Shown here piece by piece: positions 1 to 64,000 of a stretch of DNA of 64,000 nt. The stretch is from Minisyncoccota bacterium. Its GTDB lineage: Bacteria; Patescibacteriota; Minisyncoccia; Phycocordibacterales; JABMNX01. Positions within the stretch are counted from its first letter, which is position 1; each line of letters starts with the position of its first letter. The stretch is from the NCBI GenBank assembly GCA_965222715.1, contig OZ244961.1, forward strand, positions 365,458 to 429,457, written 5' to 3'. The notes below the pieces were generated by a model. The model did not search any database, was not told where the DNA came from, and saw only the letters and a program-made list of their open reading frames with translations. Both the position numbers and the translations under genes were made by a program.

Positions 1-1
1 T

Positions 2-196
2 AACCCAGAGGTCTTATGGTACATCTTTTTAGGTATCGTTTTGATATTTGTATTTTATAGTATTTTTCTTATGTACCACTGGTTTCGTTACGGCATGAAT
101 ATTCTTACCTCTCTTATTGCAACAGCTCTCTATGGAGGGGTGAGTCTTATATTACTTCTCATTATGTTACTCTCATTCGCCTCGTTGGTTACTTAA
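2..196 (+). CDS. Partial CDS (5' end outside window): C-terminal part of a hydrophobic membrane protein
   Basis: Open frame from window edge to TAA at 194-196. Translation ...LWYIFLGIVLIFVFYSIFLMYHWFRYGMNILTSLIATALYGGVSLILLLIMLLSFASLVT is strongly hydrophobic (TM helices). Confidence 0.4.
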   Translation, partial: NPEVLWYIFLGIVLIFVFYSIFLMYHWFRYGMNILTSLIATALYGGVSLILLLIMLLSFASLVT

Positions 197-223
197 GAGA
201 TTATCTACGATTACTTACGTACT

Positions 224-757
224 ATGCTTCACTTAAAAGAAGGAGAACAGATTGACATCAAAGCTAGAAAACACTGGTTTATACTTGTTGGTGAGTCTCT
301 TGGGTTATTTATTATGGCAGTATTCCCATTTGTGATTTGGGAAATGCTCTCAGGTGGACAATTTGATGCGCTCTTTCAGGACGGTTTCTCCTTCACAAAT
401 GTCTCCCCCGCACTCCTCACATTCCTCGGAAGCACATGGGTCCTGATTATATGGGCAAAACTCTTTGCTGCGTGGACTGATTACTATCTTGATATTTGGA
501 TTGTCACTAATAATCGTATTGTTAATATTGACCAAAAAGGACTTTTTAGACGAGAAGTCTCAACCGTAAGTTTTGATCGAGTGCAAGATGTAACATTTGA
601 AATTAATGGTATCATCGGAACCGTTCTTGGATTTGGCGATGTGTATGTTCAGACTGCTGGAGAAACGAGAGAGTTTGTTATTGAAGGAGTAGAAAACCCA
701 GAGCATGTAAAAAAACGAATCTTAACACAACTCGATGCTCACTCTACTCGTATGTAA
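224..757 (+). CDS. Membrane protein with two N-terminal TM helices and a bacterial PH-like (YdbT/bPH_2-like) domain
   Basis: ORF translation has KARKHWFILVGESLGLFIMAVFPFVIW TM pair followed by a beta-rich soluble domain. Fold assignment from family knowledge, not verified. Confidence 0.55.
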   Translation: MLHLKEGEQIDIKARKHWFILVGESLGLFIMAVFPFVIWEMLSGGQFDALFQDGFSFTNVSPALLTFLGSTWVLIIWAKLFAAWTDYYLDIWIVTNNRIVNIDQKGLFRREVSTVSFDRVQDVTFEINGIIGTVLGFGDVYVQTAGETREFVIEGVENPEHVKKRILTQLDAHSTRM

Positions 758-834
758 ACATCAAAAAGGCGTGGTGATACGTGCTTTCATCACGACTTGT
801 TTTAAGCTACAATTGAACAATTAATATACGGTCT

Positions 835-2088
835 ATGGGAGATATACCTACAACAGAGTCATACAAAGGCGTACGAGATTTCTATCCTGAAGATATGTAC
901 GTTGAGCGTTTTATTTTTGACACCATGAGTCGAGTTGCTGAGAGTTTTGGGTACCGAGAGTATAGTGCGTCAATCTTAGAACCAGCAGAACTGTATCGCT
1001 CAAAAACAAGTGATGAAATTGTAAATGAACAGACCTACACCTTTACTGACCGTGGGGGGCGTGAGGTAACACTTCGCCCTGAAATGACACCAACCATCAC
1101 TCGTATGGTCGCAGCACGAAAACAAGAGCTTACATACCCTCTTCGATGGTTCTCTATCCCTAATGTATTTCGATACGAACGACCACAGCGGGGACGACTC
1201 CGAGAGCACTGGCAATTAAATGCAGATATATTTGGTGTCTCCAGTACAGATGCAGAAGCTGAGATTATTACTCTTGCTCACTCAATTATGAAAGCCTTTG
1301 GATCAGATGAGAGTGATTTTGAGATTAAAATAAATGATAGAGCTATTATTGACGCTCTACTTGAGGATACTGGTATTTCAGAAGATGTGCGCGGAGAGAT
1401 TATGCTTCTTCTTGATAAACAAGATAAAATTAGTGATTTTAAAGAGCAGTTGACGCGACTCATTGGAGAAAAAACAACACCTTTTATTACACAATTACAA
1501 GCCGTAAGTAGTAGCGCACGACTTGAGGAGCTGGTACAAAAGCTAGAGACCCTTGGTGTTAATAATGTCGTTATCGATACATCAATTGTGCGCGGCTTTA
1601 ACTATTACACGGGCGTGGTGTTTGAAGTGTTTGATACATCGTCAGAAAATAACCGATCATTGTTTGGTGGCGGCCGGTACGATAATTTACTTGAGTTATT
1701 TGGTAGCGAACCTATTCCTGCAGTAGGTTTTGGAATGGGAGACGTTACCATGAAAGACTTTCTTGAAACACATGACCTCCTCCCTGAGTACATTTCTCGA
1801 ACTGACCTCTTTCTTGCAACACTCACTGAAGATGCGGCTGACTTTGCTCAAAAACTTGCACAGGAGTTACGTCAACAAGATGTAAGTGTTGAGGTGTCAC
1901 TCTCACAAAAGAAGGTTGGTGAACAAATTAAACTAGCCGATAAGAAAAAGATTCCATTTGTTATTGCTATTGGAGAAAATGAAGTGGCGCAAGATTCGTT
2001 TACTATTAAACATCTTGCTTCAGGTGATGAGCGCACCGTATCTCGAGAAGACATAGCTACTTATATTTTTGAAAAAGGAGATATATAA
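835..2088 (+). CDS. hisS: Histidine--tRNA ligase (class II aaRS)
   Basis: Motifs REVTLRPEMTP, RWFSIPNVFRYERPQRGRLREHWQLNADIFG, GGGRYDNL and C-terminal anticodon-binding domain. 417 aa. Confidence 0.95.
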   Translation: MGDIPTTESYKGVRDFYPEDMYVERFIFDTMSRVAESFGYREYSASILEPAELYRSKTSDEIVNEQTYTFTDRGGREVTLRPEMTPTITRMVAARKQELTYPLRWFSIPNVFRYERPQRGRLREHWQLNADIFGVSSTDAEAEIITLAHSIMKAFGSDESDFEIKINDRAIIDALLEDTGISEDVRGEIMLLLDKQDKISDFKEQLTRLIGEKTTPFITQLQAVSSSARLEELVQKLETLGVNNVVIDTSIVRGFNYYTGVVFEVFDTSSENNRSLFGGGRYDNLLELFGSEPIPAVGFGMGDVTMKDFLETHDLLPEYISRTDLFLATLTEDAADFAQKLAQELRQQDVSVEVSLSQKKVGEQIKLADKKKIPFVIAIGENEVAQDSFTIKHLASGDERTVSREDIATYIFEKGDI

Positions 2089-2108
2089 GAAGAAGTTTTT
2101 TAATATCT

Positions 2109-2684
2109 ATGAGAAAAGTTGTTTTTGATATAGAAACACAGAATACCTTTGAAGATGTTGGTAAAGCAGAACCAGCACTTCTTGATATCGCACTTGTAGG
2201 CGTCTATGACTATGAAACAAATGAATACTATTCGTATACCGAGAACCAGCTCTCAGAACTGTGGCCTCTTCTTGAAAAAACTGACATGCTCATTGGGTAT
2301 AACTCAGACCATTTTGATATTCCCCTTCTTAATAAGTACTACCACGGCGACCTCACTCGAATAAAAAGTCTTGATTTACTCAAAGAGATTAAAAATGCAC
2401 TTGGGAGACGATTACGTCTTAATGTTGTTGCCGAAGCAACACTTGGAGTAAACAAGAGTGGCCATGGACTTGATGCAATTAAGTGGTGGAGAAACGGAGA
2501 GATTGAGAAGGTACGAAGGTACTGTCTTGACGATGTAAAGATAACTAAAGATATATATGATTTTGCACTAGCAAATGGTTTTCTGAAATATAAAGACCTC
2601 TCAGAAGTTAAAGACATAAAACTTGATACATCACATTGGGAAGAAGATCAGAGTGTTTCAATGACTCACTCACTTCCTTTTTAA
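2109..2684 (+). CDS. RNase H-like 3'-5' exonuclease family protein (DEDD-type, YprB/PolB-exo-like)
   Basis: N-terminal VVFDIETQN (Exo I DxE) and later YNSDHFDIPLL, CLDDVKITKDIY motifs typical of RNase H-like exonuclease fold. 191 aa. Confidence 0.6.
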   Translation: MRKVVFDIETQNTFEDVGKAEPALLDIALVGVYDYETNEYYSYTENQLSELWPLLEKTDMLIGYNSDHFDIPLLNKYYHGDLTRIKSLDLLKEIKNALGRRLRLNVVAEATLGVNKSGHGLDAIKWWRNGEIEKVRRYCLDDVKITKDIYDFALANGFLKYKDLSEVKDIKLDTSHWEEDQSVSMTHSLPF

Positions 2685-2700
2685 ATCCCCTACCTTTTCA

Positions 2701-3498
2701 CTAGACAATAAGAATAAAAACCAAAAGGGCGAGCAGAACTCGATACACAATAAAAACGTTGAGTGTGTGGTTACGTAAGTAGCGAACCATAAAATGCATA
2801 GCCAGTATTCCCACAATAAACGCAGTAAGGGCGCTTAGAAAAAGTGGGAGGCCTAATGTAACTAAATCACCACTTCCTCCAAGTTCAAGTAATTTTTTAA
2901 GGCCTGAGCCAAAAATGATAGGAAATCCAAGCATGAATCCAAATCGTGTTGCCTCAACTCGTGAAAGCCCTAACAGCAACCCACCAGCAATGGTAACACC
3001 AGAACGAGACATGCCGGGAATGAGTGCAAGCGCCTGAAAGAGTCCGATCCAAAAACCTCGTTTCACATTAAGTTCTTGGGCTTGTTTTGCGAGTCGCTCT
3101 GCTACCCAAAAAAGTGCCGCCCCGAGAAGGAGTGTCCACGCAACTAGCTCAGCATTTCGAAACGATGTTGCCATAATGTCTTCAAGCAGAAGGCCGAGCA
3201 CTACAGCAGGCAGTGTTCCAACAACAAGCGCTCCTATTAGAATTTTGTCTTTTGAAGGTATTACCTTGCCTTGTACCCATTGGAGTGCTGAGAGAAAAAG
3301 TTGTAAAAAATCACGCCAAAAGTAGATGAGAATCGCGAGTGAGGTCGCAAGTTGTAACACTGCATCAACTGAGAGACCGAACTCTGTGTGTACACCTAAC
3401 ACCTCACGCGCGAGAATAAGATGCCCTGATGATGAAATGGGTAGAAATTCTGTTATTCCTTGAACAGCCCCAAGAATAATACCAGTGAGAGTATCCAT
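2701..3498 (-). CDS. uppP: Undecaprenyl-diphosphatase (BacA/UppP)
   Basis: Canonical N-terminus MDTLTGIILGAVQGITEFLPISSSGHLIL and multi-TM body. Start placed at the internal Met matching the conserved family N-terminus (the ORF track extends to 3555). Confidence 0.85.
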   Translation of the reverse strand: MDTLTGIILGAVQGITEFLPISSSGHLILAREVLGVHTEFGLSVDAVLQLATSLAILIYFWRDFLQLFLSALQWVQGKVIPSKDKILIGALVVGTLPAVVLGLLLEDIMATSFRNAELVAWTLLLGAALFWVAERLAKQAQELNVKRGFWIGLFQALALIPGMSRSGVTIAGGLLLGLSRVEATRFGFMLGFPIIFGSGLKKLLELGGSGDLVTLGLPLFLSALTAFIVGILAMHFMVRYLRNHTLNVFIVYRVLLALLVFILIV

Positions 3499-3557
3499 AC
3501 AGTACTTAGAATATAGTGTGGTACACTTAATACTATCATAGTAGTTAATAAACATAT

Positions 3558-4292
3558 ATGGAAGAAACAGTAGAACAAGGACATGCTACGAGGAATAAGT
3601 ATATGATTCCTGCAGCAATAGTCATCGCGGGTGTACTCATTGCTGGTGCGCTCTATATGACAAATCAACCAAACGAAGCACCTCGAGTTGGAGGAAGTAG
3701 CGATACCGCACAACGTATTCCACCCGTAACCAGTGACGACCATATTCTTGGAAGCCCAGACGCACAAATTGTTATTGTTGAGTATTCAGACTTTGAGTGT
3801 CCGTTTTGTAAAGATTTTCACAATGTAATGCATCAGATCATCGACGAGTACGGCCCAACAGGTGAAGTTGCCTGGGTGTATCGACACTTTGCTATCCCAC
3901 AACTACATTCAAAAGCCCCAAAAGAGGCAGAGGCAACAGAATGTGCAGCTGAACTTGGTGGGAACCAGGGCTTCTGGGACTATGCTGATAGGCTCTTTGA
4001 GGTAACACCATCAAATAATGGCCTTAATCTCTCACAACTTCCTGTTATTGCTGAAGAAGTTGGTCTTGACCGAGGTGCATTTGAGGCGTGTCTTTCAAGT
4101 GGACGATATGCACAGAAAATAGAAGACTCCTTTAATGAAGTGCGAGCAGCAGGTGGACGTGGTACTCCCCACAACGTTGTTATTGTAGACGGACAACAAG
4201 CAGTGATTGAAGGTGCACAACCACTACAAGCAATGCGCCGTGTTATTGAAACGCTTCTTAACGATTCAGGCGCGTCAGTACCAGCACTGTAA
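3558..4292 (+). CDS. DsbA-family thiol:disulfide oxidoreductase (thioredoxin fold, CPFC active site), membrane anchored
   Basis: N-terminal TM helix, then EYSDFECPFCKDFH active-site CxxC and DsbA-like helical insertion. Confidence 0.8.
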   Translation: MEETVEQGHATRNKYMIPAAIVIAGVLIAGALYMTNQPNEAPRVGGSSDTAQRIPPVTSDDHILGSPDAQIVIVEYSDFECPFCKDFHNVMHQIIDEYGPTGEVAWVYRHFAIPQLHSKAPKEAEATECAAELGGNQGFWDYADRLFEVTPSNNGLNLSQLPVIAEEVGLDRGAFEACLSSGRYAQKIEDSFNEVRAAGGRGTPHNVVIVDGQQAVIEGAQPLQAMRRVIETLLNDSGASVPAL

Positions 4293-4305
4293 TCCACAAC
4301 CTTTA

Positions 4306-4331
4306 GTTTACAATAAACGCCAAGAGTACTC
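4306..4331. terminator. Bidirectional intrinsic terminator, copy 1 of recurring palindrome, between convergent dsbA-like and nuclease genes
   Basis: aataaacgccaagagtactcttggcgtttatttt. Confidence 0.7.
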
Positions 4332-4487
4332 TTGGCGTTTATTTTGTATTGTTTAATATCTCAGCTATAGCTGAGATATTAAACAAAGGAAGTTTTATAC
4401 ATTACTTTTTATATGGTGCCCTTATACAAATTTCATACATTAACCTTCTACAAATTTCATGTATTACCCCTCTGTAAATTTTATATA

Positions 4488-5315
4488 CTATTCTTCAACA
4501 AGGCCGAGGCGGTAGATATCAAATGAGTTCTCTCCTTCAAACATGTCCGTTGGGTTAGGAAGAAAGATACGCCGTCGAGAAATCTCTTCAGTTGCATCAT
4601 TTAGTAGGCGGTGGAATAACACAAACTCATCTTGGCACTCATTAAAATCAATGACGTATTTACGCATCTGTGATTTTCCATCAGCATTCTTAGTGCGTTT
4701 ACATTCTTGAACAATAAACCGACGTACTGGCATATTAAATTCTTCTCTAACAGTGTAGTAGTTAAAGAGCGCCTGAATAATAAAAAGTGTCTTTTGTGCA
4801 CCATATCCACTAAATGACTGTACAAATTTGTGATCAACTATATCAAGTGCACCTTTTTCAATGCGAGACTCTACCACTAAATCAGAAACCGCCTTCAGTG
4901 GAAGTGTAAGCCCATCAACGCCCGCAACAATACTTTGCTCTACAGCAACCACTTTATGACGTGGTGGTCGCTTAAGATAGAAATTAATTGCCTGTAGGTA
5001 GCTTTTTTCCATCCCTAATCGCTTTTGCTTCTGTGCTCGTTTAGTACGAGCAGTCCCAAAGTTAATTTCAATATCTTGGATATGTTTGAGATACTCTCTT
5101 CCCTTCTCTATTGCTTCTTCTTTTGGCACTCCTTTGTAGAAATACTCAAGCGCTAAGTGCCCAGCTCGCCCCACAAATGACGAAGGTGATGATGGAATGT
5201 CGTAGACTTTCTCGACATAGCGCTTATACCACGCAAGTGGATTATTAAGAAAGGTCATTAACGAGGAGTAGCTCCAGTGTTCTATTGGTAGTTTTTGTGG
5301 AAGTTTCTGGCTCAT
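4488..5315 (-). CDS. PD-(D/E)XK nuclease superfamily protein (RecB/Cas4-like nuclease domain, standalone)
   Basis: N-terminal HWSYSSLMTFLNNPLAWYKRYV motif typical of the family. Putative catalytic motif ...SDLVVESRIEKGALDIVDHKF (D...D/E-x-K). No C-terminal Cys cluster. Confidence 0.6.
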   Translation of the reverse strand: MSQKLPQKLPIEHWSYSSLMTFLNNPLAWYKRYVEKVYDIPSSPSSFVGRAGHLALEYFYKGVPKEEAIEKGREYLKHIQDIEINFGTARTKRAQKQKRLGMEKSYLQAINFYLKRPPRHKVVAVEQSIVAGVDGLTLPLKAVSDLVVESRIEKGALDIVDHKFVQSFSGYGAQKTLFIIQALFNYYTVREEFNMPVRRFIVQECKRTKNADGKSQMRKYVIDFNECQDEFVLFHRLLNDATEEISRRRIFLPNPTDMFEGENSFDIYRLGLVEE

Positions 5316-5426
5316 TAGCTAGAAGTATAACAAAACTGCGTGTTTATATAGTACTATTGACAATAGTTTTATATTATGATATATTTAACGTAGTTATACC
5401 TGAACATTAGAGTACGAGGTGACGTT

Positions 5427-5606
5427 ATGAATCTCAAAGAGGGTGTCCCTATTATACTTCTCTTCTTAGCTGCTTCGTTTTTTGCAGCAACCGCATTCAA
5501 GGAAGCATCTCCTTCCTACGTGGGTTTTGCTATATTCAGTTTCTGTTGTGGTCTTGCCGCAATCGGAGAAGCTATCGTGAACGCGATCAAAAAAAGCAAA
5601 GGGTGA
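5427..5606 (+). CDS. Small hydrophobic protein (59 aa), hypothetical
   Basis: Strong SD GAGGTGA 6 nt upstream of ATG at 5427. Translation MNLKEGVPIILLFLAASFFAATAFKEASPSYVGFAIFSFCCGLAAIGEAIVNAIKKSKG (two TM helices). Followed by an intrinsic terminator at 5628-5659. Below the 60-aa cutoff of the ORF track. Confidence 0.35.
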   Translation: MNLKEGVPIILLFLAASFFAATAFKEASPSYVGFAIFSFCCGLAAIGEAIVNAIKKSKG

Positions 5607-5627
5607 ACACGTCGTCGCTTTTTGCTA

Positions 5628-5659
5628 AAACGCCGAGCATATGCTCGGCGTTCTCTTTT
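5628..5659. terminator. Bidirectional intrinsic terminator (small ORF / rpoD)
   Basis: aacgccgagcatatgctcggcgtt + ctcttttt; A-run on other side. Confidence 0.65.
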
Positions 5660-5671
5660 TAACAACAGCTA

Positions 5672-6985
5672 CTAGTAATTCTTGAGTTGATTTGAGTGTT
5701 CGTGGTGACGGATTTTCTCAAGCGCTTTTGCCTCGATTTGTCGAATACGTTCACGAGTTACCCCAAATTCTTTTCCTACTTCCTCAAGAGTATGATAAAT
5801 ACCATCCTCAAGTCCATGACGCATTTCAAGAATCTTTCGCTCTTTTGGTGAGAGTTCATCAAGAATACTACGCACCTGATCAGCTAGAATTCGTCGAGCT
5901 GATTCCTGGTCTGGTGAGAGAATTTTATCGTCAGCAATAAAGTCTCCGAGGGTTGATTTATCTTCCCCCTCATCCCCCACTGGGCTCTCGAGTGAAACAG
6001 TATCTTGGTTAATTTTTTCAATATTATGAATCTTCTCAACATCAAGCCCCATCTCTGCAGCAATCTCTTCTGGAAGTGGATCCCGCCCAAGATCCTGGCT
6101 CAACTGTCGTACTTTCTGCTTGTACTTTGCAATAGTTTCAACCATATGGACTGGAATACGAATAGTGCGAGATTGATCAGCAAGCGCTCGAGTAATTGCT
6201 TGGCGAATCCACCACGTTGCATAAGTTGAGAACTTGTACCCTTTTGTATAGTCAAACTTATCAACTGCACGAAAGAGTCCAATATTCCCCTCTTGAATAA
6301 GGTCGAGAAGTGTAAGATCAGGGCTACGGCCAACATATTTCTTTGCAATTGAGACGACGAGGCGTAGGTTTGCTCGCGCAAGAAGGTTCACCGCCTCTTC
6401 ATCACCTTCTGTAATGCGCTTTGCCAAGTCTCGCTCTTCCTGGGCGTTAAGGAGTGGGTACTGACCTATCTCACGGAGATACATTTGAATTGAATCGTAC
6501 GCAGAATCTTGCTTGTGATACACGTTCTTATTACCCAAGAGATTAGGTTCTTCTGCTTCAAGGAGGCCTCCTCCTTCAAGGACATCAATACTTGCCGTAT
6601 TAAGGCGTTCATACATCTCCTCAAGAAACAGTACGTCTTCCTCAATCTTAGGAAATGTCTTAAGAATTTGGTCGTACGTCACATACCCTCGTGCGCGACC
6701 ATTTTCAAGAAGTTCTTCTGCTTTCTTCTCTTTATTTTTATCTTTCTTGAGTGAAGTGCTTTTCTTCGGAGCTTTCTTCACAGCCTTTTTCTTTCCGGTT
6801 TTTTTAGGCGCTACTTTTTTTGTTACTTTTTTCTTTGCTGGCTTCTTCTTTGCAACCTTTCGTTTTGCAACTTTCTTTACTACTTTTTTAGTAGCTTTTT
6901 TTCGCGGAGATTTTTTGGTCGCTTTTGATGCGACTTTTCGAGTTGTCTTTTTTGTTTTTGTAGTAGCTTTTTTCTTTGTAGCCAT
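5672..6985 (-). CDS. rpoD: RNA polymerase sigma-70 factor RpoD/SigA with ~100-aa Lys/Ala/Thr-rich histone-H1-like N-terminal extension
   Basis: Regions 1.2-4 recognisable: [50 protein letters not shown], region 4 [25 protein letters not shown]-terminus [25 protein letters not shown]... Confidence 0.95.
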
Positions 6986-7021
6986 AGTATTTAATTTTAC
7001 CTTATTAATATTATTTTCCTA

Positions 7022-8752
7022 TTATTTACTAACGAATGATTTTAATTTTTCTGCAATTTTTTGACTTTTCTCTAAAAGTTTTGAAGAAGTCTGTGTATCC
7101 CCCGAGAGCTCTGCGTTACGCAATGCTTCCATCGTTTCTTCAAATTCCTTCTTGGTCATCCTGTACCGCACATGCTCTAACAATTCCTCTATATCTTCCC
7201 GTAAAATATTCTCATGCTCATACAATAATTCAATTTTAAATATATTTTCTTGTTGTTTGTTGCGACATTTCTCAAGAAGCTGAGCACCCCTCTCCTCCCC
7301 GAGAAGAGCAATGAATGATTCTCGCAGTTCACTAACATTAATACTTGGTGTTTCGATCTCCTCTTGCCATACAATAATTCCAGCAAGCTTCTCTTCAGCT
7401 GATTCTGGTGCTGATGGTTTTTGCGTGGACGCCACTCCTTCTCTTTGTGTCTGGTGTGACTTTAACTCTCTTTCACCAGCCATTCGCTCAAGATCAGCAT
7501 AGAGCACCTCTTCTGATATATTCATTGCTCGAGATACTCGAGTAATAAAGTGACTTTGGTCTACTTTATTTGATATTTGTGCAATAAGTGGAAATACTTT
7601 TTCTTGAACTTCGAGTTTAAATTTCCGCTCATCATACCCCTTCTCTCGTATATAGGTAAGGTAGAAGTCGATAATATGAACTGAGTTACGTACTGCTTCT
7701 TTCCATTTCTTAGGATCTTCTAAGATAAGGTCTGCAGGATCAACCCCCTCGGGAAGTTGTGCGACTTTTACATCAAGCCCCATACGAAGCGCAAGTGAAG
7801 CGCTTTTCCCAGCTGAGGTGAAACCTGCTTGGTCAGCATCAAACGCCATAACAATGTTTTTTGAGAGACGACTTAAGAGTGTTAGTTGGTGCTCGGTAAG
7901 GGCGGTACCTGAGACAGCAACAGTGTTTGAGTAGCCTGCTTGATGAGAAAGCACTACGTCCATTTGACCCTCAACCAGAATCGAGAAATTAAATTTCTTA
8001 ATACTCCCCTTTGCTAAGTCGTAGCCAAAGAGCACGCGAGACTTGTTATATAGAGGTGTGTCGGGTGAGTTAATGTACTTCCCTGTTTTACCATCGTTGT
8101 GCTGAGGAAGAATTCTTCCAGAAAAACCAACACTACGCCCTACACTATCTCGTATTGGAAACATGACTCTCCCTCGAAAAGTGTCGTAGTAACGAACTTC
8201 TTTTTTTTCTGTCTCGGCTTTTTTAACTAAACCAGCAGTGACCAGCTCTTCTTTTTGATACGATGCCGACTCAAGGTGTTCAAGTAATGCCCTCCATTCA
8301 TGTGGGGCGTATCCAAGAGAAAACCGTTCGATTAACTCTTTTGAAACACCTCGTTTGGTGAGATACTCACGTGCTTCTGTATTACGAGTAAGGTTGTGGT
8401 GGTAAAACGCTTCTGCTTTTGAAAGAGCGTCATAGAGACGTTCTCGTTCATCTCGCACTTCTTTACTTTCATGAACTAACTCCACCCCAGCTTTTTCTGC
8501 AAGAATTTTAAGTGCTCCCTTAAAATCAACACCCTCCATTTTTTCAACAAAAGTAAAGATGTCTCCGCCTTGATTTGTTGAAAAGCAGTAATACATATTT
8601 CGCTCTGGCGAGACGAAAAATGATGGCGTTTTCTCATTACTAAATGGTGATCTCCCTTTGTAGTTCTTTCCGGCTTTAGTTAGCTTCACGTATGCTGAAA
8701 CAACATCAAGAATGTTTAATCGTTCTTTTATTTGCTCAACTTGTGAAGACAT
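7022..8752 (-). CDS. dnaG: DNA primase DnaG
   Basis: N-terminal zinc-binding-domain homolog (KGRSPFSNEKTPSFFVSPERNMYYCF), TOPRIM core (FSILVEGQMDVV, VAFDADQAG) and C-terminal helical domain. Start set at MSSQVEQIKERL; the ORF track extends to 8821. Confidence 0.9.
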   Translation of the reverse strand: MSSQVEQIKERLNILDVVSAYVKLTKAGKNYKGRSPFSNEKTPSFFVSPERNMYYCFSTNQGGDIFTFVEKMEGVDFKGALKILAEKAGVELVHESKEVRDERERLYDALSKAEAFYHHNLTRNTEAREYLTKRGVSKELIERFSLGYAPHEWRALLEHLESASYQKEELVTAGLVKKAETEKKEVRYYDTFRGRVMFPIRDSVGRSVGFSGRILPQHNDGKTGKYINSPDTPLYNKSRVLFGYDLAKGSIKKFNFSILVEGQMDVVLSHQAGYSNTVAVSGTALTEHQLTLLSRLSKNIVMAFDADQAGFTSAGKSASLALRMGLDVKVAQLPEGVDPADLILEDPKKWKEAVRNSVHIIDFYLTYIREKGYDERKFKLEVQEKVFPLIAQISNKVDQSHFITRVSRAMNISEEVLYADLERMAGERELKSHQTQREGVASTQKPSAPESAEEKLAGIIVWQEEIETPSINVSELRESFIALLGEERGAQLLEKCRNKQQENIFKIELLYEHENILREDIEELLEHVRYRMTKKEFEETMEALRNAELSGDTQTSSKLLEKSQKIAEKLKSFVSK

Positions 8753-8840
8753 AGTATGTATTACCTCTCTATTGGTACTACTAGAGCCACTAGTAAGGCG
8801 TATGTACCCATGAAAGAACAATTAGCGACAAAGCGCAAAC

Positions 8841-11800
8841 TTACTTATCCTCTTCGTCGTCTCCGTCTGTTGTATCAAGCTCTTCTTGGAGTTCATGAAC
8901 CATGTGAGCTTTAGGGCTCTCAGAAAAACCGGTACCTGCTGGAATAAGGCGACCAATAATAACGTTTTCTTTAAGTCCATTCAGTGCGTCTGAGCTACCA
9001 CGTACGGCTGCATTAATGAGTACTCGAGTAGTGTTTTGGAATGATGCAGCTGAAAGGAAACTTTTTCGTGAAAGTGACACTTCTGTAATACCAAGAACGA
9101 GTGGCTCAGTGGTTGGTGCTGTTTTACCTTCATCTTTAATCCGTTGTAACTCTCGGTTAAGTTCTGCCTCTTCAATAACATCTCCAGCAGCAAATACAGA
9201 ATCTTCTTGTACTTTTACCTTTCGACGTGAAAACATCTGCTTCACAATAACCTCAATGTGTTTGCGTGAGATAGTCACACCCTGAAGCTCGTAAATCTTT
9301 GTTGCTTCGTTAATGATGTACTCTTGTGCGACCTCTTTACCAGCAAACTTGAAGAGATCATTAATATCAACTGAACCGTCAGTCATAACCTCACCCTTAG
9401 TAACCGTGTCTCCTTCTTTTACATGCACTGTTCTGAGGAAGTGAGCTTGGTACTCAATATCTTTTTTCTTCGCATTTTTGCTGCTTCCCTCTGGAATGAG
9501 AATAATCACTGTTCCTTTTTCCTCTTTTCGAATTTCACCTACGGTTCCTGAGATGCGTGCAACCACGGCTGGGTGTTTTGGTGAACGTCGTTCAAATACC
9601 TCGTTCACACGTGGAAGACCGTGCGTAATGTCTCCTCCAGCTGACGCAGCACCTCCTGAGTGGAATGTACGCATAGTAAGCTGGGTACCAGGTTCACCAA
9701 TAGCTTGCGCAGCCATTGTTCCCACTGCTTCACCAAGCTCAACTGGTGCATCAGTTGACATATCAATACCATAACAGGTTTGGCAGATACCGTTTCCTGA
9801 ATTACAGGTCATTGGAGATCGAACAAACACCTCTTCTACCCCTGCTTCTTCAAGTTCATGTGCTTCTTTTTTACGGATAAGATCGCCTTTCTTATAAAGG
9901 ACGTTTCCTTTCGCATCTTTCACGTCTTCTGCAAGGTAGCGGCCTTGAATATCACGAGCGATAGATACTTCAATACCAGATGCACTCTCTTTGGTGATAC
10001 GTACACCTTCTTTACTCTTACAATCTGCTTCAACAATAATAGCGTCTTGCGCGACATCAAAGAGTCGACGAGTTAGGTACCCGGCACTTGCGGTTTGAAG
10101 CGCGGTATCTGTAAGACCTTTTCGAGAACCGTGAGTAGTGGTGAAGTACTCAATTGGAGAAAGCCCTTCTTTCATTGAAGCAATAATAGGGAACTCGATA
10201 ACCTCACCACGTGGGTTTTGAATAAGACCTTTCATACCTGCCATTTGAGAGAGCTGGCTGGTTGAACCACGAGCACCAGAGACAAGCATATCGCTCACTG
10301 AGCCATTTGGATCAAGTGAATCAGCAAGGAGTTTTTCTACTTCATTTTTTGCATTATGCCAGATCTCAACTGAGAGACGGTGTCGTTCTGTTTTTGAGAG
10401 TAGCCCCTCATTATATTGATTGATCACCTCTTCACTCTTCTTCTTAGCTGCTTCAATAATCTCATCTTTTTTCTCAGGAATAATGAGGTCAGAGAGACTC
10501 CAGGTAATACCAGAGTGTGTTGCGTAGTTAAATCCAAACTCTTTAATCTTATTAAGTATTTCAGGAATTTGATCAAGTCCGTATCGCGCAATCAAATCAT
10601 CAACAAGTGCTGACATTTTCTTGTTTGTCATCACATCATTAATGAATGGGTAGTCACTTGGAAGTACACTGTTAAAGAGTAGTCGTCCTACAGACGTTTC
10701 AAACACCTCTCCGTTAAATACCTCGTACTTTTTACTATCAGTTGGAAGTACTTTAATTCGTGCACGGAAATTAACGGCCCCGAAGTCATATGCGGTAATT
10801 GCATTATTTGGTGTTGGGAAGAATTTATCCTCACCTTTCTCACCTTCAACAATTTTAGTCATCCAGTAACATCCAAGGATAATATCTTGTCGAGCACTGG
10901 TTACCACCTCTCCAGAACCTGGCTTAAGGATATTTTTGTTTGCAGACATGATTTCCTTTGCCTCAAGTTGCGCCTCTTCAGAGAGTGGTACGTGTACTGC
11001 CATCTGGTCACCGTCGAAGTCAGCGTTAAAGGCTGAACAGACGAGTGGATGAATTTGGATCGCGTTTCCTTCAATAAGAATTGGACGGAATGCTTGAATA
11101 CCCTGGCGGTGAAGTGTCGGTGCGCGGTTAAGGAGTACGTACTTACCTTCAATTACTTCTTCAAGAATTGCCCATACTTCTGGAATACCGTCATCAATGA
11201 GTCGTCCAGCCCCACGAATGTTATATGCGAGTTCTTTTTCAAGTAATTTTGAAATAACAAATGGACGGAAGAGTTCGAGTGCCATATGTTTTGGCAGACC
11301 ACACTCATCAAGTTTAAGGTGAGGACCAACAACAATTACTGAACGTCCTGAGTAGTCCACTCGTTTACCAAGAAGATTGCCGCGGAAGTACCCCTGCTTA
11401 CCCTTAAGGTAGTCTGAGAGAGACTTGAGTGGTCGGCGTTGGTACTGGCTCATTGCTGAGAATGCAGTGTTTCCGTGACGAATTGAGTTATCAATAAGTG
11501 CATCAACTGCTTCTTGAAGAATTCGTTTCTCATTTCGAAGAATTACTTCTGGTGCGTGAATATCCTTAAGTTTCTTAAGTCGGTTGTTTCGGTTAATCAC
11601 ACGACGGTAAAGGTCGTTGATGTCGGAAGATGCATGCCGCCCACCCTCAAGCGCAACCATTGGCCGAAGCATTGGTGGGATAACCGGAATGCGCACCATA
11701 AACATCCATTCAGGTCGAACGTTTGCATTAATCATTGAGTGGATAAGTGAGAGGCGTTTATTGAGCTTTGTTCGCTCAACAGCACCAGCTTTCTCTCGTC

Positions 11801-12527
11801 TCTCTTCAAGTTCTTTTGCAAGCTTTTTAAGATCAAGATTTTTAAAAATGTTGTACACCGCTTCAGCACCAATTTCCGCTTCAAATACACCACCAAAACG
11901 AACTGAAAATGCGTGGTACGTCGCTTCATCAAGTACTGTACCCTCTTGAATACTCTCAATATCTTTCTTGGTTTGAGTAAAGAGTTCTTTTAGTTTTGTT
12001 TTTGTTTTTGAGTCAGTTGCTCCTTTTACTTTAGTCTTGTACTCGGTATCAAGGTCTTTAAGTAATCGAGCTTTCTCATCCTGAAGTACTTTCGTCACAA
12101 TGTAGCCAGCGAAGTACACCACCTTTTCAACATCACTTGCTGAAAGCCCAAGAATGAGTGCAATACGAGAAGGAATACCGCGAAGGAACCAGATATGTGA
12201 GACTGGTGTGGCAAGTTCGATGTGCCCCATTCGTTCACGTCGTACAATTGAGCGGGTTACTTCGACACCACACTTCTCACAAACAATTCCCTTAAAACGG
12301 ATGCCTCGATACTTACCACAGTAACACTCAAAGTCTTTCTCTGGACCAAAAATCTTCTCATCAAAGAGACCGTTCTTTTCAGCCCGCTGTGTTCGGTAGT
12401 TAATTGTTTCTGGTTTGGTTACCTCACCGTATGACCACGCTTCAATACGCTCAGGAGATGCGAGCTTGAGTGTGATTGCGTCAAAATCCTGCAATGTATG
12501 TGAATCTCTCTTTATCATATTACTCAT
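8841..12527 (-). CDS. rpoC: DNA-directed RNA polymerase subunit beta'
   Basis: Zn-finger ECYCGKYRGIRFKGIVCEKCGVEV, NADFDGDQMAVHVP catalytic motif, 1230+ aa. Start placed at MSNMIKRDSH, just overlapping the rpoB stop. Confidence 0.97.
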   Translation of the reverse strand: MSNMIKRDSHTLQDFDAITLKLASPERIEAWSYGEVTKPETINYRTQRAEKNGLFDEKIFGPEKDFECYCGKYRGIRFKGIVCEKCGVEVTRSIVRRERMGHIELATPVSHIWFLRGIPSRIALILGLSASDVEKVVYFAGYIVTKVLQDEKARLLKDLDTEYKTKVKGATDSKTKTKLKELFTQTKKDIESIQEGTVLDEATYHAFSVRFGGVFEAEIGAEAVYNIFKNLDLKKLAKELEERREKAGAVERTKLNKRLSLIHSMINANVRPEWMFMVRIPVIPPMLRPMVALEGGRHASSDINDLYRRVINRNNRLKKLKDIHAPEVILRNEKRILQEAVDALIDNSIRHGNTAFSAMSQYQRRPLKSLSDYLKGKQGYFRGNLLGKRVDYSGRSVIVVGPHLKLDECGLPKHMALELFRPFVISKLLEKELAYNIRGAGRLIDDGIPEVWAILEEVIEGKYVLLNRAPTLHRQGIQAFRPILIEGNAIQIHPLVCSAFNADFDGDQMAVHVPLSEEAQLEAKEIMSANKNILKPGSGEVVTSARQDIILGCYWMTKIVEGEKGEDKFFPTPNNAITAYDFGAVNFRARIKVLPTDSKKYEVFNGEVFETSVGRLLFNSVLPSDYPFINDVMTNKKMSALVDDLIARYGLDQIPEILNKIKEFGFNYATHSGITWSLSDLIIPEKKDEIIEAAKKKSEEVINQYNEGLLSKTERHRLSVEIWHNAKNEVEKLLADSLDPNGSVSDMLVSGARGSTSQLSQMAGMKGLIQNPRGEVIEFPIIASMKEGLSPIEYFTTTHGSRKGLTDTALQTASAGYLTRRLFDVAQDAIIVEADCKSKEGVRITKESASGIEVSIARDIQGRYLAEDVKDAKGNVLYKKGDLIRKKEAHELEEAGVEEVFVRSPMTCNSGNGICQTCYGIDMSTDAPVELGEAVGTMAAQAIGEPGTQLTMRTFHSGGAASAGGDITHGLPRVNEVFERRSPKHPAVVARISGTVGEIRKEEKGTVIILIPEGSSKNAKKKDIEYQAHFLRTVHVKEGDTVTKGEVMTDGSVDINDLFKFAGKEVAQEYIINEATKIYELQGVTISRKHIEVIVKQMFSRRKVKVQEDSVFAAGDVIEEAELNRELQRIKDEGKTAPTTEPLVLGITEVSLSRKSFLSAASFQNTTRVLINAAVRGSSDALNGLKENVIIGRLIPAGTGFSESPKAHMVHELQEELDTTDGDDEEDK

Positions 12528-15500
12528 TCTCTTCGTTAGTTCGTATAAGCTCGACATCAAGTGAAAGACCACGGAGGTGTTTCAAAATTACGTTAAATGA
12601 TGCTGGGGTGTGTGGGTGACTAATGCGCTCCCCTTTCACAATTGCATCAAAAGCGGCTGAACGCCCTTGAATATCGTCTGACTTAATCGTCAACATTTCA
12701 CGAAGGGTGTACGCCGCACCGTAACCAAGAAGTCCCCAGACTTCCATTTCTCCAAACCGCTGACCACCACCTTGTGCCTTACCTCCAAGCGGCTGTTGGG
12801 TAATGAGTGAGTATGGACCAATTGAACGCATGTGGATCTTGTCTTCAACCATGTGGTGGAGTTTTAGAATGTACATGTATCCAACTGCAATATCCTGGTC
12901 AAATTTTTCACCAGTACGTCCATCGCGAAGTGGAATTTTACCTGTCTTACTAAAGCCAGCTTTTTCAAGCTCCTCTTCAATTTCTTCACCGGTCGCACCA
13001 CTAAATGGTGGGACAATTGCCTGATAGTTAAGTGTGTGTGCAGCAAGCCCAAGGTGTAGTTCAAGAATTTGCCCAAGGTTCATACGGCTCGGTACACCAA
13101 GTGGTGTAAGGATAATATCTACTGGTTCCCCATCCTCTGAATACGGCATATCTTCTTCAGGAAGAATACGTGAAATAACACCCTTGTTTCCATGGCGACC
13201 CGCCATCTTATCACCAACTGAAATGCTGCGAAGCTGCGCTACTTCAACATGAATCTTTTTAATAATTCCTGAATCAAGGTCATCACCATTCTCGCGTGAG
13301 AAAATCTTTACTCCGGTCACACGGCCACGCTTACCTCCCTCAAGGCGAAGTGATGTGTCTTTTACATCTTTTGCTTTCTCACCAAAGATTGAGCGAAGTA
13401 ATCGCTCTTCTGGAGTGAGTTGTGTCTCTCCTTTTGGTGTCACCTTTCCTACTAAAATATCTCCTGGTCGCACTTCAGCACCGATACGGATCACTCCGTC
13501 TTCATCAAGATTACGAAGTTTTGTCTCACCCACATTTGGGATGTCATGTGTAGTTACCTCAGGGCCAAGCTTTGTATCACGAACACTTACACTAAATTCA
13601 TCAACGTGGATACTGGTAAAGCGACTATTCTTAACTAGACGCTCTGAAATAATAATTGCGTCTTCATAGTTAGATCCTGACCATGACATAAACGCAACGC
13701 GAATGTTTTGACCAAGTGCCGCTTGCCCTTGATCGGTTGAGAAGCTGTCAGCAAGTAGTTGACCCTTTTTCACCTTTTCTCCAACAGAAACTACTGGGCG
13801 ATGGTGCATAGCACCAAAACCATTTGTGCGAAGGAAGTTTACCATTGGGTACTCTTTCTTTTCACCTTTATGTGAAGTAACGACAATTTTTCGTGCATCA
13901 ACATACGTCACCTCTCCTGGGTCACGTGAATAAATAAGACGGCCTGAATCTCGTGCAACCTGCTCTTCAATACCTGTTGCAACAATAGGTGCTTCAGGCA
14001 TTAAACATGGCGTTGCCTGCTTCTGCATGTTTGAACCCATGAGCGCTCGACTTGCGTCATCGTGCTCAAGGAATGGGATCATTGACGGTGCAATTGAAAA
14101 CGCCTGGTTTGTCGCAACATCCATATATTCAATGTCTTCTCGTAGAACTAGTTGTGGTTCACCTGCAACACGCACTTCAACCATCTCATTTACAATAAGA
14201 CCACTTTCGTCGTACGGTGTAGCAGCATGAGCGATCTTTAACTTTTCTTCTTCAAGCGCGTTAAGGTACTCAATTTCATCAGTCACCCGTCCATCTTTAA
14301 CCTTTACATACGGTGTTTCAATAATGCCAAACTCGTTGATGCGAGCATGTGTTGAAAGGCGGAGAATAAGTCCGATGTTTGGACCCTCTGGAGTGTGGAT
14401 TGGACACACACGACCGTAGTGAGAAGTGTGTACGTCACGTACTTCAAAGCCGGCACGTTCTCTTGTAAGTCCACCTGGACCAAGCGCTGAGAGTGTGCGC
14501 AGGTGTTCAATCTCAGAAAGAATATTTTGCTGGTCCATGAACTGCGAAAGCTGGTTGGTGGTAAAGAATTCCTTAATTGACGCTTGAAGTGGTCGTGGAT
14601 TAATAAATTGAATAGGAAATGTTGTCTCTGCATCCACAGTCGACATGCGGTCTTGAATGTTTCGCTTCATGCGACTCATACCAACACGAACTTTTTGTTG
14701 AAGAAGCTCTCCAATATATCTCACCCGACGGAAACCAAGGTGGTCAATATCATCAGGAAGTGCACCCTTGGTGTTATTAAGTTCAATAATGTGAGAGACG
14801 ATGCGTACAATGTCATCAAGTGATACTGTCTGACGCGCAAGCTCTCGATCATCAATACTCATACCAAAACGCTGGTTGAAGTGTCGACGACCAACTCGTG
14901 AAAGGTCGTAGCGCTCTTCACTGAATATAGACTTAATATATTCACGCGCATTATCAGCAGTTGCGAGATCACCATCACGAAGTCGCTTGTGAATTTCAAT
15001 ATACGCCTCATCTTCGGTAGATGCTGTATCTTTATCAAACGTTGCCTCAAGTACCGCTTTAGCGTGTGGGTTATGCTTGAAGAGATCAAACATGTCTTTA
15101 TCAAACTTTGCACCCATAACTCGCAAGAGTGTAGTGACTGGGAATTTTCGCTTACGATCAATCTTCACATAGATAGCGCCATCAGCCTCTGACTCAATTT
15201 CAACCCAGGCACCGCGAGCAGGAATGATCTTTGCGCCAAAATACTGCTTACCACGCATTTCTTTAGTACTAAAAAAGACCCCAAATGAACGAGCAAGTTG
15301 GGGCACAATAATACGCTCAACACCATTAATGATAAACGTACCGTGGTCAGTCATCAGTGGGAAGTCTGCAAGAAAGATTTCCTGCTCTTTTTCACCACCT
15401 ATTGTTTTATTCTTAAGAGAAACAATTGCACGAAGAGGTGCTTCGTAGGTGAGCATATTTTTCTTTGCAAAGTATTCATCATACTTTGGCTCACCGAATT

Positions 15501-15723
15501 CAATCTTTGAAAATGTAAGATCAAATTTTTTCTCTGAGTAGTCTTTAATCGGAGAAAACTCAGTAAAGATTTCTTTTACTCCTTCTTCAATGAGTTGTCG
15601 AAATGATTCGAGTTGCGCTTCAACAAAATGAGGGTACTCAATTTTTGAATCTTTGTATCGGCTAAATTTCTTTTGCTCTTTGACTTCTAACATAGGAATG
15701 ATGAGGTAAAAATAGAAAGACAC
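12520..15723 (-). CDS. rpoB: DNA-directed RNA polymerase subunit beta
   Basis: 1067 aa; conserved blocks GRHGNKGV, LGGKAQ.GGQRFGEMEVWAL-like C-terminus (FGEMEVWGLLGYGAAYTL). Confidence 0.97.
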   Translation of the reverse strand: MSFYFYLIIPMLEVKEQKKFSRYKDSKIEYPHFVEAQLESFRQLIEEGVKEIFTEFSPIKDYSEKKFDLTFSKIEFGEPKYDEYFAKKNMLTYEAPLRAIVSLKNKTIGGEKEQEIFLADFPLMTDHGTFIINGVERIIVPQLARSFGVFFSTKEMRGKQYFGAKIIPARGAWVEIESEADGAIYVKIDRKRKFPVTTLLRVMGAKFDKDMFDLFKHNPHAKAVLEATFDKDTASTEDEAYIEIHKRLRDGDLATADNAREYIKSIFSEERYDLSRVGRRHFNQRFGMSIDDRELARQTVSLDDIVRIVSHIIELNNTKGALPDDIDHLGFRRVRYIGELLQQKVRVGMSRMKRNIQDRMSTVDAETTFPIQFINPRPLQASIKEFFTTNQLSQFMDQQNILSEIEHLRTLSALGPGGLTRERAGFEVRDVHTSHYGRVCPIHTPEGPNIGLILRLSTHARINEFGIIETPYVKVKDGRVTDEIEYLNALEEEKLKIAHAATPYDESGLIVNEMVEVRVAGEPQLVLREDIEYMDVATNQAFSIAPSMIPFLEHDDASRALMGSNMQKQATPCLMPEAPIVATGIEEQVARDSGRLIYSRDPGEVTYVDARKIVVTSHKGEKKEYPMVNFLRTNGFGAMHHRPVVSVGEKVKKGQLLADSFSTDQGQAALGQNIRVAFMSWSGSNYEDAIIISERLVKNSRFTSIHVDEFSVSVRDTKLGPEVTTHDIPNVGETKLRNLDEDGVIRIGAEVRPGDILVGKVTPKGETQLTPEERLLRSIFGEKAKDVKDTSLRLEGGKRGRVTGVKIFSRENGDDLDSGIIKKIHVEVAQLRSISVGDKMAGRHGNKGVISRILPEEDMPYSEDGEPVDIILTPLGVPSRMNLGQILELHLGLAAHTLNYQAIVPPFSGATGEEIEEELEKAGFSKTGKIPLRDGRTGEKFDQDIAVGYMYILKLHHMVEDKIHMRSIGPYSLITQQPLGGKAQGGGQRFGEMEVWGLLGYGAAYTLREMLTIKSDDIQGRSAAFDAIVKGERISHPHTPASFNVILKHLRGLSLDVELIRTNEENE

Positions 15724-15974
15724 AGCACAAAGATATGCTTCACGATTGTGAAGTATATCTTTGTGATGTAGTTGTTATTAAATTAACCTAAGAATTAATT
15801 GATTGAATTAATCAAAGGTGCTGTGTGCGTATGTTATATATGCCCTATAGCACACCACGAAACGTATGAAAAAATACTACCGATACTCAATCTACTCAGT
15901 ACAAGACGTGTAGCAGCTAGTCTACATGAGGGCTTTGATTGAGTCAAGTTTTCTTCTATGGGTGTGTGGATAAA

Positions 15975-16325
15975 TTGAAACCCCGGACGCAATCGCGCGT
16001 CCGGGGCCTCCCTGTTTTTCTTCACCCAGAGCTGCAGGGTCTTGGGCACCATGACTGTGCCACCGTAACCGAATGCGGCCTTTGGCGATCTTTCCGCCAG
16101 TTGCGCTCTTGCATGTCGCAGTTTCTCAGGCACCGAGCTGAGTCTGCAGGACAGACAAGACATCCGAATTGCAGCGCATCCGAAGCACTGCTTGCTGAGT
16201 TGCCTTCCTCCGTGCTTTCGGACTCAGTTGTTTCAGCGTGGGTGATAGTGGGCTGAAGCATTGTATTCCCCCATATTCAAAAGGTTTAGAACTGAACATT
16301 TCCTAATACGGAAATGCCTACCACA
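15975..16325 (-). ncRNA. Unidentified structured GC-rich RNA (~350 nt) between trmD and the rpoB leader
   Basis: GC content is well above flanks. Minus-strand promoter-like TTGACG-N17-TACTAT at 16330-16358. Several stable hairpins, e.g. gcagugc-uucggau-gcgcugc. Ends in a 10-bp GC hairpin (15981-16006) followed by U-rich tract on the minus strand. Only short overlapping ORFs in all frames (typical of RNA). I could not match RNase P P4, tmRNA tag or clear SRP helix-8 motifs by eye. Confidence 0.4.
15981..16006 (-). terminator. Intrinsic terminator-like hairpin (ccccggacgc/gcgtccgggg) ending the putative RNA; also T5 run on plus strand
   Basis: Perfect 10-bp GC stem with 6-nt loop. UUUCAAUUU follows on minus strand. 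Confidence 0.45.
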
Positions 16326-16374
16326 TCAGATAGTACTCCCCTATATAGCTTACGTCAAGGAATTATCCACCTTC

Positions 16375-17022
16375 TTACTTCCCTTGAGACTTCTTCTCTT
16401 TCCATTCATCAATCTTTTTATGGTGCCCTGAAAGAAGTACGTCTGGCACTCGATACTTTTTCTTTTTCCAGGTAAGCACTTCGGGTCGAGTATACACTTC
16501 ATGTGCACTTACTCGCTCTTCTTCAAGGGAACTATACTTCCCAAGCACTCCAGGAATTTGTCGAGACACAGCATCAATAATAACCGCTGCTGGTAATTCT
16601 CCTCCAGTGAGCACGTATGGTCCGATTGACACACTCTGCGCTTCTAATATCTTCTCTACTCGGGCATCAATACCTTCATAATGTCCACATAAAAAGACAA
16701 TGTGTTTGTATTTCTTTGCATAGGTTCGAGCAGTGGTGTTTGTAAACTGAGTACCACCTGGAGAGAAGAAAACCACCAGTACGTTTTTCTTTTTTCCTAT
16801 TACTTTCTCAGCCGCAAGAAGCACTGACTCAGCCTCAAGAACCATACCCGGACCACCACCATACGGCTTTTGATCAACGCGCCTGTGTATATCTTTTGTA
16901 TAGTCCCGTGGGTTATAGAAAGATATTTTTATTTTTTTATCTTTTTGTGCACGTCCAAGAATTGAGGAGTTGAGATATCCTTCAATGCTTTCTGGGAATA
17001 ATGTAACGATATGAAAATGCAT
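16375..17022 (-). CDS. trmD: tRNA (guanine37-N1)-methyltransferase
   Basis: MHFHIVTLFPE..., SPGGTQF, KPYGGGPGMVL motifs of the SPOUT TrmD family. Confidence 0.93.
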   Translation of the reverse strand: MHFHIVTLFPESIEGYLNSSILGRAQKDKKIKISFYNPRDYTKDIHRRVDQKPYGGGPGMVLEAESVLLAAEKVIGKKKNVLVVFFSPGGTQFTNTTARTYAKKYKHIVFLCGHYEGIDARVEKILEAQSVSIGPYVLTGGELPAAVIIDAVSRQIPGVLGKYSSLEEERVSAHEVYTRPEVLTWKKKKYRVPDVLLSGHHKKIDEWKEKKSQGK

Positions 17023-17025
17023 AAC

Positions 17026-17060
17026 AAAAACCGTGATGTCTCAACGATACCACGGTTTTT
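17026..17060 (-). terminator. Hairpin plus U-run between KH-protein gene and trmD (possible terminator/attenuator)
   Basis: aaaaaccgtg...cacggttttt on minus strand. Confidence 0.3.
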
Positions 17061-17085
17061 GTATTTTTCTATTCTTTAAAAACTA

Positions 17086-17406
17086 TTAGAGTTTAAGATC
17101 ATCCATCGCCTCATCAACCGTTTTTGTTGCGCCGGAACCATGTTCTCCTCGACGCATACCACCCTCTGGCTCATTAATCTTCAAGTTTACACGAGCATCG
17201 TGTTTCATTCCTACAACACGAAGGAGTGTTCGAATCGCTTTTGCAGTGTTTCCTGAACGCCCAATAATCTTTCCCATGTCATCTGGATGTACATCAAGAG
17301 TAAGGAGTACTCCCATCTCATCAACAACACGATCAATTTTTACACTGTCGGGATTATCAACAAGGGCTTTTACAACATACTCAAGAAATTCTCTGTCCTG
17401 TTCCAT
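17086..17406 (-). CDS. KH-domain RNA-binding protein (YlqC/UPF0109 family)
   Basis: GKIIGRSGNTAKAIRTLLRV KH motif (GxxG). Conserved position downstream of rpsP. Confidence 0.85.
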   Translation of the reverse strand: MEQDREFLEYVVKALVDNPDSVKIDRVVDEMGVLLTLDVHPDDMGKIIGRSGNTAKAIRTLLRVVGMKHDARVNLKINEPEGGMRRGEHGSGATKTVDEAMDDLKL

Positions 17407-17515
17407 ATCACTACATTAAAAACTAAATTAGTAATGTGAGGCAAGCCTATGCCTGATTCACATGCTTAAACTATAGAAAAAAATATCTGAGTAAACAAGG
17501 GGGTGTGAAGGATAC

Positions 17516-18025
17516 TTACTCCTTCTTCTCTTCTACTTCTTCTTTTGGCTCTCCTTCTGTTGTTTCTTCTACTTTTTCTTCTGTCTTTTCTTCTTCCTTC
17601 TCTTCTGGCTTCTCTTCTGGTTTTTCCTCCACCTTTTCCTCTTCTTTTGCTTCTTCAGTAACCTCTTTAGTATCAGCTTCTTCTCCAGCTTCTTCTACTG
17701 GCGCTTCTGTGCTCTCTTCTTCAGTCTTTTCTTCGGCTTCTTCTTTAAGGATAGGAGATTTCTTAGGGAGTACATTTTTCTTCTCTCCCTTGATCACACC
17801 CTCTTTTACAAGGAGGTTGTGTACAGTATCAGATACCTGCGCCCCATTCCCAATCCAATGTAAAATCCGCTCACCATTAAGCGTTACTGAATCGAGCTTT
17901 GGATTATAGTTTCCAAGCATCTCAACGTGATCATTTGATTTTGGACCACGCTGTGACTCGGTCACCACAACCCGAAATGACGGGTCATTTTTTCTTCCAA
18001 CTCGGGCTAATCTGATTTTTAACAT
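17516..18025 (-). CDS. rpsP: 30S ribosomal protein S16 with ~80-aa Glu/Lys-rich C-terminal extension
   Basis: MLKIRLARVGRKNDPSFRVVV... core. Tail EEKPEEKPEEKEEEKTEEKVEE. Start set at MLKIRL. Confidence 0.9.
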   Translation of the reverse strand: MLKIRLARVGRKNDPSFRVVVTESQRGPKSNDHVEMLGNYNPKLDSVTLNGERILHWIGNGAQVSDTVHNLLVKEGVIKGEKKNVLPKKSPILKEEAEEKTEEESTEAPVEEAGEEADTKEVTEEAKEEEKVEEKPEEKPEEKEEEKTEEKVEETTEGEPKEEVEEKKE

Positions 18026-18100
18026 GGACATAAATCTACCAGAAGTACCTATCGACGTCAAATATCTATGTTATACTCCAAAAACATATTAGATTGATAT

Positions 18101-20035
18101 ATGACAAAAAACGACACACAACTGTTGGAAGGAATTATAAGCGTCACCAGCCGAGGTATTGGGTATGTAACCGCTGAAGGGTACGAGGAAGATATTGAAA
18201 TACCTGAAGGGCGTCTTAATACCGCTCTGCATCGAGATGTGGTGAGCATCTCACTTCTACCTGAAAAAAGTGAATACGGCCGTGTGCAGGGTGAGGTTGT
18301 TGAAATTATTTCACGAGCAAAAACTCGTTTTGTTGGTACTCTCGAAGAAGAAAGTGGTGTGCGATACCTCAAACCTGACAACTTTCGTTTTTACCCGCGA
18401 ATGCGTGTCACTGAGGGCTCTGAGAATATTGGTGAAAATATAAAAGTACTGGTTGAGCTTACTCGTTGGGAGAACCCAGAGCGAGACCCTGAAGGAAAAG
18501 TTGTTAGCGTTATTGGAGAGAAAGGTGAGCATGAGACCGAGATGCAGGCAATTCTCATTGGGCATGATTTTGATGTGAACTTCCCTCCTGAGGTTGAAGA
18601 AGAAGCAAAAAAAATTGGTGAGCATCGAGACATTACCTCTGAAGAAGTAGCGAAGCGTCGTGATATGCGTGACGTAACTACGTTCACCATTGACCCAGCT
18701 GACGCAAAGGATTTTGATGACGCACTCTCATTTAGAGAAGTTGGTGGAGATCATGTGGAGGTTGGTATTCATATTGCTGATGTGACTCACTACGTTTTAC
18801 CTGGTGGCCCAATTGATACTGAAGCGCAAGAGCGTGGGACTTCAATCTATCTTGTTGACCGCACTATCCCCATGCTTCCTGAAGTACTTTCAAACGATGT
18901 ATGTAGCTTAAACCCAAACGAAGATAAATTAGCCTTTTCTGCAATCTTCACCTTAAGTAAAGATGGTTCTGTGACTGACCGATGGTTTGGGCGTACTGTC
19001 ATTAACTCAGACAAACGTTTTACCTACCAAGAAGCGCAAGACAGGCTCGACACCAAAGAAGGTGAGTTTGCACAAGAGTTGTTAGTACTTGAAGATCTCG
19101 CAAAGAAACTTCGTGCTAAGCGATTCAAAGAAGGTTCAATTGGATTTGAACGTGATGAGGTGAAATTTAAACTTGATGAGCATGGCACACCAATTGATGT
19201 AGTGGCTAAAGAGCGACTTGAGACGATGATGCTTATTGAAGACTTTATGCTTCTTGCTAACCGCGAAGTAGCAAAACATCTCTTTGAATTGTGTGAAGAT
19301 AAGAAGCACGCAAACTCGGTGCTTATCTATCGTATTCATGATGCGCCAGATCCAGATAAAATTGAACAACTTGCAATATTCCTCCGAGCAATTGGTTATG
19401 ACCTTGAGGTGAAAAATGGCGAGGTAAGTTCAAAAGATATTAATAACCTTATTCAAAAAGTAAAAGATACTCCTGAAGAACGCTTGATTACAACCGCAAC
19501 CATTCGCTCAATGGCAAAAGCAGTGTACTCAACAAAAAATATTGGGCACTTCTCTCTTGCTTTTGATTTCTACACTCACTTCACCTCCCCTATTCGCCGC
19601 TACCCTGACATGATGGTGCACCGCATCCTTGCAAGTCATTTAGATGGTTCCCCTATTCCTCCCGAAGAATTACAAACATACAAACGATTGACACTTGAAT
19701 CATCACAAAAAGAGATTGAGGCTTCAGCTGCTGAACGTGAATCGATTAAATACAAACAGGTTGAGTATATGCAAAAACATGTTGGTGAAGAGTTTGATGG
19801 TGTAGTCACCGGTGTTGCTGACTTTGGCGTCTTTGTTGAAGAAGGAAAAACAAAAGCAGAAGGTATGATTCGCATGCGCGACCTTGGAGACGATTATTTC
19901 TCACATGACCCAAAACAGTACGCAGTTATTGGTGAGAGAAACCACAAAAAATACCAACTTGGCGACACACTTCGCGTAAAACTTGTTGAAGCAGATCTTG
20001 ATCAGCGCCAACTCACCTGGGTGCCAGTATCATAA
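18101..20035 (+). CDS. rnr: Ribonuclease R / RNase II family 3'-5' exoribonuclease
   Basis: RNB domain motifs (TIDPADAKDFDDALS, YLVDRTIPMLP), cold-shock-like N-terminal domains and C-terminal S1 domain (GVVTGVADFGVFVE). Confidence 0.9.
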   Translation: MTKNDTQLLEGIISVTSRGIGYVTAEGYEEDIEIPEGRLNTALHRDVVSISLLPEKSEYGRVQGEVVEIISRAKTRFVGTLEEESGVRYLKPDNFRFYPRMRVTEGSENIGENIKVLVELTRWENPERDPEGKVVSVIGEKGEHETEMQAILIGHDFDVNFPPEVEEEAKKIGEHRDITSEEVAKRRDMRDVTTFTIDPADAKDFDDALSFREVGGDHVEVGIHIADVTHYVLPGGPIDTEAQERGTSIYLVDRTIPMLPEVLSNDVCSLNPNEDKLAFSAIFTLSKDGSVTDRWFGRTVINSDKRFTYQEAQDRLDTKEGEFAQELLVLEDLAKKLRAKRFKEGSIGFERDEVKFKLDEHGTPIDVVAKERLETMMLIEDFMLLANREVAKHLFELCEDKKHANSVLIYRIHDAPDPDKIEQLAIFLRAIGYDLEVKNGEVSSKDINNLIQKVKDTPEERLITTATIRSMAKAVYSTKNIGHFSLAFDFYTHFTSPIRRYPDMMVHRILASHLDGSPIPPEELQTYKRLTLESSQKEIEASAAERESIKYKQVEYMQKHVGEEFDGVVTGVADFGVFVEEGKTKAEGMIRMRDLGDDYFSHDPKQYAVIGERNHKKYQLGDTLRVKLVEADLDQRQLTWVPVS

Positions 20036-20060
20036 AAAACCCTTTGCTGAAGCCACAATA

Positions 20061-20086
20061 AACGCCAAAGGTACCTTTGGCGTTTA
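20061..20086. terminator. Bidirectional intrinsic terminator, copy 2 of the recurring AAACGCCAARGGTACCYTTGGCGTTT palindrome
   Basis: aataaacgccaaaggtacctttggcgtttatt between convergent rnr and hydrolase genes. Confidence 0.7.
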
Positions 20087-20092
20087 TTATTT

Positions 20093-20677
20093 CTAGTTTT
20101 TAATATTTTGTATTATTTCTGGGAAGGTCTCTCCGAGGAAGTGACCACGATCAGTGAATGTTTCTAGTTTGGCCGTTGGTAGTGCCCTTTGATACTCTTC
20201 TGCATCTTTATAAGACACCACGTCGTCATCTTTTGAATGGTAAATATAGATTTCCTCAGCTTGTTCCTCGACTCCTACAATGCTTTTACCAAGATCAAAA
20301 CCAGCCACATACCCAAAACAACCTGAGACAAGATGCAGTTGAGTGACTTTCTTTGGAAAGGTATTTTCTGAAAGATACTTTGCGAGAAAGTTGGCACCAA
20401 GAGAGTGACCAATAAGAATTACTTCTTCAGCAAAAAACTTAAAATGTCGCTCAAACCAGATTTTCCACTCCTCATACCGAGCATCATCTTTAATCGGCAT
20501 ACTTAAGAAAAGTATTTCATAGTCTTCCCCAAGTTCATCTGCTAAGGTGTGCTTCCATCGCTTACTATGCTCCATCCGTGGATCACTCACCTCCATCTCA
20601 TCTCGAATATACGCAACGAACTCATCTCGCGAATTCCACGCTTCACCACCATGTATAAAAATTACCTGTTTTTTCAT
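20093..20677 (-). CDS. Alpha/beta-hydrolase fold serine hydrolase (YdeN/RBBP9-like esterase)
   Basis: MKKQVIFIHGG..., nucleophile elbow LIGHSLGANF, C-terminal His region. Start set at MKKQV; the ORF track extends to 20767. Confidence 0.6.
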   Translation of the reverse strand: MKKQVIFIHGGEAWNSRDEFVAYIRDEMEVSDPRMEHSKRWKHTLADELGEDYEILFLSMPIKDDARYEEWKIWFERHFKFFAEEVILIGHSLGANFLAKYLSENTFPKKVTQLHLVSGCFGYVAGFDLGKSIVGVEEQAEEIYIYHSKDDDVVSYKDAEEYQRALPTAKLETFTDRGHFLGETFPEIIQNIKN

Positions 20678-20687
20678 ATAGTATATT

Positions 20688-22907
20688 TTACTTCGCAACT
20701 TGAACCGCCTCGTCGAATTTGACTGAAAGGAGTTTTGAGACGCCATCTGAGCCCATGGTAACACCATAAAGAATTCCTGCGACTGACATAGTTTCTCGGT
20801 TATGGGTGATAAGAATAAGCTGTGTCTTTTTAGAGAGGTCTTTAATCATTTCACCGTATTTTCGTGAGTTTGCTTCATCAAGCGCTGCGTCTGTTTCATC
20901 AAGAATTAAGAATGGCGGTGGATTCACCTGGCTCATTGCAAAAAGAAGTGCAATTGAGGTAAGTGCACGCTCTCCTCCTGAGAGCATTTGAAGACCCTTC
21001 ACTTTCTTTCGTGGTAGTGATACAGAAATATCAATACCTGCTTCGGTCTCTTCCTCCTCATCAACCTGCTCTATTCCCTCTTCCTCATCTGAAAATACAC
21101 TCCTCTTTTGAGTCTTCTTTTGTGCAAGCACTGTAAGTGACGCTTCGCCACCACCAAAAAGAATCGAGAAGAAGTGTTGAAATTCTTTGTTAATTTTTGA
21201 AATACCATCGTTAAAACGCTTTGCGAGTTTTTCATCAAGGTCAGCAATAATACCTTTTAGTTTTTCTGCTGATTCTTCAAGATCAGCAATTTCCCGCTCG
21301 AGGAATTCGTCACGTTCACTCGCTTCTTGATACTCTTTGAGAATTTCCTCACTTGAACCACCACCTGCTTCTTCAACACGAATTTTTATCTTTTCAATCT
21401 CACGCTTACGCTTCTCCTGCTCACCCCGTGATTCACCGAGAGCTACTTCTTCAACTACTTCTGCATTTTGATACTGAAGCACCTCTCTTCCAACAAGTAC
21501 CGCACCTTCTTCCATATCTCGTTTAAATTCGTTCTCAATATGCTTAAGCACATCCTCATCTCGCTCAAGGTCGTGCAGCACTGCCTCGACTTTGCTTTTC
21601 TCAGTAGTGATACGAAATACTTCGCGCTCTGCTTCTCGCCCCTCATCTTTAGTTGCATCAATGTCTTCTTGCAGTTGTTTATATCGCTCTGCATAGGTGC
21701 GTTCTTTTTCTTCAATTTCTTTAAATTGCGCATCAAGGGTCATCTTTTCTTTTCGTAGTGTATCAAGGTCTGTGGTGCCAGCTTCCCCCTCATCTTTTCT
21801 ATGTTTGGTAATAAAGGAGGTAATAAGGTTACGTATTTTTTCTAGTTGGGTCTTTAGACCTGAAACTGAATCTGCTTCAACCGCAGCTTCTTTTTCTATA
21901 TCTTTTGCTAACGACTCAAGATCACTAAGAGGGACGGTGTGTGTTGTCACCTTTTTTGCATGTTCTTCTGCAAAGGCAATTTGCCCTTCAAGTCGTCCAA
22001 TTTCTCGAGAAAGCTCGTCTCTTTTAGTACGCACATCTGAGAGATTCTTCTCAGCTTCAAGCACTTCTTTGCCTTTCTCATTATCCTGAGAGGTGCGCGC
22101 AAGTGTCTCTCGAGCATTCTCCAAGTCTCTCACCAACTGCTGAAGTTGTTGCTTTGGTTCTTTACGCCTTGTCTCTATTTCTTCTTTTGCGTGTGTAATA
22201 TAGATTTCTTCACGTTTTAAGTATTCACGTAACAAATCCTTAAGATCGTCACGCATCTGTTTTGTCCTTTCTATTTTATCAACCTGACGTTTTAAGAATT
22301 TGAGGTGCGGCGCAATTTCTTTACGGAGTGAAGTAACATGAGAAATATTTTCATTAGTACGCTCTAGTTTACGTTCACTCTCCTTCTTTTTGTATTGAAA
22401 AATTTTAAGCCCGAGCGCGTCTTCAATCATTTCTCGACGATCTTTGACACTTGCTGAAAGAATTCTATCTGCCTCTCCTTGAGAAATAATATGGTGCCCT
22501 GTTGAGCCAACATTTGCACTTGCAAGAAGTTCAGCAACATCTTTGAGCCGCACTCGAGAACCATTAATTGAGTATTGATTCACCCCATCACGATGTACTT
22601 CACGTTCAATAGACACTTCATCAAAATCAATATCGAACAATCGAGAAGAGTTATCAAAAACCACCTTCACCAAGGCACGGTTTGAGCGCGGCATACTTTG
22701 AGAACCGCCCCAAATAAGATCTTCGCCGCGCTTCGTTCGCATTGATTTAAATGACTGCTCGCCAAGTACAAAACGAAAGGCTTCAGCGGTATTTGATTTA
22801 CCTGAGCCATTTGGTCCAACAATTGCAGTAATAGGAGAAGCGAACTCGAGTTCGCCTTTTTTTGCAAATGATTTAAATCCCGAAAGTTCGAGTGATTTTA
22901 GATACAT
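20688..22907 (-). CDS. smc: SMC-family chromosome segregation ATPase, short form (739 aa) with no recognisable hinge
   Basis: N-terminal Walker A MYLKSLELSGFKSF...GPNGSGKSN. C-terminal signature LSGGERALTSIALLFAM and Walker B ILDETDAALDE. Middle entirely coiled-coil-like. Confidence 0.85.
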   Translation of the reverse strand: MYLKSLELSGFKSFAKKGELEFASPITAIVGPNGSGKSNTAEAFRFVLGEQSFKSMRTKRGEDLIWGGSQSMPRSNRALVKVVFDNSSRLFDIDFDEVSIEREVHRDGVNQYSINGSRVRLKDVAELLASANVGSTGHHIISQGEADRILSASVKDRREMIEDALGLKIFQYKKKESERKLERTNENISHVTSLRKEIAPHLKFLKRQVDKIERTKQMRDDLKDLLREYLKREEIYITHAKEEIETRRKEPKQQLQQLVRDLENARETLARTSQDNEKGKEVLEAEKNLSDVRTKRDELSREIGRLEGQIAFAEEHAKKVTTHTVPLSDLESLAKDIEKEAAVEADSVSGLKTQLEKIRNLITSFITKHRKDEGEAGTTDLDTLRKEKMTLDAQFKEIEEKERTYAERYKQLQEDIDATKDEGREAEREVFRITTEKSKVEAVLHDLERDEDVLKHIENEFKRDMEEGAVLVGREVLQYQNAEVVEEVALGESRGEQEKRKREIEKIKIRVEEAGGGSSEEILKEYQEASERDEFLEREIADLEESAEKLKGIIADLDEKLAKRFNDGISKINKEFQHFFSILFGGGEASLTVLAQKKTQKRSVFSDEEEGIEQVDEEEETEAGIDISVSLPRKKVKGLQMLSGGERALTSIALLFAMSQVNPPPFLILDETDAALDEANSRKYGEMIKDLSKKTQLILITHNRETMSVAGILYGVTMGSDGVSKLLSVKFDEAVQVAK

Positions 22908-22948
22908 CCTCTATAGCTTACCGTTTTTAGGCGTATGCTTCCAGTGTA

Positions 22949-23641
22949 TTACCAGCCTTTTTTCTCAAGTGCTGCTCGAGCAGCTTCTTGTTCTGCTTCT
23001 TGTTTTGCTCGCCCAGTACCACGCGCGACAAGTTCTTTTCCTACATACACACCTACTACGAACGTCTTGTCATGATCTGGTCCCTTCTCATCAATAAGCT
23101 CATAACTTGGGGTGATCCCCGTGTGCTCCTGAGCTTGCTCTTGGAAATTACTTTTTGCGTCCTGCCAGAGACGTTTTTCAATTACCTCATCCATCAAATA
23201 AAACAAATTCTTCGATATAAATTGTGCTGCACTGTCATAGCCCTGATCAAGATAGAGTGCCCCTACAATTGATTCAAAGGTGTTTGCAAGAATATATTGT
23301 CGCGCACGACCTGTGTCTTGCGCTTCGCCTTTTGAAAGTAGTAGGTATTCATTTACCCCAAGTTTATTTGATGCCTCAGAAAGTGTATTGGTATTCACGA
23401 GTGCGGCGCGATACGCAGTTAAATCGCCTTCAGTTTTATCTGGATAAGTGTCAAAAAGAAATCGAGTGACGACAAGCTCAAGCACTGCATCACCAAGAAA
23501 CTCAAGACGCTCGTTGTGTTCAAAACCACTGTCTCGATGCTCGTTAATATATGAACGATGCGTGAAGGCTTGCTGTAAAAGATTGCTGTCTTTGAATGTA
23601 ACACCAATCACTTTTTGAAACTCATGTATGTCTTTTTCCAT
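22949..23641 (-). CDS. rnc: Ribonuclease III
   Basis: ERLEFLGDAVLELVV catalytic signature, C-terminal dsRBD. Confidence 0.93.
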   Translation of the reverse strand: MEKDIHEFQKVIGVTFKDSNLLQQAFTHRSYINEHRDSGFEHNERLEFLGDAVLELVVTRFLFDTYPDKTEGDLTAYRAALVNTNTLSEASNKLGVNEYLLLSKGEAQDTGRARQYILANTFESIVGALYLDQGYDSAAQFISKNLFYLMDEVIEKRLWQDAKSNFQEQAQEHTGITPSYELIDEKGPDHDKTFVVGVYVGKELVARGTGRAKQEAEQEAARAALEKKGW

Positions 23642-23771
23642 CCCGTTAGTGTTAGGACACCACTATGTTAAATATGGTGTCATTGGTTAAACTTTAAATA
23701 AATATTCACATTATTTCAATGGTTCGAGTCAGTGTCCGACGGCTACCTAAAGGTAGCCTAACACTAACGGG
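23642..23771 (-). promoter_or_regulatory. Long-range stem: 15-bp perfect inverted repeat (CCCGUUAGUGUUAGG / CCUAACACUAACGGG) enclosing the entire nusB-rnc intergenic spacer, abutting the rnc AUG; candidate RNase III processing/autoregulatory stem
   Basis: Arms at 23642-23656 and 23757-23771. Inner 7-bp hairpin ggctacc-taaa-ggtagcc. Stem 3' arm ends 1 nt before rnc start codon. Confidence 0.45.
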
Positions 23772-23779
23772 ATCCATGA

Positions 23780-24700
23780 TTACTTGTCAGTAGTATCTTT
23801 TTTCACTAGTTGGTTGATTGCAGTAGTGATAATCGGGAGAATATCATCATAAAAATTAAGGTCAAGGATGTCCGAAAGTTTAAACCATTTTGCGTCATCA
23901 AGACCACCTTTGTCCTCAGGAAGAGTGAGATCTTCAAATGGTGCTTTTGCAAGATAATACACTACCTGTTTTCGCACCTTACCCTTCTCCGGTTGGCTGG
24001 CAATATACTCATTGGTGCCAAGTTTTTTCTTCAATTCAACGGATATACCAAGCTCTTCTTTAACCCCACGGGCAATACCCTCTTGAATTTCTTCATTCTC
24101 TTGAATGTGTCCTTTTGAAAGTGTCCAGTGACCAAATACATCATGAACAAGTGCAAGATATATCTCTTCCCCATCTTGTGCGTAGACAACTGCACCACCA
24201 AGTCGTTCAATAGGCATCTCTTCATACGGCACCTCTTTTACCTTTTTCTTTTTTGAGGTTTCGTTCTTACCTGGCTCGCCAAGCTCTTTATACACAGCCC
24301 CGAGTACTCCATTTACAAATCGACCACTATTCTCTCCTCCAAATGTCTTTGCGAGTTCGATTGCTTCATTAATCGCAACCTTTGCTGGCACTTCTTCACG
24401 GTCAGCAAATAAAAGCTCGGCAAGCCCAAGCCGGAGTACATTACGATCAACCACTGAAATTTTCTCAATTGGCCACTCTGGTGCGGCTTTCTCTATGATC
24501 TGGTCGAGCTCATTTCGTTTTGAAAGCACTAAATCAAGAAGTCGTTTAGTGAATGAGGCATCATTTAATCCTGGCGCGAACTCTTCAGTATTTCGTGCAA
24601 GTGCTTCGTCAATATCAGCACTCTTCCCTTTTACATCATCAAAATCAAACTCAAAGAGAGTTTGAAGAACAATACTTCTGGAAAGGTGCCTATTTGCCAT
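23780..24700 (-). CDS. nusB: NusB antitermination factor fused to a C-terminal NUDIX hydrolase domain
   Basis: N-terminal ~150 aa NusB (LQTLFEFDF..., VDRNVLRLGLAELLF). C-terminal Nudix box GHIQENEEIQEGIARGVKEELGI. Confidence 0.85.
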   Translation of the reverse strand: MANRHLSRSIVLQTLFEFDFDDVKGKSADIDEALARNTEEFAPGLNDASFTKRLLDLVLSKRNELDQIIEKAAPEWPIEKISVVDRNVLRLGLAELLFADREEVPAKVAINEAIELAKTFGGENSGRFVNGVLGAVYKELGEPGKNETSKKKKVKEVPYEEMPIERLGGAVVYAQDGEEIYLALVHDVFGHWTLSKGHIQENEEIQEGIARGVKEELGISVELKKKLGTNEYIASQPEKGKVRKQVVYYLAKAPFEDLTLPEDKGGLDDAKWFKLSDILDLNFYDDILPIITTAINQLVKKDTTDK

Positions 24701-24749
24701 ATAAAAAGTAAGAAAACGAAAGGAACCAAAAACTCGTTACGGTACGAGT

Positions 24750-25064
24750 TTATTTCTTTGAGAGATTTTCTGGGTCGAGGTTTTGATTCTCTTTTGTCTC
24801 TGCTTGTGTGTCTTCTACCTCTCTTCCTTTCTCCTCGATACCCATTTCCTTGCGCTTTGCTGCCTGCTTTTCAGCTTTTTTCTCAGCGTGTGCCGCAACA
24901 TCAACCACCATTCGGCCCTTGTAGTGACCGCACTCTGGACACATTCGGTGTCGAAGGTGCTTTTCACCACAATGTGAGCACGTCGAAGTACGCGGCTCTT
25001 CGAGTCGCTGGTGGCTCCGACGTTTACCGGTAGCTGAACGGTTGATTCTCATTCGTACAGACAT
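24750..25064 (-). CDS. rpmF: 50S ribosomal protein L32 with Lys/Glu-rich C-terminal extension
   Basis: MSVRMRINRSATGKRRSHQRL... and CSHCGEKHLRHRMCPECGHYKG zinc ribbon. Start set at MSVRMR. Confidence 0.8.
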   Translation of the reverse strand: MSVRMRINRSATGKRRSHQRLEEPRTSTCSHCGEKHLRHRMCPECGHYKGRMVVDVAAHAEKKAEKQAAKRKEMGIEEKGREVEDTQAETKENQNLDPENLSKK

Positions 25065-25155
25065 TGCTAGATAGTATACAAATAAACGGCAAAAATACAA
25101 GCTTTTTAAAGTTTTTATACTGACGGGTATTTGAGAAAGGTATAGAAAAGTAAAA

Positions 25156-25180
25156 GCGGTGTCGCGCCATGCGACACCGC
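25156..25180 (-). terminator. Intrinsic terminator (minus strand) downstream of small Cys-rich ORF
   Basis: gcggtgtcgc-gccat-gcgacaccgc hairpin followed by UUUUACUUUUC on minus strand. Confidence 0.5.
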
Positions 25181-25204
25181 CTCCCCTGTGTGACTCTTGT
25201 CGGG

Positions 25205-25471
25205 TTATGCAGCCCGACGAAACCTTCCGAGTTCCTCGAGTGTGTAGGTTCTAGGCTTGAAGGTCTCGATGAGATCGAGGACCATCCTTGCCTCTTCTTC
25301 AGCATCGGTAAAGCGACGCACAAAATCGTCGCACCGATTAGTCGGCGAGGTGCATCCTTCATTGCAGTTGCTGCAGAGTTTGCAGACAGTGCTTTCAGGA
25401 ACCTCACGACTTCCCTCAGCTGAGAGAATGTCATACATCTCGTCCGATGCTGTTTCTTCTTCACTAAACAC
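25205..25471 (-). CDS. Small acidic Cys-cluster protein (88 aa), possible minimal YceD/DUF177-like protein upstream of rpmF
   Basis: Translation has CKLCSNCNEGC...NRC cluster. Position immediately upstream of L32 gene mirrors the yceD-rpmF arrangement. GC-elevated; low confidence that it is coding. Confidence 0.3.
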   Translation of the reverse strand: MFSEEETASDEMYDILSAEGSREVPESTVCKLCSNCNEGCTSPTNRCDDFVRRFTDAEEEARMVLDLIETFKPRTYTLEELGRFRRAA

Positions 25472-25545
25472 GCTTACCTCCCAAGTTTCTGGAAATTGAA
25501 TACAGGTTGTAGAAGAACAACCAAGGAGGGATTATAAAGTACATA

Positions 25546-26148
25546 CTACTTTCCGTCAACAGTAAGGAAGCTCTTCCTGTGAATAGCACACACACCATGC
25601 TGCATAATACGTTCATAATGTTTTTTTGTGCCATACCCCTTATGCGTTTCAAAACCATACTCTGGATACTGCACTCCAAGTTGCACCATTTTTCTATCTC
25701 GAGTTACTTTTGCGGCAATTGAAGCAAGAGCGATAAGAGGCTCTTTCTCGTCTCCTTTAATAATTGTTTTTTGATAGAAAAACTTCTTTGGTGCGTGCAG
25801 CCCTCCATCAAGAAGTAGCTGTGTTTTCTCTGGATTTTTTTGAAGCCGATTCAAGGCGCTGCTGATTGCTCTATGTAGTGCATACATAATTCCCTTACTA
25901 TCAATGATGTCTTGGGAGATGGATGTGGTTGTGTAGGAAATATACGTTGCTTGTTTAATATACCTCAGCCATTCTTCTCGCTTTTTTTCGGAAAGTTGTT
26001 TTGAGTCAGCTAGGTGGCGTGGAATCCTTCTTATATCTTTTCGTGCTACACATACCGCACCCACTGTTACTGGTCCCGCAACAGGACCTCTTCCTACTTC
26101 GTCAATTCCAATAATGTGAGTACAGTTCTTAGAAATTCTTTGTCGCAT
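25546..26148 (-). CDS. rnhB: Ribonuclease HII
   Basis: IIGIDEVGRGPVAGPV motif, 200 aa. Confidence 0.92.
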   Translation of the reverse strand: MRQRISKNCTHIIGIDEVGRGPVAGPVTVGAVCVARKDIRRIPRHLADSKQLSEKKREEWLRYIKQATYISYTTTSISQDIIDSKGIMYALHRAISSALNRLQKNPEKTQLLLDGGLHAPKKFFYQKTIIKGDEKEPLIALASIAAKVTRDRKMVQLGVQYPEYGFETHKGYGTKKHYERIMQHGVCAIHRKSFLTVDGK

Positions 26149-26227
26149 AGCTGTTATCGTACTTCATAGTATAGCTACTTTTTGGTGGATAACCCACTAA
26201 AAGTGGAGATGCTATACTGGTGACACT

Positions 26228-29200
26228 ATGTCCGAGCAGATACCATTTACCCACCTCCATACTCACTCGCACTTCTCCCTCTTACATGCGCTTCCAAAAA
26301 TAGCCGACTTGGTAAACGCAGCAAAAGATGATGGCATGAGCTCACTCGCACTTACCGACAACGGCAACCTCTACGGCGCAATTCAATTTTATAAGGTATG
26401 TAAAAGCGCAGGAGTAAAACCAATTATTGGTATTGATGCATATGTTGCAGTCCGCACTCGACACGAGAAAGAGGCACGTATTGATAATCGTTGGTCTCGA
26501 CTCGTCTTACTTGCAAAAAATGATATTGGGTATAAAAACCTTCTTAAGCTAGTAACTGTTTCTTTTCTTGAAGGTTTTTACTACAAACCCCGCATCGACC
26601 ACGAATTAATTGAGGCACATACCGACGGGCTTATCGCCATACTTCCCTCTTTCTCTTCGGAAGTGTCCCTTGCATACAAAGGAAATGATCCAGAGAAGGC
26701 AGAAGAGAAACTTTCTTGGTACAAAAAAGTATTTGATGAGAATCTATACCTTGAAATCACTCACCACCCAGAAGTTGAGGGGCACCAAGAACTCATGAAG
26801 ACGCTTGTTTCTCTCTCAGAGAAACAGACTGTACCACTGGTTGCTGCACATGATGTGTATTATCTCAAGCCGGAAGATCGACGGGCACGTGAAGCAATGA
26901 TCAAAATTCAGACTGGTTCAATTCTTCAAGAAGATCCCGAGGAACAACAAGAAGATTTTTCATTTATTACGACAGAGAAAGCTAATGAATATTTTAAAGA
27001 GTACCCTGAAGCCCTCAAAAATACACAAAAAATTGCTGAAATGTGTGATCTTGAGCTGCAGCTTGGCTCGTGGGTATTCCCTAATATTGAAAAAGGAAAC
27101 CATGAGACCTACGACGCTGCTCTTCGAGAACTGGCCTACAGTGGCATTAAGCGTCGTGAACTTGAGAAAACAGATGAAGTGGTTGATCGTCTTGAGTATG
27201 AACTCGATATTATTACAAAGAAGGGCTATGCTCCCTATTTCCTTGTGGTAGCGGATCTTCTAAACTACGCACATAAAAACGATATTCTCACCACTATTCG
27301 TGGCTCAGTCGCAGGCTCACTCGTTACGTACCTTGCTGGTATTACTAACGTAAATCCTCTTGAATACAAGCTCCCCTTTGAACGCTTCCTTAATCCAGAA
27401 CGCCCGTCTGCGCCCGATATTGATATGGACTACGCCGATAACCGACGTGATGAAATGATTCAATACGCAAAAGATAAGTACGGTGAAGACAAAGTGGCCC
27501 AAATTGGAACATTCGGTACGATGATGGCGCGTGGAGTGGTGCGCGATGTTGCGCGCGCACTCGGACACCCCTACTCACTAGGGGATCAAATCGCAAAACT
27601 GATACCATTTGGCTCACAAGGCTTCCCGATGACTATTGATCGAGCGTTTGAGATGGCTCCTGAATTAAAAGAGTTATATAAAAAAGAAAAAGAGGTACGA
27701 GAGGTTATTGATCTTGCAAAAAAAATTGAAGGGCGCGCACGACATATGGGTATTCATGCAGCTGGTGTGGTGATTGCACCTCGGCCACTGACTGAGTTTG
27801 TGCCACTTCAATATGATCCTAAGGGAGGAAAAATTATCACTCAGTATGATATGCACGCCGTTGAAGATGCTGGTCTTTTAAAGTTTGATTTCCTTGGGTT
27901 AAAAAACCTTGCCATACTCGCTGATGTGGTTGAGCGTGTTGAAGCTATTCATGAGGTAAAAATTAATATTGAAGACATTCCACTTGATGACAAAAAAACA
28001 TTTGAGATGTTAGCCCGCGGTGAAACTATGGGACTGTTCCAATTAAACGGCTCAGGTATGACACACTTCCTTAAGGAACTAAAACCAACACGTATCCACG
28101 ACATTAACGCTATGGTTGCGCTCTATCGACCTGGTCCAATGGAATCAATCCCTTCATACATTGAACGAAAACATAATCCAAGTCTTGTATCGTACCTTGA
28201 CCCACGCATGAAAGAAATCCTTGCACAATCATATGGGGTGATTGCGTACCAAGATGATGTGTTGATGATTGCAATTAAGCTTGCTGGTTACTCTTGGCTC
28301 GAGGCAGATAAACTGCGAAAAGCAATGGGTAAAAAAATTCCTGAAGTCATGGAAGCCGAGAGGCAGAAACTCGTTGAAGGTCTCGTTGAGCATGGTATGA
28401 CTGAGAAAAAAGCTGAGCAGCTCTGGAAGTTAATTGAGCCATTCGCAGCGTATGGTTTCAATAAAGCGCACGCTGCAAGTTATGGTCGTGTGGCGTATCA
28501 AACAGCATATATGAAAGCGAATTACCCTGTTGAATACCTCTCAGCAGTCTTAACCGCTGACTCAGGCGATGTTGATAAAGTATCAGAGTCAATTATTGAA
28601 TGTGTCCGAATGGGTATTGAGGTACTCCCGCCAGACATTAATGAAAGTTTTGGTGACTTTTCTGTGGTACCAGACAAAGAGGATCACACTAAATCAAAAA
28701 TTCGTTTTGGTCTTTACTCAATTAAAAACTTCGGTGAAGGTATTGCAAAAAGTATCATCGATGAACGTAAGAAGCATGGTAACTACACGTCACTTTCAAA
28801 CTTTCTTAAGCGTGTTCAAAACAAAAACCTTAATAGAAAATCACTTGAGGCTCTCATAAAGTCTGGAGCACTTGATCGGTTGAGTGAGAAAGAGCAGCGA
28901 GCTGCAATGCTTGAGCATATTGATGCACTACTTACATACAATAAAGACGTCTTGAGCATGCACACCGACCAAGACTCTCTCTTCGGTACTAATGAAAGCA
29001 CCACTGAAGAACTTACACTTCCTGAAACTCCCCCAATTGATACTGCACAAAAGTTGGCGTGGGAGAAAGAACTGCTTGGACTCTATGTCTCTGGTCACCC
29101 ACTTGAAGCATTTAAGGATGTGCTTTCAAAAAATAAATCTGACATTGCTCGCATAAAGACTGACCCCCGTGAAGGGATGCCAACAGTGATATACGGTATT

Positions 29201-29419
29201 ATCGAAGAAGCAAAACCAATTCTGACTAAAAAAGGTGACCAAATGGCATTCCTGCGGATAGCTGATTTTAGTGGAAGCATAGAAACAGTTATATTTCCTA
29301 AACTCTATGCGAAACATAAAGAACTTCTTCAAAACGAAACGTGTATTGGTTTGAAAGGCCGACTCTCAAAGAGAAATGGTGAATTGAGTATTATTGCTGA
29401 AGCGGTAAAAGCGCTGTAA
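26228..29419 (+). CDS. dnaE: DNA polymerase III alpha subunit
   Basis: PHP domain FTHLHTHSHFSLL, polymerase core, OB fold at C-terminus. 1063 aa. Confidence 0.95.
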   Translation: MSEQIPFTHLHTHSHFSLLHALPKIADLVNAAKDDGMSSLALTDNGNLYGAIQFYKVCKSAGVKPIIGIDAYVAVRTRHEKEARIDNRWSRLVLLAKNDIGYKNLLKLVTVSFLEGFYYKPRIDHELIEAHTDGLIAILPSFSSEVSLAYKGNDPEKAEEKLSWYKKVFDENLYLEITHHPEVEGHQELMKTLVSLSEKQTVPLVAAHDVYYLKPEDRRAREAMIKIQTGSILQEDPEEQQEDFSFITTEKANEYFKEYPEALKNTQKIAEMCDLELQLGSWVFPNIEKGNHETYDAALRELAYSGIKRRELEKTDEVVDRLEYELDIITKKGYAPYFLVVADLLNYAHKNDILTTIRGSVAGSLVTYLAGITNVNPLEYKLPFERFLNPERPSAPDIDMDYADNRRDEMIQYAKDKYGEDKVAQIGTFGTMMARGVVRDVARALGHPYSLGDQIAKLIPFGSQGFPMTIDRAFEMAPELKELYKKEKEVREVIDLAKKIEGRARHMGIHAAGVVIAPRPLTEFVPLQYDPKGGKIITQYDMHAVEDAGLLKFDFLGLKNLAILADVVERVEAIHEVKINIEDIPLDDKKTFEMLARGETMGLFQLNGSGMTHFLKELKPTRIHDINAMVALYRPGPMESIPSYIERKHNPSLVSYLDPRMKEILAQSYGVIAYQDDVLMIAIKLAGYSWLEADKLRKAMGKKIPEVMEAERQKLVEGLVEHGMTEKKAEQLWKLIEPFAAYGFNKAHAASYGRVAYQTAYMKANYPVEYLSAVLTADSGDVDKVSESIIECVRMGIEVLPPDINESFGDFSVVPDKEDHTKSKIRFGLYSIKNFGEGIAKSIIDERKKHGNYTSLSNFLKRVQNKNLNRKSLEALIKSGALDRLSEKEQRAAMLEHIDALLTYNKDVLSMHTDQDSLFGTNESTTEELTLPETPPIDTAQKLAWEKELLGLYVSGHPLEAFKDVLSKNKSDIARIKTDPREGMPTVIYGIIEEAKPILTKKGDQMAFLRIADFSGSIETVIFPKLYAKHKELLQNETCIGLKGRLSKRNGELSIIAEAVKAL

Positions 29420-29450
29420 AGAAAAATACAAAATAAAAATCGAGCTACCC

Positions 29451-29478
29451 AGGAGTGGGTAGCTCGATGAGCTTTTGT
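29451..29478. terminator. Bidirectional intrinsic terminator between convergent dnaE and hypothetical gene
   Basis: tcgagctaccc-agga-gtgggtagctcga with A-run upstream and T-runs downstream. Confidence 0.65.
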
Positions 29479-29494
29479 TTGTAATAGCTCGAGG

Positions 29495-30307
29495 TCACAG
29501 GACAAACGCAGAAGCAGATCCGTAGCGTTTGTAGACACGATCATACCAGCGGGTGCCAAACATAATACCACCTTCACCTCCACCGGTAATATAGAGCGGA
29601 GCATGAAAGAAATCGCCCCCAGAGTCTGGGTCATCGAACTCATCACCAGCACAATCCATATCCAACTCTTCCCAACGAACCAATCGATTGGGATGTGTCA
29701 AAATGATTGATCCGACAGCAAGTGCAGTAAGACCAAACTCGTTTGACAGAAAACACTCACGAGCTCGTCGAACTGATCGACCACGATGACGCATACCAAG
29801 TTGTGCTGGAACAACAAGGATATCTCCTGGCTGATTTTGAGCAATTATGTCGAGCGCGTGGGTCGTACGATTAGTTGTTCGCAAACGATCTGGAACAATC
29901 TGTCCATCACGGTAGCTGTACGCCTTTCGTGAATCAAAGATTTTCCCATACACAAGTCGGACCCCAGCACAGTAACGCTCAGTGTCGTCTGTGATGTTTG
30001 GGAAGAGTTTTTCAAGCGCTTTATGCGAGGGGATGGCAAACCAACCCTCTGCACCTTCAGGGAGCTTTGGTAAGTGTTCTACATACTCACGTGCGTCCTT
30101 AGGATCAAGGTTAAGAATTTGAGCAAGTATGGTTATCTGTTCCTTGATTGGTTTGGGACCACTGTACTCTGGCGGATACGTGTAGTTTGATTCCATTTCC
30201 TCAAGACTGACATCATTTTCGCCCCGAGGATCAGGAGATGCGGGTAACTCGTTATTCATGATTTTGATCTTTCCGTGTCTATACCTCAATGTCCTTAAAA
30301 GAAACAT
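29495..30307 (-). CDS. Hypothetical protein (270 aa), no recognisable family; GC slightly elevated (~48%)
   Basis: Long ORF with protein-like composition. Alternative start at MNNELPAS (30259). Confidence 0.5.
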   Translation of the reverse strand: MFLLRTLRYRHGKIKIMNNELPASPDPRGENDVSLEEMESNYTYPPEYSGPKPIKEQITILAQILNLDPKDAREYVEHLPKLPEGAEGWFAIPSHKALEKLFPNITDDTERYCAGVRLVYGKIFDSRKAYSYRDGQIVPDRLRTTNRTTHALDIIAQNQPGDILVVPAQLGMRHRGRSVRRARECFLSNEFGLTALAVGSIILTHPNRLVRWEELDMDCAGDEFDDPDSGGDFFHAPLYITGGGEGGIMFGTRWYDRVYKRYGSASAFVL

Positions 30308-30435
30308 TGAGGAGATTGATAAAGAACTGAATCATATGGTCTGTTTTTTTATGCTGTTTGTCAATAATATACCTATCCCAAAAAAGCAAAACATGGGTTT
30401 GCTCTTACTTAAAAAACTGGCTATTATAAATCTCT

Positions 30436-31683
30436 ATGGAGGAAAGAGATCATAAGAAAATTGGCCCTGAGCTTGGGCTCTATTACATTGACCCGGTGGT
30501 CGGCAAAGGATTGCCGATGTTTTTACCTAAAGGAGCGACAATGAAACGTGTGCTCGAAGACTTTATTATTAAAGAAGAACTACGACGTGGATACTACCAT
30601 GTACACACCCCAGATATAGCAAAACTCGATTTGTATAAAAAATCAGGCCACTACCCTCATTACAAAGACTCAATGTATGCACCCATAGTCATTGATGACG
30701 AAGAGTTTATGCTTCGCCCAATGACGTGCCCCCACCACTTCCAAATGTACGCATCAAAACCGAGAAGCTACCGGGAACTGCCTATGCGTATCGCTGAATT
30801 AGCACAACTCTACCGATACGAACAATCAGGTGAATTGATGGGTCTCCAACGAGTGCGGACGTTCTGTCTTGCTGATGCACACATTATTTGTGCGTCAGAA
30901 GAACAAGCAATTGAAGAAATTAGTAAAGCGCTCGATCTTATTGAATATGTTGCGGGAGTATTTGGCCTCACGCTTAATACAGACTACCGATATCGATTAT
31001 CACTCGGGAGTAGAGACGATACAGAAGGTAAATACTATAAAAACGATGCTGCCTGGGAGAAAGGAGAAGAGCTCCTACGGTCTCTTATGCAGGATCGCGG
31101 ATGTGATTTTGAGGAAGCAAAAGATGAAGCGGCATTTTATGGTCCGAAAATTGATATTCAAATGAAAAATGTGAACGGAAAAGAAGATACTGCGTTTACC
31201 TGTCAGTATGACTTCTGTATGCCTGACAAGTTTGACTTAACCTATGTTGCTGAGGATGGAAGTAAGAAGCGTGCATTTGTAGTACACCGCTCATCAATTG
31301 GTGCCATTGAGCGCATTATGGCGTTTCTCATTGAGCACTATGCTGGTGCATTTCCCTTCTGGCTCTCTCCAGTTCAGGTAAAAATTTTACCTATTAGTGA
31401 TACACATGGAGAGTATGCACAGGAAGTAGCACAGACTCTTGAAGGACATGGGATACGCTCTGAGATTGATGAAAGTTCAGAGACACTTGGCAAGAAAATT
31501 AGAAGTGCGCAACTTGAGAAAGTTCCTTACTGGTTAGTTATTGGAGATCAAGAAGTCACAAAAAAAGAAGTGACCCTTGAAAGTCGAGACAGTGGAAAGA
31601 TTGGATCAATGCATGTTGAGGATCTCATTGCACGATTTACAGAGGAAAATATTCCAACTTCTTCACAACCTTCTTCACAATAG
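30436..31683 (+). CDS. thrS: Threonine--tRNA ligase, catalytic plus anticodon-binding domains only (no N-terminal TGS/editing domains)
   Basis: Starts at the DHRKIG-equivalent (DHKKIGPELGLY), RPMTCPHHFQMY motif 1/zinc site, class II motifs, C-terminal anticodon-binding domain. 415 aa versus ~640 for the full-length enzyme. Confidence 0.92.
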   Translation: MEERDHKKIGPELGLYYIDPVVGKGLPMFLPKGATMKRVLEDFIIKEELRRGYYHVHTPDIAKLDLYKKSGHYPHYKDSMYAPIVIDDEEFMLRPMTCPHHFQMYASKPRSYRELPMRIAELAQLYRYEQSGELMGLQRVRTFCLADAHIICASEEQAIEEISKALDLIEYVAGVFGLTLNTDYRYRLSLGSRDDTEGKYYKNDAAWEKGEELLRSLMQDRGCDFEEAKDEAAFYGPKIDIQMKNVNGKEDTAFTCQYDFCMPDKFDLTYVAEDGSKKRAFVVHRSSIGAIERIMAFLIEHYAGAFPFWLSPVQVKILPISDTHGEYAQEVAQTLEGHGIRSEIDESSETLGKKIRSAQLEKVPYWLVIGDQEVTKKEVTLESRDSGKIGSMHVEDLIARFTEENIPTSSQPSSQ

Positions 31684-31702
31684 ACTTTATGAGAGCTACA
31701 AA

Positions 31703-31728
31703 AAACGCCAAGGGTACTCTTGGCGTTT
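31703..31728. terminator. Intrinsic terminator, copy 3 of recurring palindrome
   Basis: aaaaacgccaagggtactcttggcgtttttt after thrS. Confidence 0.7.
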
Positions 31729-31755
31729 TTTGGTGCTCTGTTTAAGCGTTCTATA

Positions 31756-33120
31756 TTACCCTTTCTTTTCTTTCACAAACTCAACTGCCCGGAGAAGTGC
31801 CATCTTTGCACTCGTGTGTTGGGTAAGATAATTTTGATCAACACCACTTGAAAGAATATGTACTAGTCGCTCTATGTCTTTACTTCCCCAATTCTCGAAA
31901 TAGTCTTCAATTGACTCGTCTTTCAGTGTTTCCTCTTCCCCAAGTCGTCGTGCATGTAATCTATCAAGTTCGCACAATGCTGAGACTAATACTTCTGATA
32001 TATTGCGACCTTTTTCTTTAAATGAACGAACTACACGCAAAACCCCTTCTATATCTCCACGAACAATTGTTCGAATAAGTTCTGTTGTATGTGAAGCAGA
32101 TGGTGATACCTCGTATGTAGGTTCCTGAACTTTTTCCTGAGGTATAGTGTTTTGTGTTTCTGTGCTCGTATTAGATATAGGACGTGACACCTTTCCAGCA
32201 CGATGTAACTCAAGTACTGGCATTTTCCCGTCAGCACCTACTTTTAATTCGAGTGAATCATGCATAGCAGCAGTTGAGTGTGTGAAAGGAGAAGAAGGAG
32301 TGTACTCTACATCCTTTGAAGTTACCGTTTCTGCAACATCATCATGTCGTCCTTCATGTTCGTATATAGGTGCCTGGGTGTTCGCCGTAAATAGGTAAGC
32401 AAACACGTTATACATACGCGCACCAAATCGTCGAGTTACCAAAAAGTATGCAAGAACTCCACTCCAAAGGATAAGCATGAACCAGTAAAGAGTAGCGAGA
32501 AATGTTCCTGCTTTAAAACCAGTATACGGTACTTGGCTGAGTGTAATAAACGAGAGTGGTTGCGCGTCAGCACCAGGGAGTGCACTTACACTTACTGTTG
32601 GAGAATTTAATCCTCCTGGTCCCCCCGTACCTCCTGGACCACCAGTTGGAGTTGGGTCAGGTGTTGGGTCAGGATCAGGTGTGGGATCAGGGGTCGGATC
32701 CGGGTCTGGAGTGGGGTCAGGTGTTGGGTCGGGAGTAGGACTTGGTGTTGGACTAGGTGTTGGGCTTGGACTAGGAGATGAGCCACCACCGTCACTACCA
32801 CCATCACTAGAAGAACCGTTGTCATTTCCAGCACCAGTTCCACCACCAAAACCACCTCCACTACTTCCACCAGATGAACCGTTGTCATTTCCAGCACCAG
32901 TTCCACCACCAAAACCACCTCCATCACCGCCTCCACCTCCATCACCGCCTCCACCTCCGTCACCTCCAGCACCATCACCGCCACCGAAGGCATAGATTAC
33001 GTGACTGATATTGCTGGTAGGAACGGTTATAAGAGAAAAAAGCACAATACACACAATAAGGAAAATTGCTTTTTGGGGTGTAGATATATGCTTGTAATGT
33101 TTCTTTTTTAAGTTACTCAT
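31756..33120 (-). CDS. Membrane-anchored surface protein with Gly/Ser-rich and Pro-Thr/Pro-Asp repeat linker, second TM segment and ~260-aa C-terminal domain
   Basis: N-terminal signal-anchor. GGGDGAGGDGGGGG..., 21-aa tandem repeat GGGFGGGTGAGNDNGSS..., SPSPTPSPTPDPTPDP tract. Start set at MSNLKKK. Confidence 0.6.
   Translation of the reverse strand: MSNLKKKHYKHISTPQKAIFLIVCIVLFSLITVPTSNISHVIYAFGGGDGAGGDGGGGGDGGGGGDGGGFGGGTGAGNDNGSSGGSSGGGFGGGTGAGNDNGSSSDGGSDGGGSSPSPSPTPSPTPSPTPDPTPDPTPDPDPTPDPTPDPDPTPDPTPTGGPGGTGGPGGLNSPTVSVSALPGADAQPLSFITLSQVPYTGFKAGTFLATLYWFMLILWSGVLAYFLVTRRFGARMYNVFAYLFTANTQAPIYEHEGRHDDVAETVTSKDVEYTPSSPFTHSTAAMHDSLELKVGADGKMPVLELHRAGKVSRPISNTSTETQNTIPQEKVQEPTYEVSPSASHTTELIRTIVRGDIEGVLRVVRSFKEKGRNISEVLVSALCELDRLHARRLGEEETLKDESIEDYFENWGSKDIERLVHILSSGVDQNYLTQHTSAKMALLRAVEFVKEKKG
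32600..32960. repeat. Low-complexity tandem repeats inside surface-protein gene (12-18-bp PT/PD-encoding periodicity; 63-bp unit x2; 18-bp unit x2)
   Basis: gaaccgttgtcatttccagcaccagttccaccaccaaaaccacctcca at 32813 and 32876; atcaccgcctccacctcc x2. Confidence 0.7.
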
Positions 33121-33198
33121 AACTACTTCAAATATAAAAAGGAGGGTGGGCGGTGTAAGCCACACCACCACTCCAAAAGTTCTTCGCGATACTCGACG

Positions 33199-34416
33199 TT
33201 ACAGACAGTCGAGGATGGCGTTCAAGTTCGCACCCTCGCTACTGCTACTCCGAGCCAAGATAGCGAGCTCACTCGGACTGTTACCCCCTGAGCCAAGTCG
33301 AGTACTCAGAAGACGAACACCACTGCTGTCCACTCGTGGATACATAACCTGACAACCGTTACCTGAGGCGTCCTTCATGAGAAACTGAGAGTCTTGTTGA
33401 CTTGCTGCTTCTCGAGAGACCGTCCGCTCCCAGTATACCAGATTCGGATGCTCCGAATGGTCTCCAGGTGACGCAGAAGCTGCCTCCCACCCACTCGAAC
33501 TCGGATAGTTCACCTGGAACTGAACCGAGGTAGAGACGGTGGTTGCACTTCCCCTCCCGTCGTCATAAGCAGCCATCAGTTCGCCATCCAGGTCACGCGA
33601 GACCGCCCCGTCCTCAAACGGATACGTCTCATTCCCTTCTTGCGAGTTGACTTCACGAATCCGAGCTTGGAGTGCCGCAGGAATTGAATCCCATTCCCAG
33701 AAACGAATTCTGAGAACATACGGATCATCCACTGCGGTGCTCGCGGTCTGGACCGGAGCTGCCGTCTGCGCCACCGGTTGAGCCGGGGGTTCTGCCGCCG
33801 TCGAAGTGCTTTGCGACCCCTCGACGTAAAACGCCCAGTTGTCACAGATATGCGGTCGAACGAGCACCCACGTTTGACCTTGGTGCTCGACGCGATACAC
33901 GTCGGCCGTCCGGTCATACGTCTGCGCCCAATCGCCCATCACGACATTCGTCCAGAGACGATGGGTGTTCAGTTGAGAACTCCACATCATCCCAGAGAAT
34001 TTCGTTCCCGGAACGAGCTGTTCGACAGAGGGGTTACTCCCCTTGATTAGTTCACGCCATTTGTCGTGAACTGCGGAAGGTACATTGCAACGATCCTTGA
34101 GAATGTGAAGCGCGTAGGCCACACTCCCTTGGTAGGGATGCGCACCAGGGCGCACCCAGTTGTTGTTCCTCGTTGAAGTGCAGGTGTCGACAGCGGACGT
34201 CGTCCGTTGCGGCACACCACCTACGGTTTCCGCTTGGGTTTCCACCTGGGCCGGCGCGCTGCTGGCGATCTGCGGGGGCGATTGGGTTGCCTCGGGTTCG
34301 ACATGACATTCGCCGATACCGACACAGCCGTTCATGTCCCCGTCACCGAGGTTTATGGCGCATGCTCCCAAAACAATCGGGAGAAACACCCACACAAGGC
34401 GAAGACGTTTGATCAT
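33199..34416 (-). CDS. Putative secreted lipoprotein of foreign origin (GC ~57%, GC3-rich codons), function unknown
   Basis: Signal peptide MIKRLRLVWVFLPIVLGAC (lipobox-like LGAC). 405-aa ORF. All other frames show only short ORFs typical of high-GC sequence. Confidence 0.55.
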   Translation of the reverse strand: MIKRLRLVWVFLPIVLGACAINLGDGDMNGCVGIGECHVEPEATQSPPQIASSAPAQVETQAETVGGVPQRTTSAVDTCTSTRNNNWVRPGAHPYQGSVAYALHILKDRCNVPSAVHDKWRELIKGSNPSVEQLVPGTKFSGMMWSSQLNTHRLWTNVVMGDWAQTYDRTADVYRVEHQGQTWVLVRPHICDNWAFYVEGSQSTSTAAEPPAQPVAQTAAPVQTASTAVDDPYVLRIRFWEWDSIPAALQARIREVNSQEGNETYPFEDGAVSRDLDGELMAAYDDGRGSATTVSTSVQFQVNYPSSSGWEAASASPGDHSEHPNLVYWERTVSREAASQQDSQFLMKDASGNGCQVMYPRVDSSGVRLLSTRLGSGGNSPSELAILARSSSSEGANLNAILDCL

Positions 34417-34542
34417 TGTGCTAGCCCCTCCTTAGGGCTTGTTGTGAACACGATGTGAAAGAACTACTCTCTAACTGATGCTACCTACTACTACCTAAGC
34501 GCAACACAGAGAGCTACGCACGCACAATCCTTCCTTATAACC

Positions 34543-35196
34543 TTATGAGTTATTTTGGATTGTAAGCGCATAGCTTCCTACGTATACTGCCTCTACCACA
34601 TATCGCTCACTCTCAGCACCAAATGAGTTACAGGTTGAGAGCGTAAGTTTTCGCTTCCCTTCTTCAAAATTAACACGAACTACATCTGCTTCAGCAAGTT
34701 CAAGACTCTCTACTCGATACACATATCGAGTGGTATATGAATCTACAAAGACCTCATCTCCAACCTCAACGTTTTTTAAACCATTAAACGCTTGGTAATT
34801 TTTATTTATCACGTTTGGCAAAAAACTTGAGTGCCCGAAAATAAAAATATTTGTCTCTTCGTTAAGCAGTCCCGTTCCTGGGTACTGTACTACCCCATCT
34901 TGAAGTGCCTGATCAAGAACAGTGATATCACGACTCTCTGGGTGCTCAATGTTTATATCAATCGAAACTGATGGGATGCGTATATGTACTGCTTGTTCGT
35001 ACATTGTGTTCTCTTTTGAGTCTGATTGGGGGTAATTACTCGCAAGAGCAGCTGTTGTGTTATTTCCTGTATACTCTGGTACAAAATCAACAAGTGAAAG
35101 TACCAAGTATGAACAAAAGAAAATACAAAGAAACCATACCAGAAATCGCCATCGATTCTCGATAAGAAATAGTATGCTTTCTTTTATATCTTCCAT
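34543..35196 (-). CDS. Sortase-family transpeptidase
   Basis: N-terminal TM anchor. Catalytic His (IFIFGHSSF) and TLxTC motif (KLTLSTCNS), conserved Arg downstream. Confidence 0.8.
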   Translation of the reverse strand: MEDIKESILFLIENRWRFLVWFLCIFFCSYLVLSLVDFVPEYTGNNTTAALASNYPQSDSKENTMYEQAVHIRIPSVSIDINIEHPESRDITVLDQALQDGVVQYPGTGLLNEETNIFIFGHSSFLPNVINKNYQAFNGLKNVEVGDEVFVDSYTTRYVYRVESLELAEADVVRVNFEEGKRKLTLSTCNSFGAESERYVVEAVYVGSYALTIQNNS

Positions 35197-35368
35197 ATAT
35201 GTCCCGACCGTGACGCCGTGATGACCATCTTTATAAACTACGTATTTCTACACTATTTTAAAGATTTTGTCAAGTTTCTTTTAAATTATGTTATCACCCC
35301 CACCACCTCTCCGTGGGTCACCTACACTTCTTGACAAAAATCTTTATGTGTGATACACATATATCGTT

Positions 35369-36148
35369 ATGATACAGCGTTTTAAAGAAAATTTTAATAC
35401 AGAAGCAGGCGCACGAACAAAAGACATGTTTGTTCGCAGTCTCGCTGTTATTGGCTTTTTTGCCATTCTCTTTGTAGGACTATGGGGTACGGTGCAAGTA
35501 GTAAAAGTTGCACCTCAGGCATTTTCAACTCTTGCTGCGGTAACCACATCCCTTACTCAAACCTTCTTCTCTGCTGATACCGAAGAAGGGCAAGAAGGGA
35601 ATGCTGAAGAGGCTTCTTCTTCAAATCAAACTGAAGAAAGTACTACTCCAAATGAAAACGTGAGTGGAAATGAGGAAAATACTCAAGGAACAGCACAAGC
35701 ACTTACTCCTGGAGAGCGAGTTGATAACGTATTCCCTATTAACGATAGTCGAGCGCCATCAAACCCAAATGGTGAACCAGATCTTGTGGCTCGTATTCTT
35801 TCCGTTGGTGAAATAAATAGTGCTGGTGTATTTGTTCCAAAAGATAGTATTACTGTTGGCAACAAAGGAGCCGTGATGTTTGAAGTACAAAACAACGGAA
35901 CAAAAACATCTGATACCTGGGTATTTAATGCAGTGCTACCAACCTTCCCTATGCACATTTTCCACTCACAAACCCAACAAGCACTAAACCCCGGTGAGAA
36001 AATTCAATATACCCTTGGTTTTGACCAAATTGATTACAATAAAAAAGAAGGTGTAGTTACTATTAATGTAGACCCCGCTGGAAGTATGAAAGAGTCAAAT
36101 GAAAATAACAACATTGCTCAGCGGGTGTTAAAAATCATTTCAAATTAA
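35369..36148 (+). CDS. Membrane-anchored protein with C-terminal CARDB-like (cell-adhesion-related) beta-sandwich domain
   Basis: N-terminal TM; acidic linker. C-terminal domain with PDLVARILSVGE...VGNKGAVMFEVQNNGT...NPGE...NENNN pattern typical of CARDB. Confidence 0.6.
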   Translation: MIQRFKENFNTEAGARTKDMFVRSLAVIGFFAILFVGLWGTVQVVKVAPQAFSTLAAVTTSLTQTFFSADTEEGQEGNAEEASSSNQTEESTTPNENVSGNEENTQGTAQALTPGERVDNVFPINDSRAPSNPNGEPDLVARILSVGEINSAGVFVPKDSITVGNKGAVMFEVQNNGTKTSDTWVFNAVLPTFPMHIFHSQTQQALNPGEKIQYTLGFDQIDYNKKEGVVTINVDPAGSMKESNENNNIAQRVLKIISN

Positions 36149-36166
36149 AGCAACGTATAGATATTT

Positions 36167-36196
36167 AAAAACACCAAGCTAACCCTTGGTGTTTTT
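36167..36196. terminator. Bidirectional intrinsic terminator after CARDB gene
   Basis: aaaaacaccaag-ctaac-ccttggtgttttt. Confidence 0.6.
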
Positions 36197-36203
36197 TAAT
36201 ATA

Positions 36204-36232
36204 TTGACAAAATAATTTTAATATGTTATTAT
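36204..36232 (+). promoter_or_regulatory. Near-consensus sigma-70 promoter TTGACA-N17-TATTAT
   Basis: ttgaca 36204-36209, 17-nt spacer, tattat 36227-36232. Predicted TSS ~36239. Confidence 0.55.
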
Positions 36233-36238
36233 GTATAC

Positions 36239-36475
36239 AGACATTAAAGGAGTGCGAACGATGCGATAACACTACTTTGCGGGGTGGCGTACTACCCTCA
36301 CAGATAAAGTACGGCAGGACGGAATCAATTGTAGGAAATCTGCTGATGGGGCCCAGCATAACCCCTGACCAACAATAGTCACAGAAGGCGTTGTTGGGTT
36401 TCGCGAAAAGTACTCTTCCTGTGCGCAAAAGATTCCATGGACCAGCAGCTATAGAGCTGCTGGTCCATTTACTTT
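36239..36475 (+). ncRNA. Unidentified ~235-nt small RNA with its own promoter and intrinsic terminator
   Basis: Consensus promoter upstream. Terminator hairpin ggaccagcagc-tata-gagctgctggtcc at 36438-36465 plus U tract. Contains SD-like AAGGAG followed by a 2-codon ORF (AUG CGA UAA). No plausible protein ORF on plus strand. Confidence 0.5.
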
Positions 36476-36566
36476 ATTACCTAACTTTACTCCATAGAAA
36501 GAATATTTTTGCGCGATAGCTGAGAACATATACTACCCCCCTAAACTTCTTTTAGATTATTTTTCA

Positions 36567-38663
36567 TTAAATATCTAAACTAGCGTTCTTTGCATTTGAT
36601 TGAATGAATGACTTTCGAGCAGCAACGTCTGTTCCCATTAACGTATCAAATACTCTGTCTGCTTCTTGTGCATCTTCAATAGTTACTTGCTTAAGGACTC
36701 GACGCTCAGGATCCATGGTTGTCTCCCACAATTCTCCTGGGTTCATCTCTCCAAGACCCTTATATCGCTGAAGGTGGAATTTAGCAGCAGCTTTTTTCTT
36801 AATCTCCTCATCTTCAGAATCCTCTTCGTCTTCATTGTCAGAAGAAAGTTCATCAATAGCTTCGGCCGCATCTTTCCCAATAATACCTACCTTGTCATTC
36901 TCAGTGTATGCATAAAACACCTCCTTCCCTTTCTTGATTTTATAGAGTGGTGGTTGTGCAATGTAGAGATACCCTCCCTCAATGATTGGTCTGAAATAAC
37001 GGAAGAAGAGCGTCAGAAGAAGTGTTCGAATATGGGCACCATCAACATCAGCGTCAGTTGCGATAATAATTTTGTGGTACCGTAGTTTTTCAATATCAAA
37101 TGTATCTCCTATTGCAGTACCAAGCGCAACAACCAAGGCTTTGATTTCATTTGATGAAAGCATACGATCGAGACGTGCTCGTTCAACATTAAGAATCTTT
37201 CCACGAAGTGGCAGAATTGCCTGAGTACGGCGGTCACGCCCTTGCTTACTTGAACCACCAGCTGAATCTCCCTCAACAATAAAGAGCTCGGACTCTTCAG
37301 CACTTTTAGTCTGACAGTCTGCAAGCTTTCCAGGAAGTGTAAGGCCATCAAGCGCACCTTTTCGCAGTACACTATCTTTCGCGGCTTTTGCTGCTTTACG
37401 AGCCTTAAGGGCAAGCGTTGCCTTCCCAATTATCATCTTGGCATCGTCTGGATGTTCTTCAAGGAATGTAGCAAACGCTTCACTAAAGACGCTCTCTACC
37501 GCTCCTCGTGCTTCAACTGAACCAAGTTTTGATTTAGTTTGCCCTTCAAACTGAATTTCGGGCATCTTTATTGAAACTACTGCAGTCAGCCCCTCTAACA
37601 CATCATCTCCGGTAAACGCTTCACCTTCTTTGCCTCCTGATTTTTTAGAGTAGTTATTAAGCGTACGAGTCAGTGATGTTTTAAAGCCAGTAATATGTGT
37701 TCCCCCTTCTGGGTTATGAATATTGTTTGCAAAAGCAGAGATACGAGCTGAGATATCATCAACATACTGGAGTGATACCTCAACAGAAATATCATCAACT
37801 TCCTTTTCAACATAAAAAATATTCTTATGTACTGGCTTTTGATGACGGTTCTGGAACTTTACTAATGAGAGAAGACCGCCTTCAAAATAAAATGACATTG
37901 ATGGACACTCTACACCGAGGTCTCGCAAATAGTGAGTACTTTCACCATCAATTTTTTTATCATACTCACGTAAATCAAGTGTCGTAATATGAAGACCTTT
38001 TACAAGATACGCCTGTTGCCGAAGATGTGCCGTAATGCGATCCCAGTTATACTCAATGGTTTCAAAAATTTCTGCATCAGCTTCAAACTCAATAATAGTT
38101 CCTGTAATCTTTGATGCTTTTACTTTTTTGACCTTTGCCTTTGCTTTACCTCCCTTGGTGTACTCCTGCACATACATGCCACCATCACGATGCACAATTG
38201 CTTTAGCGTACACTGAAAGTGCATTTACCACCGAGACACCAACACCATGAAGACCACCAGAAACTTTATATCCTTCTCCACCAAACTTACCACCAGCATG
38301 AAGGGTGGTCATAATTGTCTCAAGTGCTGAAACTTTTGTTTTTGCGTGAATATCAACCGGAATACCGCGACCATTGTCAGCAACACGTACTCGATTACCC
38401 GGCAGAAGCGCTACTTCAATACGATCAGCAAAACCACCCATCGCTTCATCGCGTGAGTTATCAAATACCTCCCAAATAAGGTGGTGGAGTCCATCTACCC
38501 CGGTCGTACCAATATACATTCCTGGACGACGACGGACTGCTTCAAGCCCCTCAAGAACAGTAATGTCATCAGCACCATATGAGCCAACTTTTTTAGCTGT
38601 AGGTGCTGCAGTTTTACCGCTTGTTTTTGTAGACGTTGTCTTTTTAGCCTTTTTCTCTGCCAT
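36567..38663 (-). CDS. gyrB: DNA gyrase subunit B with short Lys-rich N-terminal extension
   Basis: GHKL ATPase motifs (EVFDNSRDEA, GLHGVGVSVVNALS), TOPRIM (EGDSAGGS), QRYKGLGEMN tail. Start set at MAEKKAKK. Confidence 0.95.
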   Translation of the reverse strand: MAEKKAKKTTSTKTSGKTAAPTAKKVGSYGADDITVLEGLEAVRRRPGMYIGTTGVDGLHHLIWEVFDNSRDEAMGGFADRIEVALLPGNRVRVADNGRGIPVDIHAKTKVSALETIMTTLHAGGKFGGEGYKVSGGLHGVGVSVVNALSVYAKAIVHRDGGMYVQEYTKGGKAKAKVKKVKASKITGTIIEFEADAEIFETIEYNWDRITAHLRQQAYLVKGLHITTLDLREYDKKIDGESTHYLRDLGVECPSMSFYFEGGLLSLVKFQNRHQKPVHKNIFYVEKEVDDISVEVSLQYVDDISARISAFANNIHNPEGGTHITGFKTSLTRTLNNYSKKSGGKEGEAFTGDDVLEGLTAVVSIKMPEIQFEGQTKSKLGSVEARGAVESVFSEAFATFLEEHPDDAKMIIGKATLALKARKAAKAAKDSVLRKGALDGLTLPGKLADCQTKSAEESELFIVEGDSAGGSSKQGRDRRTQAILPLRGKILNVERARLDRMLSSNEIKALVVALGTAIGDTFDIEKLRYHKIIIATDADVDGAHIRTLLLTLFFRYFRPIIEGGYLYIAQPPLYKIKKGKEVFYAYTENDKVGIIGKDAAEAIDELSSDNEDEEDSEDEEIKKKAAAKFHLQRYKGLGEMNPGELWETTMDPERRVLKQVTIEDAQEADRVFDTLMGTDVAARKSFIQSNAKNASLDI

Positions 38664-38797
38664 ATTCTGTATTTTGTGTGAGCGCAAAATTAAAAAGGAG
38701 TGCTGTTTCCTTACTCATTATTTTAGCAAAAAACCCCTGATATATCCAGTGATTTTGGGGATTATGAGCCTCTTCAGGTGGCTCTGTAGAGCCGTAA

Positions 38798-38823
38798 TAA
38801 ACGCCAAGGGTACTCTTGGCGTT
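38798..38823. terminator. Intrinsic terminator, copy 4 of recurring palindrome (overlaps pheT stop codon)
   Basis: aataaacgccaagggtactcttggcgtttatt. Confidence 0.7.
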
Positions 38824-38825
38824 TA

Positions 38826-41228
38826 TTATCGCACCTCGTAACCCTCAGTATTGTTAAGTGCTGTGGTCACTCGCTCCATAGCTTCATGTATTTCCTCATC
38901 TGAGAGTGTTTTTTCAGGCGACTGGAAGACAAGACGAAAGGCATAGGACACTCTACCGTCCTTTTTAAACTCATCAAATAATGTATGTTGCACTAGTAGG
39001 TCTCCAGCAGTATTAGTAATTGTTGTAAGTACGTCATTCCCACTCACACTCTCTGGTACCCATACTGCAATATCTCGAAGGGCAAATGGATAGATTGAAA
39101 ATGGTGTATACGTGTAGGTACTCTTATCAATTGTCGCACTATAGTCGTGTGGTTCAGGTAGTGATTCCACTACTGCATCGAAATTGCACTCATACACTCC
39201 GTTAGTCACTTTTCCGTCAGGCATCCCAAACTCTTCTTTGAGATCAGCAACAATACTTTCTAGAACTTCCTGCTTTGAAGTTGTTATACCAAGTGACATA
39301 TGTTCACTGGTATTGGTAAAGACTGTTCCTAATTCAAACAAGGAAATTGTGTTAGCACTAAACAATGGTATATTTTTTACATTTAGTTCAAGAGACTGTG
39401 TGAGTCCAGTAACAAGAGAGGGTCTAAGATATTTTTTGTCACTTGCGATTGGGTTCTCAATTTCTACTTCCCCACTATCTTGAAGTGCATAGGTATACAC
39501 TTCAGTAAAGCCACGATTGGTTAAAAATTCTCGCACCTTTTCAGCGTAGTAGAATCGCTTATTCACTGACACTTTTTTCTCACTTGTAGGTGACTGCTCT
39601 GCGACTATATTTCCATAACCATAAATGCGTCCAATTTCTTCAATAAGATCCTCTTTATTACCACTTGTGAGAAAACTAGTGTGAGCGACCAAATCAAGTC
39701 GTTCAAATGGAATAGAAACCACATACCGATCCTCTGCATCCATCATTCTTCGGTATCCGACAATATTTTTAAAGTACGCACTCTCTTCAATCTTCTCTTC
39801 GATAACCCCCTCTTTTGTTGCAGCGTGGAGCACCCGATCGTCACCGAGGTATATACCACAGTGAGATACTCCACCTTCTACCACCGTGCCCGAGAGAAAC
39901 TCTTGTGTCTTTTCCTGTGCGCCAGTGTGTACCACCTCTTCACCATCACTCAGCCGAGTGAACGAGTGTTCTTTTTTTGTTCCAACACCATTTGTTGAAA
40001 ATATAACGTCACCAGGCTTACGTTCTGATTCAATGATCGGAGTACCGTAAATATATTGATCAATAGCAATACGTGGAAGTGAGATGCCAGCTTGCGCAAA
40101 TACATACGCAACAAAGGACGAACAATCAAACGCATGTGGTGCATTATACGAGATGCTAGCACCATACTTATACGGGGTACTAACGTACGTTTGTGCAACT
40201 TCAATGACCTTAGATGCTGGCACTACTTTTTCAAATGGGAATGTGAGTCGTGCAAAGATATCTTCAATGGCTGATTCAGATATAGTAGTCCCAAGAAGAC
40301 TGTTCACCTCATTACATGAGACTCCTGACTTATATTCAATAGTTTTTTGAAGTGGAAACTCATCTACGATTCCTTCAACTGTACCACCAGCTATCTCAAG
40401 TATTAATGTAACCACCTCGGCTAATCCGTACCGAGCATATTCAGGCGCTATGCCGTTTTCAAATCGAGTTGAGGCGTCGGTACGAAGTTTTAATTCTTGA
40501 GACGTTTTGCGTATACTTGAACCTTTAAAGTTAGCAGCTGAGATAACAACAGAGGTGGTGTCTTTTGTAAGCTCAGCTTGTGTTCCACCTTTTATCCCAG
40601 CAATATCGAGAACAGCACCACTATGACTATCTGCAAGCACCATCATTCCTTCTCTAAGCGAATACTCCTCACCACCAAGTAAACTGATCTTTTCTTCTTC
40701 TTTTGCTGATCGAATAATGATACCTACACTCCCCTCTTTTTCAGTTAATTTATCGGCATCAAAGGCGTGCGTTGGTTGGCCGAGTCCCAACATAACGTAA
40801 TTTGTTGCGTCAACAATGTTGTTAATTGAACGTTGTCCAAGTGTAGTAAGACGTTCTTGTAGCCACTGGGGAGAGTCTTTTACAACAACACCTGTGATGA
40901 GCGCTGCGGTATGTCTTGGTGCGTTAATATGATCATTAATCGAGAGAGTGAGTTTCTTTGAATGAGGAAACTCTTTATATGATTCTCGTAACACATCTTT
41001 TTTTAATGGAAGCTTAAAAAGTACTGAGCACTCTTTTGCAATTCCTCTATGTGAAAGACAGTCATGAGCACGGTTTGGTAATACATCAATGTCTAAAACT
41101 GAGTCGTCACCAACAGTCTCAACGCCTTCAACCTCAAATGAATGAAAGGTGAGCTTTTCTGCAACTTCCTCGGGTGAAGGTAGTGGTGTATCAAAATATG
41201 TTTGTAGCCAGTTGTAACTTACTTTCAT
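38826..41228 (-). CDS. pheT: Phenylalanine--tRNA ligase beta subunit lacking the B2 OB domain and carrying an inserted NlpC/P60-type Cys-His domain between B5 and the catalytic-like domain
   Basis: B1 (MKVSYNWLQTYF), B3/B4 (ATNYVMLGLGQPTHAFDADKL), B5, then PYKYGAS...FDCSSFVAYVF...HCGIYLGDDRVLHA (NlpC/P60 hallmarks), then IPFERLDLVAHTS...EEIGRIYGYGNI and C-terminal FDX-ACB domain. Confidence 0.93.
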   Translation of the reverse strand: MKVSYNWLQTYFDTPLPSPEEVAEKLTFHSFEVEGVETVGDDSVLDIDVLPNRAHDCLSHRGIAKECSVLFKLPLKKDVLRESYKEFPHSKKLTLSINDHINAPRHTAALITGVVVKDSPQWLQERLTTLGQRSINNIVDATNYVMLGLGQPTHAFDADKLTEKEGSVGIIIRSAKEEEKISLLGGEEYSLREGMMVLADSHSGAVLDIAGIKGGTQAELTKDTTSVVISAANFKGSSIRKTSQELKLRTDASTRFENGIAPEYARYGLAEVVTLILEIAGGTVEGIVDEFPLQKTIEYKSGVSCNEVNSLLGTTISESAIEDIFARLTFPFEKVVPASKVIEVAQTYVSTPYKYGASISYNAPHAFDCSSFVAYVFAQAGISLPRIAIDQYIYGTPIIESERKPGDVIFSTNGVGTKKEHSFTRLSDGEEVVHTGAQEKTQEFLSGTVVEGGVSHCGIYLGDDRVLHAATKEGVIEEKIEESAYFKNIVGYRRMMDAEDRYVVSIPFERLDLVAHTSFLTSGNKEDLIEEIGRIYGYGNIVAEQSPTSEKKVSVNKRFYYAEKVREFLTNRGFTEVYTYALQDSGEVEIENPIASDKKYLRPSLVTGLTQSLELNVKNIPLFSANTISLFELGTVFTNTSEHMSLGITTSKQEVLESIVADLKEEFGMPDGKVTNGVYECNFDAVVESLPEPHDYSATIDKSTYTYTPFSIYPFALRDIAVWVPESVSGNDVLTTITNTAGDLLVQHTLFDEFKKDGRVSYAFRLVFQSPEKTLSDEEIHEAMERVTTALNNTEGYEVR

Positions 41229-41239
41229 ATATTCTGTAT

Positions 41240-41980
41240 TTAAAACTGATTTACAAACCGTAAGTCACCTGTGTGAAAGAGACGTGTGTCATCAATACCG
41301 TACTTGAGCATACCGAGCCTCTCAACCCCAGTACCAAACGCAAACCCCTGCCACTCTTTCGGGTTAATACCTGAGCTCTCAAGCACCTTAGGGTGAACCA
41401 TTCCTGCTCCCATGATCTCAATCCACTTATCACGCAAACGGTCAGGCGCACTGTCTCCCACAAGGCGCATATCAATCTCAACACCTGGTTCAACAAATGG
41501 GAAGTAACTGGGGCGGAGACGCACCTCCACATCACTTCCAAAAAATTTCTCAAAGAATGTTTCAAGGACACCCTTAAGAGTTGCAAGTGTCACATCTTTT
41601 CCAATCATCAAACCTTCAACTTGATAAAACTGTGCTTCATGTGTCATATCAGTTGCCTCGTGTCGATACACCTTACCAGGGGCGATGATACGAATTGGAG
41701 GTTCGTGTTTTTCCATGTAGCGCACCTGCACGGGGCTGGTGTGGGTGCGGAGGAGTTTTTTTGCATTAAGTGGTTTAAGCCAAAAAGTATCCCACATGTC
41801 ACGTGCTGGGTGATTCTGAGGAACATTCAAAGTGTCAAAATTGTAATATTCTGTCTCAATTTCAGGCCCTTCTGCAAATTCAAACCCCATCTCACGAAAA
41901 ATCGCGTTTATCTCGCGGATCATTCTAGTTATTGGGTGAATGTGTGCTTGAGCCGTGCTCTCCTCAGTCATATTGCTCAA
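41240..41980 (-). CDS. pheS: Phenylalanine--tRNA ligase alpha subunit (short, catalytic core only)
   Basis: Class II motifs: NHPARDMWDTFW, FRPSYFPFVEPGVEID, AFGTGVERL. 246 aa. Confidence 0.92.
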   Translation of the reverse strand: MSNMTEESTAQAHIHPITRMIREINAIFREMGFEFAEGPEIETEYYNFDTLNVPQNHPARDMWDTFWLKPLNAKKLLRTHTSPVQVRYMEKHEPPIRIIAPGKVYRHEATDMTHEAQFYQVEGLMIGKDVTLATLKGVLETFFEKFFGSDVEVRLRPSYFPFVEPGVEIDMRLVGDSAPDRLRDKWIEIMGAGMVHPKVLESSGINPKEWQGFAFGTGVERLGMLKYGIDDTRLFHTGDLRFVNQF

Positions 41981-42022
41981 TTATACGGAAAAACCCTTGT
42001 ATGTAAAAGTGTAGGTATCTTC

Positions 42023-42877
42023 TTATAGTTCGTATTCAAAAATCTGTATACCCTCAGCGGTTGGCTCTAAGATAAATATACTATCCCCCTCAGTCCGCAC
42101 CTGCACCCCAAGTGCGTTAAACATTGTTTGTGTATTTCGTGGGATTCGTGGATCTATTTCAGTCATTGATACGACTCCGTCAGTGATGATCAGAATGAGT
42201 TCATTTGAGAGGGGATGAAAGTCGTAATAATCAACTTGTTTCTTATTTATAGAAATTTCTTTTTCGCACACTCCGTCTTCACAAAAATATGACGGTGCCT
42301 TACTGTTTGTATTTGCCCAACGAGCATAGACACTCTCACCCTCTCTCCACAAGACCACATCACCTTTACGTTTTACATCACTTACACCACTACGCGTTGA
42401 AGTTGAAAGCGATGTAGGATACTCAGCCTCACGAAGCATGTTTGGTGAGGATGTTGCAAATAGGTCCAATACTCGTTCATATCGATCCTCAGTAGGAGCG
42501 ACTTCAATATAAGGGATCTCTACCGGAAGAATGAATCCTGCTGCTTCAACTACACGCTGTGGTTTTACTTCAAGTATTTTTTCCCAGGAGCGAAACCCTT
42601 CTTTCTCTACAACAATGTGGTACACACGAGGAGTGAGATCTTGTATAAAAAAACCACTTTTTAATATACTGGCGCTCCTTACTGGCTTCCCATCAAGTAT
42701 AAGTGTTGCGTTTGATTCATCAACACCAACAAATACGCCTCCTGTTTTTACTAGCGTAAAACCTTCTCCAAGGCGATACCCAGCGGAATACAAAACAGTA
42801 ATTGGTACAAGAATAATAAAGAGCACTATAAGAAGTGCAAGGTATATTCTTCTAGTATTTTGTGAAAGAGGTTCCAT
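42023..42877 (-). CDS. Membrane-anchored hypothetical protein, possible PEGA-like beta-sandwich domain
   Basis: N-terminal TM (IYLALLIVLFIILVPITVL); YHIVVEKEGFRSWEKILEV resembles PEGA motif. Confidence 0.5.
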   Translation of the reverse strand: MEPLSQNTRRIYLALLIVLFIILVPITVLYSAGYRLGEGFTLVKTGGVFVGVDESNATLILDGKPVRSASILKSGFFIQDLTPRVYHIVVEKEGFRSWEKILEVKPQRVVEAAGFILPVEIPYIEVAPTEDRYERVLDLFATSSPNMLREAEYPTSLSTSTRSGVSDVKRKGDVVLWREGESVYARWANTNSKAPSYFCEDGVCEKEISINKKQVDYYDFHPLSNELILIITDGVVSMTEIDPRIPRNTQTMFNALGVQVRTEGDSIFILEPTAEGIQIFEYEL

Positions 42878-42886
42878 ATTTCTCCA

Positions 42887-44479
42887 CTACACTGTCTGAC
42901 TCGAAGCTTTTTTAGGGGTCACCCAGAACCCCATATATTTACCAAACAACAGTCGTGTTTGTGCATCAAGCCCTGGAATAGCACTAAAGACGATCATGGT
43001 AAGTGGCACAAGTATCCACTGCAATATCATACTAACATAGCGCGTTTTTTTGTACTGTTGAGGACGTGGCGGCAAAAGTGTTGTCGATATAATTGCTGAG
43101 ACAATTAAACCAAACATGGCAAGCGTGAGGAACGTTCGAGCAACGATGGGTAAATTATATGAAAGTATAGTGGTACTGAATTCTCGCCCGCCAACTAACA
43201 ACGGTAGCCACCCAAGCGAAAAAAGGATAAGTGGGTGTGTAGCAAGAGACCAAAACCCTTCAATTTGTATCCAACAGAAGTGAAGTCGTTTGCGAAGCGG
43301 AAATGTTTTATTTTTTATTGAGTGGTAGAGAATGTATGGAACATTTTCTACACCATAGGTCCATCGACGGTTTTGTTTATATATATTTTTAAACGTCTCC
43401 CAACTTGAATCTGCAACATTTGCATCCATAGAAACAGGATACGAGATTGGAATGACTCGATATGCGCCATTATGGGCAAACAGTAAGTTCCAAAAAATGC
43501 GTGAATCTTCACTCACCATATTTTTTTGCCAATAACCAACTCGATGCAGTGCTTTAAACGATACTGCGTGAGAAGAAAATGTTGCAAGTTTCTCAGGCCG
43601 TTCTTGTTGAATCATCTGCCAGAATGTACCAGATGTTGCGGCAACACGAGAAAACGAGGGCGCATCCCAAATATTATTATTATACAGTGGAACAGGTTGG
43701 AATGACGCGGTGTGTGGATCTTCTGTTGTTAAAAAATACCACGTAAGGCACTGAAAATATTGTGGGTACACCACCGTATCTACATCTAAAGCAGAAACGA
43801 TAACATCTTCATACGGAATATTATGCGTATCAAGAATTGCTACTCGTGCCTCCTCAGCAGCATACGCAATATTTGAACCTTTTCCCGGCATCTCTCCAGG
43901 GATGTCTTTAGGATGTACTGCGATGTGTATATGCCCAAAAGTATCTTGGTGTTCACTTAAGATGCGCTTCGCAATAGCTACAGCCTCCTCCCCCGCCCTT
44001 TCTTCTGGAGCTAGTACGATACACAATTTTTTTAAATCACCGGTTGTTTCAGCAAGTTTTTGTACTGTATATGAGACTGTCTCGTAACTTTCTTTGTAGT
44101 ACGGCAACAATACTAAGTGCCTGATGTGATCATGTTTCAGATGCGATACTCGCTCCCCCCAATCAGTGTTAATACTATGTCGCAATCGACGCCAATTATG
44201 CCGAACATGTACTGAAAGGTAGATTGTTTTGAGTAGCCAAAAAAGTGAGAACGCAATAATTATGTACGCGGCTATTTCAGGAGCAAAAAAAGAAAGGAGG
44301 ACAACACCGAGAAGGGTTGTCCATGAAAGTACTCCTGGAAACATTTCAAAAAAACGGTACAGTAATCGGTCTTTACCCTCTAGGTCAGTTGCTCTACCAA
44401 CATGAAAATCTTTTGGGAGATAGAGTGTTTCTTTGTTTTTTTTAGACATAAAAATAGAATCAGAGTAGTGGAGCGTCAC
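42887..44479 (-). CDS. Family 2 glycosyltransferase, membrane-integrated (cellulose-synthase-like, QxxRW motif)
   Basis: Multiple TM helices at both ends; cytoplasmic GT-A domain with D..D region and YKQNRRWTYG (QxxRW). Confidence 0.6.
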   Translation of the reverse strand: MTLHYSDSIFMSKKNKETLYLPKDFHVGRATDLEGKDRLLYRFFEMFPGVLSWTTLLGVVLLSFFAPEIAAYIIIAFSLFWLLKTIYLSVHVRHNWRRLRHSINTDWGERVSHLKHDHIRHLVLLPYYKESYETVSYTVQKLAETTGDLKKLCIVLAPEERAGEEAVAIAKRILSEHQDTFGHIHIAVHPKDIPGEMPGKGSNIAYAAEEARVAILDTHNIPYEDVIVSALDVDTVVYPQYFQCLTWYFLTTEDPHTASFQPVPLYNNNIWDAPSFSRVAATSGTFWQMIQQERPEKLATFSSHAVSFKALHRVGYWQKNMVSEDSRIFWNLLFAHNGAYRVIPISYPVSMDANVADSSWETFKNIYKQNRRWTYGVENVPYILYHSIKNKTFPLRKRLHFCWIQIEGFWSLATHPLILFSLGWLPLLVGGREFSTTILSYNLPIVARTFLTLAMFGLIVSAIISTTLLPPRPQQYKKTRYVSMILQWILVPLTMIVFSAIPGLDAQTRLLFGKYMGFWVTPKKASSQTV

Positions 44480-44612
44480 GACTTACTAATTATTTTAGTC
44501 CAAGTATTCCTAAAGTAATAATTAGTCGCGACCCCGCCTCGCTCGTTCGTCGACCGCTCCTCACATCGCTCCGACTTGGCTCAAGGCACGCGTTTGACGC
44601 AGGTCAAACACT

Positions 44613-44636
44613 AAAAGTTCCTTATTGGGAACTTTT
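44613..44636 (-). terminator. Hairpin plus U-run downstream of tRNA cluster (minus strand); T4 also on plus strand
   Basis: aaaagttcc-ttatt-gggaactttt. Confidence 0.4.
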
Positions 44637-44640
44637 ACCT

Positions 44641-44725
44641 TGAGCCACCTGTCAGACTCGAACTGACGACCTACTCATTACAAGTGGTTCGAAGTTAGGC
44701 ACTTCTCACCTCCACCAACTGAGCC
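44641..44725 (-). pseudogene. tRNA-Thr-derived fragment: D-arm-like segment + 30-nt insert + exact copy of 3' half of tRNA-Thr, CCA end corrupted
   Basis: 45-bp direct repeat of 44728-44772 at 44642-44686. Ends GGCTCAAGG instead of GGCTCCA. Confidence 0.5.
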
Positions 44726-44801
44726 TGGAGCCACCTGTCAGACTCGAACTGACGACCTACTCATTACAAGTGAGTTGCTCTACCAACTGAGCTAAGGTGG
44801 C
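44726..44801 (-). tRNA. tRNA-Thr (anticodon UGU), CCA encoded
   Basis: GCCACCTTAGCTCAGTTGGTAGAGCAACTCACTTGTAATGAGTAGGTCGTCAGTTCGAGTCTGACAGGTGGCTCCA. 7-bp acceptor stem pairs perfectly. D, anticodon (loop CTTGTAA) and T arms (TTCGAGT loop) fold canonically. Confidence 0.85.
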
Positions 44802-44839
44802 GTATATACTTTTTTTCTTTAACACAACCTAAGCTATTC

Positions 44840-44914
44840 CAGCGAGACAACTCACTTGTAACAAGTGGTTCGAAGCTATTCGCTTCTCACCTCTACCAAC
44901 TGAGCTAAGGTGGC
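44840..44914 (-). pseudogene. tRNA-Thr-derived fragment: leader + 5' acceptor + D-arm identical to tRNA-Thr, followed by rearranged non-tRNA sequence
   Basis: ATATACGCCACCTTAGCTCAGTTGGTAGAG shared with intact tRNA. Then GTGAGAAGCGAATAGCTTCGAACCACTTGTTACAAGTGAG. Shares GTGAGAAGYG...CTTCGAACCACTTGT with the other fragment. Confidence 0.5.
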
Positions 44915-44969
44915 GTATATTTCTGCTTTAACCTTCTACCACCTTGATAGGTGATCTATTGAAGTGTGC

Positions 44970-45362
44970 CTATTGTACAGTATCCTGAGAAGGTTTTTCA
45001 ACACTGTACTTGTGATTGCGAACCTCCTTAAGGAAAGATGAATTTGTGTGACCCCGCTTAATGCTCTTTTTTCTACGAGCGCCTTCAAGTACATGCATCA
45101 TCTTCCTTTCAACAAATCGAGCAGCGACCAGTATAAAGAATGCTACCTTCTTTACCAAGATATGATACCACTCAATGAATGTCGCATACTCAAAAGTAGG
45201 TATACGTCGGGTAATCATTTGCCAGAACGTAACCACATAGATGTCGAGTCTTTCTCGTACATGAGGAATAACACGTTCGCCTCGAGCTAGTTCCCAGTAA
45301 CGAAAACCTAAAAATAAGACGGTGCCTCCAAGTGAAGCAAGAAAAATGCTAATACTAAGCAT
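44970..45362 (-). CDS. Hypothetical small membrane protein (130 aa)
   Basis: Two TM helices, basic C-terminus. Downstream of tsf in same orientation. Confidence 0.45.
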   Translation of the reverse strand: MLSISIFLASLGGTVLFLGFRYWELARGERVIPHVRERLDIYVVTFWQMITRRIPTFEYATFIEWYHILVKKVAFFILVAARFVERKMMHVLEGARRKKSIKRGHTNSSFLKEVRNHKYSVEKPSQDTVQ

Positions 45363-45370
45363 AGAAATTA

Positions 45371-45949
45371 TTATACCGAGTAGCGAACGAAATCAGAAAC
45401 GACAATATTTTCGCCAAACTTTTGTGTTGCAGACTCAACAAGGTTCTTAATGGTGAGTGAAGGGTCTTTAATGAAGTCCTGTTCATATAAGATTTTCTCC
45501 TTAAGAAACGAATCAATCTTGCCTTCTAAGATTTTTGCCCGCATATCCTCTGGCTTATCTGCTACTTCTTTTGTAAACACCTCTCGTGCCGCCTGTATGT
45601 CCTCTTCTTTCACATCTTCACGTTGTGTAAATTGAGGGTGTGACGCTGCAATATGCATTGCTATATCACGTGCAAGCGCAACGAATTCATCGTTTTTTGC
45701 GACAAAATCAGTCTCGCACGAAAGGACTACCATAGCACCAACTTTTTTTGTGTTGTGAATATATGACTCAACGACTCCAGCACCAAGTTCGCGATCAGAC
45801 TTCTTTGCAGCAACATCACTTCCTTTTTTACGAAGCAGTACTTTAGCTTGCTCCATATCACCATTAGCCTCTTCAAGTGCTTTTTTGCACTGCATTACAG
45901 ACACGCCTGTAAGGTCTCGAAGTTCTTTAATTTGTTCTGTGCTTGCCAT
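45371..45949 (-). CDS. tsf: Elongation factor Ts
   Basis: N-terminal UBA-like MASTEQIKELRDLTGVSVMQCKKALEEANGDMEQA. Start set at MASTEQ. Confidence 0.92.
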   Translation of the reverse strand: MASTEQIKELRDLTGVSVMQCKKALEEANGDMEQAKVLLRKKGSDVAAKKSDRELGAGVVESYIHNTKKVGAMVVLSCETDFVAKNDEFVALARDIAMHIAASHPQFTQREDVKEEDIQAAREVFTKEVADKPEDMRAKILEGKIDSFLKEKILYEQDFIKDPSLTIKNLVESATQKFGENIVVSDFVRYSV

Positions 45950-45981
45950 ATCTAAAAACACTAGTTAGTTACTATATACTA

Positions 45982-46725
45982 TTATGCTGCTTTCTTTACA
46001 GCTTGAAGATTCTTCTTATACATCTCAGCAACTTTTCCTACAAAGAAAGAGATGCTTTTTACTGATGCGTCATTAGCAAGAATTGGGTACGTTGCTGTGC
46101 TGGTATCACAATCTGAATTCATAAGGCTAATGACAGGAATACCAAGTTTTTGAGCCTCTTCAACTGCTATACTTTCACGTCGTGTATCAACAATAAACAA
46201 TGCTCCAGGAAGCTCTTTCATAGCAACGAGGCCACCAAACGCATCCTCGAGTGATTCAATTTCTCGACTCAAAAGAAGTTGTTCTCGTTTAGTATATTTC
46301 TTTGCAAGTTCACCTTTTTCTTTTTCTTCAGTAAGTGTTTCAAATCGCTCAATACGCTTTTTTATTTCATCAAAATTTGTGAGAGTACCCCCAATCCATC
46401 GTTTTGTTACAAATGGCATATCAAGAGAAAGTGCAGCATTCCTAACCACTTCTCGCGCCTCATTTTTACCAGCAACAAAAAGAATGGTTTTTCTATTTTT
46501 AGCTAACTCAGCAACAAAAGAGAGCGCTTCGTTAAGAAGCTCTTTAGTTTTTTCAAGATCAAAAATCTCAACACCCTCTTTTGCACCAAAAATGTAAGGG
46601 GTTGTGGTCGGGTGTCGGCGTGACTTACTGTAGGCAAAGTGAGCTCCAACATCAAACATGCCCTGGATTGTTTCGTCTTTTGTAGTTGCTGCTTTTGTAT
46701 CTGTCATATGTAAAATCGTGCTCAC
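45982..46725 (-). CDS. rpsB: 30S ribosomal protein S2
   Basis: GAHFAYSKSRRHP..., LFIVDTRRESIAVEEAQKLGIPV. Confidence 0.95.
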   Translation of the reverse strand: MSTILHMTDTKAATTKDETIQGMFDVGAHFAYSKSRRHPTTTPYIFGAKEGVEIFDLEKTKELLNEALSFVAELAKNRKTILFVAGKNEAREVVRNAALSLDMPFVTKRWIGGTLTNFDEIKKRIERFETLTEEKEKGELAKKYTKREQLLLSREIESLEDAFGGLVAMKELPGALFIVDTRRESIAVEEAQKLGIPVISLMNSDCDTSTATYPILANDASVKSISFFVGKVAEMYKKNLQAVKKAA

Positions 46726-46791
46726 GCACGATACCCAAAGAGTCTACCAAATACTTCTCATGTATGCAATATAAGCAATATACTAGGCATA

Positions 46792-47766
46792 TTATTCCTC
46801 CTCACGCCCATTACTTTCTACTGCACTCTCGAGATCGTCTAAGATTTCTTCAATATTTCCACCAAGAACACGTTCGATATTCGACCACGATTTTTTTATA
46901 CGGTGGTCGGTAATGCGATCTTGAGGGAAATTATACGTGCGGATCTTCTCAGATCGATCTGCGGTACCAACCTGCTCTCGTCTTGCCGCTGATGTTTTTT
47001 CTGCAGCTTCCTCTTCTTTTAGCTGCTCGATTTTTGCCTGAAGGATACCAAGCGCTTTTTCTCGGTTCTTCTGTTGACTGCGCTCTGACGTACACCGCAC
47101 ATCAATACCTGTTGGCGTGTGTATAATGCGTACCGCTGTTTCTACTTTATTAACATTTTGCCCACCTGCGCCACCTGAACGAGAAAATTCTATTTCTAGG
47201 TCCGCTGGGTTAATTTCCACCTTTTTTTGTTTACGGATAGGAAGGATGGCGACTGAAGCTGTCGAGGTATGAATACGACCCTGCTTCTCAGTTGCAGGAA
47301 TACGCTGTACTCGATGTACACCGGTTTCAAATCGAAGCTCTTTGTAGACGTCTTTGCCTTTTACCTCCATAGACGCTTCTTTATATCCCCCAAGAGAGCT
47401 TCGTGATTCATTTATAATACGAGATTGCCAACCTTGTATCTCAGCATATTTTTGATACATGTGAAGTAATTCTTCTGCAAATAAAGCGGCTTCTTCCCCA
47501 CCAGCACCAGCACGAACTTCAAGAATAATTTCATTAGGAAATCGTACTTCTTCCTCATCCGCTTTCACAATCTGCTCCATTTGAGCAACAAGTGCATCTT
47601 TTTGTTCTTTGATACCCTCTAGCTCTTCTTGAGCAAGATCTTTCATAGATGGATCACTCAGCATGTCTTCAGTATTTTTCTCGCGCAAAACAAGCTGATC
47701 ATACTGATCAACCAAAAAAGCAGTTTTATGGTTACTTCTATACTCCTGTAGCGTTTCTTCTGTCAT
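46792..47766 (-). CDS. prfA: Peptide chain release factor 1
   Basis: PAT tripeptide context [14 protein letters not shown] (RF1-type) and GGQ motif [11 protein letters not shown]. Start set at MTEETLQEY. Confidence 0.9.
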
Positions 47767-47773
47767 ACACACA

Positions 47774-47810
47774 AAGACCCCTTACGTACTAGTACTCCAA
47801 GGGGTCTTTA
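47774..47810 (-). promoter_or_regulatory. 9-bp-stem hairpin between rpmE and prfA (possible attenuator/processing structure)
   Basis: agacccctt-acgtactagtactcc-aaggggtct. Confidence 0.3.
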
Positions 47811-47818
47811 AAACAAAG

Positions 47819-48097
47819 TTACTTCTTCGACTTCTGCTTAGATTGCGCTTCTGCTGCAGCTGCTCGTGCTTTGAATTTCTCAACACGCCCAGCAGTATCC
47901 ATCACCTTTTCTTTACCAGTATAAAATGGGTGCGATGCGCTTGAAATTTCAACAGTATAGAGTGGATATTCTTTTCCATCAGTCCAAGTATCTTTTTCTT
48001 CAGTTGAAACAGTTGAGCCAATAAGAAATCGCTCACCACTTGAACTGTCGTGGAAAATAACTGGTCGGTAATTATCTGGATGAATATCCTTTTTCAT
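47819..48097 (-). CDS. rpmE: 50S ribosomal protein L31 (type B, no zinc ligands)
   Basis: [29 protein letters not shown]... lacks CxxC pairs. Confidence 0.9.
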
Positions 48098-48162
48098 ATG
48101 TGGCGACTAGAATACCAGAGAAATTCATGCCTTGCAATACAGTAGACACAAGGGTGTGGTTG

Positions 48163-49542
48163 CTACGACGCCTCAAGTACGTCAATAAGTGATTGATATT
48201 TTGCAGCAAGCTCCATCACTCCTTCTCCATAAAAATCATATGCTGGATTCTTTGCATTGGTCCAACCAGCAAAATAACGGAGTGCCGCAAGTTTTTCTGC
48301 TGCTCGTGTTCCTCGGTCGGCACCATTATCCATCATCAGCAATGCTGACGCAATGAAAGCTGTTCGTGGGTCCCATGGGTTTGGTGGATTCTGACCACTC
48401 GCCTTTGCGATACGTGATTTATACAAAATCCATGTAGATGGAATAAACTGTGCAGGGCCCATAGCGCCGCCGTAGCCATATGACGGTGGACAAGAAACAA
48501 CCTGCCCATATGGGTTAATACCAAGCTCTTCGGTAACTGCAAAGAATGGATCCACATCACGAGTCGGCTTCATAACACCAGCAAAATATCTACCCGTGTT
48601 CACCCCTCGTCCATCTCCTTTTCGTGGTTCATTAGTGATGAGACACTGTCCAACGTTCTCACCAAGATTCGACTCTTGTGCAATCACACCAAGAACTAAT
48701 GCTGGGCGAACCCCCGTGACCTTTGAAGCTTCGAGAGCATATTGATACGCTTCAGCAAATGGAATTGGTGCTGAACCCCGAAGAGTAAAGAGTTCTGCGC
48801 GAATATCTGCAGCTGATTTTTGCTTCTCAGTAATGAGCGCTTGGTATGCTGCCTCCTCACCCTTGGTAATGTTAAGAATTTCTCTTCGCTCTCTCTCACG
48901 TGCTTCTATTTTTTGCTTTTCAAGCTCTTGAATCTGACGAAGTTCTTCTTCAGCTGCACGACGGTTCTCTAGAACAACCTTTTGTTCTTCAGTAACATCT
49001 TTTGTGAATGCAATTTCAGTAAATGAATCATTGAGCCCCGCCTTTATCGCATCAAAATTATCAAGATCTTCAAAGAAATCAGAAATATCTTGATTTCCCA
49101 AAATAACCTCAGCAAGCGAATAATCGTCTATTTCATTTGTTCGCCTGATAAGCTGAGCGAGAGATTCTTTTTCTCGTTGTAACTCTTTGTTTAAACTCCC
49201 AATAGTTTCTTCTTTACCATTAATATCCTGCGAGATGCGTTCTATCTCAAGATTTCGTGCGCGAATTGATAGTCGTGCTTTTTGAATTTGCGCATCAAGA
49301 ATGGCAACGTCACGTTCTAGTGAAACACGCTCGCGCTGTTTGTCTTCAAGCAACACTCGTTGTGCTTCAACCTCTTTCTCAATCTGTGCAAGTTCAGCCT
49401 CAAGCTGTGCCCGACGCTGCGCCACTTGCTCATCTGCACTCTGAGCATGAAGAGGAGTTATGGGAGTAGCAGAAAGAAGCGCACTACCAAGAAGTGCAGT
49501 AAGTACTAGATACGAGAGCGGCCGCACGAGTATTTTCATCAC
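48163..49542 (-). CDS. Secreted peptidoglycan lytic transglycosylase (SLT domain) with long N-terminal coiled-coil region
   Basis: Signal peptide. ~250 aa of heptad-rich sequence. C-terminal VIAQESNLGEN... GAMGPAQFIPSTW (SLT catalytic Glu and GxMQ-F-PsT motif). Confidence 0.7.
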   Translation of the reverse strand: MMKILVRPLSYLVLTALLGSALLSATPITPLHAQSADEQVAQRRAQLEAELAQIEKEVEAQRVLLEDKQRERVSLERDVAILDAQIQKARLSIRARNLEIERISQDINGKEETIGSLNKELQREKESLAQLIRRTNEIDDYSLAEVILGNQDISDFFEDLDNFDAIKAGLNDSFTEIAFTKDVTEEQKVVLENRRAAEEELRQIQELEKQKIEARERERREILNITKGEEAAYQALITEKQKSAADIRAELFTLRGSAPIPFAEAYQYALEASKVTGVRPALVLGVIAQESNLGENVGQCLITNEPRKGDGRGVNTGRYFAGVMKPTRDVDPFFAVTEELGINPYGQVVSCPPSYGYGGAMGPAQFIPSTWILYKSRIAKASGQNPPNPWDPRTAFIASALLMMDNGADRGTRAAEKLAALRYFAGWTNAKNPAYDFYGEGVMELAAKYQSLIDVLEAS

Positions 49543-49635
49543 TACTTAGTATACAACCTCTCGTATCACCGAATCAAACACATAACCCACGTAGTACCGT
49601 GGGTTATGTTCGTTCTTTAGTGAGTAAGCTACACA

Positions 49636-50298
49636 CTACTCTTCTTTTGCATCTCCACCCTCATCTGCTGGGTCTTCCTCATCTTTCTTGCCTTTCTTTT
49701 CAACTTCGATATCCTCAATTGATGGTTGTTCATCATCTGTCTCCTCTTCTTCTTTTGCTTCATTTACAAGTGCAACAGTTTCTTCAGGATCAGTAACCAA
49801 TTCAGCTCCCTCAGGAATGGCAATGTCTTTAGCGTGAATGCTCTTTTCAAAATCAGTAAGTATTGAAACGTCTACTTCAATTTCATGCGGCAAATCTTTT
49901 GGCAATACCTCAATTTCAATTTCGTGTAGTGCTTTTACTAACACACCACCAAGTTCTTTTACTGCAGGGGCAGTACCAATGAACTCAAGAGGAACTTTTA
50001 CTGACACCTTTTTACCTTTCTCCATAACATAAAAATCAGCGTGCTGTGGCTTTCCAGTTACTGGATGCACGTGAACTTCGTGAATAAGTGCCTCAACATC
50101 AATCCCGTCACCTTTAAGCTCGATCACTGTTGATTCACCGGCTGTGTCCCAAAGCTTTTTAAACTCATCAACATTAATAGCAATTGGTGTTGACTCTTCT
50201 TTAGGACCATAAAAAACCGCGGGCATCTCGCTGCCGCCACGAAGTTCTTTGAGGGATTTTTTACCCGCTCGTTTTCTGACCTGTAGTGTCTCTGTCAT
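49636..50298 (-). CDS. rplY: 50S ribosomal protein L25 / general stress protein Ctc with acidic C-terminal tail
   Basis: MTETLQVRKRAGKKSLKELRGGSEMPAVFYGPKE... Confidence 0.85.
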   Translation of the reverse strand: MTETLQVRKRAGKKSLKELRGGSEMPAVFYGPKEESTPIAINVDEFKKLWDTAGESTVIELKGDGIDVEALIHEVHVHPVTGKPQHADFYVMEKGKKVSVKVPLEFIGTAPAVKELGGVLVKALHEIEIEVLPKDLPHEIEVDVSILTDFEKSIHAKDIAIPEGAELVTDPEETVALVNEAKEEEETDDEQPSIEDIEVEKKGKKDEEDPADEGGDAKEE

Positions 50299-50344
50299 AT
50301 AGCACAGTAGTATACGTATTTTTCTAGAAAAATCAATTGCCGCT

Positions 50345-50590
50345 TTGCATCACCCGCACGCGAGCATGTATAGTAAATGTAGTGAATATTGGTGGAGTAT
50401 CGACATACTTATCCTAATCCTAGGCATAAAAGAAATCACCTCAGTCTTTCTTGGCTACATCATTATGTGTGCCATTGTGCTGTTTCTTCTAAGTGCTGTT
50501 CCTTGCGCCTGGCTATACAACAACTATCACAGAAGGAGGAGTAAAAGAAACTTCAAAAATAAAATATGCTCTTCAACCCTACCCACCTAA
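50345..50590 (+). CDS. Small hypothetical membrane protein (81 aa)
   Basis: Two hydrophobic helices, basic tail. Followed by plus-strand terminator gcgtcatg-gaga-catgacgc + T8 at 50600-50629. Confidence 0.35.
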   Translation: MHHPHASMYSKCSEYWWSIDILILILGIKEITSVFLGYIIMCAIVLFLLSAVPCAWLYNNYHRRRSKRNFKNKICSSTLPT

Positions 50591-50599
50591 GGTAAACGT

Positions 50600-50629
50600 G
50601 CGTCATGGAGACATGACGCATTCTTTTTT
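50600..50629 (+). terminator. Intrinsic terminator downstream of small plus-strand ORF
   Basis: 8-bp GC-rich stem, GAGA loop, ATTCTTTTTTA. Confidence 0.55.
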
Positions 50630-51590
50630 ACTTAACTACATGCTCTGGAGTAACTCCTTTTGCGTGATCAATAATGCTTTGAGCTGCCATTTCAGCCATC
50701 TTGCCTCGAGTCTCTTCTGTTGCTGAAGCAATGTGCGGAGTAATAACCACATTCTCGAGCTCAGAAAGTCCAGAAGCAAGTTGCGGCTCATCTTCAAACA
50801 CATCAAGTGCTGCACCTTTTATTTTTTTATCGGTAAGCACCTCAACAAGAGCGCTCTCATCAATCACCGGGCCACGAGAAGAGTTTATTAAGTACGCTCC
50901 CTTTTTCATCTTAAGAAGCCGTTCTTTGTTTAATAAGTGTCGTGTTGTATCAAGAAGCGGCACATGTACAGTAACTACATCAGCGACCTCAAGTACCTCG
51001 TCAACAGTAGCTTTAAATTCCGCATGATACTCTTTTTCAAACTCATCGTTTTGTTTGATGTCGTAGTAACAGATGTTCATTCCTAAACCATGAGATGCAA
51101 TGTGTGCGACACGCTGTCCAATACGTCCCGCACCAAGAATACCAAGCGTCTTACCCTTAAGATCAGTACCGAGTAGTAATAGTGGTGCCCACCCATCATA
51201 TTTTCCCGCACGGGTAAATCGATCTCCTTCGGCAATACGTGATGTTATTGAGAGCATGAGCGCTACTGTGTGCTCAGCAACGGTTTCAGTAAGCACTCCA
51301 GGGGTGTTGGTAATAGTAATACCGCGACGCTTTGCCTCTTCTACATCAATATTGTTGTACCCAACGGCATAATTTGAAAATATTTTTGCTTCCGGTGCTG
51401 CATCAAACACCTCAGCATCAATTGTATCAGTGAGAAGACAGAGGACTGCTTCATACGTGTCTTTTTTAAGTGCATCAACAAGCTCACCTTTTGTAAGTAC
51501 TCCATCTTTTTCACTTACCACAACAGAGTGACCTGCTTCTTTTAGTTTAGTAATACCAATCTCAGGAATAGCACGAGTAACAAAAATCTT
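50628..51590 (-). CDS. D-isomer-specific 2-hydroxyacid dehydrogenase family (glyoxylate/hydroxypyruvate reductase or phosphoglycerate-dehydrogenase-like)
   Basis: NAD-binding GILGAGRIGQRVA, catalytic region SSRGPVIDE..ALDVFEDEP. Start set at MKIFVTR. Confidence 0.85.
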   Translation of the reverse strand, partial: KIFVTRAIPEIGITKLKEAGHSVVVSEKDGVLTKGELVDALKKDTYEAVLCLLTDTIDAEVFDAAPEAKIFSNYAVGYNNIDVEEAKRRGITITNTPGVLTETVAEHTVALMLSITSRIAEGDRFTRAGKYDGWAPLLLLGTDLKGKTLGILGAGRIGQRVAHIASHGLGMNICYYDIKQNDEFEKEYHAEFKATVDEVLEVADVVTVHVPLLDTTRHLLNKERLLKMKKGAYLINSSRGPVIDESALVEVLTDKKIKGAALDVFEDEPQLASGLSELENVVITPHIASATEETRGKMAEMAAQSIIDHAKGVTPEHVVK

Positions 51591-51597
51591 CATAAAT

Positions 51598-52461
51598 TTA
51601 GGTGTTAGTGAATAATCGCAGTCGCTCTTCGACAACACGAGATACTTCTTCTACTCCTTTCTTCATAAAACGATATGGTGCAATTTCTTCAGGATTCTCT
51701 TCTAGCCCAGCTTCAATTCCCTTGCGGTATGCAACACGAATCTCAGTGTTGATGTGCACAATTGACATACCAGCTTCAATAGCTTCTCTAAAATCTTTAT
51801 CACTAATACCCGAGCCTCCGTGAAGCACCATAGGTACACCACCTGCTTTACGTAAGCGTTGTATTTGTAGAATGTTTAATTCAGGATTTTTACCTCCCTT
51901 CAACATGCCGTGAAGGTTCCCCACAGCTGGGGCAATGAGGTCAACTCCTGTTTCTTTCACGTACTGCGCAATCTGCTCTTCTGTAGTAACAGCTCCCTCG
52001 GGATCAACTCCTTCTGGGAGCTCTTCAAGCATTTTTGAAGACGAACCAATGTAGCCAATCTCTCCTTCAACAAGGATGTCTGGGTTTACACTTTTTGCAT
52101 ACGTAACCGCCTCCTTTGTTTGTTTAATATTTTCCTCTAGTGGAAGCTTTACTCCATCAAAAATTACTGCGTCATATCCCGCATCAACTGCCTCTCGTAT
52201 TCGCCCAACTGAATATGTATGGTCTGCATTAAGAAAAATAGGATAGTCATATTCTTCACGCAAACTCTGTACCAGTGCAACAATCTGACGAACACCAATA
52301 AAATCACGTTCACCTTCTGAAGTACCAATAATTATGGGAACATTGAGCTTCCGAGCGGCGTTAAAAATGGCATGCAACTGCTCAGTGTCTGAAACATTAA
52401 AATGACCAAGGGCACTGTTGTTCTCTTCGGCTTCTAAAATATATTCTCGTAGTGTTTTCAT
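51598..52461 (-). CDS. fba: Class II fructose-1,6-bisphosphate aldolase (FbaA/tagatose-bisphosphate aldolase family)
   Basis: ALGHFNVSD, NADHTYS, VLHGGSGI, SIVHINTEIR motifs. Confidence 0.9.
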   Translation of the reverse strand: MKTLREYILEAEENNSALGHFNVSDTEQLHAIFNAARKLNVPIIIGTSEGERDFIGVRQIVALVQSLREEYDYPIFLNADHTYSVGRIREAVDAGYDAVIFDGVKLPLEENIKQTKEAVTYAKSVNPDILVEGEIGYIGSSSKMLEELPEGVDPEGAVTTEEQIAQYVKETGVDLIAPAVGNLHGMLKGGKNPELNILQIQRLRKAGGVPMVLHGGSGISDKDFREAIEAGMSIVHINTEIRVAYRKGIEAGLEENPEEIAPYRFMKKGVEEVSRVVEERLRLFTNT

Positions 52462-52579
52462 ATTGTACTTATGTATTGTAGCAAAAAAGGTTTCCAGGAA
52501 CGCCTATACCTTCTCCACACCCAATTACAGCATGTAAAAAGAAAGCGACCTTCAACATAAGGCCGCTTACGGGAGTCTG

Positions 52580-52813
52580 TTAATCAAGAATTTTGATTTC
52601 GAACATGGGATCTTGGTGGAAGACGTTTTGTGCACATTCAGGAAGTGGTGTCCCATCTTCTCTGCAGACATTCAAACTATCATTAAGGAGAAGTACCGTG
52701 TCGTGACTCACCCCCTCAACATCTTCTGGGATGTCTCCTAGAAGTGTAAATGTCTGGCCTGGAACTACGCAGTAGAAATAGTCGGGGTCTTCTTCAGACT
52801 GTTGTGTATTCAT
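52580..52813 (-). CDS. Hypothetical small acidic protein
   Basis: ORF starting at MNTQQSEED; no known motif. Confidence 0.3.
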   Translation of the reverse strand: MNTQQSEEDPDYFYCVVPGQTFTLLGDIPEDVEGVSHDTVLLLNDSLNVCREDGTPLPECAQNVFHQDPMFEIKILD

Positions 52814-52927
52814 GAGTACCTCTTCTTGCCACCTTCTTGCCAAAAGGGTTCTTAAAAGACTGTGCAGTCTACTGTGTGTAATATCAGAACATGTATCGTA
52901 AATCAAGTATGGTACTATACGTACTAT

Positions 52928-53920
52928 ATGAAAGAACTTGATTTTGTAGGGGTGGGTGACATTACCACCGATGCGTTTATACGACTCAAAGATGCTCGAG
53001 TTAATTGTGACATCAACGATGAGAACTGCACACTCTGTGTTGATTTTGGTGCAAAGATTCCCTACGAATCGGTAACTGAAGTACCTGCAGTTGGAAATAG
53101 TCCAAATGCGTCAGTGTCAGCGTACCGCTTAGGGCTTACCTCTGCCCTTGTAACCTCAATGGGAGATGACCGAAATGGTGAGGATATGCTTACGCAGCTT
53201 ACTAACGAGGGAATTAATACCGAGTACGTTACTGTTGAAAAAGGAAAGGAATCGAACTATCACTATGTACTTCAATATGAGGCTGAACGAACTATTCTTG
53301 TGAAGCACCACGAGTATACGTATTCACTTCCAACATTTGAGAGGCCACCACAATGGATGTATCTTTCATCTTTGGGTGAAAACTCAATACCGTATCATCA
53401 TGACATTGCACGGTACATTAAAGAAAACCCTGATATCAAACTAGCATTCCAACCAGGAACGTTTCAAATTAAACTTGGTGCTGAAACACTGAAAGACATT
53501 TATGAAGTGTCCGAACTATTCTTCTGTAACAAACAAGAGGCGCAGTCTATTCTAAAAACTGATGAGGGTGATATGAAAAAATTACTTTCAGGTATGCGAG
53601 CACTTGGCCCCCGTATCGCTATTATTACTGATGGACCCAAGGGGGCGTATGCTGACAATGGTGAAGGTGTTTGGCATATGCCAATGTATCCTGACCCGAA
53701 ACCACCAGTTGATCGGACTGGTGCTGGAGATTCATTTTCTTCAACGGTAACCTCAATGCTTGCTCTTGGTATGACACTTCCAGAGGCACTTGAGCGTGGA
53801 CCTATCAATTCAATGTCTGTAGTACAACATATTGGCGCACAGAAAGGATTACTTACACGTGAGGAACTTGAGAGGTACTTAGAAGAGCGACCTACTGACT
53901 ACGTAGTGTCTGAACTATGA
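52928..53920 (+). CDS. PfkB-family carbohydrate kinase (ribokinase-like sugar kinase)
   Basis: N-terminal GVGDITTD, C-terminal anion-hole DRTGAGDSFSSTV. Start set at MKELDF. Confidence 0.8.
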   Translation: MKELDFVGVGDITTDAFIRLKDARVNCDINDENCTLCVDFGAKIPYESVTEVPAVGNSPNASVSAYRLGLTSALVTSMGDDRNGEDMLTQLTNEGINTEYVTVEKGKESNYHYVLQYEAERTILVKHHEYTYSLPTFERPPQWMYLSSLGENSIPYHHDIARYIKENPDIKLAFQPGTFQIKLGAETLKDIYEVSELFFCNKQEAQSILKTDEGDMKKLLSGMRALGPRIAIITDGPKGAYADNGEGVWHMPMYPDPKPPVDRTGAGDSFSSTVTSMLALGMTLPEALERGPINSMSVVQHIGAQKGLLTREELERYLEERPTDYVVSEL

Positions 53921-53947
53921 TGCAAAAATGGCTCTATAAAGGCATGA

Positions 53948-53973
53948 AAAACGCCAAGGGTACCCTTGGCGTT
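53948..53973. terminator. Intrinsic terminator, copy 5 of recurring palindrome
   Basis: aaaaacgccaagggtacccttggcgtttttt after kinase gene. Confidence 0.7.
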
Positions 53974-54067
53974 TTTTGTAGTGTGTATGCTGGTGGATAT
54001 ATGAATAATTTGACAAATGGTATTTATATATGATATAATTTTACTAGTTTTAGTAATGTGCTGAGAC

Positions 54068-54304
54068 TTGGAAAGGAGTAAAGACATGCGTGACGCAATA
54101 TCCGCACTTGCTTACACCATTTTCGGCATTCTTTTGACGGGCGCAGTAGTTGTCGGGATTATCTTTTATCTCGACTTCCTGTCAGTTCTCTCCACAGGAC
54201 TCGGAAAGTGGTTCATGATCATCATACTAGAAGCTGGCGGGATCACTGGCTTGTGCCTCTGGTGTAAACGGTACGACAAAGTCAACTATGGCAGCGAGGT
54301 GTGA
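54068..54304 (+). CDS. Small hypothetical membrane protein (2 TM)
   Basis: ORF with AISALAYTIFGILLTGAVVVGIIFYL and FMIIILEAGGITGLCLW helices. Confidence 0.4.
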   Translation: MERSKDMRDAISALAYTIFGILLTGAVVVGIIFYLDFLSVLSTGLGKWFMIIILEAGGITGLCLWCKRYDKVNYGSEV

Positions 54305-54344
54305 AATACAACTTCGCTGTTTTTCTTTACTTAATATAACAGAC

Positions 54345-55370
54345 TTATATAACAGCACACCTCCTACTTGATCCTTCTGGAAGTAATCCACATACCATCT
54401 TAAGTCCATCAGTATACTCCTTTCTGGGTGCCAAAGACCACGTCACCCCTTTCAAACATTCAATTTCAGCAGTCACAGAGGGCATGTCTTCACAAAACTT
54501 GATCATTTTTTCTACATCATATTCAATACTACCAAGTTCATATCCAATACCATTAATGCATGAATTGCGTTCTTCATCATTTTGAAGCGTAGTACATATC
54601 TCACCTATTTTCTTCCAACCACTAGCATCTTCATTAAAATACGCATACTTCCACCAAGAACTTTGGTAGAGGTAACATGCGCCTCGCACACTTTTCTCAA
54701 CGCTGTCACATGGATAGTGCATACCTCTCAGGTCTGGCTCTCGCACAATAGCACCAAGTCGTAGTATTGACCCCTCTTGTTCTCTATCAAAAATCAAATC
54801 TCCTGCACCAAAAGCAAATTCCATGAACACTCCAGAAGCGCATGGAGATGGGCCAGCCGTATCTGAGGTGTGGGACACACAAACATCTACAGCATCTTCG
54901 ACATACTCATCACCAAGATAACTTAAAATGCCATGCCCAAGACCATGGAGACACTGTGCGAACAATTCTGTGTCTCCGTCACATACTCCCACTATTTCTT
55001 CAATGGCTTGGGTTCCTTGATCATACATCGCTAGATTAAAAAAGCCGTGCTGGCACCCAAAATCAAAATATTCCCCACATATTGATGCACCTTCTAGTCC
55101 CGCTTTCTTGTATACAAGCTGTCCAAATATATGCGAGATGTCGTGTTGTATTTGATAGTTTAACTCTTTATATTTCTCGTTTTCAGAAAATGTCCTATAT
55201 GCTTGAGCTGCCCCCACCCTATCGATTTCCTGCTCCCAATACACAGCTTCTTTTTGGTAATCAACATCAACAATACTTTCATTATCTTTTTCCTTTTCTG
55301 AAACCCAAAAGAAGGCAAGAGAGATAACCACCCCCAATAACAGTAAGAGTAGTAATCTGCGCATATTCAT
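54345..55370 (-). CDS. Secreted Cys-rich hypothetical protein (341 aa)
   Basis: Signal peptide MNMRRLLLLLLLGVVISLAFF; >15 Cys; HGLGHG motif. No family recognised. Confidence 0.5.
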   Translation of the reverse strand: MNMRRLLLLLLLGVVISLAFFWVSEKEKDNESIVDVDYQKEAVYWEQEIDRVGAAQAYRTFSENEKYKELNYQIQHDISHIFGQLVYKKAGLEGASICGEYFDFGCQHGFFNLAMYDQGTQAIEEIVGVCDGDTELFAQCLHGLGHGILSYLGDEYVEDAVDVCVSHTSDTAGPSPCASGVFMEFAFGAGDLIFDREQEGSILRLGAIVREPDLRGMHYPCDSVEKSVRGACYLYQSSWWKYAYFNEDASGWKKIGEICTTLQNDEERNSCINGIGYELGSIEYDVEKMIKFCEDMPSVTAEIECLKGVTWSLAPRKEYTDGLKMVCGLLPEGSSRRCAVI

Positions 55371-55373
55371 AAT

Positions 55374-56492
55374 TTATCGAACTGACCGATATCCCCCACG
55401 AACACCCTCCTTTGAGAGCACTATTTGCCATAGTTGATTTTTGCGCGCACGGAAAGAAGCAGCTGAAGCAAGAAGGTAGTATTTCCACATACGATAAAAA
55501 CGTTCGGAATAATTATCTTTTATATCATCCCAGTGTGCATCAAAGTTTTTAAACCAAGCCATAAGGGTCTTATCATAATCTGGTCCAAAATTATGCCAAT
55601 CTTCCATAACAAAGAGATTGTCTATAGATCGACCAATTTGTTCTACCGATGGTAACATTCCTCCTGGGAAAATATACTTTTCAATCCATGGATCTGTTGT
55701 TTTTACGGAACGATTATTGCCAATTGTATGTAGCAAGAAAAGCCCACCATCTTTAAGAGATCGGTGTACCATTTCCATATAGGTTCGATAATTTTTATAC
55801 CCAACATGCTCAAACATTCCAATAGAGACTATGTGGTCAAATTGTTCATCTACATCACGGTAATCTTGTAGGCGTATTTCAACAGGTAGTCCTTTTACAT
55901 TTTCTTGTGCAAGTTTTTTTTGTTCTTTTGAAACAGTAATCCCTACTACCTCTGCACCATATTTCTCAGCTGCAAATTTAGCAAAACTTCCCCACCCGCA
56001 TCCAATATCAAGCACCCGGTCTCCTTTCTGTAACCCAACTTTTTTACAAATAAGATCTAGTTTTGCTTCTTGAGCTTCATCGAGTGTTTGTGCTTGTGGT
56101 GTCCCGCTCCAGTATCCGCATGTATACACCATGCGCGTATCAAGCATTCGTGTGTAAAGATCATTACCTACATCATAATGTTCTTCTCCTACAATAAATG
56201 CACGTGAAGGACTTTGTAAATTTATAAGACGGGCTCGCAATATATGAAGAAGAAGTGATGGGGTTAATATCTTTCTCTCAAGTCTTGCAGTAAGGGCTTT
56301 ATCAAAGAATTGGTCGAGTTCTTCCACATCCCACCATCCATCCATATAACTCTCTCCGAGGGCTAACGGTCCTTTTGCAAAGACCCGATCAAAAAGTTTT
56401 GGATTGTGTACGGTAATATCCCATGGATTAGTGCCATTTATTTTTATACCACTAGAATCTAGGAGTGCTTGTGCCTTTGCTTCACTGCTCAT
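55374..56492 (-). CDS. Cyclopropane-fatty-acyl-phospholipid synthase family SAM-dependent methyltransferase
   Basis: VLDIGCGWGSFAKFAAEKYGAEVVGITVS (motif I) and CFA-synthase-family flanking domains. Confidence 0.8.
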   Translation of the reverse strand: MSSEAKAQALLDSSGIKINGTNPWDITVHNPKLFDRVFAKGPLALGESYMDGWWDVEELDQFFDKALTARLERKILTPSLLLHILRARLINLQSPSRAFIVGEEHYDVGNDLYTRMLDTRMVYTCGYWSGTPQAQTLDEAQEAKLDLICKKVGLQKGDRVLDIGCGWGSFAKFAAEKYGAEVVGITVSKEQKKLAQENVKGLPVEIRLQDYRDVDEQFDHIVSIGMFEHVGYKNYRTYMEMVHRSLKDGGLFLLHTIGNNRSVKTTDPWIEKYIFPGGMLPSVEQIGRSIDNLFVMEDWHNFGPDYDKTLMAWFKNFDAHWDDIKDNYSERFYRMWKYYLLASAASFRARKNQLWQIVLSKEGVRGGYRSVR

Positions 56493-56497
56493 GTCTC

Positions 56498-57487
56498 TTA
56501 CTTTCTCTTAATAACTCTCTGAACCGCCTCTACTATTGCAGTAACCCCCATACGGTAGTGTTCAATAAGCTCGTCTGGCTCACCAGATTGCCCAAACTGA
56601 TCATGGACTCCGATAAACTCAATTGGTGTTGGGTAAACACTACTTAAAAATTCTGATACCGCGCTACCCATACCGCCAGCAACTTGATGTTCTTCAACGG
56701 TTACCAATGCACCAGTTTCTTTAGCAAGATTTTCTATAGATTCTGTATCGAGCGGTTTTATGGTGTGGTTATTAAGAACTACCGTAGATACACCTTTCTC
56801 TTCAAGTTCTTTAGCGGCACATAGTGCGTTATACGTGAGCGCTCCTGTTGCAATAATGCCAACCTGGGGTGATTCACCTCGCCACAACTCATATGCCTTA
56901 CCTATTTCAAACGGTGTTTTTTCAGTGGTAAACATAGGAGTTTTTGAACGAGCAAATCGTAAATATATTGGTGTATTCGTTGCGGCTGCGGCTATGGTTG
57001 CTTTTCGTGCCTCTTCAACATCACACGGATAGATAACGGTCATATTTGGCTGCACTCGCATGAGTGCAATATCTTCAAGTTGTTGATGTGTTGCCCCATC
57101 AGGACCAACAGAGACACCAGCGTGCATACCACACACTTTCACTGGAACATTATTAAGGGAAACAGTGGTCCGAATCTGCTCGTTATTACGTCCTGGTGAA
57201 AATGCAGCGTAGCTTGTAATGAAAGGAATTTTCCCATAGTTTGCAAGACCTGACGCAACTGTTGCAAGATTTTGTTCAGCAACACCAATCTCAATGTATC
57301 GCTGAGGAAACTTTTCTTTAAACCAATGTGAGCGAGTTGATTCTGCAAGGTCAGCACACAGTACAACAACGTCTTCATTCCTCTCTCCAACCTCAACCAC
57401 TCCTTTCCCAAAGCCATCACGAGTTGAGCCGCTCTCAATATCTTCACTAAATATATTTTCTACAAGATGTGCTGTCTTTTGAATCAT
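56498..57487 (-). CDS. Transketolase, C-terminal (pyrimidine-binding + C-terminal domain) subunit
   Basis: EIGVAEQNLATVASGLA, FAAFSPGRN... Split-gene arrangement. Confidence 0.92.
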   Translation of the reverse strand: MIQKTAHLVENIFSEDIESGSTRDGFGKGVVEVGERNEDVVVLCADLAESTRSHWFKEKFPQRYIEIGVAEQNLATVASGLANYGKIPFITSYAAFSPGRNNEQIRTTVSLNNVPVKVCGMHAGVSVGPDGATHQQLEDIALMRVQPNMTVIYPCDVEEARKATIAAAATNTPIYLRFARSKTPMFTTEKTPFEIGKAYELWRGESPQVGIIATGALTYNALCAAKELEEKGVSTVVLNNHTIKPLDTESIENLAKETGALVTVEEHQVAGGMGSAVSEFLSSVYPTPIEFIGVHDQFGQSGEPDELIEHYRMGVTAIVEAVQRVIKRK

Positions 57488-58344
57488 AGATCACTACAGG
57501 TTATTTTCCCACCAAGTGTGCGTAATTCTTTAAGGAACGCTTCCCCTTCTTCTCCGGTTGGTGGTTTCCCGTGCCAGGTATAATCCCCTTCAATAGACTC
57601 AATACCTTTCCCGGGAATAGTATTTGCAATAATCATTGTTGGTTTTTCCTGTATCGCTTTTGACTCCTCAACAGCACTCACAAACGCCTCAATATTATGA
57701 CCATCTACTTCCATGACATGCCAATTAAATGCTTCAAATTTTTCTCGAAGTGGTTCAAGTGGCATTACATCCTCAGTATCTCCATTAATTTGAATATTGT
57801 TACGGTCAATAACACCAGTTATATTGGAAAGTCGATTAACCCCAGCAAACATTGCTGATTCCCATATATTTCCCGCTTGGAGTTCACCGTCAGACATGAG
57901 GCAGTATACGCGAAACTTCTTACCATCAAGACGTGCACCGTACGCAATACCAGCGGCTTGCCCTAAACCTGAACCAAGTGGTCCAGACGTTGTCTCAAGT
58001 GCTGGTATTTTTTCACGTTCAGGATGCCCTTGTATACGGGAACCGAACTTCCTCAGTGTTTTTGCCTCATCTACTGAAAAGTAACCGGCATGCGCCATTG
58101 CAGCGTAGCGCACCGGAACAATGTGACCATTAGAGAGAATGAGTCGATCTCGATCTTCCCAGAGTGGCTCCTCTGGCTTGTGATTGAGTATGTGAAAATA
58201 AAATGCAGTGAAGATGTCCGCCATACCAAGTGGTCCTGCAGTGTGTCCCGAACCAGCTTCAACCAACATCTCAATAATTGTTTGACGCACCTTATTTGCC
58301 TGTGCCTCGAGCGTACATATTTTTGTATCATCAATGTGTGCCAT
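57484..58344 (-). CDS. Transketolase, N-terminal (TPP-binding) subunit
   Basis: SGHTAGPLGMADI, GSLGQGL-like GPLGSGLGQAAG, MSDGELQAGNIWE. 4-bp overlap with C-terminal subunit. Confidence 0.92.
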   Translation of the reverse strand: MAHIDDTKICTLEAQANKVRQTIIEMLVEAGSGHTAGPLGMADIFTAFYFHILNHKPEEPLWEDRDRLILSNGHIVPVRYAAMAHAGYFSVDEAKTLRKFGSRIQGHPEREKIPALETTSGPLGSGLGQAAGIAYGARLDGKKFRVYCLMSDGELQAGNIWESAMFAGVNRLSNITGVIDRNNIQINGDTEDVMPLEPLREKFEAFNWHVMEVDGHNIEAFVSAVEESKAIQEKPTMIIANTIPGKGIESIEGDYTWHGKPPTGEEGEAFLKELRTLGGKITCSDL

Positions 58345-58346
58345 AT

Positions 58347-59069
58347 CTAAACCTGTCTTAATTGCTGTAGTGCCTCTTGTATATTACCACTTTCAAAAAT
58401 AGCTGAACCTGAAACTAATCGATCAGCGCCAGCGCTGATTAATTGGGGTGCGGTTACTTTAGAAACACCACCATCAACACTTATTATAAGATGCGGGTAT
58501 TCCTCTCGCAAATGATGAACTCGCTTAATAACTCTTTCATCAAAAGGTTCTCCCTGGTACCCGATTCTTTCTATACCCATAAGCTGCACTACATCGATTC
58601 TGTGTATGTAGGATGATAGTGCATCAAGTGGGGTATCAATACTTAGCGCAAAACCAATTTCAAGCGGCGGCATGCCCTCATACTCTCGCTCTTCTTTCTT
58701 ATATGCATCAATAAGAGTAATGATTTCCCGTGGCACATCAGTACTTTCGATATGAACAATGATTCTCTGTGCTCCAACATCAATCCACTTTGTAATGTAC
58801 TCTTTTGGCCGAGCAACCATGAGGTCAACTTCGAAATACATTTCATCCCACAGTGGTAACCCTGTTTGTTTGAGACGTGTCAGCTCTACATCTAGCCCAC
58901 CAGACACCGTATACGGCCAGCTCTGTGATGGAACAAATGAACCATCCATGATATCAATTTGTACTTCAGGAACTAACCCACGCACCCGGCTGACCATGTT
59001 CTCTAACTCTTCAAATGTGCTTGGCATAATTGCCGGAATGATCTGTGGTGCCTGAGATACTCTGTACAT
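58347..59069 (-). CDS. rpe: Ribulose-phosphate 3-epimerase
   Basis: IMPSTFEEL..., VQIDIMDGSFVP, HIESTD, ISVDGGV motifs. Confidence 0.9.
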   Translation of the reverse strand: MYRVSQAPQIIPAIMPSTFEELENMVSRVRGLVPEVQIDIMDGSFVPSQSWPYTVSGGLDVELTRLKQTGLPLWDEMYFEVDLMVARPKEYITKWIDVGAQRIIVHIESTDVPREIITLIDAYKKEEREYEGMPPLEIGFALSIDTPLDALSSYIHRIDVVQLMGIERIGYQGEPFDERVIKRVHHLREEYPHLIISVDGGVSKVTAPQLISAGADRLVSGSAIFESGNIQEALQQLRQV

Positions 59070-59091
59070 ATTACATATACAATTTAAACAG

Positions 59092-59541
59092 TTACGAATT
59101 CCTGTCTATTTTTTCTATACGGCGCACATGACGTTCTTCTTCATTAAATGATGTACTAAGGAATATGCGCACCGCATTCTCAGCTTCTTCCTCACGTATA
59201 TATCGAGCGCCGATGGATAGTGTGTTTGCATTATTATGTTCTCGAGCAAGTCGTACAATCTCCATATCACCACCGTAGAACACGGCAGCTCGCACACTTT
59301 TATACCGATTTGCTACAATCGCCTCACCCTGCCCTGAACCTCCGAGAATAACCCCTCGGCGATTCACGGGGTCTTTTGACACCTCTACAACTGCTTTTTT
59401 TATAAAGTCAGGATAGTCATCGTCTTTCTCATATGAAAGAGCTCCACAGTCGGTAACGGTATGCCCAAGACTTTCTATAAAAGGCTTTAATGTTTCTTTT
59501 AACGCAAAGCCTGCATGATCTGTTGCTATATAGACTTCCAT
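59092..59541 (-). CDS. rpiB: Ribose-5-phosphate isomerase B
   Basis: IATDHAGFALKE, GVILGGSGQGEAIVANR. Confidence 0.9.
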   Translation of the reverse strand: MEVYIATDHAGFALKETLKPFIESLGHTVTDCGALSYEKDDDYPDFIKKAVVEVSKDPVNRRGVILGGSGQGEAIVANRYKSVRAAVFYGGDMEIVRLAREHNNANTLSIGARYIREEEAENAVRIFLSTSFNEEERHVRRIEKIDRNS

Positions 59542-59544
59542 AGA

Positions 59545-60570
59545 CTAGGAAATGTGACGTGCTGATTGGGTTGCATGTTGAAGGAGTGCATTGGTATACC
59601 CCATTTCATTATCATACCAAGAGAGTACCTTCACTAAGTTTCCCCCAACAACGCGAGTAAATGATAAGTCGGCAATCGACGCGTAGGTGCTTCCTATAAT
59701 GTCACTTGAGACTATCTGATCTGTAGTAACAGAAAATACTTTGTTCCACCTCTCTGTTTCTGCTGCTTGTGTAAGAATGTCATTTATTTCTTCAACGGTT
59801 ACTTCACGTTTTGCAAGAAAGGTAACATCAACAATTGATCCCACAACAACTGGTACACGGATGGCAATGCCGTCAAACTTACCTTCAAGTGAACGTATTG
59901 CTTTTGTGGTTGCAATTGCTGCACCAGTTGTTGTGGGAATAATATTTTGTGCAGCTGCTCTTCCCTTTCGAAAATCTTTAGCGGGACTATCAACAATACT
60001 CTGTGAAGCAGTATAGCCATGCACAGTGTTAAGAAGAGCTTTCTCTACACCAACTTCTTCTTCAAGGATTTGCATTAATGGACTTCCTGCGTTTGTGGTA
60101 CATGATGCGTTTGAACTAATGTCACATGTCTTGAGCACATCATCATTAACCCCCATTAAGACTGTTTCTCCAGTAATGTCGCTTGGCGGATTATCTTTAA
60201 CCGGAGCTGAAATGACCACACGTCGCGCACCAGCCTTAAGGTGGGCTCGAGATTTCTCATATGTCGTAAACATTCCCGTTGATTCAAGTACGAGGTCAAT
60301 TCCCATTTTTTTCCACGGCAACTTTTCTGGGTCTCGCTCGCTCAAAAAAGAAACGGTACGACCATTAATGACTAGACCACTTTCATTTACAGAGATATCT
60401 AAATCGCTAACCCCATATACTGAATCGTACTTTAATAAGTAGGCAAGATTTTCAATGTCGCCCAAATCATTAATAGCAACAACTTCTATATCCTGATTTC
60501 CTTCAGCAAGTTTAAAAAATGCTCTTCCGATACGACCAAATCCATTAATTGCTACTTTTTTCTTTTCCAT
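59545..60570 (-). CDS. gap: Glyceraldehyde-3-phosphate dehydrogenase
   Basis: KVAINGFGRIGR, SNASCTTNA catalytic Cys, WYDNEMGY. Start set at MEKKKV; the ORF track extends to 60684. Confidence 0.93.
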   Translation of the reverse strand: MEKKKVAINGFGRIGRAFFKLAEGNQDIEVVAINDLGDIENLAYLLKYDSVYGVSDLDISVNESGLVINGRTVSFLSERDPEKLPWKKMGIDLVLESTGMFTTYEKSRAHLKAGARRVVISAPVKDNPPSDITGETVLMGVNDDVLKTCDISSNASCTTNAGSPLMQILEEEVGVEKALLNTVHGYTASQSIVDSPAKDFRKGRAAAQNIIPTTTGAAIATTKAIRSLEGKFDGIAIRVPVVVGSIVDVTFLAKREVTVEEINDILTQAAETERWNKVFSVTTDQIVSSDIIGSTYASIADLSFTRVVGGNLVKVLSWYDNEMGYTNALLQHATQSARHIS

Positions 60571-60633
60571 GTATCCGATATAAAACCAATATACACTAAG
60601 TATAAAGGTAGATATCTCTAAGTCAAAAAAGGT

Positions 60634-62451
60634 TTGTGTGAAAAGGTTTCTCACGGGTATAATGAGCACATAATGTTTCGTCAATATACAGATTGGCTGC
60701 TTTTAGTTGTATTAGTAAGTACTACCATTGGTGGTATTACCGCAGCATCGTGGCACTACCAGAAAACACTAGAAGGTGAGATTACTTTTTTGAAAGATGA
60801 GCTACGTACATTTTGGACTCCAGATGTTGAGGTTGATGGAGTCTTATATCGCATCGATAAGACAATAGTAGTGGTTGGAAACGATGGGAAAAGTTTCGTA
60901 CCCACAAAAGAATTATCACAACAAAAGAAGCTGAATATTTTACGTACTGCCTATTTCTCAACACTTACACGGATCGATCCACTTTTTGCGCTTGATATGG
61001 CCAACACTGAAAAGCTTCGAGAAAGTATTTTTGATTTACGCACATCTCTTGATGCATACGCACCTTTCTACACAAGTACCGAAGAAAGATTTTTACGCTC
61101 ATCAGTATATCCCACAGAGTTTTTAGAAGAACTGAGTCACTTAGAAGATATTCGCCAACGTATTATTCTTGCTCCTCGCAACACAACTACAGAAGAGTAC
61201 TTGAAACAATTTGAAAAAACTGTGTATGCATACAAAAAAGGAATAGCTAACCTGCTCACCACATATGCACTTGTGTCTAATGACACACAGGAAGGAGACA
61301 GGTTTTATTTTATGGGTGGGTATACGACCATACCTCAATTTAAGACCGCCTTGGCCCTTATTGAGGAAAATATGCAGGCCACCTACAGAGAACATAAAAA
61401 ACGTGTTCTGTGTATTGAGGGAAATACTGATCAATGTCCTCACCTCACAGAACATCTGTTTCCTTATAGCATAAGTGATTTAACAAATTCTTCAAAAACA
61501 GTTTCACTACCTACGCAAGTTCTAGAAAATGCAACATTGCTTGAAGAGTACTATAAAAAAGATCCTCGAGTAGATAACAAATCATTCTCTCATCCAATTA
61601 TTGCATTGACGAGCAGTGATTGTTTTTGGGAAGAAGAAACTCAATTTTTTAAGACATTTTTACGAGAAATTGCCCCTGGAAAGGTTGTACTGAAACGAGA
61701 ATTCTTAAATGATTTGTATTTCTATAAATTAACTGAACCGGTTAGCATAATGGAATACGCAGCACTCTTACAGAGCCCAGACGCTGAGCAGGTGTATATA
61801 TATCAACCAATAGCAAATACGTATATGTGCCCTGAATCAGGGACAGATGCTGCAAAAATAAATACCCTGCTTTCTGTACAGTCACTACTTAAGCAACACC
61901 CAATATTCGGTACGGAATCTACAAAATTTAACCAAGAAGCGGAAAAACTTTTTACTATTGAAAAAAAGATACGTGAAAGTGATAAGATACTTTTTGAAAG
62001 TGATATTGATGAGTATGTAGTATGGTTAATTTCACTACTAAGAAATGCTAGCGGAGATAGACAGGTGTATAGAGCATTGGAAGCTGAGAGATTACTTAAC
62101 ATTGAAAGAATTTTGTCTCTCTACCAAAGTAAAACAGCTGGTTTTGATGAACTTATCTATGCACTGGTTGACGAAAGTGATTATTTAAAGAGAGCAGTGC
62201 AGAATAACTTTAAAATAGATTTTGTATACGTACTAATAAGTCGAGCAAATCCAATCCTTACTTTTCAAGCGTTTAATAGCACAATCCAAAGGGACACAAG
62301 ACCTTCAGTGCTATTTCCAAGCACGTCTGACCTAAAAGAAGCTTTTAATCTGGTGAGGTATGTAGAGGAAAAAGAGTTAAAAAACACTTATACAAAAGAT
62401 GAGTTACCAGAGTTAATGTGGAGAGGACACCAAGTCGAGCGACCTCTGTAA
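60634..62451 (+). CDS. Hypothetical membrane-anchored protein (605 aa)
   Basis: N-terminal TM LLLVVLVSTTIGGITAASW. Long helical soluble region. No family recognised. Start may be MFRQYTD (60673). Confidence 0.5.
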   Translation: MCEKVSHGYNEHIMFRQYTDWLLLVVLVSTTIGGITAASWHYQKTLEGEITFLKDELRTFWTPDVEVDGVLYRIDKTIVVVGNDGKSFVPTKELSQQKKLNILRTAYFSTLTRIDPLFALDMANTEKLRESIFDLRTSLDAYAPFYTSTEERFLRSSVYPTEFLEELSHLEDIRQRIILAPRNTTTEEYLKQFEKTVYAYKKGIANLLTTYALVSNDTQEGDRFYFMGGYTTIPQFKTALALIEENMQATYREHKKRVLCIEGNTDQCPHLTEHLFPYSISDLTNSSKTVSLPTQVLENATLLEEYYKKDPRVDNKSFSHPIIALTSSDCFWEEETQFFKTFLREIAPGKVVLKREFLNDLYFYKLTEPVSIMEYAALLQSPDAEQVYIYQPIANTYMCPESGTDAAKINTLLSVQSLLKQHPIFGTESTKFNQEAEKLFTIEKKIRESDKILFESDIDEYVVWLISLLRNASGDRQVYRALEAERLLNIERILSLYQSKTAGFDELIYALVDESDYLKRAVQNNFKIDFVYVLISRANPILTFQAFNSTIQRDTRPSVLFPSTSDLKEAFNLVRYVEEKELKNTYTKDELPELMWRGHQVERPL

Positions 62452-62469
62452 AGAGGTATTATTCTTATA

Positions 62470-62745
62470 TTACTCAAGAAAGCCAGCGCACGACACAAAG
62501 AAAGACCGACCTTCGTCTTTTGATTCAATTGACTCAGTGAAATCTATACTATCCGTAAGAACACAACCATTAGCAAGAGTACCTTTCTCCTCTTTTTGAG
62601 AGTGTAGTAGACCATTAATACCTCCAAACCAAGCAACTGAAAAAAGAGCAACACCCGAGAGTATACTGAGACCTGGTTTCTTAGATAACAACTTAAGATG
62701 AGATATATTAGTATCTTTTTTCATAGTACATATAGTATATATCAA
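62470..62745 (-). CDS. Small hypothetical membrane protein
   Basis: TM GLSILSGVALFSVAWFGGINGLL. Confidence 0.35.
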   Translation of the reverse strand: MIYTICTMKKDTNISHLKLLSKKPGLSILSGVALFSVAWFGGINGLLHSQKEEKGTLANGCVLTDSIDFTESIESKDEGRSFFVSCAGFLE

Positions 62746-62796
62746 TATGTACGTAACTAAAAAGAATTTATTAACACCAGAAGTGTAGATTATTTT

Positions 62797-63315
62797 CTAC
62801 CCCTTTCTCCCAAACAGGAATCCGAGAAAAGCGCCCAAAATGAGACCAAATATAGCGAAGAAAATACCAAAAGGAGGGGGAGAGGAGGAGGTGTTTTCAA
62901 CAGTGAGGGGGAAGCTTACTTCAGCCAACGTCTCTCCGTTACTTTGAAAACGTGCTGATATAAGGTGTTTCCCTGGTTCAGAAAAGGTATACAGCACACC
63001 AGTGGTTCCAAATTCTGGTTTATGTATTCCAGTTGCAAACAATGTGCGTGTTTCTTTGTTGATACGAAGCCATACATCTGAATATTCAACTTCTTCACCT
63101 GTTTGAACATCTGTAATTGTAAAATCAAACCGAGCGCCACTATCAAGAGTTACTATTTCAGGGCTATACCCCACATCAACACGATATCCGTCTATTATTT
63201 CTTCATATGATAGACCGGTACCGTGTCCGAAGGTAAAAATAGGTAGCAACATCCAAATGAGAAAAAGTGCGAAGAACACGAAACCTCTCTTTTGCTGTAC
63301 ACACTTATAGATCAT
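62797..63315 (-). CDS. Secreted hypothetical protein with C-terminal TM anchor
   Basis: Signal peptide then beta-rich domain, then PPPFGIFFAIFGLILGAFLGFLFGRKG anchor. Confidence 0.45.
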   Translation of the reverse strand: MIYKCVQQKRGFVFFALFLIWMLLPIFTFGHGTGLSYEEIIDGYRVDVGYSPEIVTLDSGARFDFTITDVQTGEEVEYSDVWLRINKETRTLFATGIHKPEFGTTGVLYTFSEPGKHLISARFQSNGETLAEVSFPLTVENTSSSPPPFGIFFAIFGLILGAFLGFLFGRKG

Positions 63316-63320
63316 ACTTT

Positions 63321-64000
63321 TTACTGGCTACTGGTACTGGTTGTAGTCGCTGTACTTCCCTCTTGACCTTCTCCAGATACAGGCTCGACTATAACGCTTC
63401 GAGTTTTAGATGACGTGTTTCCAGCTACATCAGATACACTATATGTAACAGAATATGTTCCTGCTACCTCGGTGTTCACATTACTTTCAGTAATAATTGA
63501 GCTGGTAATGTCTCCATCACCATCATCACTTGCCGTAGCACCTTGATCGGTATATACCCCACCTTGGGTTACAGTCACTGATTGTTCTCCGAGTATAGTA
63601 ATTATAGGTGCTGTGGTATCAGCTGGAGTAGATACTGACTCGCTTTCCGTTGAAGTTGCTGCTTCAGTTTCTACTACTTCGTTTGATGAAGGTGCTTCAT
63701 CAACCTGATCCCCTCCGCTACCAACAATAACTGTTCGTGTCGCGGTTCCTGTGTTACCAGCCTGATCTGTTGCGCTGTATGTAATTGTATATGTAACATC
63801 TGTTGATGTATCAATAGAAATTGAAGTTACGGTGACTCCATTAACTTGATATGTAATCCCAAGGTTGTTGTTCCTGTTGTCAGTTACTGTTGCGCCTAAG
63901 TCAACGTAGGTTGAACCAACATCAATAATTGCTGGATTATTACCATTAATAGTAATTACTGGCGGTTCAGTGTCTGAGGCATCATTAGACCCAGAGGGTT
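63321..64000 (-). CDS. Partial CDS (N-terminus outside window): surface protein with tandem Ig-like (DUF5011/HYR-like) domains
   Basis: Continuous frame with no stop from window edge to TAA at 63321. Two repeats of P(V/I)IT(I/L)xG...GxxYxDxGATAxDxxDG...VxxAGTYxVTYSxxDxAGN...RxV(I)V. The ORF track starts at an internal GTG only because no earlier start codon occurs in-frame. Confidence 0.6.
   Translation of the reverse strand, partial: PSGSNDASDTEPPVITINGNNPAIIDVGSTYVDLGATVTDNRNNNLGITYQVNGVTVTSISIDTSTDVTYTITYSATDQAGNTGTATRTVIVGSGGDQVDEAPSSNEVVETEAATSTESESVSTPADTTAPIITILGEQSVTVTQGGVYTDQGATASDDGDGDITSSIITESNVNTEVAGTYSVTYSVSDVAGNTSSKTRSVIVEPVSGEGQEGSTATTTSTSSQ

Follow-up and report, generated by a model that had tools for sequence, protein, structure and literature searches.

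The stretch of DNA analysed here, which we refer to as the window, is 64 kb long and carries on its minus strand a set of co-oriented genes in which rpmF lies upstream of nusB, nusB is followed directly by rnc and smc lies downstream, with a 138-nt spacer between nusB and rnc that is largely taken up by a long inverted repeat and its interior (Table 1). The rnc gene is intact and its product complete, with both the catalytic domain and the dsRBD of RNase III. A search found 8000 RNase III homologues, in whose alignment the invariant columns are kept in the window protein by construction, and these homologues assign the window to the CPR/Patescibacteria and, within them, to genomes resembling Paceibacteria and Kaiserbacteria, the nearest relatives being at most 76% identical in RNase III. 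The upstream gene had been labelled nusB in the original prediction, and its NusB part is indeed present, but the gene is a NusB-NUDIX fusion. The same arrangement of NusB with a C-terminal NUDIX hydrolase domain (~300 aa) is found in most Paceibacteria-like relatives (L001-L087), while the NusB encoded upstream of rnc in CPR groups further removed (Moranbacteria, Falkowbacteria and similar) stands alone and is ~145-200 aa long. The nusB(-NUDIX)-rnc order is kept in nearly all of the ~80 related loci listed, and across these the two genes are separated by -23 to +488 nt (median 30).

Both arms of the 15-nt inverted repeat on which the original prediction was built are present, CCCGTTAGTGTTAGG at 23642-23656 and its exact reverse complement at 23757-23771, and the perfect complementarity extends by a further AT on each side to give 17 bp (23640-23656 and 23757-23773). 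The longer repeat takes in the A and the U of the rnc AUG (23641-23639, minus strand), and when mismatches are allowed it reaches 29 nt at 83% complementarity. The gene layout is also as described, with 8 nt between the nusB stop codon (TAA) and the 15-nt arm, or 6 nt to the 17-nt arm, and with the 3' arm adjoining the AUG; read along the minus strand, the order is UAA (23782-23780), UC, AUGGA, U, CCCGUUAGUGUUAGG, 100 nt, CCUAACACUAACGGG and AUGGAAAAAG, the last belonging to rnc. The 7-bp internal hairpin exists, whilst the spacer, which had been called AT-rich, is so only to a modest degree (35% GC in the interior of the element vs. ~42% for the window). The ATGGA beside the nusB stop holds what appears to be the relic of the original rnc start codon, an ATG at 23777-23775 located 2 nt past the stop, and the short upstream open-reading frame (uORF) that begins there spans the 5' arm and the first two hairpins.

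Table 1 Features of the nusB-rnc junction and its two flanking genes, in the order in which they are read on the minus strand.
Feature	Position	Strand	Basis
NusB-NUDIX fusion, 306 aa, upstream gene	23780-24700	minus	ORF; Pfam NusB E=3e-32, NUDIX E=5e-14
Left copy of the ATGGA direct repeat	23773-23777	minus	sequence
uORF from the putative relic start, 23 codons plus stop (MDPVSVRLPLGSRRTLTRTIEIM, then stop)	23706-23777	minus	translation
5' arm of the closing helix, putative left terminal inverted repeat (AUCCCGUUAGUGUUAGG)	23757-23773	minus	
Internal hairpin 1, GGCUACC-UUUA-GGUAGCC, 7 bp	23741-23758	minus	
Internal hairpin 2, GUCGG-ACA-CUGAC, 5 bp	23728-23740	minus	
AU-rich centre, weak pairing, two weak sigma-70-like hexamer matches (9/12)	23682-23727	minus	
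Internal hairpin 3, GACACCAU-(10 nt)-GUGGUGUC, 8 bp including one U-G pair	23656-23681	minus	
3' arm of the closing helix, putative right terminal inverted repeat (CCUAACACUAACGGGAU)	23640-23656	minus	
Right copy of the ATGGA direct repeat, the present rnc start codon plus GA	23637-23641	minus	
rnc, RNase III, 230 aa, intact	22949-23641	minus	Pfam Ribonucleas_3_3 E=7e-39, dsrm E=1e-16

The inverted repeat is real and is more than chance would produce. Among perfect inverted repeats with a loop of 20-300 nt, the longest never exceeded 14 nt in 100 first-order Markov shuffles of the window, and the analytic expectation for a 17-nt repeat is ~1e-3. RNA folding, one of the checks proposed with the original prediction, bore out the stem: the 181-nt region folds at -55.8 kcal/mol (z = -5.9) and none of 200 shuffled sequences folded as well. 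The element by itself folds at -51.1 kcal/mol, into a 15-bp closing helix around an AU-rich centre and three hairpins (7, 5 and 8 bp), with a 17-bp closing helix as a near-isoenergetic alternative (-49.3 kcal/mol), and when 741 nt of the mRNA are folded, 13 of the closing pairs reach a probability of 0.98 or more. Hairpin 1 adjoins the closing helix, which in the folded model would allow coaxial stacking to ~22 bp. The two opposite strands are near-equal in folding (-51.1 vs. -50.2 kcal/mol) and G-U pairs are absent from the closing helix, both of which point to a DNA palindrome rather than to a structure tuned as RNA.

A helix that is stable, contains GC and lies where a gene ends might be taken for an intrinsic terminator or attenuator between nusB and rnc. 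We find this reading scarcely credible, as neither arm is followed by a U-tract on either strand, the element was absent from the output of the terminator scan, and the real terminator-like hairpins of the window are local (span ~30-38 nt) with T-runs after them. A separate family of 24-nt palindromes (AACGCCAAGGGT|ACCCTTGGCGTT), perfect or near-perfect, occurs in five copies in the 64 kb against none expected (4316-4339, 20061-20084, 31704-31727, 38800-38823 and 53950-53973). These sit at gene ends, mostly between convergent genes, flanked by A/T runs in the manner of bidirectional terminators, they vary by paired changes that keep the palindrome (AAGAGT/ACTCTT, AAAGGT/ACCTTT), and the family looks like a set of terminators with shared sequence or a REP/SPRITE-like repeat family.

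The compact, strongly stable fold of the nusB-rnc element, together with its two weak sigma-70-like matches on the gene strand, could also suggest a small RNA gene, or a promoter module driving rnc-smc whose transcripts, if initiated in the loop, would be free of the 5' arm and have an accessible AUG. The promoter-like matches are at noise level, however, with nine found vs. ~4 expected in a 2.8-kb region on both strands, and relatives couple nusB and rnc directly without a promoter. No homologues back an RNA gene either, and Rfam 15 gave nothing at the gathering threshold on the region, where the best match was to a plant miRNA model (E 0.59, 19 bits against a 211-bit threshold), so that this reading is very improbable. 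At permissive and gathering thresholds, applied to the region, the window and the loci of 20 relatives, Rfam returned only noise, and ARAGORN reported a tRNA-Thr only, elsewhere in the window. Two further identities were considered by eye and rejected: an integron attC site, for which GTTAGGC and CCTAAC cores are present in the wrong order, and a retron msr-msd, for which there are flanking repeats and no reverse transcriptase nearby.

We then compared the junction with the corresponding loci for ten RNase III proteins among the closest (74-76% identity), which represent eight lineages. Seven of the eight share the RNaseHII-rpmF-nusB/NUDIX-rnc-smc order with the window and have nusB-rnc spacers of 2, 5, 5, 5, 6, 8 and 15 nt, without a stem, compared with 138 nt in the window. 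The conservation of the repeat in related genomes that a regulatory element would lead one to expect, and against which the original prediction had asked to be checked, thus failed to appear in seven of the eight closest lineages. The eighth (L135, L138, L139 and L170) has a 245-nt spacer carrying a different element with an unrelated ~22-bp inverted repeat, and the copies of this spacer, three of them from the ten proteins compared, are virtually identical, differing by a single substitution. At positions 956-1200 of these loci the ~22-bp repeat (ACCCCCCACCAACTTTGC... / ...GCAAAGTTAGTGGGGGGT) surrounds a GC-rich core which folds strongly (-102 kcal/mol over 275 nt) and has no Rfam match, and on this spacer gene callers place a 53-aa open-reading frame. 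Further out, spacers of at least 59 nt with unrelated sequences are present in 43% of the more distant relatives listed.

The flanks of the palindrome in the window are in agreement with an insertion, as ATGGA is directly repeated on both sides of it. Excising one ATGGA copy along with the palindrome (136 bp) gives TAATCATGGAAAAAGACATACAT, a 2-nt junction, and the excised junction TAATCATGGAAAAAGAC (TAATC-ATGGAAAAAGAC) matches that of the relative L084 (ATGGAAAAAGATATACAC) at the start region, the RNase III N-terminus MEKDIH being identical in the two. The direct repeat, which overlaps the palindromic AT, is readable in two ways, as 5 bp of ATGGA or as 2 bp of GG with 17-bp inverted repeats. 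The 20 nt before the start codon of rnc (-20 to -1) are 55% GC vs. a mean of 33% for the other genes that start with ATG, which is consistent with foreign sequence. The present start codon would then be either the downstream copy of the duplicated target or the terminal AT of the element joined to the duplicated GG. A start codon re-created by the duplicated target explains why the stem abuts the AUG, and an insertion with target duplication accounts for the abutment better than a designed operator does. That the event was an insertion rather than a loss is a matter of parsimony across the loci compared.

In our reading the arms of the inverted repeat are probably the termini of a palindromic insertion, orphan and MITE-like, of ~134-136 bp in a former 2-nt nusB-NUDIX/rnc junction. 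Transposition is the mechanism of origin that we infer, and judged by the compared loci the insertion is specific to one lineage and is not a conserved regulatory switch. Several traits of MITEs are present: the terminal inverted repeats, ~10-50 bp in such elements, are here 17 bp and perfect; the element is small (134-136 bp) and without a transposase, its sole open-reading frame being the 23-codon frame from the relic start; and an empty site exists in seven close lineages, the reconstructed site matching L084. Multiple copies, a further trait, were not seen. There is no second copy in the window, which makes up ~10% of the 617-kb source genome, nor was one found in JGI metagenomes, viral contigs, or phage or plasmid collections, and no homologue of the element was found in any data searched. 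The two-arm pattern had no matches in the JGI metagenomes, in which a single-arm 16-mer had 47 chance-like matches, none extending beyond ~19 nt and none with a convincing partner arm; similarly, a single-arm 15-mer had 30 chance-like matches in viral contigs, again with no extended similarity and no convincing partner arm. A loose end pattern (CCGTTA...TAACGG) gave nothing above chance, and neither an arm-like sequence nor an IS with matching ends was found elsewhere in the 64-kb window.

A repeated element does occur at the same junction in a relative. In L002 (MAG Loclat_bin-14315) the element in the 150-nt nusB-rnc spacer has a second copy just downstream of rnc, the two (1350-1500 and 2197-2339, ~145 nt) being 79% identical, hardly varying at the ends but diverged in between. 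The L002 element is bounded by inverted repeats, each copy stops 8-19 nt before the next start codon, and its outer end (CACCCGTTAAAG) has CCCGTTA in common with the repeat in the window; it is clearly a repeated palindromic element in this clade. Other spacers of relatives also hold long inverted repeats, with arms of 15-28 bp. These observations bear on whether the window element arose locally and without mobility, for example through template switching or an inverted duplication while the junction was being replicated or repaired, as a neutral or slightly deleterious sequence with no function. Its single copy in all data searched, the near-equal folding of both strands and the failure to find a transposase partner would all suit such an origin. 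Against it, no part of the element resembles the flanking native sequence in the window, the three independent interior hairpins are not those of a simple snap-back copy, and the flanking direct repeat and the conserved-ends architecture in L002 fit transposition better, which leaves a local origin decidedly improbable.

As a putative insertion, the element is a so far single-copy addition to a known class, the palindromic MITE-like insertions that fold within mRNAs. The likeness is closest in form to the Correia elements of Neisseria (CREE or nemis), which are ~100-155 bp long, non-coding and gene-adjacent, with terminal inverted repeats that pair when co-transcribed. RNase III binds and cleaves Correia-element repeat hairpins within mRNAs, so that the neighbouring gene is expressed differently, and promoters too can arise from the elements (PMC2649163, PMC10969869). 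Correia elements differ in belonging to another phylum, in having tens to hundreds of copies and in duplicating TA, whereas a single copy of the window element was seen, with ATGGA or GG duplicated, and its neighbour is the RNase III gene itself. ERIC, RUP, SPRITE and the Rickettsia palindromic elements are likewise ~100-150 bp, non-coding, intergenic and folded in mRNA, with terminal inverted repeats (PMC10969869); they are present in many copies sharing a consensus, in contrast to the window element, which is so far unique and has no linked transposase. The stems that bracket 16S and 23S in pre-rRNA, which are substrates of RNase III, offer an analogy in geometry only, in that a long-range helix surrounds a structured segment and double cleavage would excise the interior, but the interior in the window is 100 nt long, non-conserved and without an Rfam match. 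The remaining comparison is with the rncO of E. coli, in which RNase III cleaves a hairpin in its own rnc leader (PMC3867540). In both, the 5' leader of the rnc mRNA contains double-stranded structure, and if cleaved the window element would likewise give negative feedback. However, rncO has the form of an irregular hairpin and follows a promoter, within a genuine 5'-UTR, while the window element is intercistronic, its perfect closing helix reaches into the start codon, and close relatives lack it.

Whatever its origin, the element is predicted to affect the initiation of rnc translation. The original prediction held that the stem sequesters the ribosome-binding region of rnc; the start region is indeed buried, from -17 to +2, but a classical ribosome-binding site is not what is hidden, since this genome, as judged by the window, makes no detectable use of Shine-Dalgarno (SD) sequences. 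Across the whole window an SD core is found at -18 to -4 in 5 of 54 genes, a background level of 9%, and the regions upstream of ATG starts are AU-rich (33% GC). By analogy with SD-poor bacteria, openness of the start site is probably the main initiation signal here. The cost of opening the rnc start region (-15 to +12) is 16.2 kcal/mol, vs. 7.4 kcal/mol for the reconstructed empty site and a median of ~8 kcal/mol for other genes, and the genes scoring above rnc are mostly dubious GTG or TTG calls. Given the lack of SD use and this opening cost, the element should depress rnc translation on full-length transcripts, and the modelled energies suggest that the insertion probably dampens RNase III production as a side effect.

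The course of events that we propose is as follows. The insertion would have duplicated its target (ATGGA, or GG where the AT is counted as part of the repeat), regenerating the start codon at the 3' edge of the element and leaving the relic ATG at the 5' edge. If rpmF, nusB, rnc and smc are co-transcribed, as is probable, the element would become part of the mRNA, where it is predicted to form a multibranch structure closed by the 15-17 bp helix that buries -17 to +2 of rnc and to lower rnc translation unless the helix is opened. Two openers can be envisaged. Ribosomes might re-initiate at the relic ATG beside the nusB stop, in which case translation of the uORF would melt the 5' arm; nusB and rnc overlap by 4 or 8 nt in many relatives, which suggests from their gene arrangement an ancestral coupling. 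Alternatively, RNase III might cut the helix, which would uncouple rnc-smc from nusB and leave a very short leader with a 5'-monophosphate; in E. coli such a cut destabilises the rnc mRNA (PMC3867540). The helix is of a suitable length for the enzyme, as originally proposed, the 15-17 bp of perfect pairing exceeding the ~11-bp minimum for bacterial RNase III, for which ~22 bp, or two helical turns, is ideal (PMC3867540). By analogy with these systems, RNase III cleavage and feedback are plausible, and any such feedback would be incidental to the insertion, as with Correia elements, and not the work of an ancient conserved operator.

The original prediction inferred an autoregulatory or operon-processing element. 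On this rival reading the helix would have been selected as an operator that is cut by, or titrates, RNase III, with the amount of enzyme controlling its own mRNA, and any mobile origin would be secondary (domestication). The helix lies exactly in the rnc leader, with a pairing probability of ~1 upstream of and across the AUG, it is long enough for RNase III even before the possible coaxial stacking, and unrelated long inverted repeats or hairpins are found at the same junction in many other lineages. Among 29 relatives with nusB-rnc spacers of 59-250 nt, z fell below -3 in 59% of these spacers vs. 33% of those upstream of nusB and 44% of those downstream of rnc, and the density of perfect long-range repeats in the junction was 1.5-4 times that of the remaining non-coding DNA in these loci. 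The enrichment of repeats at the nusB-rnc junction is suggestive but not robust: a Mann-Whitney test on z gave P = 0.053, the longest helix did not differ in length (P = 0.53), and the P for repeat density ranged from 0.3 to <0.001 depending on the arm threshold, with a coding mask that favours the junction. Similar repeats are also present in other spacers, and 57% of the relatives sampled have nusB-rnc spacers shorter than 59 nt. The conservation among relatives that marks an rncO-type structure is missing, since the element itself is absent from seven of the eight closest lineages, and the unrelated repeats elsewhere share no geometry, their 3' arms ending 6-62 nt upstream of the AUG. A conserved autoregulatory operator is contradicted by these comparisons, and a selected operator in this lineage is in our estimation rather unlikely.

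Convergent selection at the junction is possible. A broader version of this idea is that the nusB-rnc junction of Paceibacteria recurrently gains or retains unrelated long-inverted-repeat elements as dsRNA sensors of RNase III activity, with autoregulation arising repeatedly and independently from selfish palindromic DNA in these streamlined genomes without SD use, which we regard as an unlikely, speculative extension of the data. Were it true, the window element would be the most extreme case, with its helix fused to the start codon and the relic uORF as the opener. Taken instead as a single lineage-specific insertion, the element is mainly cautionary, in that a perfect stem at a start codon can be a by-product of target duplication and not a designed regulator. 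Should RNase III cut the helix, or should the helix block initiation, a selfish palindromic insertion would have tied an enzyme to the message that encodes it, in a bacterium that is uncultured, has a minimal genome and lacks SD-guided initiation, and the locus would then lend itself to simple tests of how structure at the start site governs translation in organisms of this kind.

A second candidate for a 'bracketing' helix (49543-49635) was rejected as an ordinary local hairpin after the preceding gene. A 16-bp perfect repeat (~19 bp with G-U pairs) at 59839-59854 and 59923-59938 lies inside an open-reading frame on the minus strand (59545-60684; z = -5.0), where its arms encode ...IIPTTTGAA... 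and ...RVPVVVGS..., motifs which we take to be GAPDH-like. This repeat probably results from runs of Thr (ACN) and Val (GTN) codons being reverse complements of each other and not from a selected RNA structure. Finally, the region around the tRNA-Thr gene (44726-44801, minus strand) is rearranged: the first 24 nt of the tRNA and the 6 nt upstream of it (ATATACGCCACCTTAGCTCAGTTGGTAGAG) are directly duplicated ~113 nt upstream (duplicates at 44920-44891 and 44807-44778, within the region 44700-44927), an inverted copy of the anticodon-arm region lies at 44848-44872, and a third partial copy (GCTCAGTTGGTGGAGGTGAGAAG) is located past the 3' end of the tRNA; these fragments are possibly scars of integration or recombination.

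Follow-up and report, generated by a model that had tools for sequence, protein, structure and literature searches.

A complete NusB and a Nudix domain are joined in a single protein encoded on the minus strand of the window (the whole 64-kb stretch of DNA that was analysed), and NusB normally has this architecture throughout an entire class-level lineage. Comparison across the fused family shows that the catalytic positions of the Nudix domain have come under relaxed selection, with the fold and the binding-type residues kept under strong selection. The preferred reading, which is given about an even chance, is that the Nudix domain acts mainly as a binding module, non-catalytic or weakly catalytic, in the machinery of rRNA antitermination and RNase III maturation. 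The features of the locus are collected in Table 1.

Table 1. Features of the NusB-Nudix locus, with positions in the window
Feature	Position	Strand	Basis or remark
rnc (RNase III), downstream partner	22949..23641	minus	Pfam Ribonuclease_3 and dsrm
Structured spacer, fusion gene to rnc	23642..23779	minus	RNA folding; outside the protein
NusB-Nudix fusion CDS	23780..24700	minus	Complete, 306 aa plus stop; ORF list
Nudix-fold domain, aa 164-302, probable Ap4A/Ap6A-hydrolase type	23795..24211	minus	Pfam PF00293, PDB sequence matches, Foldseek
Nudix box, aa 197-219 (GHIQENEEIQEGIARGVKEELGI), degenerate at box position 16	24044..24112	minus	Read directly from sequence
Linker, aa 141-163: GEPGK, Lys/Arg-rich run, VPYEEMP	24212..24280	minus	Conservation table, pLDDT
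NusB domain, aa 1-140	24281..24700	minus	Pfam PF01029, TIGR01951, PDB and Foldseek matches
rpmF (ribosomal protein L32), start codon uncertain	24750..25064	minus	Immediately upstream; Pfam L32p

The reading frame of the fusion is single and uninterrupted over its 306 codons, and the first-pass annotation, which had described it as NusB, a Lys-rich linker and a NUDIX domain, agrees with the ORF list, the Pfam and TIGR01951 matches, and the disorder prediction. Both domains were present in all of the best 120 database homologs, which are proteins of ~300 aa sharing the N terminus MANRHLSRS. All 80 of the independent genome loci compared encoded a full-length product; in a Kaiserbacteria assembly, separate gene calling likewise gave NusB and NUDIX as one product of 303 aa. 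Within the Parcubacteria/Paceibacteria, at least 480 species-representative genomes have the architecture, including the closed chromosome CP060229, under the lineage names Kaiser-, Nomura-, Campbell-, Adler-, Taylor-, and Wolfebacteria and Paceibacterota. It had been called non-canonical, which holds relative to model bacteria and does not hold within the Parcubacteria/Paceibacteria, where these species representatives make it the standard form. Because identical architecture recurs on this scale, the mis-assembly or frameshift that had been raised as a possible objection is ruled out, and the fusion is a genuine gene. The probability that adjacent nusB and Nudix genes were joined here artificially, through misassembly or a frameshift introduced in sequencing, is vanishingly small, as the continuous frame is found in hundreds of independent genomes and metagenomes, a closed chromosome among them, and the linker at the supposed junction holds invariant motifs. 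No publication on a NusB-Nudix fusion was found, including for the Patescibacteria/CPR.

By sequence, the first 140 residues are a bona fide NusB at the equivalog level, close to the span of aa 1 to ~150 first proposed for a complete NusB. Pfam NusB (PF01029) covers aa 7-138 (E 3e-32, above the curated cut-off), and the NCBIfam equivalog model TIGR01951 (nusB) scores 121.2 bits against a cut-off of 88.35. PDB sequence matches of this half are NusB entries (1tzt and 3r2c), and its predicted structure, of seven helices at high pLDDT, matches the NusB of the NusB-NusE-BoxA complex in Foldseek (3r2c/3r2d, TMt 0.85). Canonical NusB from Escherichia coli, Aquifex aeolicus, and Thermotoga maritima thus matches this part of the fusion in both sequence and fold, and the core VPxKVAINEAIELAKxFG...FVNGVL is almost identical to that of E. 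coli NusB. Canonical NusB differs in lacking the ~165-aa C-terminal extension of tether and Nudix domain and in its gene order, which in the case of the fusion is rpmF-nusB-rnc-smc. No second NusB was found in the 64-kb window by phmmer. The window also has neither an rRNA operon nor a boxA, and the Rfam scan gave one tRNA only. By homology, the fusion protein would be expected to fill the role of NusB as the partner of S10/NusE on BoxA RNA. To our knowledge, the one well-known protein that joins a NusB-fold domain to an enzyme-fold domain directed to rRNA is RsmB/Sun, in which a NusB-like N-terminal domain precedes an rRNA m5C methyltransferase. Assignment of the fusion to RsmB/Sun was rejected: RsmB models score 17-50 bits against cut-offs of 269-540 (50 against 319 at the best match) and match the NusB half only, the methyltransferase domain is absent, and the NusB half is of equivalog level, unlike the NusB-like targeting domain of RsmB.

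In the linker, the motif GEPGK is invariant and the motif VPYEEMP is conserved. The Lys-rich stretch noted at first reading corresponds to SKKKKVK at aa 149-155, which is predicted to be disordered; pLDDT is below 50 at residues 142-155, and the model has a pTM of 0.52. The linker is therefore modelled as a flexible tether, with no fixed packing between the domains predicted. Within the basic run, the protein sequence is conserved and the nucleotide sequence is not. The heptamer A_AAA_AAG (24248-24254, minus strand) lies in frame at codons 149-151. Were this a dnaX-type -1 frameshift site, a NusB-only protein would be made alongside the fusion, and the -1 frame does stop after ~8 codons. Two products of this kind are highly improbable, however, as alternating AAG/AAA codons avoid the heptamer in most orthologs, and a run of Lys codons in an AT-rich genome gives it by chance. 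Programmed frameshifting at the linker was rejected because A_AAA_AAG occurs at only 12 of 81 loci (16 of 81 when A_AAA_AAA is included).

The NUDIX fold proposed for the C-terminal half was recovered by Pfam (PF00293, aa 169-283, E 4.8e-14, 52.9 bits against a curated cut-off of 21.1). The AF2 model of this domain has high pLDDT and matches many Nudix structures at a Foldseek probability of 1.00, and as modelled the domain is a member of the Nudix (alpha/beta/alpha) fold. Its best matches are the ApnA hydrolases: the top PDB sequence matches are CT771 of Chlamydia (4ilq), Ndx1 of Thermus thermophilus (1vc8), and the Ap4A hydrolases of Caenorhabditis elegans (1ktg) and Aquifex (aq_158, 3i7u), with human NUDT2 also among the best, and Foldseek gave a TMt of 0.86-0.90 for 3i7u, 0.86 for 1vc8, and 0.76 for 4ilq. 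Residue Lys196 is Lys or Arg in all 51 diverse fusions and Lys244 in 47 of the 51, and Trp192, Thr193, Tyr248, Trp272, and Tyr284 are nearly invariant. In HMMER alignments, from which the homology-based mapping of residues to known enzymes was made, Lys196 and Lys244 correspond to Lys36 and Lys83 of the C. elegans Ap4A hydrolase, both of which presumably bind phosphate. The fusion also has in common with the ApnA hydrolases a WTxPKG-like motif carrying the first Lys, a Tyr at box +13, and a C-terminal L-x-F-P/Y helix motif. A Tyr ~16-18 residues past the box is a marker of the ApnA subfamily, as reported by Dunn and co-workers in 1999; in the fusion, box +17 is Gln236, which is variable (H/S/P/D), and it is the conserved Tyr232 at +13 that aligns with the Tyr of the Aquifex, Ndx1, and CT771 enzymes. 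The closest relatives in sequence and structure, together with the conserved Lys pair, one ahead of the box (WTxPKG) and one in the beta-hairpin after it, suggest that the domain belongs with the ApnA subfamily, whose known members differ from it in being stand-alone proteins of ~130-150 aa with no NusB fusion.

Two other Nudix families were considered. RppH (E. coli NudH) resembles the fusion in being a Nudix protein directed to RNA 5'-polyphosphate ends, the kind of end that a domain tethered to NusB would meet, but orthology to RppH was rejected on scores of 20.5 bits against a cut-off of 118 (NF001936) and 13.7 against 139 (NF001937). The NrtR Nudix domain (3gz8) was the second-ranked Foldseek match; membership of the NrtR-type regulators was rejected, as the fusion lacks a wHTH domain and pairs its Nudix domain with NusB, so the likeness is one of analogy only. 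No other Nudix paralog was found in the 64-kb window by phmmer or by a relaxed Nudix-box regular expression.

The Nudix box had been described as intact, which is not the case. Compared with GX5EX7REUXEEXGU, the box GHIQENEEIQEGIARGVKEELGI matches at G1, E7, R15, E19, E20, G22, and U23, so that four of five canonical box residues (E7, R15, E19, and E20) are kept; at position 16, Gly212 (codon GGG, 24065-24067) takes the place of the Glu of 'RE'. The ApnA hydrolases named above all have R-E at box 15-16, whereas R-G is found in the window protein and varied residues in the fused family. The window protein thus lacks the complete box by which a competent Nudix hydrolase is recognised. When the conservation of the REx2EE Glu residues was checked, as the first-pass annotation had proposed, all three Glu of REUxEE were present in only 9 of 51 diverse fused proteins compared with 16 of 21 among the stand-alone relatives (Fisher p = 4.3e-6), a set that lies further from the query than the fused proteins do and may include gene fragments. 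Among close homologs, 33 of 120 keep all three. Position 16 alone is Glu in 13 of the 51 fused proteins and in 16 of the 21 stand-alone relatives, with E, V, K, G, I, and A all seen among fusions. Among 120 homologs at least 66% identical, it is the seventh most variable of 136 domain sites, and its residue differs in 26 of 120 nearest-neighbour pairs. Positions 7 and 19 are likewise relaxed in the fused proteins, not in the stand-alone relatives, and the Glu at position 20 is nearly invariant in the fused family. The human Ap4A hydrolase was crystallised with ligand as an E58A protein (4ijx), and by our numbering of the NUDT2 sequence E58 also falls on box position 16. In E. coli RppH, the Nudix motif comprises residues 38-60 and E53A is the standard catalytically inactive mutant (PMC6061791); with this numbering, E53 falls on box position 16, and the equivalent of this residue is absent from the fusion as Gly212.

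These observations bear directly on whether the domain is an active, tethered hydrolase, an RppH- or ApnA-like enzyme brought by NusB to nascent rRNA. Such an enzyme would leave a monophosphate in place of the leader's 5'-triphosphate or NpnN/NAD cap, for decay of the excised leader and recycling of NusB/S10, or would clear Ap4A or alarmones locally. The nearest relatives in sequence and structure are all active Ap4A/Ap6A hydrolases, the window protein retains the four box residues named above, and a fully canonical box set is found in 33 of the 120 close homologs and in 8 of the 51 diverse fused proteins, so catalysis may persist in some lineages and residual activity in the window protein is possible. 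The operon partner is RNase III, in P0248 a related Nudix domain is joined to RNase E/G, and NUDT2, an Ap4A hydrolase, can act on RNA 5' ends and trims PPP-RNA (PMC8616924). Even so, an active hydrolase is considered rather unlikely: Gly at position 16, and the place of this position among the fastest-evolving sites, would be unexpected if the residue were essential to metal binding or catalysis; Ala at the same position inactivates RppH (PMC6061791); positions 7 and 19 are relaxed in the fused proteins only; the RppH models are far below their cut-offs; and stand-alone NUDIX genes, which lie near the locus in the genome of a close relative, could supply the activity separately. Binding is favoured over catalysis because the Glu at position 16 is gone and the catalytic sites are relaxed, with binding-type residues kept.

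As the annotation had stated, the fusion gene lies directly upstream of rnc with a structured stretch between them. The spacer of 138 nt has a predicted RNA minimum free energy of -52.3 kcal/mol (z = -5.7; none of 200 shuffles was as stable), and its closing helix pairs sequence just past the end of the fusion gene's reading frame with the region of the rnc start. Comparably structured spacers were found at 9 of 32 loci tested, the spacer is shorter than 40 nt in about half of loci, and no known RNA family was found in it by the Rfam scan. The presence of rnc directly downstream on the same strand was constant, at 80 of 80 loci. On the upstream side, rpmF gave a weak Pfam L32p match from a truncated query; at one locus (L081) the homologue was called as an L32p protein of 100 aa, and tblastn matches were obtained in many loci. 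A functional link between antitermination or rRNA processing and hydrolysis of a nucleotide or cap had also been suggested. The part concerning rRNA processing is supported because rnc follows the fusion at every one of the 80 loci; hydrolysis is the weakest part, given Gly at box position 16 and the relaxed catalytic positions.

Under the preferred binding-module reading, the protein would be a functional NusB to which an ApnA-type Nudix domain is attached by a tether of ~20 residues, disordered and basic, and it would be co-transcribed with RNase III. The Nudix domain would be descended from an active hydrolase of dinucleoside polyphosphates or RNA 5'-polyphosphates, in which the metal-binding Glu residues of the box were relaxed and the WTxxKG Lys, a second phosphate-aligned Lys, and several aromatic residues were kept. 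It would then hold a polyphosphate-bearing ligand while NusB/S10 occupy BoxA. The most plausible ligand is the 5' end of the nascent rRNA leader, bearing a triphosphate or an NpnN cap; a free dinucleoside polyphosphate is less plausible. The complex by which the 5' leader is kept near RNA polymerase would thereby gain one more contact for anchoring or stabilisation, and the leader would be held until its 3' partner emerges and the RNase III processing stem forms. Retention of the 5' leader near polymerase until pairing is an existing model (PMC6614801).

Precedents for parts of this mechanism are available. NrtR has a perturbed Nudix signature and a nucleic-acid-directed partner domain, as does the fusion, and its Nudix domain, having lost catalysis, binds the former substrate class as a ligand-binding effector module (PMC2330246); it is of the ADP-ribose pyrophosphatase lineage, with a winged-helix DNA-binding partner and a repressor function, whereas the fusion is probably of the ApnA lineage with an RNA-binding elongation factor as partner. 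SuhB, of the inositol monophosphatase fold, is an enzyme-fold accessory subunit that stabilises NusB/E and is needed to integrate it into the rRNA antitermination complex (PMC6614801), in functional analogy to a domain attached to NusB; its fold is unrelated to that of the Nudix domain, it is a separate polypeptide, and it binds the AR2 domain of NusA. A more far-reaching proposal, which is unlikely as a whole, is that the silenced ApnA fold is a built-in antitermination subunit that captures the 5'-polyphosphate or NpnN-capped end of nascent pre-rRNA, or senses a dinucleoside polyphosphate or alarmone, takes on the stabilising role of SuhB in these reduced genomes, and makes both antitermination and processing by RNase III responsive to nucleotide stress or to the state of the 5' end.

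The Nudix fold might alternatively be a purely architectural module, a scaffold for protein-protein or RNA-surface contacts that has no small-molecule or 5'-end ligand, such as a SuhB-like stabiliser of NusB/E on polymerase or a dock for RNase III. Erosion of catalytic residues within a domain that is strongly conserved as a whole (mean column entropy of 0.93 compared with 0.83 for the NusB half) is consistent with such a role, as are the two conserved linker motifs and the reuse of the NusB-Nudix unit as a module inside the larger proteins P0205, P0269, and P0133. Scaffolding alone is nevertheless quite doubtful, since the best-conserved residues (Lys196, Lys244, Trp192, Tyr248, Trp272, and Tyr284) are common to active relatives and align to ligand-contacting positions, and they do not point to a new surface patch.

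Work on NusB and the rRNA antitermination complex has been confined almost wholly to E. coli and a handful of other model bacteria. Here, an extra NusB domain has been kept for a very long time under strong selection across a class of ultra-small, host-dependent bacteria with reduced genomes, and its retention implies that the machinery of rRNA transcription and maturation is built differently there. Should the domain be a hydrolase that has been silenced and now reads dinucleoside polyphosphates or RNA 5' ends, this would be the first instance of a Nudix pseudo-enzyme within a transcription elongation complex, and one small soluble protein would offer a handle on the way in which the 5' leader is retained until RNase III processes it. 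Database sources label the fused proteins plain "NusB", an annotation by which half of the protein is disregarded.

The NusB–Nudix gene of the window is a single unbroken ORF, in which Pfam assigns residues 7–138 to NusB (112 bits, cut-off 23; E 3e-32) and residues 169–283 to NUDIX (52.9 bits, cut-off 21; E 4.8e-14). The NCBIfam equivalog for NusB, TIGR01951, also matched (121 bits, cut-off 88), and the specific Nudix enzyme models of NCBIfam, including RppH, NudC, MutT and NudI, all scored far under cut-off for the query. Searches of solved structures returned NusB of Thermotoga, Aquifex, E. coli and Mycobacterium for the N-terminal half, and Chlamydia CT771, the Thermus Ap6A hydrolase Ndx1, and the C. 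elegans and Aquifex Ap4A hydrolases for the C-terminal half. The ORF, two domains and Lys-rich linker of the first-pass annotation are thus correct.

The best 120 matches in a collection of 5.8 billion proteins, 66–100% identical to the query, are ~300 aa long and all contain both Pfam domains. A scan in which each species was represented by a single genome found relatives encoded in at least 480 genomes; the best 80 of these all hold full-length fusions and are Parcubacteria/Paceibacteria-type assemblies, with Kaiser-, Nomura-, Campbell-, Adler-, Taylor- and Wolfebacteria and Minisyncoccia among their names and the closed chromosome CP060229 among their number. A separate gene call in a Kaiserbacteria assembly again gave a NusB + NUDIX product. 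Together with linker motifs that are invariant across homologs (GEPGK, a basic run, then VPYEEMP), these findings exclude the frameshift or mis-assembly that had been raised as a possible artefact. The architecture, described earlier as not canonical, is therefore real but, given its spread over species, not rare. The pair is already visible in precomputed Pfam annotations, so it is present in databases, although the source labels of the 120 homologs read only "NusB"; neither PMC nor bioRxiv gave anything relevant when their full texts were searched for NusB together with Nudix, with or without CPR/Patescibacteria terms. We regard the protein as a lineage-wide NusB bearing an eroded ApnA-hydrolase-type Nudix domain. 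The linker also contains an in-frame slippery heptamer of the dnaX type, A_AAA_AAG, whose -1 frame ends after ~8 codons. Programmed dnaX-like frameshifting was rejected; the heptamer occurs in just 12 of 81 loci and is thus probably a side effect of encoding lysine in an AT-rich genome.

The Nudix box, initially read as intact, is not. When GHIQENEEIQEGIARGVKEELGI was aligned to GX5EX7REUXEEXGU, four of the five canonical residues were present and position 16, the first Glu of REUxEE, was Gly212 (codon GGG); the characterised relatives in the alignments all carry R-E at this site. The same position is residue 53 of E. coli RppH, in which the Nudix motif covers residues 38–60 and E53A serves as the standard catalytic-null mutant (PMC6061791). 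The human Ap4A hydrolase structure 4ijx is of an E58A mutant crystallised with ligand. By our own numbering of the NUDT2 sequence, we take E58 to be box 16 too. That the Nudix domain of the fusion is an active hydrolase is unlikely: although most of the box is kept, a minority of orthologs have a fully canonical one and a related Nudix domain is joined to RNase E/G in a distant relative (P0248), Gly212 falls on the very site whose E53A change inactivates RppH (PMC6061791).

Box 1 Gly and box 20 Glu do not vary among the 120 close homologs. Box 16 (35 Glu, 32 Val, 18 Lys and others) ranks 7th in variability among the 136 domain sites, and in 26 of 120 cases a protein and its nearest neighbour (mean identity 87%) have different residues there. 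When the Nudix half by itself served as query, an exhaustive HMMER search recovered a narrow family of 162 clusters (50% identity, E below 1e-10), and 51 diverse full-length fusions from this search were compared with 21 stand-alone relatives, some of which may be fragments. Conservation of the REx2EE glutamates, proposed earlier as a check, did not hold: all three are kept in 33 of the 120 close homologs, and in 9 of 51 fusions against 16 of 21 stand-alone proteins (Fisher p = 4.3e-6), the latter set being more distant from the query. Acidic residues were found at box 16 in 13 of 51 fused and 16 of 21 stand-alone sequences, at box 19 in 34 and 20, and at box 7 in 42 and 21, respectively. W192, T193, K196, K244, Y248, W272 and Y284 are near-invariant in both sets, with Lys or Arg at K196 in 51 of 51 fusions and at K244 in 47. 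These two align with K36 and K83 of C. elegans Ap4A hydrolase, presumably phosphate-binding residues; a purely architectural Nudix domain, without ligand, is considered quite improbable. Mean column entropy is 0.93 for the Nudix half and 0.83 for the NusB half, i.e. about equal conservation. With variable box glutamates and near-invariant residues elsewhere, this indicates, at the level of sequence comparison, strong purifying selection on the Nudix domain overall and a relaxation specific to the catalytic glutamates.

Unusual, putative architectures with relatives of this domain were also seen, each in a single-member cluster: RNase E/G + Nudix (P0248, 1074 aa), HEPN_Swt1 + STAND NTPase + TPR + NusB + Nudix (P0269, 1219 aa, on a 4-kb contig), cold-shock domain + NusB + Nudix (P0205), NusB + Nudix + Rho_N (P0133) and sigma70 region 4 + DnaA_C HTH + Nudix (P0240). 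At an 80%-identical Kaiserbacteria homolog locus (L081), two extra stand-alone NUDIX genes (9503–9946 and 10527–10912) lie just past smc and a Ser_hydrolase gene; the window has a Ser_hydrolase-like ORF, with no further Nudix gene at the matching site or elsewhere in its 64 kb.

AlphaFold2 (76-sequence alignment; mean pLDDT 82.7) predicted two confident domains, seven helices followed by a Nudix alpha/beta/alpha sandwich. Residues 142–155 between them have pLDDT below 50 and the model pTM is 0.52, so the linker is predicted to be a flexible tether with no fixed domain packing. For the Nudix half, the nearest folds that Foldseek found in the PDB were those of the Ap4A hydrolase of Aquifex (3i7u, TMt 0.86–0.90), Ndx1 (0.86), CT771, the Ap4A hydrolases of C. 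elegans and humans, and the diadenosine polyphosphatase MutT1/Rv2985 of mycobacteria; 3gz8, the non-catalytic Nudix domain of NrtR, came at rank 2. The NusB half matched NusB of the Aquifex NusB–NusE–BoxA complex (TMt 0.85).

By analogy with NrtR, the NusB-tethered Nudix domain is proposed to act chiefly by binding a ligand that carries a polyphosphate. Effector-binding Nudix domains were argued for in NrtR from a perturbed box, a kept fold and pocket and a nucleic-acid-directed fusion (PMC2330246); the window protein shares the perturbed box and conserved fold and pocket, with NusB as partner. Experiment upheld that argument: NrtR proteins with perturbed signatures are inactive yet ADP-ribose-responsive, and restoring the signature of Slr1690 raised kcat 600-fold (PMC2330246). 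The most plausible ligand would be the 5' end of the nascent rRNA leader, bearing either a triphosphate or an NpnN cap. NusB sits on BoxA of this leader, and that position, the RNase III operon partner and an ApnA-hydrolase ancestry would together favour such an end. NUDT2, of the ApnA hydrolase family, acts on PPP-RNA as well (PMC8616924). The antitermination complex has been proposed to have a delivery role, in which 5' regions stay close to the polymerase until 3' partners emerge to give the RNase III stem (PMC6614801); a grip on the leader 5' end would strengthen this role. The E. coli enzyme-fold protein SuhB is required for stable NusB/E integration into this complex (PMC6614801), and a covalently attached Nudix domain could stabilise it comparably. 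The analysis demonstrates the architecture, its distribution and synteny, the fold class, the tether and the selective erosion. The fusion would surprise Nus-factor researchers, and the mechanism that we infer (binding, ligand identity and role in the complex) offers a cleanly testable hypothesis.

At all 80 loci rnc (RNase III) lies directly downstream of nusB·nudix on the same strand, usually in the order rnhB–rpmF–nusB·nudix–rnc–smc, and the identities of the window neighbours are backed by Pfam. The spacer is <40 nt, or the genes overlap, in about half of loci, which is consistent with co-transcription. The structured leader first noted between the two genes was upheld by folding of the window spacer, which forms a very stable structure closed by a long helix between the sequence just past the nusB·nudix stop codon and the rnc start/RBS region. 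Of 32 related loci whose spacers measure 40–400 nt, 9 show comparable structure, which is therefore recurrent, not universal. The E. coli rnc leader is a known RNase III autoregulatory/processing site, and the window spacer looks like a possible site of either kind. The hairpins near rpmF suggest that the transcription unit begins before this gene. Neither an rRNA operon nor a boxA was found in the 64-kb window.

Features of the window around the NusB–Nudix gene
Feature	Position	Strand	Details
nusB·nudix	23780–24700	-	306 aa
Gly212 codon	24065–24067		box 16
A_AAA_AAG	24248–24254	-	Lys-rich linker
nusB·nudix–rnc spacer	23642–23779	-	138 nt, -52.3 kcal/mol, z = -5.7
Palindromic hairpin (AAACTCGT..ACGAGTTT)	24730–24751		49-nt rpmF/nusB·nudix gap; terminator-like on plus strand only
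Terminator-like hairpin	25152–25184	-	upstream of rpmF; much stronger than 24730–24751
Gene run	16375–26148		TrmD-like, S16, RNase R-like, smc, rnc, nusB·nudix, L32, RNase HII
S16-like protein	17516–18061	-	181 aa
RNase R-like	18101–20035	+	
Ser_hydrolase-like ORF	20093–20767		
SMC	20688–22907	-	739 aa (747 aa in L081)
L32	24750–25100	-	ORF ~100–116 aa
dnaE		opposite	after RNase HII gene

RNA-processing and ribosome genes are found throughout the run. Bacterial SMC is typically roughly 1,150–1,200 aa, and the far shorter window protein implies a much shortened coiled-coil arm. L32, usually about 60 aa, has a long low-complexity Glu/Lys-rich C-terminal tail in the window, as does the S16-like protein.

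Follow-up and report, generated by a model that had tools for sequence, protein, structure and literature searches.

The 64-kb stretch of DNA analysed here (the window, 64,000 nucleotides) exceeds 45% GC in only one 2-kb bin, at 32–34 kb, which raises the question of how a single gene came by a composition so unlike that of its surroundings. The gene (hereafter the target) is a CDS for a 405-aa lipoprotein on the minus strand (33199..34416, ATG start). Its overall GC is 57.0%, with GC1/2/3 of 0.613/0.502/0.594, while the 48 other window ORFs of at least 120 aa have a mean GC of 0.421 (sd 0.022) and a mean GC3 of 0.329 (sd 0.046), placing the target at z = 6.6 for GC and 5.8 for GC3. An earlier note on this DNA had singled out the same ORF as ~57% GC and GC3-rich relative to the other window genes, which the measured values (GC 0.570, GC3 0.594, z ~6) confirm, and had read it as a likely horizontal acquisition. 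Judged by composition, the target does look like a recently acquired island gene: the z values of 6.6 and 5.8 are accompanied by an RSCU correlation with the host of r = 0.03.

Third codon positions account for ~60% of the GC excess, second positions for 30% and first positions for 10%. From the protein sequence and host codon usage a GC3 of 0.328 would be expected, against the observed 0.594 (z = 12.2); amino-acid composition is thereby ruled out as the source of the excess. GTC (0.33 versus 0.10 in the host), ACG (0.48 versus 0.11) and GCC (0.17 versus 0.09) are enriched as the earlier note had stated, whereas CGC, which it had also listed, is not (0.13 versus 0.15). The largest shifts concern CCG (0.58 versus 0.11), ACA (0 versus 0.38) and CCA (0.04 versus 0.51). 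The 5′ composition boundary is sharp and lies at ~34438, just upstream of the Shine-Dalgarno motif. An equally abrupt step had been described at the 3′ end; here GC3 alone drops, and total GC stays high as far as ~32550 because the downstream neighbour has a Gly/Pro-rich repeat (54–56% GC). As GC3 is merely 0.267 in this neighbour, the synonymous anomaly ends at the target stop codon.

Several simple causes were considered and rejected. Alternative ORFs within the target are only 83–113 aa long, as expected in GC-rich DNA, which argues against an antisense or overlapping reading-frame constraint. Cumulative GC skew is monotonic over the window, so that a replication origin or terminus effect does not apply; no avoidance of ACA (MazF-type) or of other short motifs was found beyond codon usage; and a search for an embedded RNA gene in the target gave no Rfam match. 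Classical translational selection was likewise dismissed, as the window genes for S16, L25, EF-Ts, RpoB and RpoC have a GC3 of 0.29–0.34 and lack the shift at 4-fold sites described below.

The surroundings of the target are not those of a genomic island. The flanks consist of housekeeping genes (GyrB, PheST, ThrRS, DnaE) in conserved synteny, and the word island, used in the earlier note, is a misnomer. The gene order around the position of the target (the slot) is GyrB, a CARDB-like gene, a sortase, the target, a large sortase-substrate-like protein, ThrRS and DnaE. The sortase (34543..35196, minus strand; PF04203, E = 5e-21; synteny) lies immediately upstream and marks the conserved left boundary of the slot. 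The downstream neighbour (31756..33120, minus strand) forms the conserved right edge, so that the target does lie, as first described, in the same orientation between a repeat-rich protein and a sortase. This neighbour starts with an N-terminal TM segment, followed by Gly-rich and Pro/Thr/Asp-rich repeats, an invariant LSQ[VI]PYTG (32518–32541), a TM helix with basic residues and a conserved cytoplasmic helical domain; it is probably the sortase substrate, with LSQ[VI]PYTG, the TM helix and the basic residues as its candidate sorting signal. Beyond it, an inverted repeat with a perfect stem and T-runs after it on both strands (31685..31746, assigned to neither strand) is likely to act as a bidirectional terminator, closing both the sortase–lipoprotein–substrate unit and the convergent ThrRS gene; a simple terminator scan made no call at this position. 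On the other side, a membrane-anchored CARDB-domain protein (35369..36148, plus strand; PF07705, E = 6e-7; synteny) is divergently transcribed and is a conserved member of the cluster. Two copies of a repeat family, D3, were seen at 36158–36197 and 38788–38827.

We found orthologues of the target in the same slot in 11 other lineages, at 29–38% identity and in hosts of 37–58% GC. One relative is labelled Candidatus Pacebacteria, and the clade with this slot lies within the Patescibacteria/CPR bacteria. The slot gene is present in loci L001–L007, L009–L011, L013 and L014, which is not the patchy distribution of an island gene. Flanking proteins are far better conserved (GyrB 72–87%, PheS ~90% and DnaE 73% identity), and the contrast between 29–38% for the target and 72–87% for GyrB marks the target as a long-standing resident that evolves fast. 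Its GC3 lies above that of its own host in 12 of 12 lineages, by +0.106 to +0.375 (+0.27 in the window), and within its own locus it ranks first in 10 lineages and second in two. With amino-acid sequence and host codon usage controlled, the per-locus GC3 z values are 4.2–12.2. As homologues of one another, the 11 orthologues do not count as fully independent, although saturation has been reached at their synonymous sites. The offset of the window gene falls within the spread of its relatives (t = 0.8, p = 0.46, 11 comparison loci). When seven loci were available, the window had appeared to be a significant outlier above a constant family offset (p ~0.002); this status was lost when four more were added, since L013 and L014 equal or surpass the window. 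Pure exchange of alleles between lineages of different GC was also rejected as an explanation, since GC-rich hosts never show a negative offset (12/12 positive). In L009 the slot holds three genes, one of them unrelated, with GC3 values of 0.52, 0.40 and 0.44 in a host at 0.23–0.31.

These observations bear directly on the idea that a foreign gene arrived recently from a GC-rich donor outside the clade's kin and was inserted in a surface-protein island of low GC. An atypical composition, the coincidence of the synonymous anomaly with the gene boundaries and the lack of a Pfam annotation for the target all agree with it, but the same position is occupied by orthologues in 11 other lineages of the clade, the GC excess is common to all of them, and the two-domain family is confined to the sortase/substrate synteny wherever the context is visible. 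Around the target there are no mobility genes or flanking repeats, neither an integrase nor an att-like repeat, and the nearest tRNA, the sole one in the window, is 10 kb away. No phage, plasmid or viral-contig homologues of the target were found. We regard such an insertion as highly improbable. GC-rich homologues in relatives, which the earlier note itself held would speak against acquisition, occupy the same slot and are each GC3-enriched over their own host; with 12 of 12 slot homologues enriched and no mobility genes, horizontal acquisition as the explanation of the GC content is mostly unsupported. The donor lineage that a protein search was expected to reveal did not appear: in databases of 5.8 billion and 1.8 billion proteins, nothing came closer to the target than 38–42% identity. 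Profile searching of the larger database contributed P0020 alone, a scan of genome contigs returned only the L002 contig again, and a metagenome scan returned only L009. Diversification by a DGR or template repeat was rejected too, as no part of the target is repeated within 25–45 kb and no RT is found among the annotated neighbours; Avd-like genes occur in L001 and L011 and are absent from the window.

The composition step, taken by itself, would also suit an assembly chimera in which a GC-rich segment of another co-assembled organism was joined into the contig. The earlier note had favoured integration into the cell-envelope locus over a chimera, and this holds: 11 further assemblies, each independent (NCBI, ENA, JGI, Logan), have the same gene order, so that a member of the family is expected at this position. 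The source contig measures 617 kb, GC-richer relatives differ too much in their flanks (GyrB 72–87% at the protein level) for a graph cross-over, and the window shares its 5′UTR and Shine-Dalgarno motif with L002 and L014. A chimera is very unlikely, and of all the accounts weighed here we give it the least credence.

To what kind of protein does this composition belong? The signal peptide (34360..34416, minus strand, as for all features of the protein) contains the sequence MIKRLRLVWVFLPIVLGAC, which puts a Cys at position 19 and fits the lipobox [LVI][ASTVIG][GAS]-C. The lipobox-like LGAC reported earlier is therefore sound; Cys19 is the predicted lipidated residue, and the Cys is preceded by a conserved [AGS][AG] in ~15 of 17 aligned family members. 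Residues 20–79 (34180..34359) form a low-complexity, predicted disordered stalk (pLDDT <50 for residues 14–74) that differs in length and sequence among orthologues. The N-domain (residues 80–200; 33817..34179) comprises two helices and an antiparallel sheet, with invariant residues W87, P188, C191 and N193, and also occurs alone or fused to LysM. An Ala/Pro/Gln-rich inter-domain linker (residues 201–229; 33730..33816) leads to the C-domain (residues 230–405; 33202..33729), which carries the motifs RFWEWDSIP, GAVSRDL and NLNxILDC and the invariant cysteines C355 and C404, and which is also found alone in secreted proteins of ~190 aa. From this predicted order of lipobox Cys, stalk, N-domain, linker and C-domain we infer a membrane-anchored lipoprotein with a role at the surface.

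Pfam holds no model that matches either globular domain in any family member, in agreement with the earlier description of a domain of unknown function. Neither Foldseek against the PDB nor a profile search against PDB sequences gave a match, and the N-domain has no solved structural neighbour. It does match the first ~110 positions of NF038119, weakly and repeatedly (P0003, E = 1e-7; P0037, E = 1e-6), and thus appears distantly related to the N-terminal part of the ‘MHFG family PEP-CTERM proteins’. Membership is a different matter, as scores of 19.7 bits (P0001) and 32.5 bits (P0003) compare with a 100-bit cut-off and the PEP-CTERM tail is absent. The C-domain has weak CnaB/transthyretin-like beta-sandwich similarity; the combination of a clear structural match, a sortase signal and isopeptide-forming residues that defines a CnaB-type pilin or adhesin domain was not found in the target. 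The family also lacks an LPXTG-type sorting signal: its members end in a conserved NLNxILDC(P/L) and lack both a TM segment and a basic tail, and the target itself ends in ...NLNAILDCL.

The two domains have separate histories. P0001 groups with P0002 as a clade in 100% of the bootstraps for the N-domain and in 0% of those for the C-domain, the C-domain of P0002 falling instead with those of P0016, P0018 and P0020 at 88%. This conflict between the trees shows that intragenic recombination has taken place and that alleles are mosaic, and the linker is likely to be the joint between N- and C-domain allele classes. In amino-acid composition the window protein is the most GC-type member of the family, standing at the extremes in Arg/(Arg+Lys) (0.79, p = 0.005) and in FYMINK (0.156, p = 0.012). 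Together with the domain mosaicism, its Arg/Lys usage makes replacement by the allele of a GC-richer relative a possible contributor, and part of the GC excess in the window may come from recombination or from the import of an allele.

Taken as the main cause, such an in-situ allelic (xenologous) replacement would mean that a lineage of 42% GC took up the allele of a clade member of 50–58% GC, which was then partly ameliorated, on top of the family-wide offset. The domain mosaicism shows that alleles move, the nearest housekeeping relatives (L001 and L005) have 51% GC, and GC1 in the window equals that of orthologues in the GC-richest hosts with GC3 below theirs, as amelioration predicts. The window allele, with its r of 0.03 to its own host, reaches an RSCU correlation of r = 0.45–0.51 with relatives of 51–58% GC, whereas all other orthologues correlate with their own hosts, but these correlations are confounded by GC3. 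Similarly, the GC-normalised dinucleotide delta* is 83 to L001 and 93 to L005 against 125 to its own genome, a value that is nevertheless within the null (78 ± 34). The extremes in Arg/(Arg+Lys) and FYMINK point the same way; against them stand the ordinary GC3 offset of the window (p = 0.46) and the searches of 5.8 billion and 1.8 billion proteins, which yielded no close allele. Moreover, the closest N-domain to that of the window (66% identical) comes from a low-GC host, L003, and exchange exactly at the gene ends needs near-identical flanks and hence a donor of similar GC. Finally, L013 has an equally large GC3 offset with a host-like amino-acid composition, so that a force on synonymous sites can yield such offsets without import. 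On balance we consider replacement unlikely as the principal explanation.

What acts on the synonymous sites is indicated by their strand asymmetry. The GC3 excess is synonymous, with G- and C-ending codons up and A-ending codons down the most. At 4-fold sites, the slot genes are shifted by +1.20 in ln(G/A), +0.66 in ln(C/T) and +0.51 in ln(T/A) (p = 3e-6), in 11 of 11 loci; the gain of G over A is roughly double that of C over T. A strand-symmetric process, be it GC-biased gene conversion (gBGC) or import, would not give rise to a shift of this kind. An advantage of RNA that can pair with itself would favour it. The two neighbours that presumably share the transcript of the target, the sortase and the downstream gene, do not carry this 4-fold signature.

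Folding energies agree with a role of the RNA. Compared with shuffles that preserve protein, codon usage and dinucleotides, slot genes have a mean z of -4.37 (-2.3 to -7.7, n = 11) and 27 controls a mean of -0.44 (sd 1.23; Mann-Whitney p = 2e-6). The excess remains when regional GC3 is preserved by block-restricted shuffles (p = 0.001), and patchiness of GC3 and junction dinucleotides, controlled in this way, were discarded as sources of an artefact. All three genes in the L009 slot have excess mRNA structure. The window copy has the weakest signal but one (z ~-2.5), and ThrRS, a control gene in the window, reaches a similar z of -2.9 in the block-restricted test. In the window target the excess lies almost wholly in the half that encodes the N-domain, where the most structured stretch of the mRNA, predicted to contain an 83-nt hairpin, spans 120 nt (33817..33936, minus strand) at -53 kcal/mol, 15.8 kcal/mol below synonymous shuffles. 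A specific conserved hairpin was looked for and not found, the structures differing between the window and L001/L005. Mean dMFE is -4.12 kcal/mol for the sense and -3.24 kcal/mol for the antisense strand, with sense the stronger in nine of 11 loci (p = 0.05–0.08); since this difference is only marginal, a cause at the DNA level may also be at work.

These data weigh on a further explanation, in which the slot is a hypervariable surface-antigen locus and recombination hotspot, and heteroduplex repair raises GC in every lineage through gBGC. Intragenic recombination is demonstrated by the conflicting domain trees, the slot content is replaceable (L009), and the GC3 offset has the same sign in 12 of 12 hosts regardless of host GC. 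In addition, recombination has been found to go together with GC3 across bacteria (Lassalle et al., 2015, PMC4450053), a point that we counted in favour of gBGC, and the target likewise recombines and has a GC3 above its genome, independently of optimal codons. The slot gene departs from that pattern in that A is depleted more than T, folding is in excess, the magnitude is much larger and the effect is confined to coding sequence. Because gBGC is strand-symmetric, it does not explain why the coding strand is depleted of A more than of T at every locus, nor does it predict folding energies below those of composition-preserving shuffles. Spacers in the slot are inconsistently GC-elevated (slightly in the window, L002, L006 and L009; not in L001, L003, L004 and L005), and the flanking sortase and substrate genes, the would-be anchors of recombination, show no elevation. 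Recombining and non-recombining bacterial genes reportedly differ by a few GC3 points, and the slot offsets of 11–37 points are far larger. We therefore doubt that gBGC is the main driver.

Initiation signals add to the picture. A perfect Shine-Dalgarno motif, AGGAGG, lies 10 nt upstream of the ATG (34427..34432, minus strand), and among 47 window genes the target alone has this 6/6 match, even when alternative starts are allowed. Six of 12 orthologues score 6/6 and four score 5/6, and the 5′UTR motif CCT(C)AAGGAGGGGC around the Shine-Dalgarno is common to the window, L002 and L014. The uniquely strong motif gives indirect support to the proposed long half-life of the mRNA and high abundance of the protein.

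Our preferred reading, in which we place about as much confidence as doubt, is that the target is a resident slot lipoprotein made GC-rich by selection on its transcript, its high GC being no sign of a recent foreign origin. The gene would be the vertically inherited occupant of the slot between the sortase gene and that of its probable substrate; its protein evolves very fast, with the two domains reshuffled between lineages, and high GC would be a conserved property of whatever gene fills the slot. Synonymous sites are pushed to G and C and away from A, with U kept, and the mRNA, whose Shine-Dalgarno is unusually strong, folds in the predictions into more pairs than its composition would give. 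Such selection would most likely operate via mRNA stability and/or translation pacing and would stem from abundant production of the surface protein. From these patterns we infer high expression, a role in host interaction and, as the trait under selection, the stabilisation of the mRNA. The Arg/Lys extreme, the FYMINK depletion and a dinucleotide signature near that of relatives with 51% GC count against this reading, as they suit an imported allele at least equally well. So do the weak structure signal of the window copy and the absence of the 4-fold signature from the sortase and the downstream gene.

A bolder extension, which we offer tentatively and think improbable, is that the slot is a clade-wide ‘structured cassette slot’ in which any occupant, even an unrelated one as in L009, becomes GC-rich, A-poor and hyper-structured. 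If so, nucleic-acid structure could have a position-specific function inside the operon, stabilising the mRNA internally or pacing translation and so setting how much of a major surface protein is made relative to its neighbours; alternatively, at the DNA level, hairpin-prone sequence could help cassettes and domains to be exchanged where episymbionts diversify their surface. The N-domain would also represent a new fold common to exosortase-sorted and LysM-fused envelope proteins.

A sharp GC step at the ends of a gene is routinely read as horizontal transfer, a reading that here is wrong or at best incomplete, as the anomaly is an inherited and maintained property of the locus. Bacteria of the CPR/Patescibacteria lead a life attached to other cells, with surface proteins of which little is known. 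The cluster of CARDB protein, sortase, lipoprotein and sortase-substrate-like protein is conserved beside core replication and translation genes; the target, among the fastest-evolving and most peculiar genes of this neighbourhood, thus qualifies as a candidate gene for a major exposed protein that serves to contact or evade the host. If selection on the transcript is the correct reading, the slot would be a natural case of synonymous-site selection for mRNA structure that shifts the GC of a gene by 15 points, repeated over hosts of 37–58% GC and hence tractable for separating selection, gBGC and transfer. To our knowledge, no earlier description exists of an mRNA-structure effect that stays with a single chromosomal slot throughout a clade.

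The target family can be compared with several known systems. As in bacterial lipoproteins of the Lgt/LspA pathway, its signal peptide runs from a basic n-region through a hydrophobic core to a lipobox that ends in Cys, and like the abundant surface lipoproteins of wall-less and monoderm bacteria it places a flexible stalk before extracytoplasmic globular domains with conserved cysteines. Exposed antigens are typically fast-evolving with mosaic alleles, as is this family. Unlike known lipoproteins, its two globular domains lack a Pfam model and its N-domain a solved structural neighbour. NF038119 proteins and CnaB sortase-assembled pilins are surface proteins handled by sorting enzymes, and a sortase adjoins the target; anchoring of the target is nevertheless predicted to proceed via the lipobox and not, as in CnaB pilins, via sortase, given that PEP-CTERM and LPXTG signals are absent.

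At the level of the transcript, the parallel is with selection for structure in coding regions that raises functional half-life and output, as shown in eukaryotic cells (Mauger et al., 2019, PMC6883848). The slot gene similarly has G/C-rich, A-poor synonymous sites, folds below its shuffles and carries a strong initiation signal; it differs in that the effect is a predicted one and that the bacterial decay machinery is not the same. At the level of the locus, the closest parallel is with O-antigen and capsule loci, which are hypervariable, flanked by conserved genes and persistently atypical in GC. The slot shares with them a fixed position, divergent or replaced contents (L009), a persistent non-host composition and the shuffling of alleles. 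O-antigen and capsule loci are typically GC-poor, comprise many genes and are explained by inter-species transfer, whereas the slot gene is GC-rich, with a positive offset that tracks host GC, a strand-asymmetric shift and excess mRNA structure.

The open reading frame singled out in the earlier note exists as described (33199–34416, 405 aa); it lies on the minus strand and starts at ATG, and its composition is indeed atypical of the window. Its GC content is 0.570, compared with a mean of 0.421 ± 0.022 for the other 48 window ORFs (z = 6.6), and its GC3 is 0.594, compared with 0.329 ± 0.046 (z = 5.8). At a resolution of 2-kb bins, this region is the only one in the 64-kb window with GC above 45%. 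The amino-acid sequence of the protein and the codon usage of the window predict a GC3 of 0.328 (z = 12.2), which rules out protein composition as the source and shows that the anomaly is synonymous. The GC step had been described as abrupt at both ends. This holds for the 5′ edge, which is sharp (~34438), but not for the 3′ side, where a Gly/Pro repeat in the downstream gene keeps total GC high. With a GC3 of only 0.267, this downstream gene does not share the synonymous anomaly, which ends at the stop codon of the lipoprotein gene. In the protein, the proposed lipobox, LGAC, ends a signal peptide (residues 1–19) and is conserved in the family; residues 20–79 and 201–229 form disordered, variable segments, the latter linking an N-domain (residues 80–200) to a C-domain (230–405).

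The gene is flanked by a sortase gene (PF04203; 34543–35196) and, downstream, by the gene of a 455-aa repeat-rich membrane protein (31756–33120). All three share an orientation, as noted earlier, lie on the minus strand and are followed by a hairpin/T-run inverted repeat (31685–31746). A CARDB-domain protein gene is transcribed divergently next to this cluster. Further out lie housekeeping genes, those for GyrB, PheT and PheS to one side and those for ThrRS and DnaE to the other, so the cluster is not the "island" previously envisaged, and no flanking repeats, integrase or adjacent tRNA were found around the gene.

The lipoprotein has no sortase signal. In its downstream neighbour, the motif LSQ[VI]PYTG (32518–32541), invariant among the orthologues of that protein, lies mid-protein. 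Gly-rich (GGGxGAGNDN) and Pro/Thr/Asp repeats precede it on the N-terminal side; a transmembrane helix and basic residues come after it, succeeded by a cytoplasmic domain of ~230 aa that is helical and conserved. The neighbour is more likely than the lipoprotein to be the sortase substrate. The motif resembles a sortase signal, and cutting there would leave behind a cytoplasmic fragment still anchored in the membrane. A 40-nt hairpin, AAAAACGCCAAGGGTACTCTTGGCGTTTTTT, recurs with variants at gene ends (31692–31731, 36158–36197 and 38788–38827). These copies have the look of related intrinsic terminators that would act in both directions; a simple terminator scan of 31500–35500, which covers only the first copy, did not call it.

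Several features of the surrounding synthetase and tRNA genes were also observed. The window ThrRS (30436–31683, plus strand) has only 415 aa, lacks the tRNA_SAD editing domain of its 582–593-aa orthologues and is only 44–49% identical to them, while they share 71–85% among themselves. The space of the missing N-terminus is filled by a 270-aa ORF on the opposite strand (29495–30307, minus) with no family match and a somewhat raised GC of 0.467; this region may represent a second replaced gene beside the lipoprotein locus. PheT (phenylalanyl-tRNA synthetase beta; 38826–41228, minus) carries an NlpC/P60 cell-wall peptidase-type domain inserted around residues 351–470, which is present in the related loci L001, L004, L005 and L011 and absent from L014. 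The adjacent PheS (41240–41980, minus) is about 90% identical to those of L001 and L005, PheT only 56–58%. The GC3 of PheS, 0.437, is the second-highest among well-supported window genes and is also raised in L001 (0.643) and L005 (0.679). Between PheS and PheT, L001 (2973–3329) and L011 (2433–2789) have a 118-aa bAvd/23S-rRNA-IVP family gene that is absent from the window; the L001 copy is clearly GC-poor (0.389 vs 0.51), and no reverse transcriptase was seen near either. Finally, tRNA-Thr(UGU) (44726–44801) lies between two tRNA-like copies (region 44638–44920, minus) that match its 5′ or 3′ half in segments of 98–100% identity and carry a ~25-nt insertion after the D-arm. ARAGORN and Rfam called only the central tRNA in this region; the flanking copies may be duplicates that contain an intron or have decayed.

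The lipoprotein family is tiny, with only 8 matches among 5.8 billion clustered proteins and 49 among 1.84 billion representative proteins, many of them single-domain. No relatives were found in the viral contigs, phages and plasmids searched. We compared synteny for the two-domain members with readable contigs (L001–L007, L010, L011/L012, L013 and L014) and for L009, where the relative is C-domain-only. Gene order was identical at all compared loci: GyrB, CARDB-like (opposite strand), sortase, lipoprotein, large neighbour, ThrRS, DnaE. Identity across loci is only about 29–38% for the lipoprotein, compared with 72–87% for GyrB, about 90% for PheS and 73–74% for DnaE. This combination of shared synteny and low identity between conserved flanks identifies the gene, by sequence comparison, as old, resident and very fast-evolving.

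The earlier note had read the GC excess as likely horizontal acquisition, against which homologues of the same GC in relatives would speak. Homologues enriched in GC3 over their hosts occupy the same slot between sortase and repeat-rich neighbour, and recent acquisition is not supported as the cause of the excess: in 12 of 12 lineages (host GC 37–58%), GC3 of the slot gene lies above the rest of its locus, with offsets of +0.106 to +0.375. The slot gene ranks first in its locus in ten cases and second in two, and each locus is significant alone (z = 4.2–12.2) once the protein sequence and the codon usage of the host are taken into account. The first seven comparison loci fell on a very tight line (r = 0.99), above which the window appeared as an outlier; this impression was dropped once four more loci were included (predicted 0.530, observed 0.594, p = 0.46). 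Two offsets exceed that of the window, in L014 (10001–11218; 0.778 vs 0.404 in the host, +0.375) and in L013 (3836–4996; 0.506 vs 0.214, +0.29). In L009 (5726–8594, contig VAPL010357890.1), three genes fill the slot. One encodes a 423-aa membrane protein unrelated to the family, another a lipoprotein remnant of 178 aa, and the third a homologue that comprises the C-domain only and has a signal peptide of its own. GC3 is raised in each of them (0.52, 0.40 and 0.44 vs 0.23–0.31 in neighbours), so the elevation is a property of the slot as well as of the lipoprotein family.

The use of GC-rich codons reported earlier was borne out in part, with ACG at 0.48 compared with 0.11 in the host, and CGC not enriched (0.13 vs 0.15). 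A-ending codons drop most, and both G- and C-ending ones increase (CCG 0.58 vs 0.11 in the host, ACA 0 vs 0.38, CCA 0.04 vs 0.51). Over 11 loci, the log-odds shifts are +0.82 (C/T) and +0.52 (G/A) in two-fold pyrimidine- and purine-ending codons, and +0.66 (C/T), +1.20 (G/A) and +0.51 (T/A; 11/11 loci, p = 3e-6) at four-fold sites. The coding strand thus loses A more than T, which makes the process strand-asymmetric. Neither GC-biased gene conversion nor import from a GC-rich donor, both of which are strand-symmetric, explains this asymmetric part of the shift. No similar codon shift was found in the operon neighbours or in the highly expressed window genes S16, L25, EF-Ts, RpoB and RpoC.

RNA base-pairing capacity favours more G and C with U kept and A lost, and we therefore compared folding energies in 120-nt windows with those of synonymous shuffles. 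With a simple codon shuffle, slot genes had z values of −2.5 to −8.2 (mean −5.1), compared with an average of −0.8 for 18 controls. When shuffles also had to match the dinucleotide counts exactly, along with protein and codon usage, the average was −4.37 (range −2.3 to −7.7) vs −0.44 ± 1.23 for 27 controls (Mann–Whitney p = 2e-6). The three L009 genes scored −2.6, −5.0 and −3.2, and L014 gave the strongest signal (about −7.7 to −9.4). The excess remained in 30-codon-block shuffles that preserve regional GC3 (p = 0.001). The window gene has one of the weaker signals (z about −2.5, comparable to the window control ThrRS), and its excess lies almost entirely in the N-domain half, where an element at 33817–33936 folds at −53 kcal/mol. 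The sense excess is only marginally larger than the antisense (p = 0.05–0.08), and no specific hairpin conserved across orthologues was found. A perfect AGGAGG Shine–Dalgarno lies 10 nt 5′ of the ATG; none of the other 46 window genes has a 6/6 match, even when every in-frame start among the first 60 codons is considered, and 10 of 12 orthologues match at 5/6 or 6/6. The motif around it, CCT(C)AAGGAGGGGC, is common to the window, L002 and L014.

Compared with family member P0002 (L003), the window protein has 66% identity in the N-domain but only 27% in the C-domain, the latter being the lowest of 16 comparisons. In neighbour-joining bootstraps, the window protein and P0002 group together in every N-domain replicate (100%) and in no C-domain replicate (0%); the P0002 C-domain groups with P0016, P0018 and P0020 (88%), and the P0016 N-domain is placed elsewhere. 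These conflicting groupings point to alleles reshuffled at the inter-domain linker and, at the level of sequence, demonstrate inter-allelic recombination in the family. Import of the window allele is a possible addition to, and not the main cause of, the GC excess. Its RSCU correlates with relatives of 51–58% GC (r = 0.45–0.51) and not with its own host (r = 0.03), although GC3 confounds this test, and in dinucleotide signature L001 and L005 are closer to it than its own genome is, although delta* between gene and host falls inside the null. Arg/(Arg+Lys) is the family's highest (0.79, p = 0.005) and FYMINK its lowest (0.156, p = 0.012); however, L013 combines an equally large GC3 offset with host-like amino-acid composition, the window offset is unexceptional and the databases hold no donor-like allele.

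In the best-supported reading, the gene encodes a surface lipoprotein that is conserved, diversifies rapidly and is probably highly expressed, and that likely acts at the cell surface or in contact with the host. Selection would act on its transcript for a structured coding sequence, rich in G+C and poor in A, the selected trait presumably being mRNA stabilisation.

Follow-up and report, generated by a model that had tools for sequence, protein, structure and literature searches.

The 418-nt gap between two convergent genes, one encoding a CARDB-domain protein and the other gyrB, in a member of the Patescibacteria (Parcubacteria/Paceibacteria group) raises the question of what is specified by a complete promoter-to-terminator unit in which no usable open reading frame (ORF) can be recognized. 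The unit lies within a stretch of 64,000 nt, hereafter the window, from a streamlined genome of 617 kb, and a preliminary description had taken it to be an orphan small RNA (sRNA) gene. We found that a transcription unit with a promoter, a terminator and no usable ORF is indeed present; the unit could not, on the other hand, be shown to yield a structured, conserved or identifiable RNA.

The locus and its transcription signals

The gap is bounded upstream by the gene for a membrane-anchored CARDB-domain protein of 259 aa (35369-36148, plus strand; Pfam CARDB, E = 6e-7) and downstream, convergent with the unit, by gyrB (36567-38663, minus strand), which specifies 698 aa from its ATG and contains four gyrase B Pfam domains; a sortase gene and pheT complete the neighbourhood. 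The nearest GyrB homologues are 87%, 84%, 84%, 82% and 81% identical, and those that are named are annotated as Pacebacteria, Paceibacterota or Kaiserbacteria. Close relatives have the same gene order as the window (pheS-pheT-gyrB, then the convergent CARDB protein gene, then the sortase gene).

Some features of the surrounding genes deserve mention in their own right. No gene separates pheS (41240-41980) from pheT (38826-41228) in the window; in relatives a gene for a 118-aa protein of the bAvd / 23S rRNA-IVS type (PF05635, PF22296), absent from the window, lies between them (L082, 7056-7412; L085 and L086, 6529-6885). The CARDB protein, at 259 aa compared with 336-365 aa in relatives (L081, 8028-9125; L082, 12171-13181), is without about 100 internal residues, in place of which it has an acidic linker rich in Glu, Asn, Ser and Thr. 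Further away, a 405-aa ORF on the minus strand (33199-34416) has a GC content of 0.55-0.64, compared with 0.35-0.45 around it; it is syntenic in relatives (401-403 aa) and has no Pfam domain. In a 471-aa minus-strand ORF (31756-33171), long stretches rich in Gly (GGGDGGGG) and repeats of Pro, Thr, Asp and Ser (PTPDPT, PSPTPS) precede a hydrophobic segment; its product has the appearance of a low-complexity protein that is secreted or surface-located.

The putative sigma-70-type promoter of the unit (36204-36232, plus strand) comprises a -35 hexamer TTGACA (36204-36209), a 17-nt spacer, an extended -10 TG (36224-36225) and a -10 hexamer TATTAT (36227-36232). With a score of 11/12 it is the top site between positions 33 and 40 kb of the window, so that the near-perfect promoter of the preliminary description, TTGACA (36204) and TATTAT (36227) at a distance of 17 nt, is borne out and gains an extended -10 element. 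Sites scoring 11/12 number five in the whole 64-kb window compared with 1.8 in shuffled sequences; all five are intergenic and each faces a unit downstream. TTGACA and TGn are combined at only three sites in the window (5357, 36204 and 54010). RNA polymerase would start at about A36239 from this near-consensus extended -10 promoter, probably strongly.

About 200 nt downstream of the promoter, on the same strand, is an intrinsic terminator (36437-36479) with a perfect stem (ATGGACCAGCAGCT / AGCTGCTGGTCCAT, 36437-36468), a 4-nt loop and the U-rich tail TTTACTTTATT. A stem and U-tract had been described here before, although the stem is of 14 bp and not 12. Transcription is expected to stop at this hairpin and U-tract, at about 36475, and the probable product of the unit is a non-coding RNA, about 235-240 nt long. 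Perfect stems of 10 bp or more are concentrated at gene ends in the 64-kb window, where about 13 distinct ones (30 stem/loop registers scored) compare with 0.6 registers in shuffles, an enrichment of approximately 50-fold.

The convergent pair also has a native bidirectional terminator, AAAAACACCAAG-ctaacc-CTTGGTGTTTTT (36161-36202), at the same position as the single terminator in L081, L082 and L085. Its sequence has diverged from a palindrome, AAACGCCAAGGGTACCCTTGGCGTTT, other copies of which stand at five gene ends elsewhere in the window. The palindrome, AA(A/T)AAACGCCAAG(A/G)GTAC(C/T)CTTGGCGTTT(A/T)TT, recurs almost verbatim at 4312-4343, 20057-20088, 31699-31732, 38795-38828 and 53947-53976, and in diverged form at 36167-36196; the hairpin sequences of close relatives differ from it. 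One may speculate, by analogy, that this reused palindromic terminator recalls the terminators formed by inverted uptake sequences in naturally competent bacteria. The hairpin of the unit, read on the minus strand, has the tail GGAATCTTTT and is the first hairpin met by gyrB transcripts. Lying between gyrB and the native terminator, it would now serve as the first terminator for gyrB and be common to gyrB and the unit; it is the only evident structural addition made by the unit. An AT-rich spacer (36480-36566), which belongs both to the inserted DNA and to the gyrB 3' UTR, separates it from the gyrB stop codon; in relatives the distance from the gyrB stop to the terminator is only about 25-40 nt.

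Promoter and hairpin might have come together by chance, the hairpin being simply the gyrB terminator and the promoter-like site silent, in which case no discrete RNA would be made. It is true that gyrB needs a hairpin anyway, and that the promoter lies in AT-rich DNA beside a T-tract. Against this, the combination of an 11/12 score, TGn and a 17-nt spacer is rare, such sites exceed expectation and all precede units (see above), and the succession of promoter, Shine-Dalgarno (SD) sequence with ATG, and terminator in the right order on one strand is improbable. We regard a mere juxtaposition as improbable.

Comparison with relatives and origin of the insertion

We compared the locus with 86 related gyrB loci, 80 of them from species-representative genomes (gyrB 67-80% identical). 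No homologue of the unit was found across these loci by blastn, nhmmer or tblastn: the unit is absent from all 86, including those that are syntenic at 81-87% gyrB identity. The gap between gyrB and the CARDB gene is 69-73 nt, with one bidirectional terminator, in L081 (gyrB 87% identical), L082 (84%) and L085/L086 (81%); in L084 (82%) it is 178 nt, with unrelated hairpins. As only some 70 nt, with a single bidirectional terminator, lie here in the closest relatives, the unit is a lineage-specific insertion. Judged from these alignments, about 370 bp (36203-36566) is inserted between the native terminator and the gyrB stop, with its own promoter and an unrelated terminator. The C-terminus of the CARDB protein is intact and can be aligned with the L081 and L082 orthologues as far as their final residue; thus the extra DNA is an insertion and not the product of gene decay. 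We accordingly rejected a decayed 3' end of the upstream gene, as the part that the CARDB protein is missing is an internal domain.

The source of the inserted DNA was sought in several collections. Phage and plasmid collections gave only AT-rich promoter-like matches, two scans of viral contigs gave no match, and a metagenome scan with 18-mers gave 10 matches, the flanks of which are all unrelated. There is no second copy of the unit in the 64-kb window and no terminal inverted repeat at the borders of the insertion, and a MITE or other small mobile element was rejected on these grounds. Small ORFs do occur at the same gyrB/CARDB spot in other Paceibacteria (L017, L073, L064 and L056). The orphan unit is strain-specific, and is to be classed either as an orphan sRNA or as a small-gene cassette that has degenerated. 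What it mainly illustrates is that streamlined genomes still gain strain-specific promoter-to-terminator cassettes.

Coding capacity and the sister cassettes

The 5' end of the predicted transcript carries, as had been described, a Shine-Dalgarno sequence AAGGAG (36247-36252, plus strand), 8 nt after the predicted start, and after a further 8 nt a two-codon mini-ORF, ATG CGA TAA (36261-36269). An AGGAG-N5-11-ATG arrangement within the first 40 nt of the transcript has P ~0.004 (0.4% of shuffles), and only 17 such arrangements occur in 128 kb (both strands); the SD-ATG of the unit is unlikely to be accidental. A ribosome could load at AAGGAG-N8-AUG and would terminate after Met-Arg, and since the frame closes there the RNA would be effectively non-coding. 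No credible alternative was found on the plus strand, in agreement with the preliminary description: a 51-aa ORF begins inside the -10 box, and a 42-aa ORF with a TTG start extends through the terminator. The 87-aa ORF on the minus strand (36165-36428), previously considered poor, proved to use codons in the manner of non-coding sequence, and a search of 5.8 billion protein clusters gave no homologue of it. None of these three ORFs has a Pfam domain, and the six frames (concatenated) gave no match at E<=10 in the same protein clusters.

Among the six frames, the ATG frame scores highest in codon usage, at 0.0 to 0.08. This value is suggestive, though weak and intermediate, as the coding mean is 0.41 and the non-coding mean -0.29; it corresponds to the 5th percentile of true coding windows. 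If the TAA at 36267 is treated as a sense codon, the frame extends to 35 codons, ending with TGA at 36366-36368, 68 nt before the terminator, and would specify a hydrophilic peptide of 35 aa (MRxHYFAGWRTTLTDKVRQDGINCRKSADGAQHNP). The unit might then be an intact small protein gene, hidden by a fault in the assembly or by a nonsense mutation that arose very recently, and the ideal SD-ATG geometry, the single change that opens the frame and its top rank among the six in codon usage all speak for this. However, no frame has a homologue among the protein clusters searched, 32 open codons at this GC content have an estimated chance probability of ~0.16, and the codon score stands low among those of true coding windows. 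A hidden protein gene is in our judgement quite improbable.

Two other cassettes in the window have the layout of a small-protein gene. Cassette 1 (5357-5652) has a promoter at 5357, a 59-aa hydrophobic ORF (5427-5606) and a hairpin terminator (5629-5652); cassette 2 (54010-54320) has a promoter at 54010, AAAGGAG and a 72-aa hydrophobic ORF (54086-54304). In both, a short leader is followed by an SD, an ATG, a small ORF and then a hairpin terminator. Neither ORF has a homologue among the 5.8 billion protein clusters, and their products are candidates for small membrane proteins or for peptides of the type I toxin kind. The codon score of the ATG frame in the orphan unit falls within the range of these two small ORFs (0.115 and -0.018). 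We found no paralogy between the unit and either cassette at the DNA or protein level.

Judged as a small-protein cassette, the unit has promoter, SD, ATG and terminator in order, but its frame is closed by TAA at codon 3. Because the SD-ATG has P ~0.004 and because the two sister cassettes encode small proteins, a coding-type cassette without an ORF is suggested to be at least as likely as a dedicated sRNA gene. The reading that we prefer, to which we assign a probability somewhat under one half (about 0.45), is that of a small-gene-type cassette whose functional frame was lost or never present, and whose product would be a young or degenerate orphan transcript and not a conserved structured RNA. 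The signals of transcription are far above chance, and comparable promoters in the window all precede real units; the DNA was inserted in this lineage next to a gene whose end is complete; and small ORFs are found at the gyrB/CARDB spot elsewhere, as are cassettes of the same layout within the window. A body that folds no better than shuffles on either strand (see below), with a coding-like GC content and its best codon score in the ATG frame, is also in keeping with such an origin.

Several observations weigh against a degenerate cassette. No ancestral ORF can be identified; no frame matches any protein, and the unit is not paralogous to the sister cassettes. The codon-usage signal is weak, falling short of the coding distribution though above the non-coding one. 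DNA of no use should be lost from a genome as streamlined as this one, of 617 kb, and selection for the RNA itself as the product would account equally well for a pristine promoter, SD and terminator combined with a closed frame.

RNA structure, possible regulation of gyrB and known systems

As an independent sRNA gene, the unit has a promoter, a same-strand terminator and no translatable ORF, and shows no conservation or covariation. The body of the transcript (36239-36436, plus strand; ~198 nt), which has no ORF and no homologue, has a GC content of ~0.45, similar to that of coding sequence and higher than the 0.31-0.36 of the AT-rich spacers on either side. Without the terminator, these 198 nt do not fold beyond shuffles on the plus strand (z = -0.98; 32 of 200 shuffles equal or better) or on the minus strand (z = -0.32). 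The full transcript reaches z = -4.4 because the terminator hairpin contributes. Both of the GC hairpins that had been pointed out in the body exist; nevertheless, its structure is at the level expected by chance for such a composition. Thus, a good promoter and terminator alone do not make a structured RNA gene.

Nor was a known RNA recognized. At gathering thresholds, Rfam matched only a tRNA-Thr (44729-44801) in the whole window, and none of the families tested (6S RF00013, SRP, RNase P, tmRNA, riboswitches and T-box) reached its threshold; at E<=10, positions 36100-36600 gave only noise in the AT-rich promoter part (best E = 0.49, 21.8 bits compared with a threshold of 81). ARAGORN found no tmRNA. 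The earlier failure to assign 6S, SRP, tmRNA or RNase P by eye is upheld by both programs, and the covariance-model search that had been proposed leaves an orphan unit without a family match, not a trivial known element. A riboswitch or attenuator leader was rejected, as the next gene, gyrB, is convergent and no aptamer matches. TIGR arrays are defined by tandem repeat units and an adjacent Tas (Nop-domain) gene (PMC12045711). The unit has no direct repeats >12 nt and no adjacent Tas (Nop-domain) or Cas gene; with neither tandem repeats nor a Nop-domain gene nearby it is not a TIGR array, and a CRISPR-like guide array was rejected likewise.

The main rival to a degenerate cassette is a young regulatory RNA, which we consider possible but doubtful. 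It might base-pair with targets in trans, or serve in cis as antisense to read-through transcripts of gyrB. On the minus strand the hairpin at 36437-36468 is followed by only GGAAUCUUUU, which makes read-through from gyrB across the whole unit plausible; transcripts that pass this weak side of the hairpin would continue to the native terminator (36161-36202) and be fully complementary to the RNA of the unit. The SD and mini-ORF might load a ribosome that protects the 5' end, by analogy with the STAB-SD stabilizers of Gram-positive bacteria. A strong promoter and terminator without an ORF fit such a gene. Weak structure and restriction to one lineage are found in many bona fide sRNAs, and a conserved structured element lies opposite gyrB, at its 3' end, in other Paceibacteria (described below). 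Yet the unit shows no conservation and no structure beyond chance, and the nearest relatives do without it. Target prediction within the 64-kb window gave no complementarity above shuffled controls: the longest, of 14 nt, is opposite a minus-strand gene and is equalled by 8% of the controls.

The element in other Paceibacteria came to our attention at the same locus. Of 82 loci searched, about 11, with gyrB about 69-73% identical, have an element of ~105 nt that abuts the gyrB stop; its 3' end is 0-6 nt from the stop in nine of the 11. It is rod-shaped, and its parts are an outer stem, an internal loop with tandem G-A and an apical stem of CGUAC/GUACG. Over the 12 matches (L076 has two), pairing holds in 87.5% of cells and compensatory changes are seen at 27 of the 33 pairs, values reached by none of 500 shuffles; the covariation score is 0.597, compared with 0.10-0.13 for slid controls. 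Conserved G·U and U·G pairs suggest that the folded strand is the one opposite gyrB. The element lies on the minus strand in each of L030 (6071-6180), L064 (6043-6153), L013 (6094-6206), L026 (6055-6164), L047 (5024-5134), L076 (6080-6190, with a second copy at about 6313-6413), L039 (6070-6185), L062 (2587-2695), L072 (2441-2607), L050 (6460-6573) and L069 (1813-1920). L076 and L039 have a second, upstream variant of the motif, with an insert common to both. We found no Rfam 15 match to the motif and no consistent promoter upstream of it. Its presence in these genomes suggests that RNA genes convergent with gyrB recur in the group, and a covarying, uncatalogued RNA motif abutting gyrB is the more valuable by-product of this analysis.

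The sequence GGCGTAC...GTACGG in the orphan unit resembles the apical stem of this motif, and for this reason we built a covariance model, R1, from eight covarying members (true members score 32-108 bits). With filters off, R1 found no match in 36200-36500 at E<=10, and the motif is absent from the window; membership of the unit was rejected. This result, with the Rfam and ARAGORN searches and the lack of tandem repeats and of a Nop-domain gene, largely refutes the notion that the unit is a divergent copy of a known RNA (6S, SRP, tmRNA, RNase P, a riboswitch or a TIGR array) or of the gyrB-adjacent motif. A size of ~200-240 nt and a strong promoter are what such an RNA would have, as is the likeness to the apical stem, and we nonetheless consider this explanation very improbable.

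A more far-reaching proposal, to which we give a small chance, is that this bacterium of the Candidate Phyla Radiation (CPR)/Patescibacteria has in the unit a functional riboregulator, convergent with gyrB. Its targets would be read-through gyrB 3' UTRs, by pairing, or other RNAs in trans; the SD and mini-ORF would attract a ribosome that serves as stabilizer, and the RNA would be a non-homologous functional analogue of the Paceibacteria RNA opposite gyrB. If true, it would point to recurrent antisense control of gyrase in these minimal genomes. A full-text literature search found no paper on CPR sRNAs, and the regulatory RNAs of this radiation are essentially uncharted; a highly expressed orphan transcript beside gyrB would, if made, be a concrete candidate regulatory RNA.

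How, then, does the unit compare with known systems? Like stand-alone sRNA genes, it has a consensus promoter, a length of ~235 nt, a Rho-independent terminator and no usable ORF, and lies between convergent genes; it differs from them in being unconserved even in congeners, in having structure at chance level and no identifiable seed or target, and in its canonical SD-AUG at the 5' end. With 6S, SRP, tmRNA and RNase P it has only the size class and a strong promoter in common: its predicted fold is not the rod of 6S, and it is absent from the locus in close relatives, whereas a housekeeping RNA is expected to be conserved.

The SD-AUG itself has parallels in the STAB-SD of cryIIIA, a 5' stabilizer SD element, and in the start-stop sites that ribosome profiling has revealed in E. 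coli. By analogy, the unit resembles these in its strong SD near the 5' end, its lack of a real protein and an AUG placed almost directly before a stop. The known examples sit in mRNA leaders, whereas the SD-AUG of the unit, known here from sequence alone, heads an otherwise non-coding RNA. With the sister cassettes the unit shares the TTGACA-17/18-TGnTATnnT promoter, a leader, an SD, an ATG and a hairpin terminator, as well as an intergenic position adjoining a gene-end terminator and a lack of homologues; their frames are open for 59 and 72 codons and hydrophobic, whereas that of the unit stops after two codons and bears no similarity to them. The gyrB-adjacent motif differs in being a covarying rod of ~105 nt placed 0-6 nt from the gyrB stop, compared with 100 nt for the unit, which its model does not match; even so, the two would share a niche directly 3' of gyrB and a fold on the strand opposite it.
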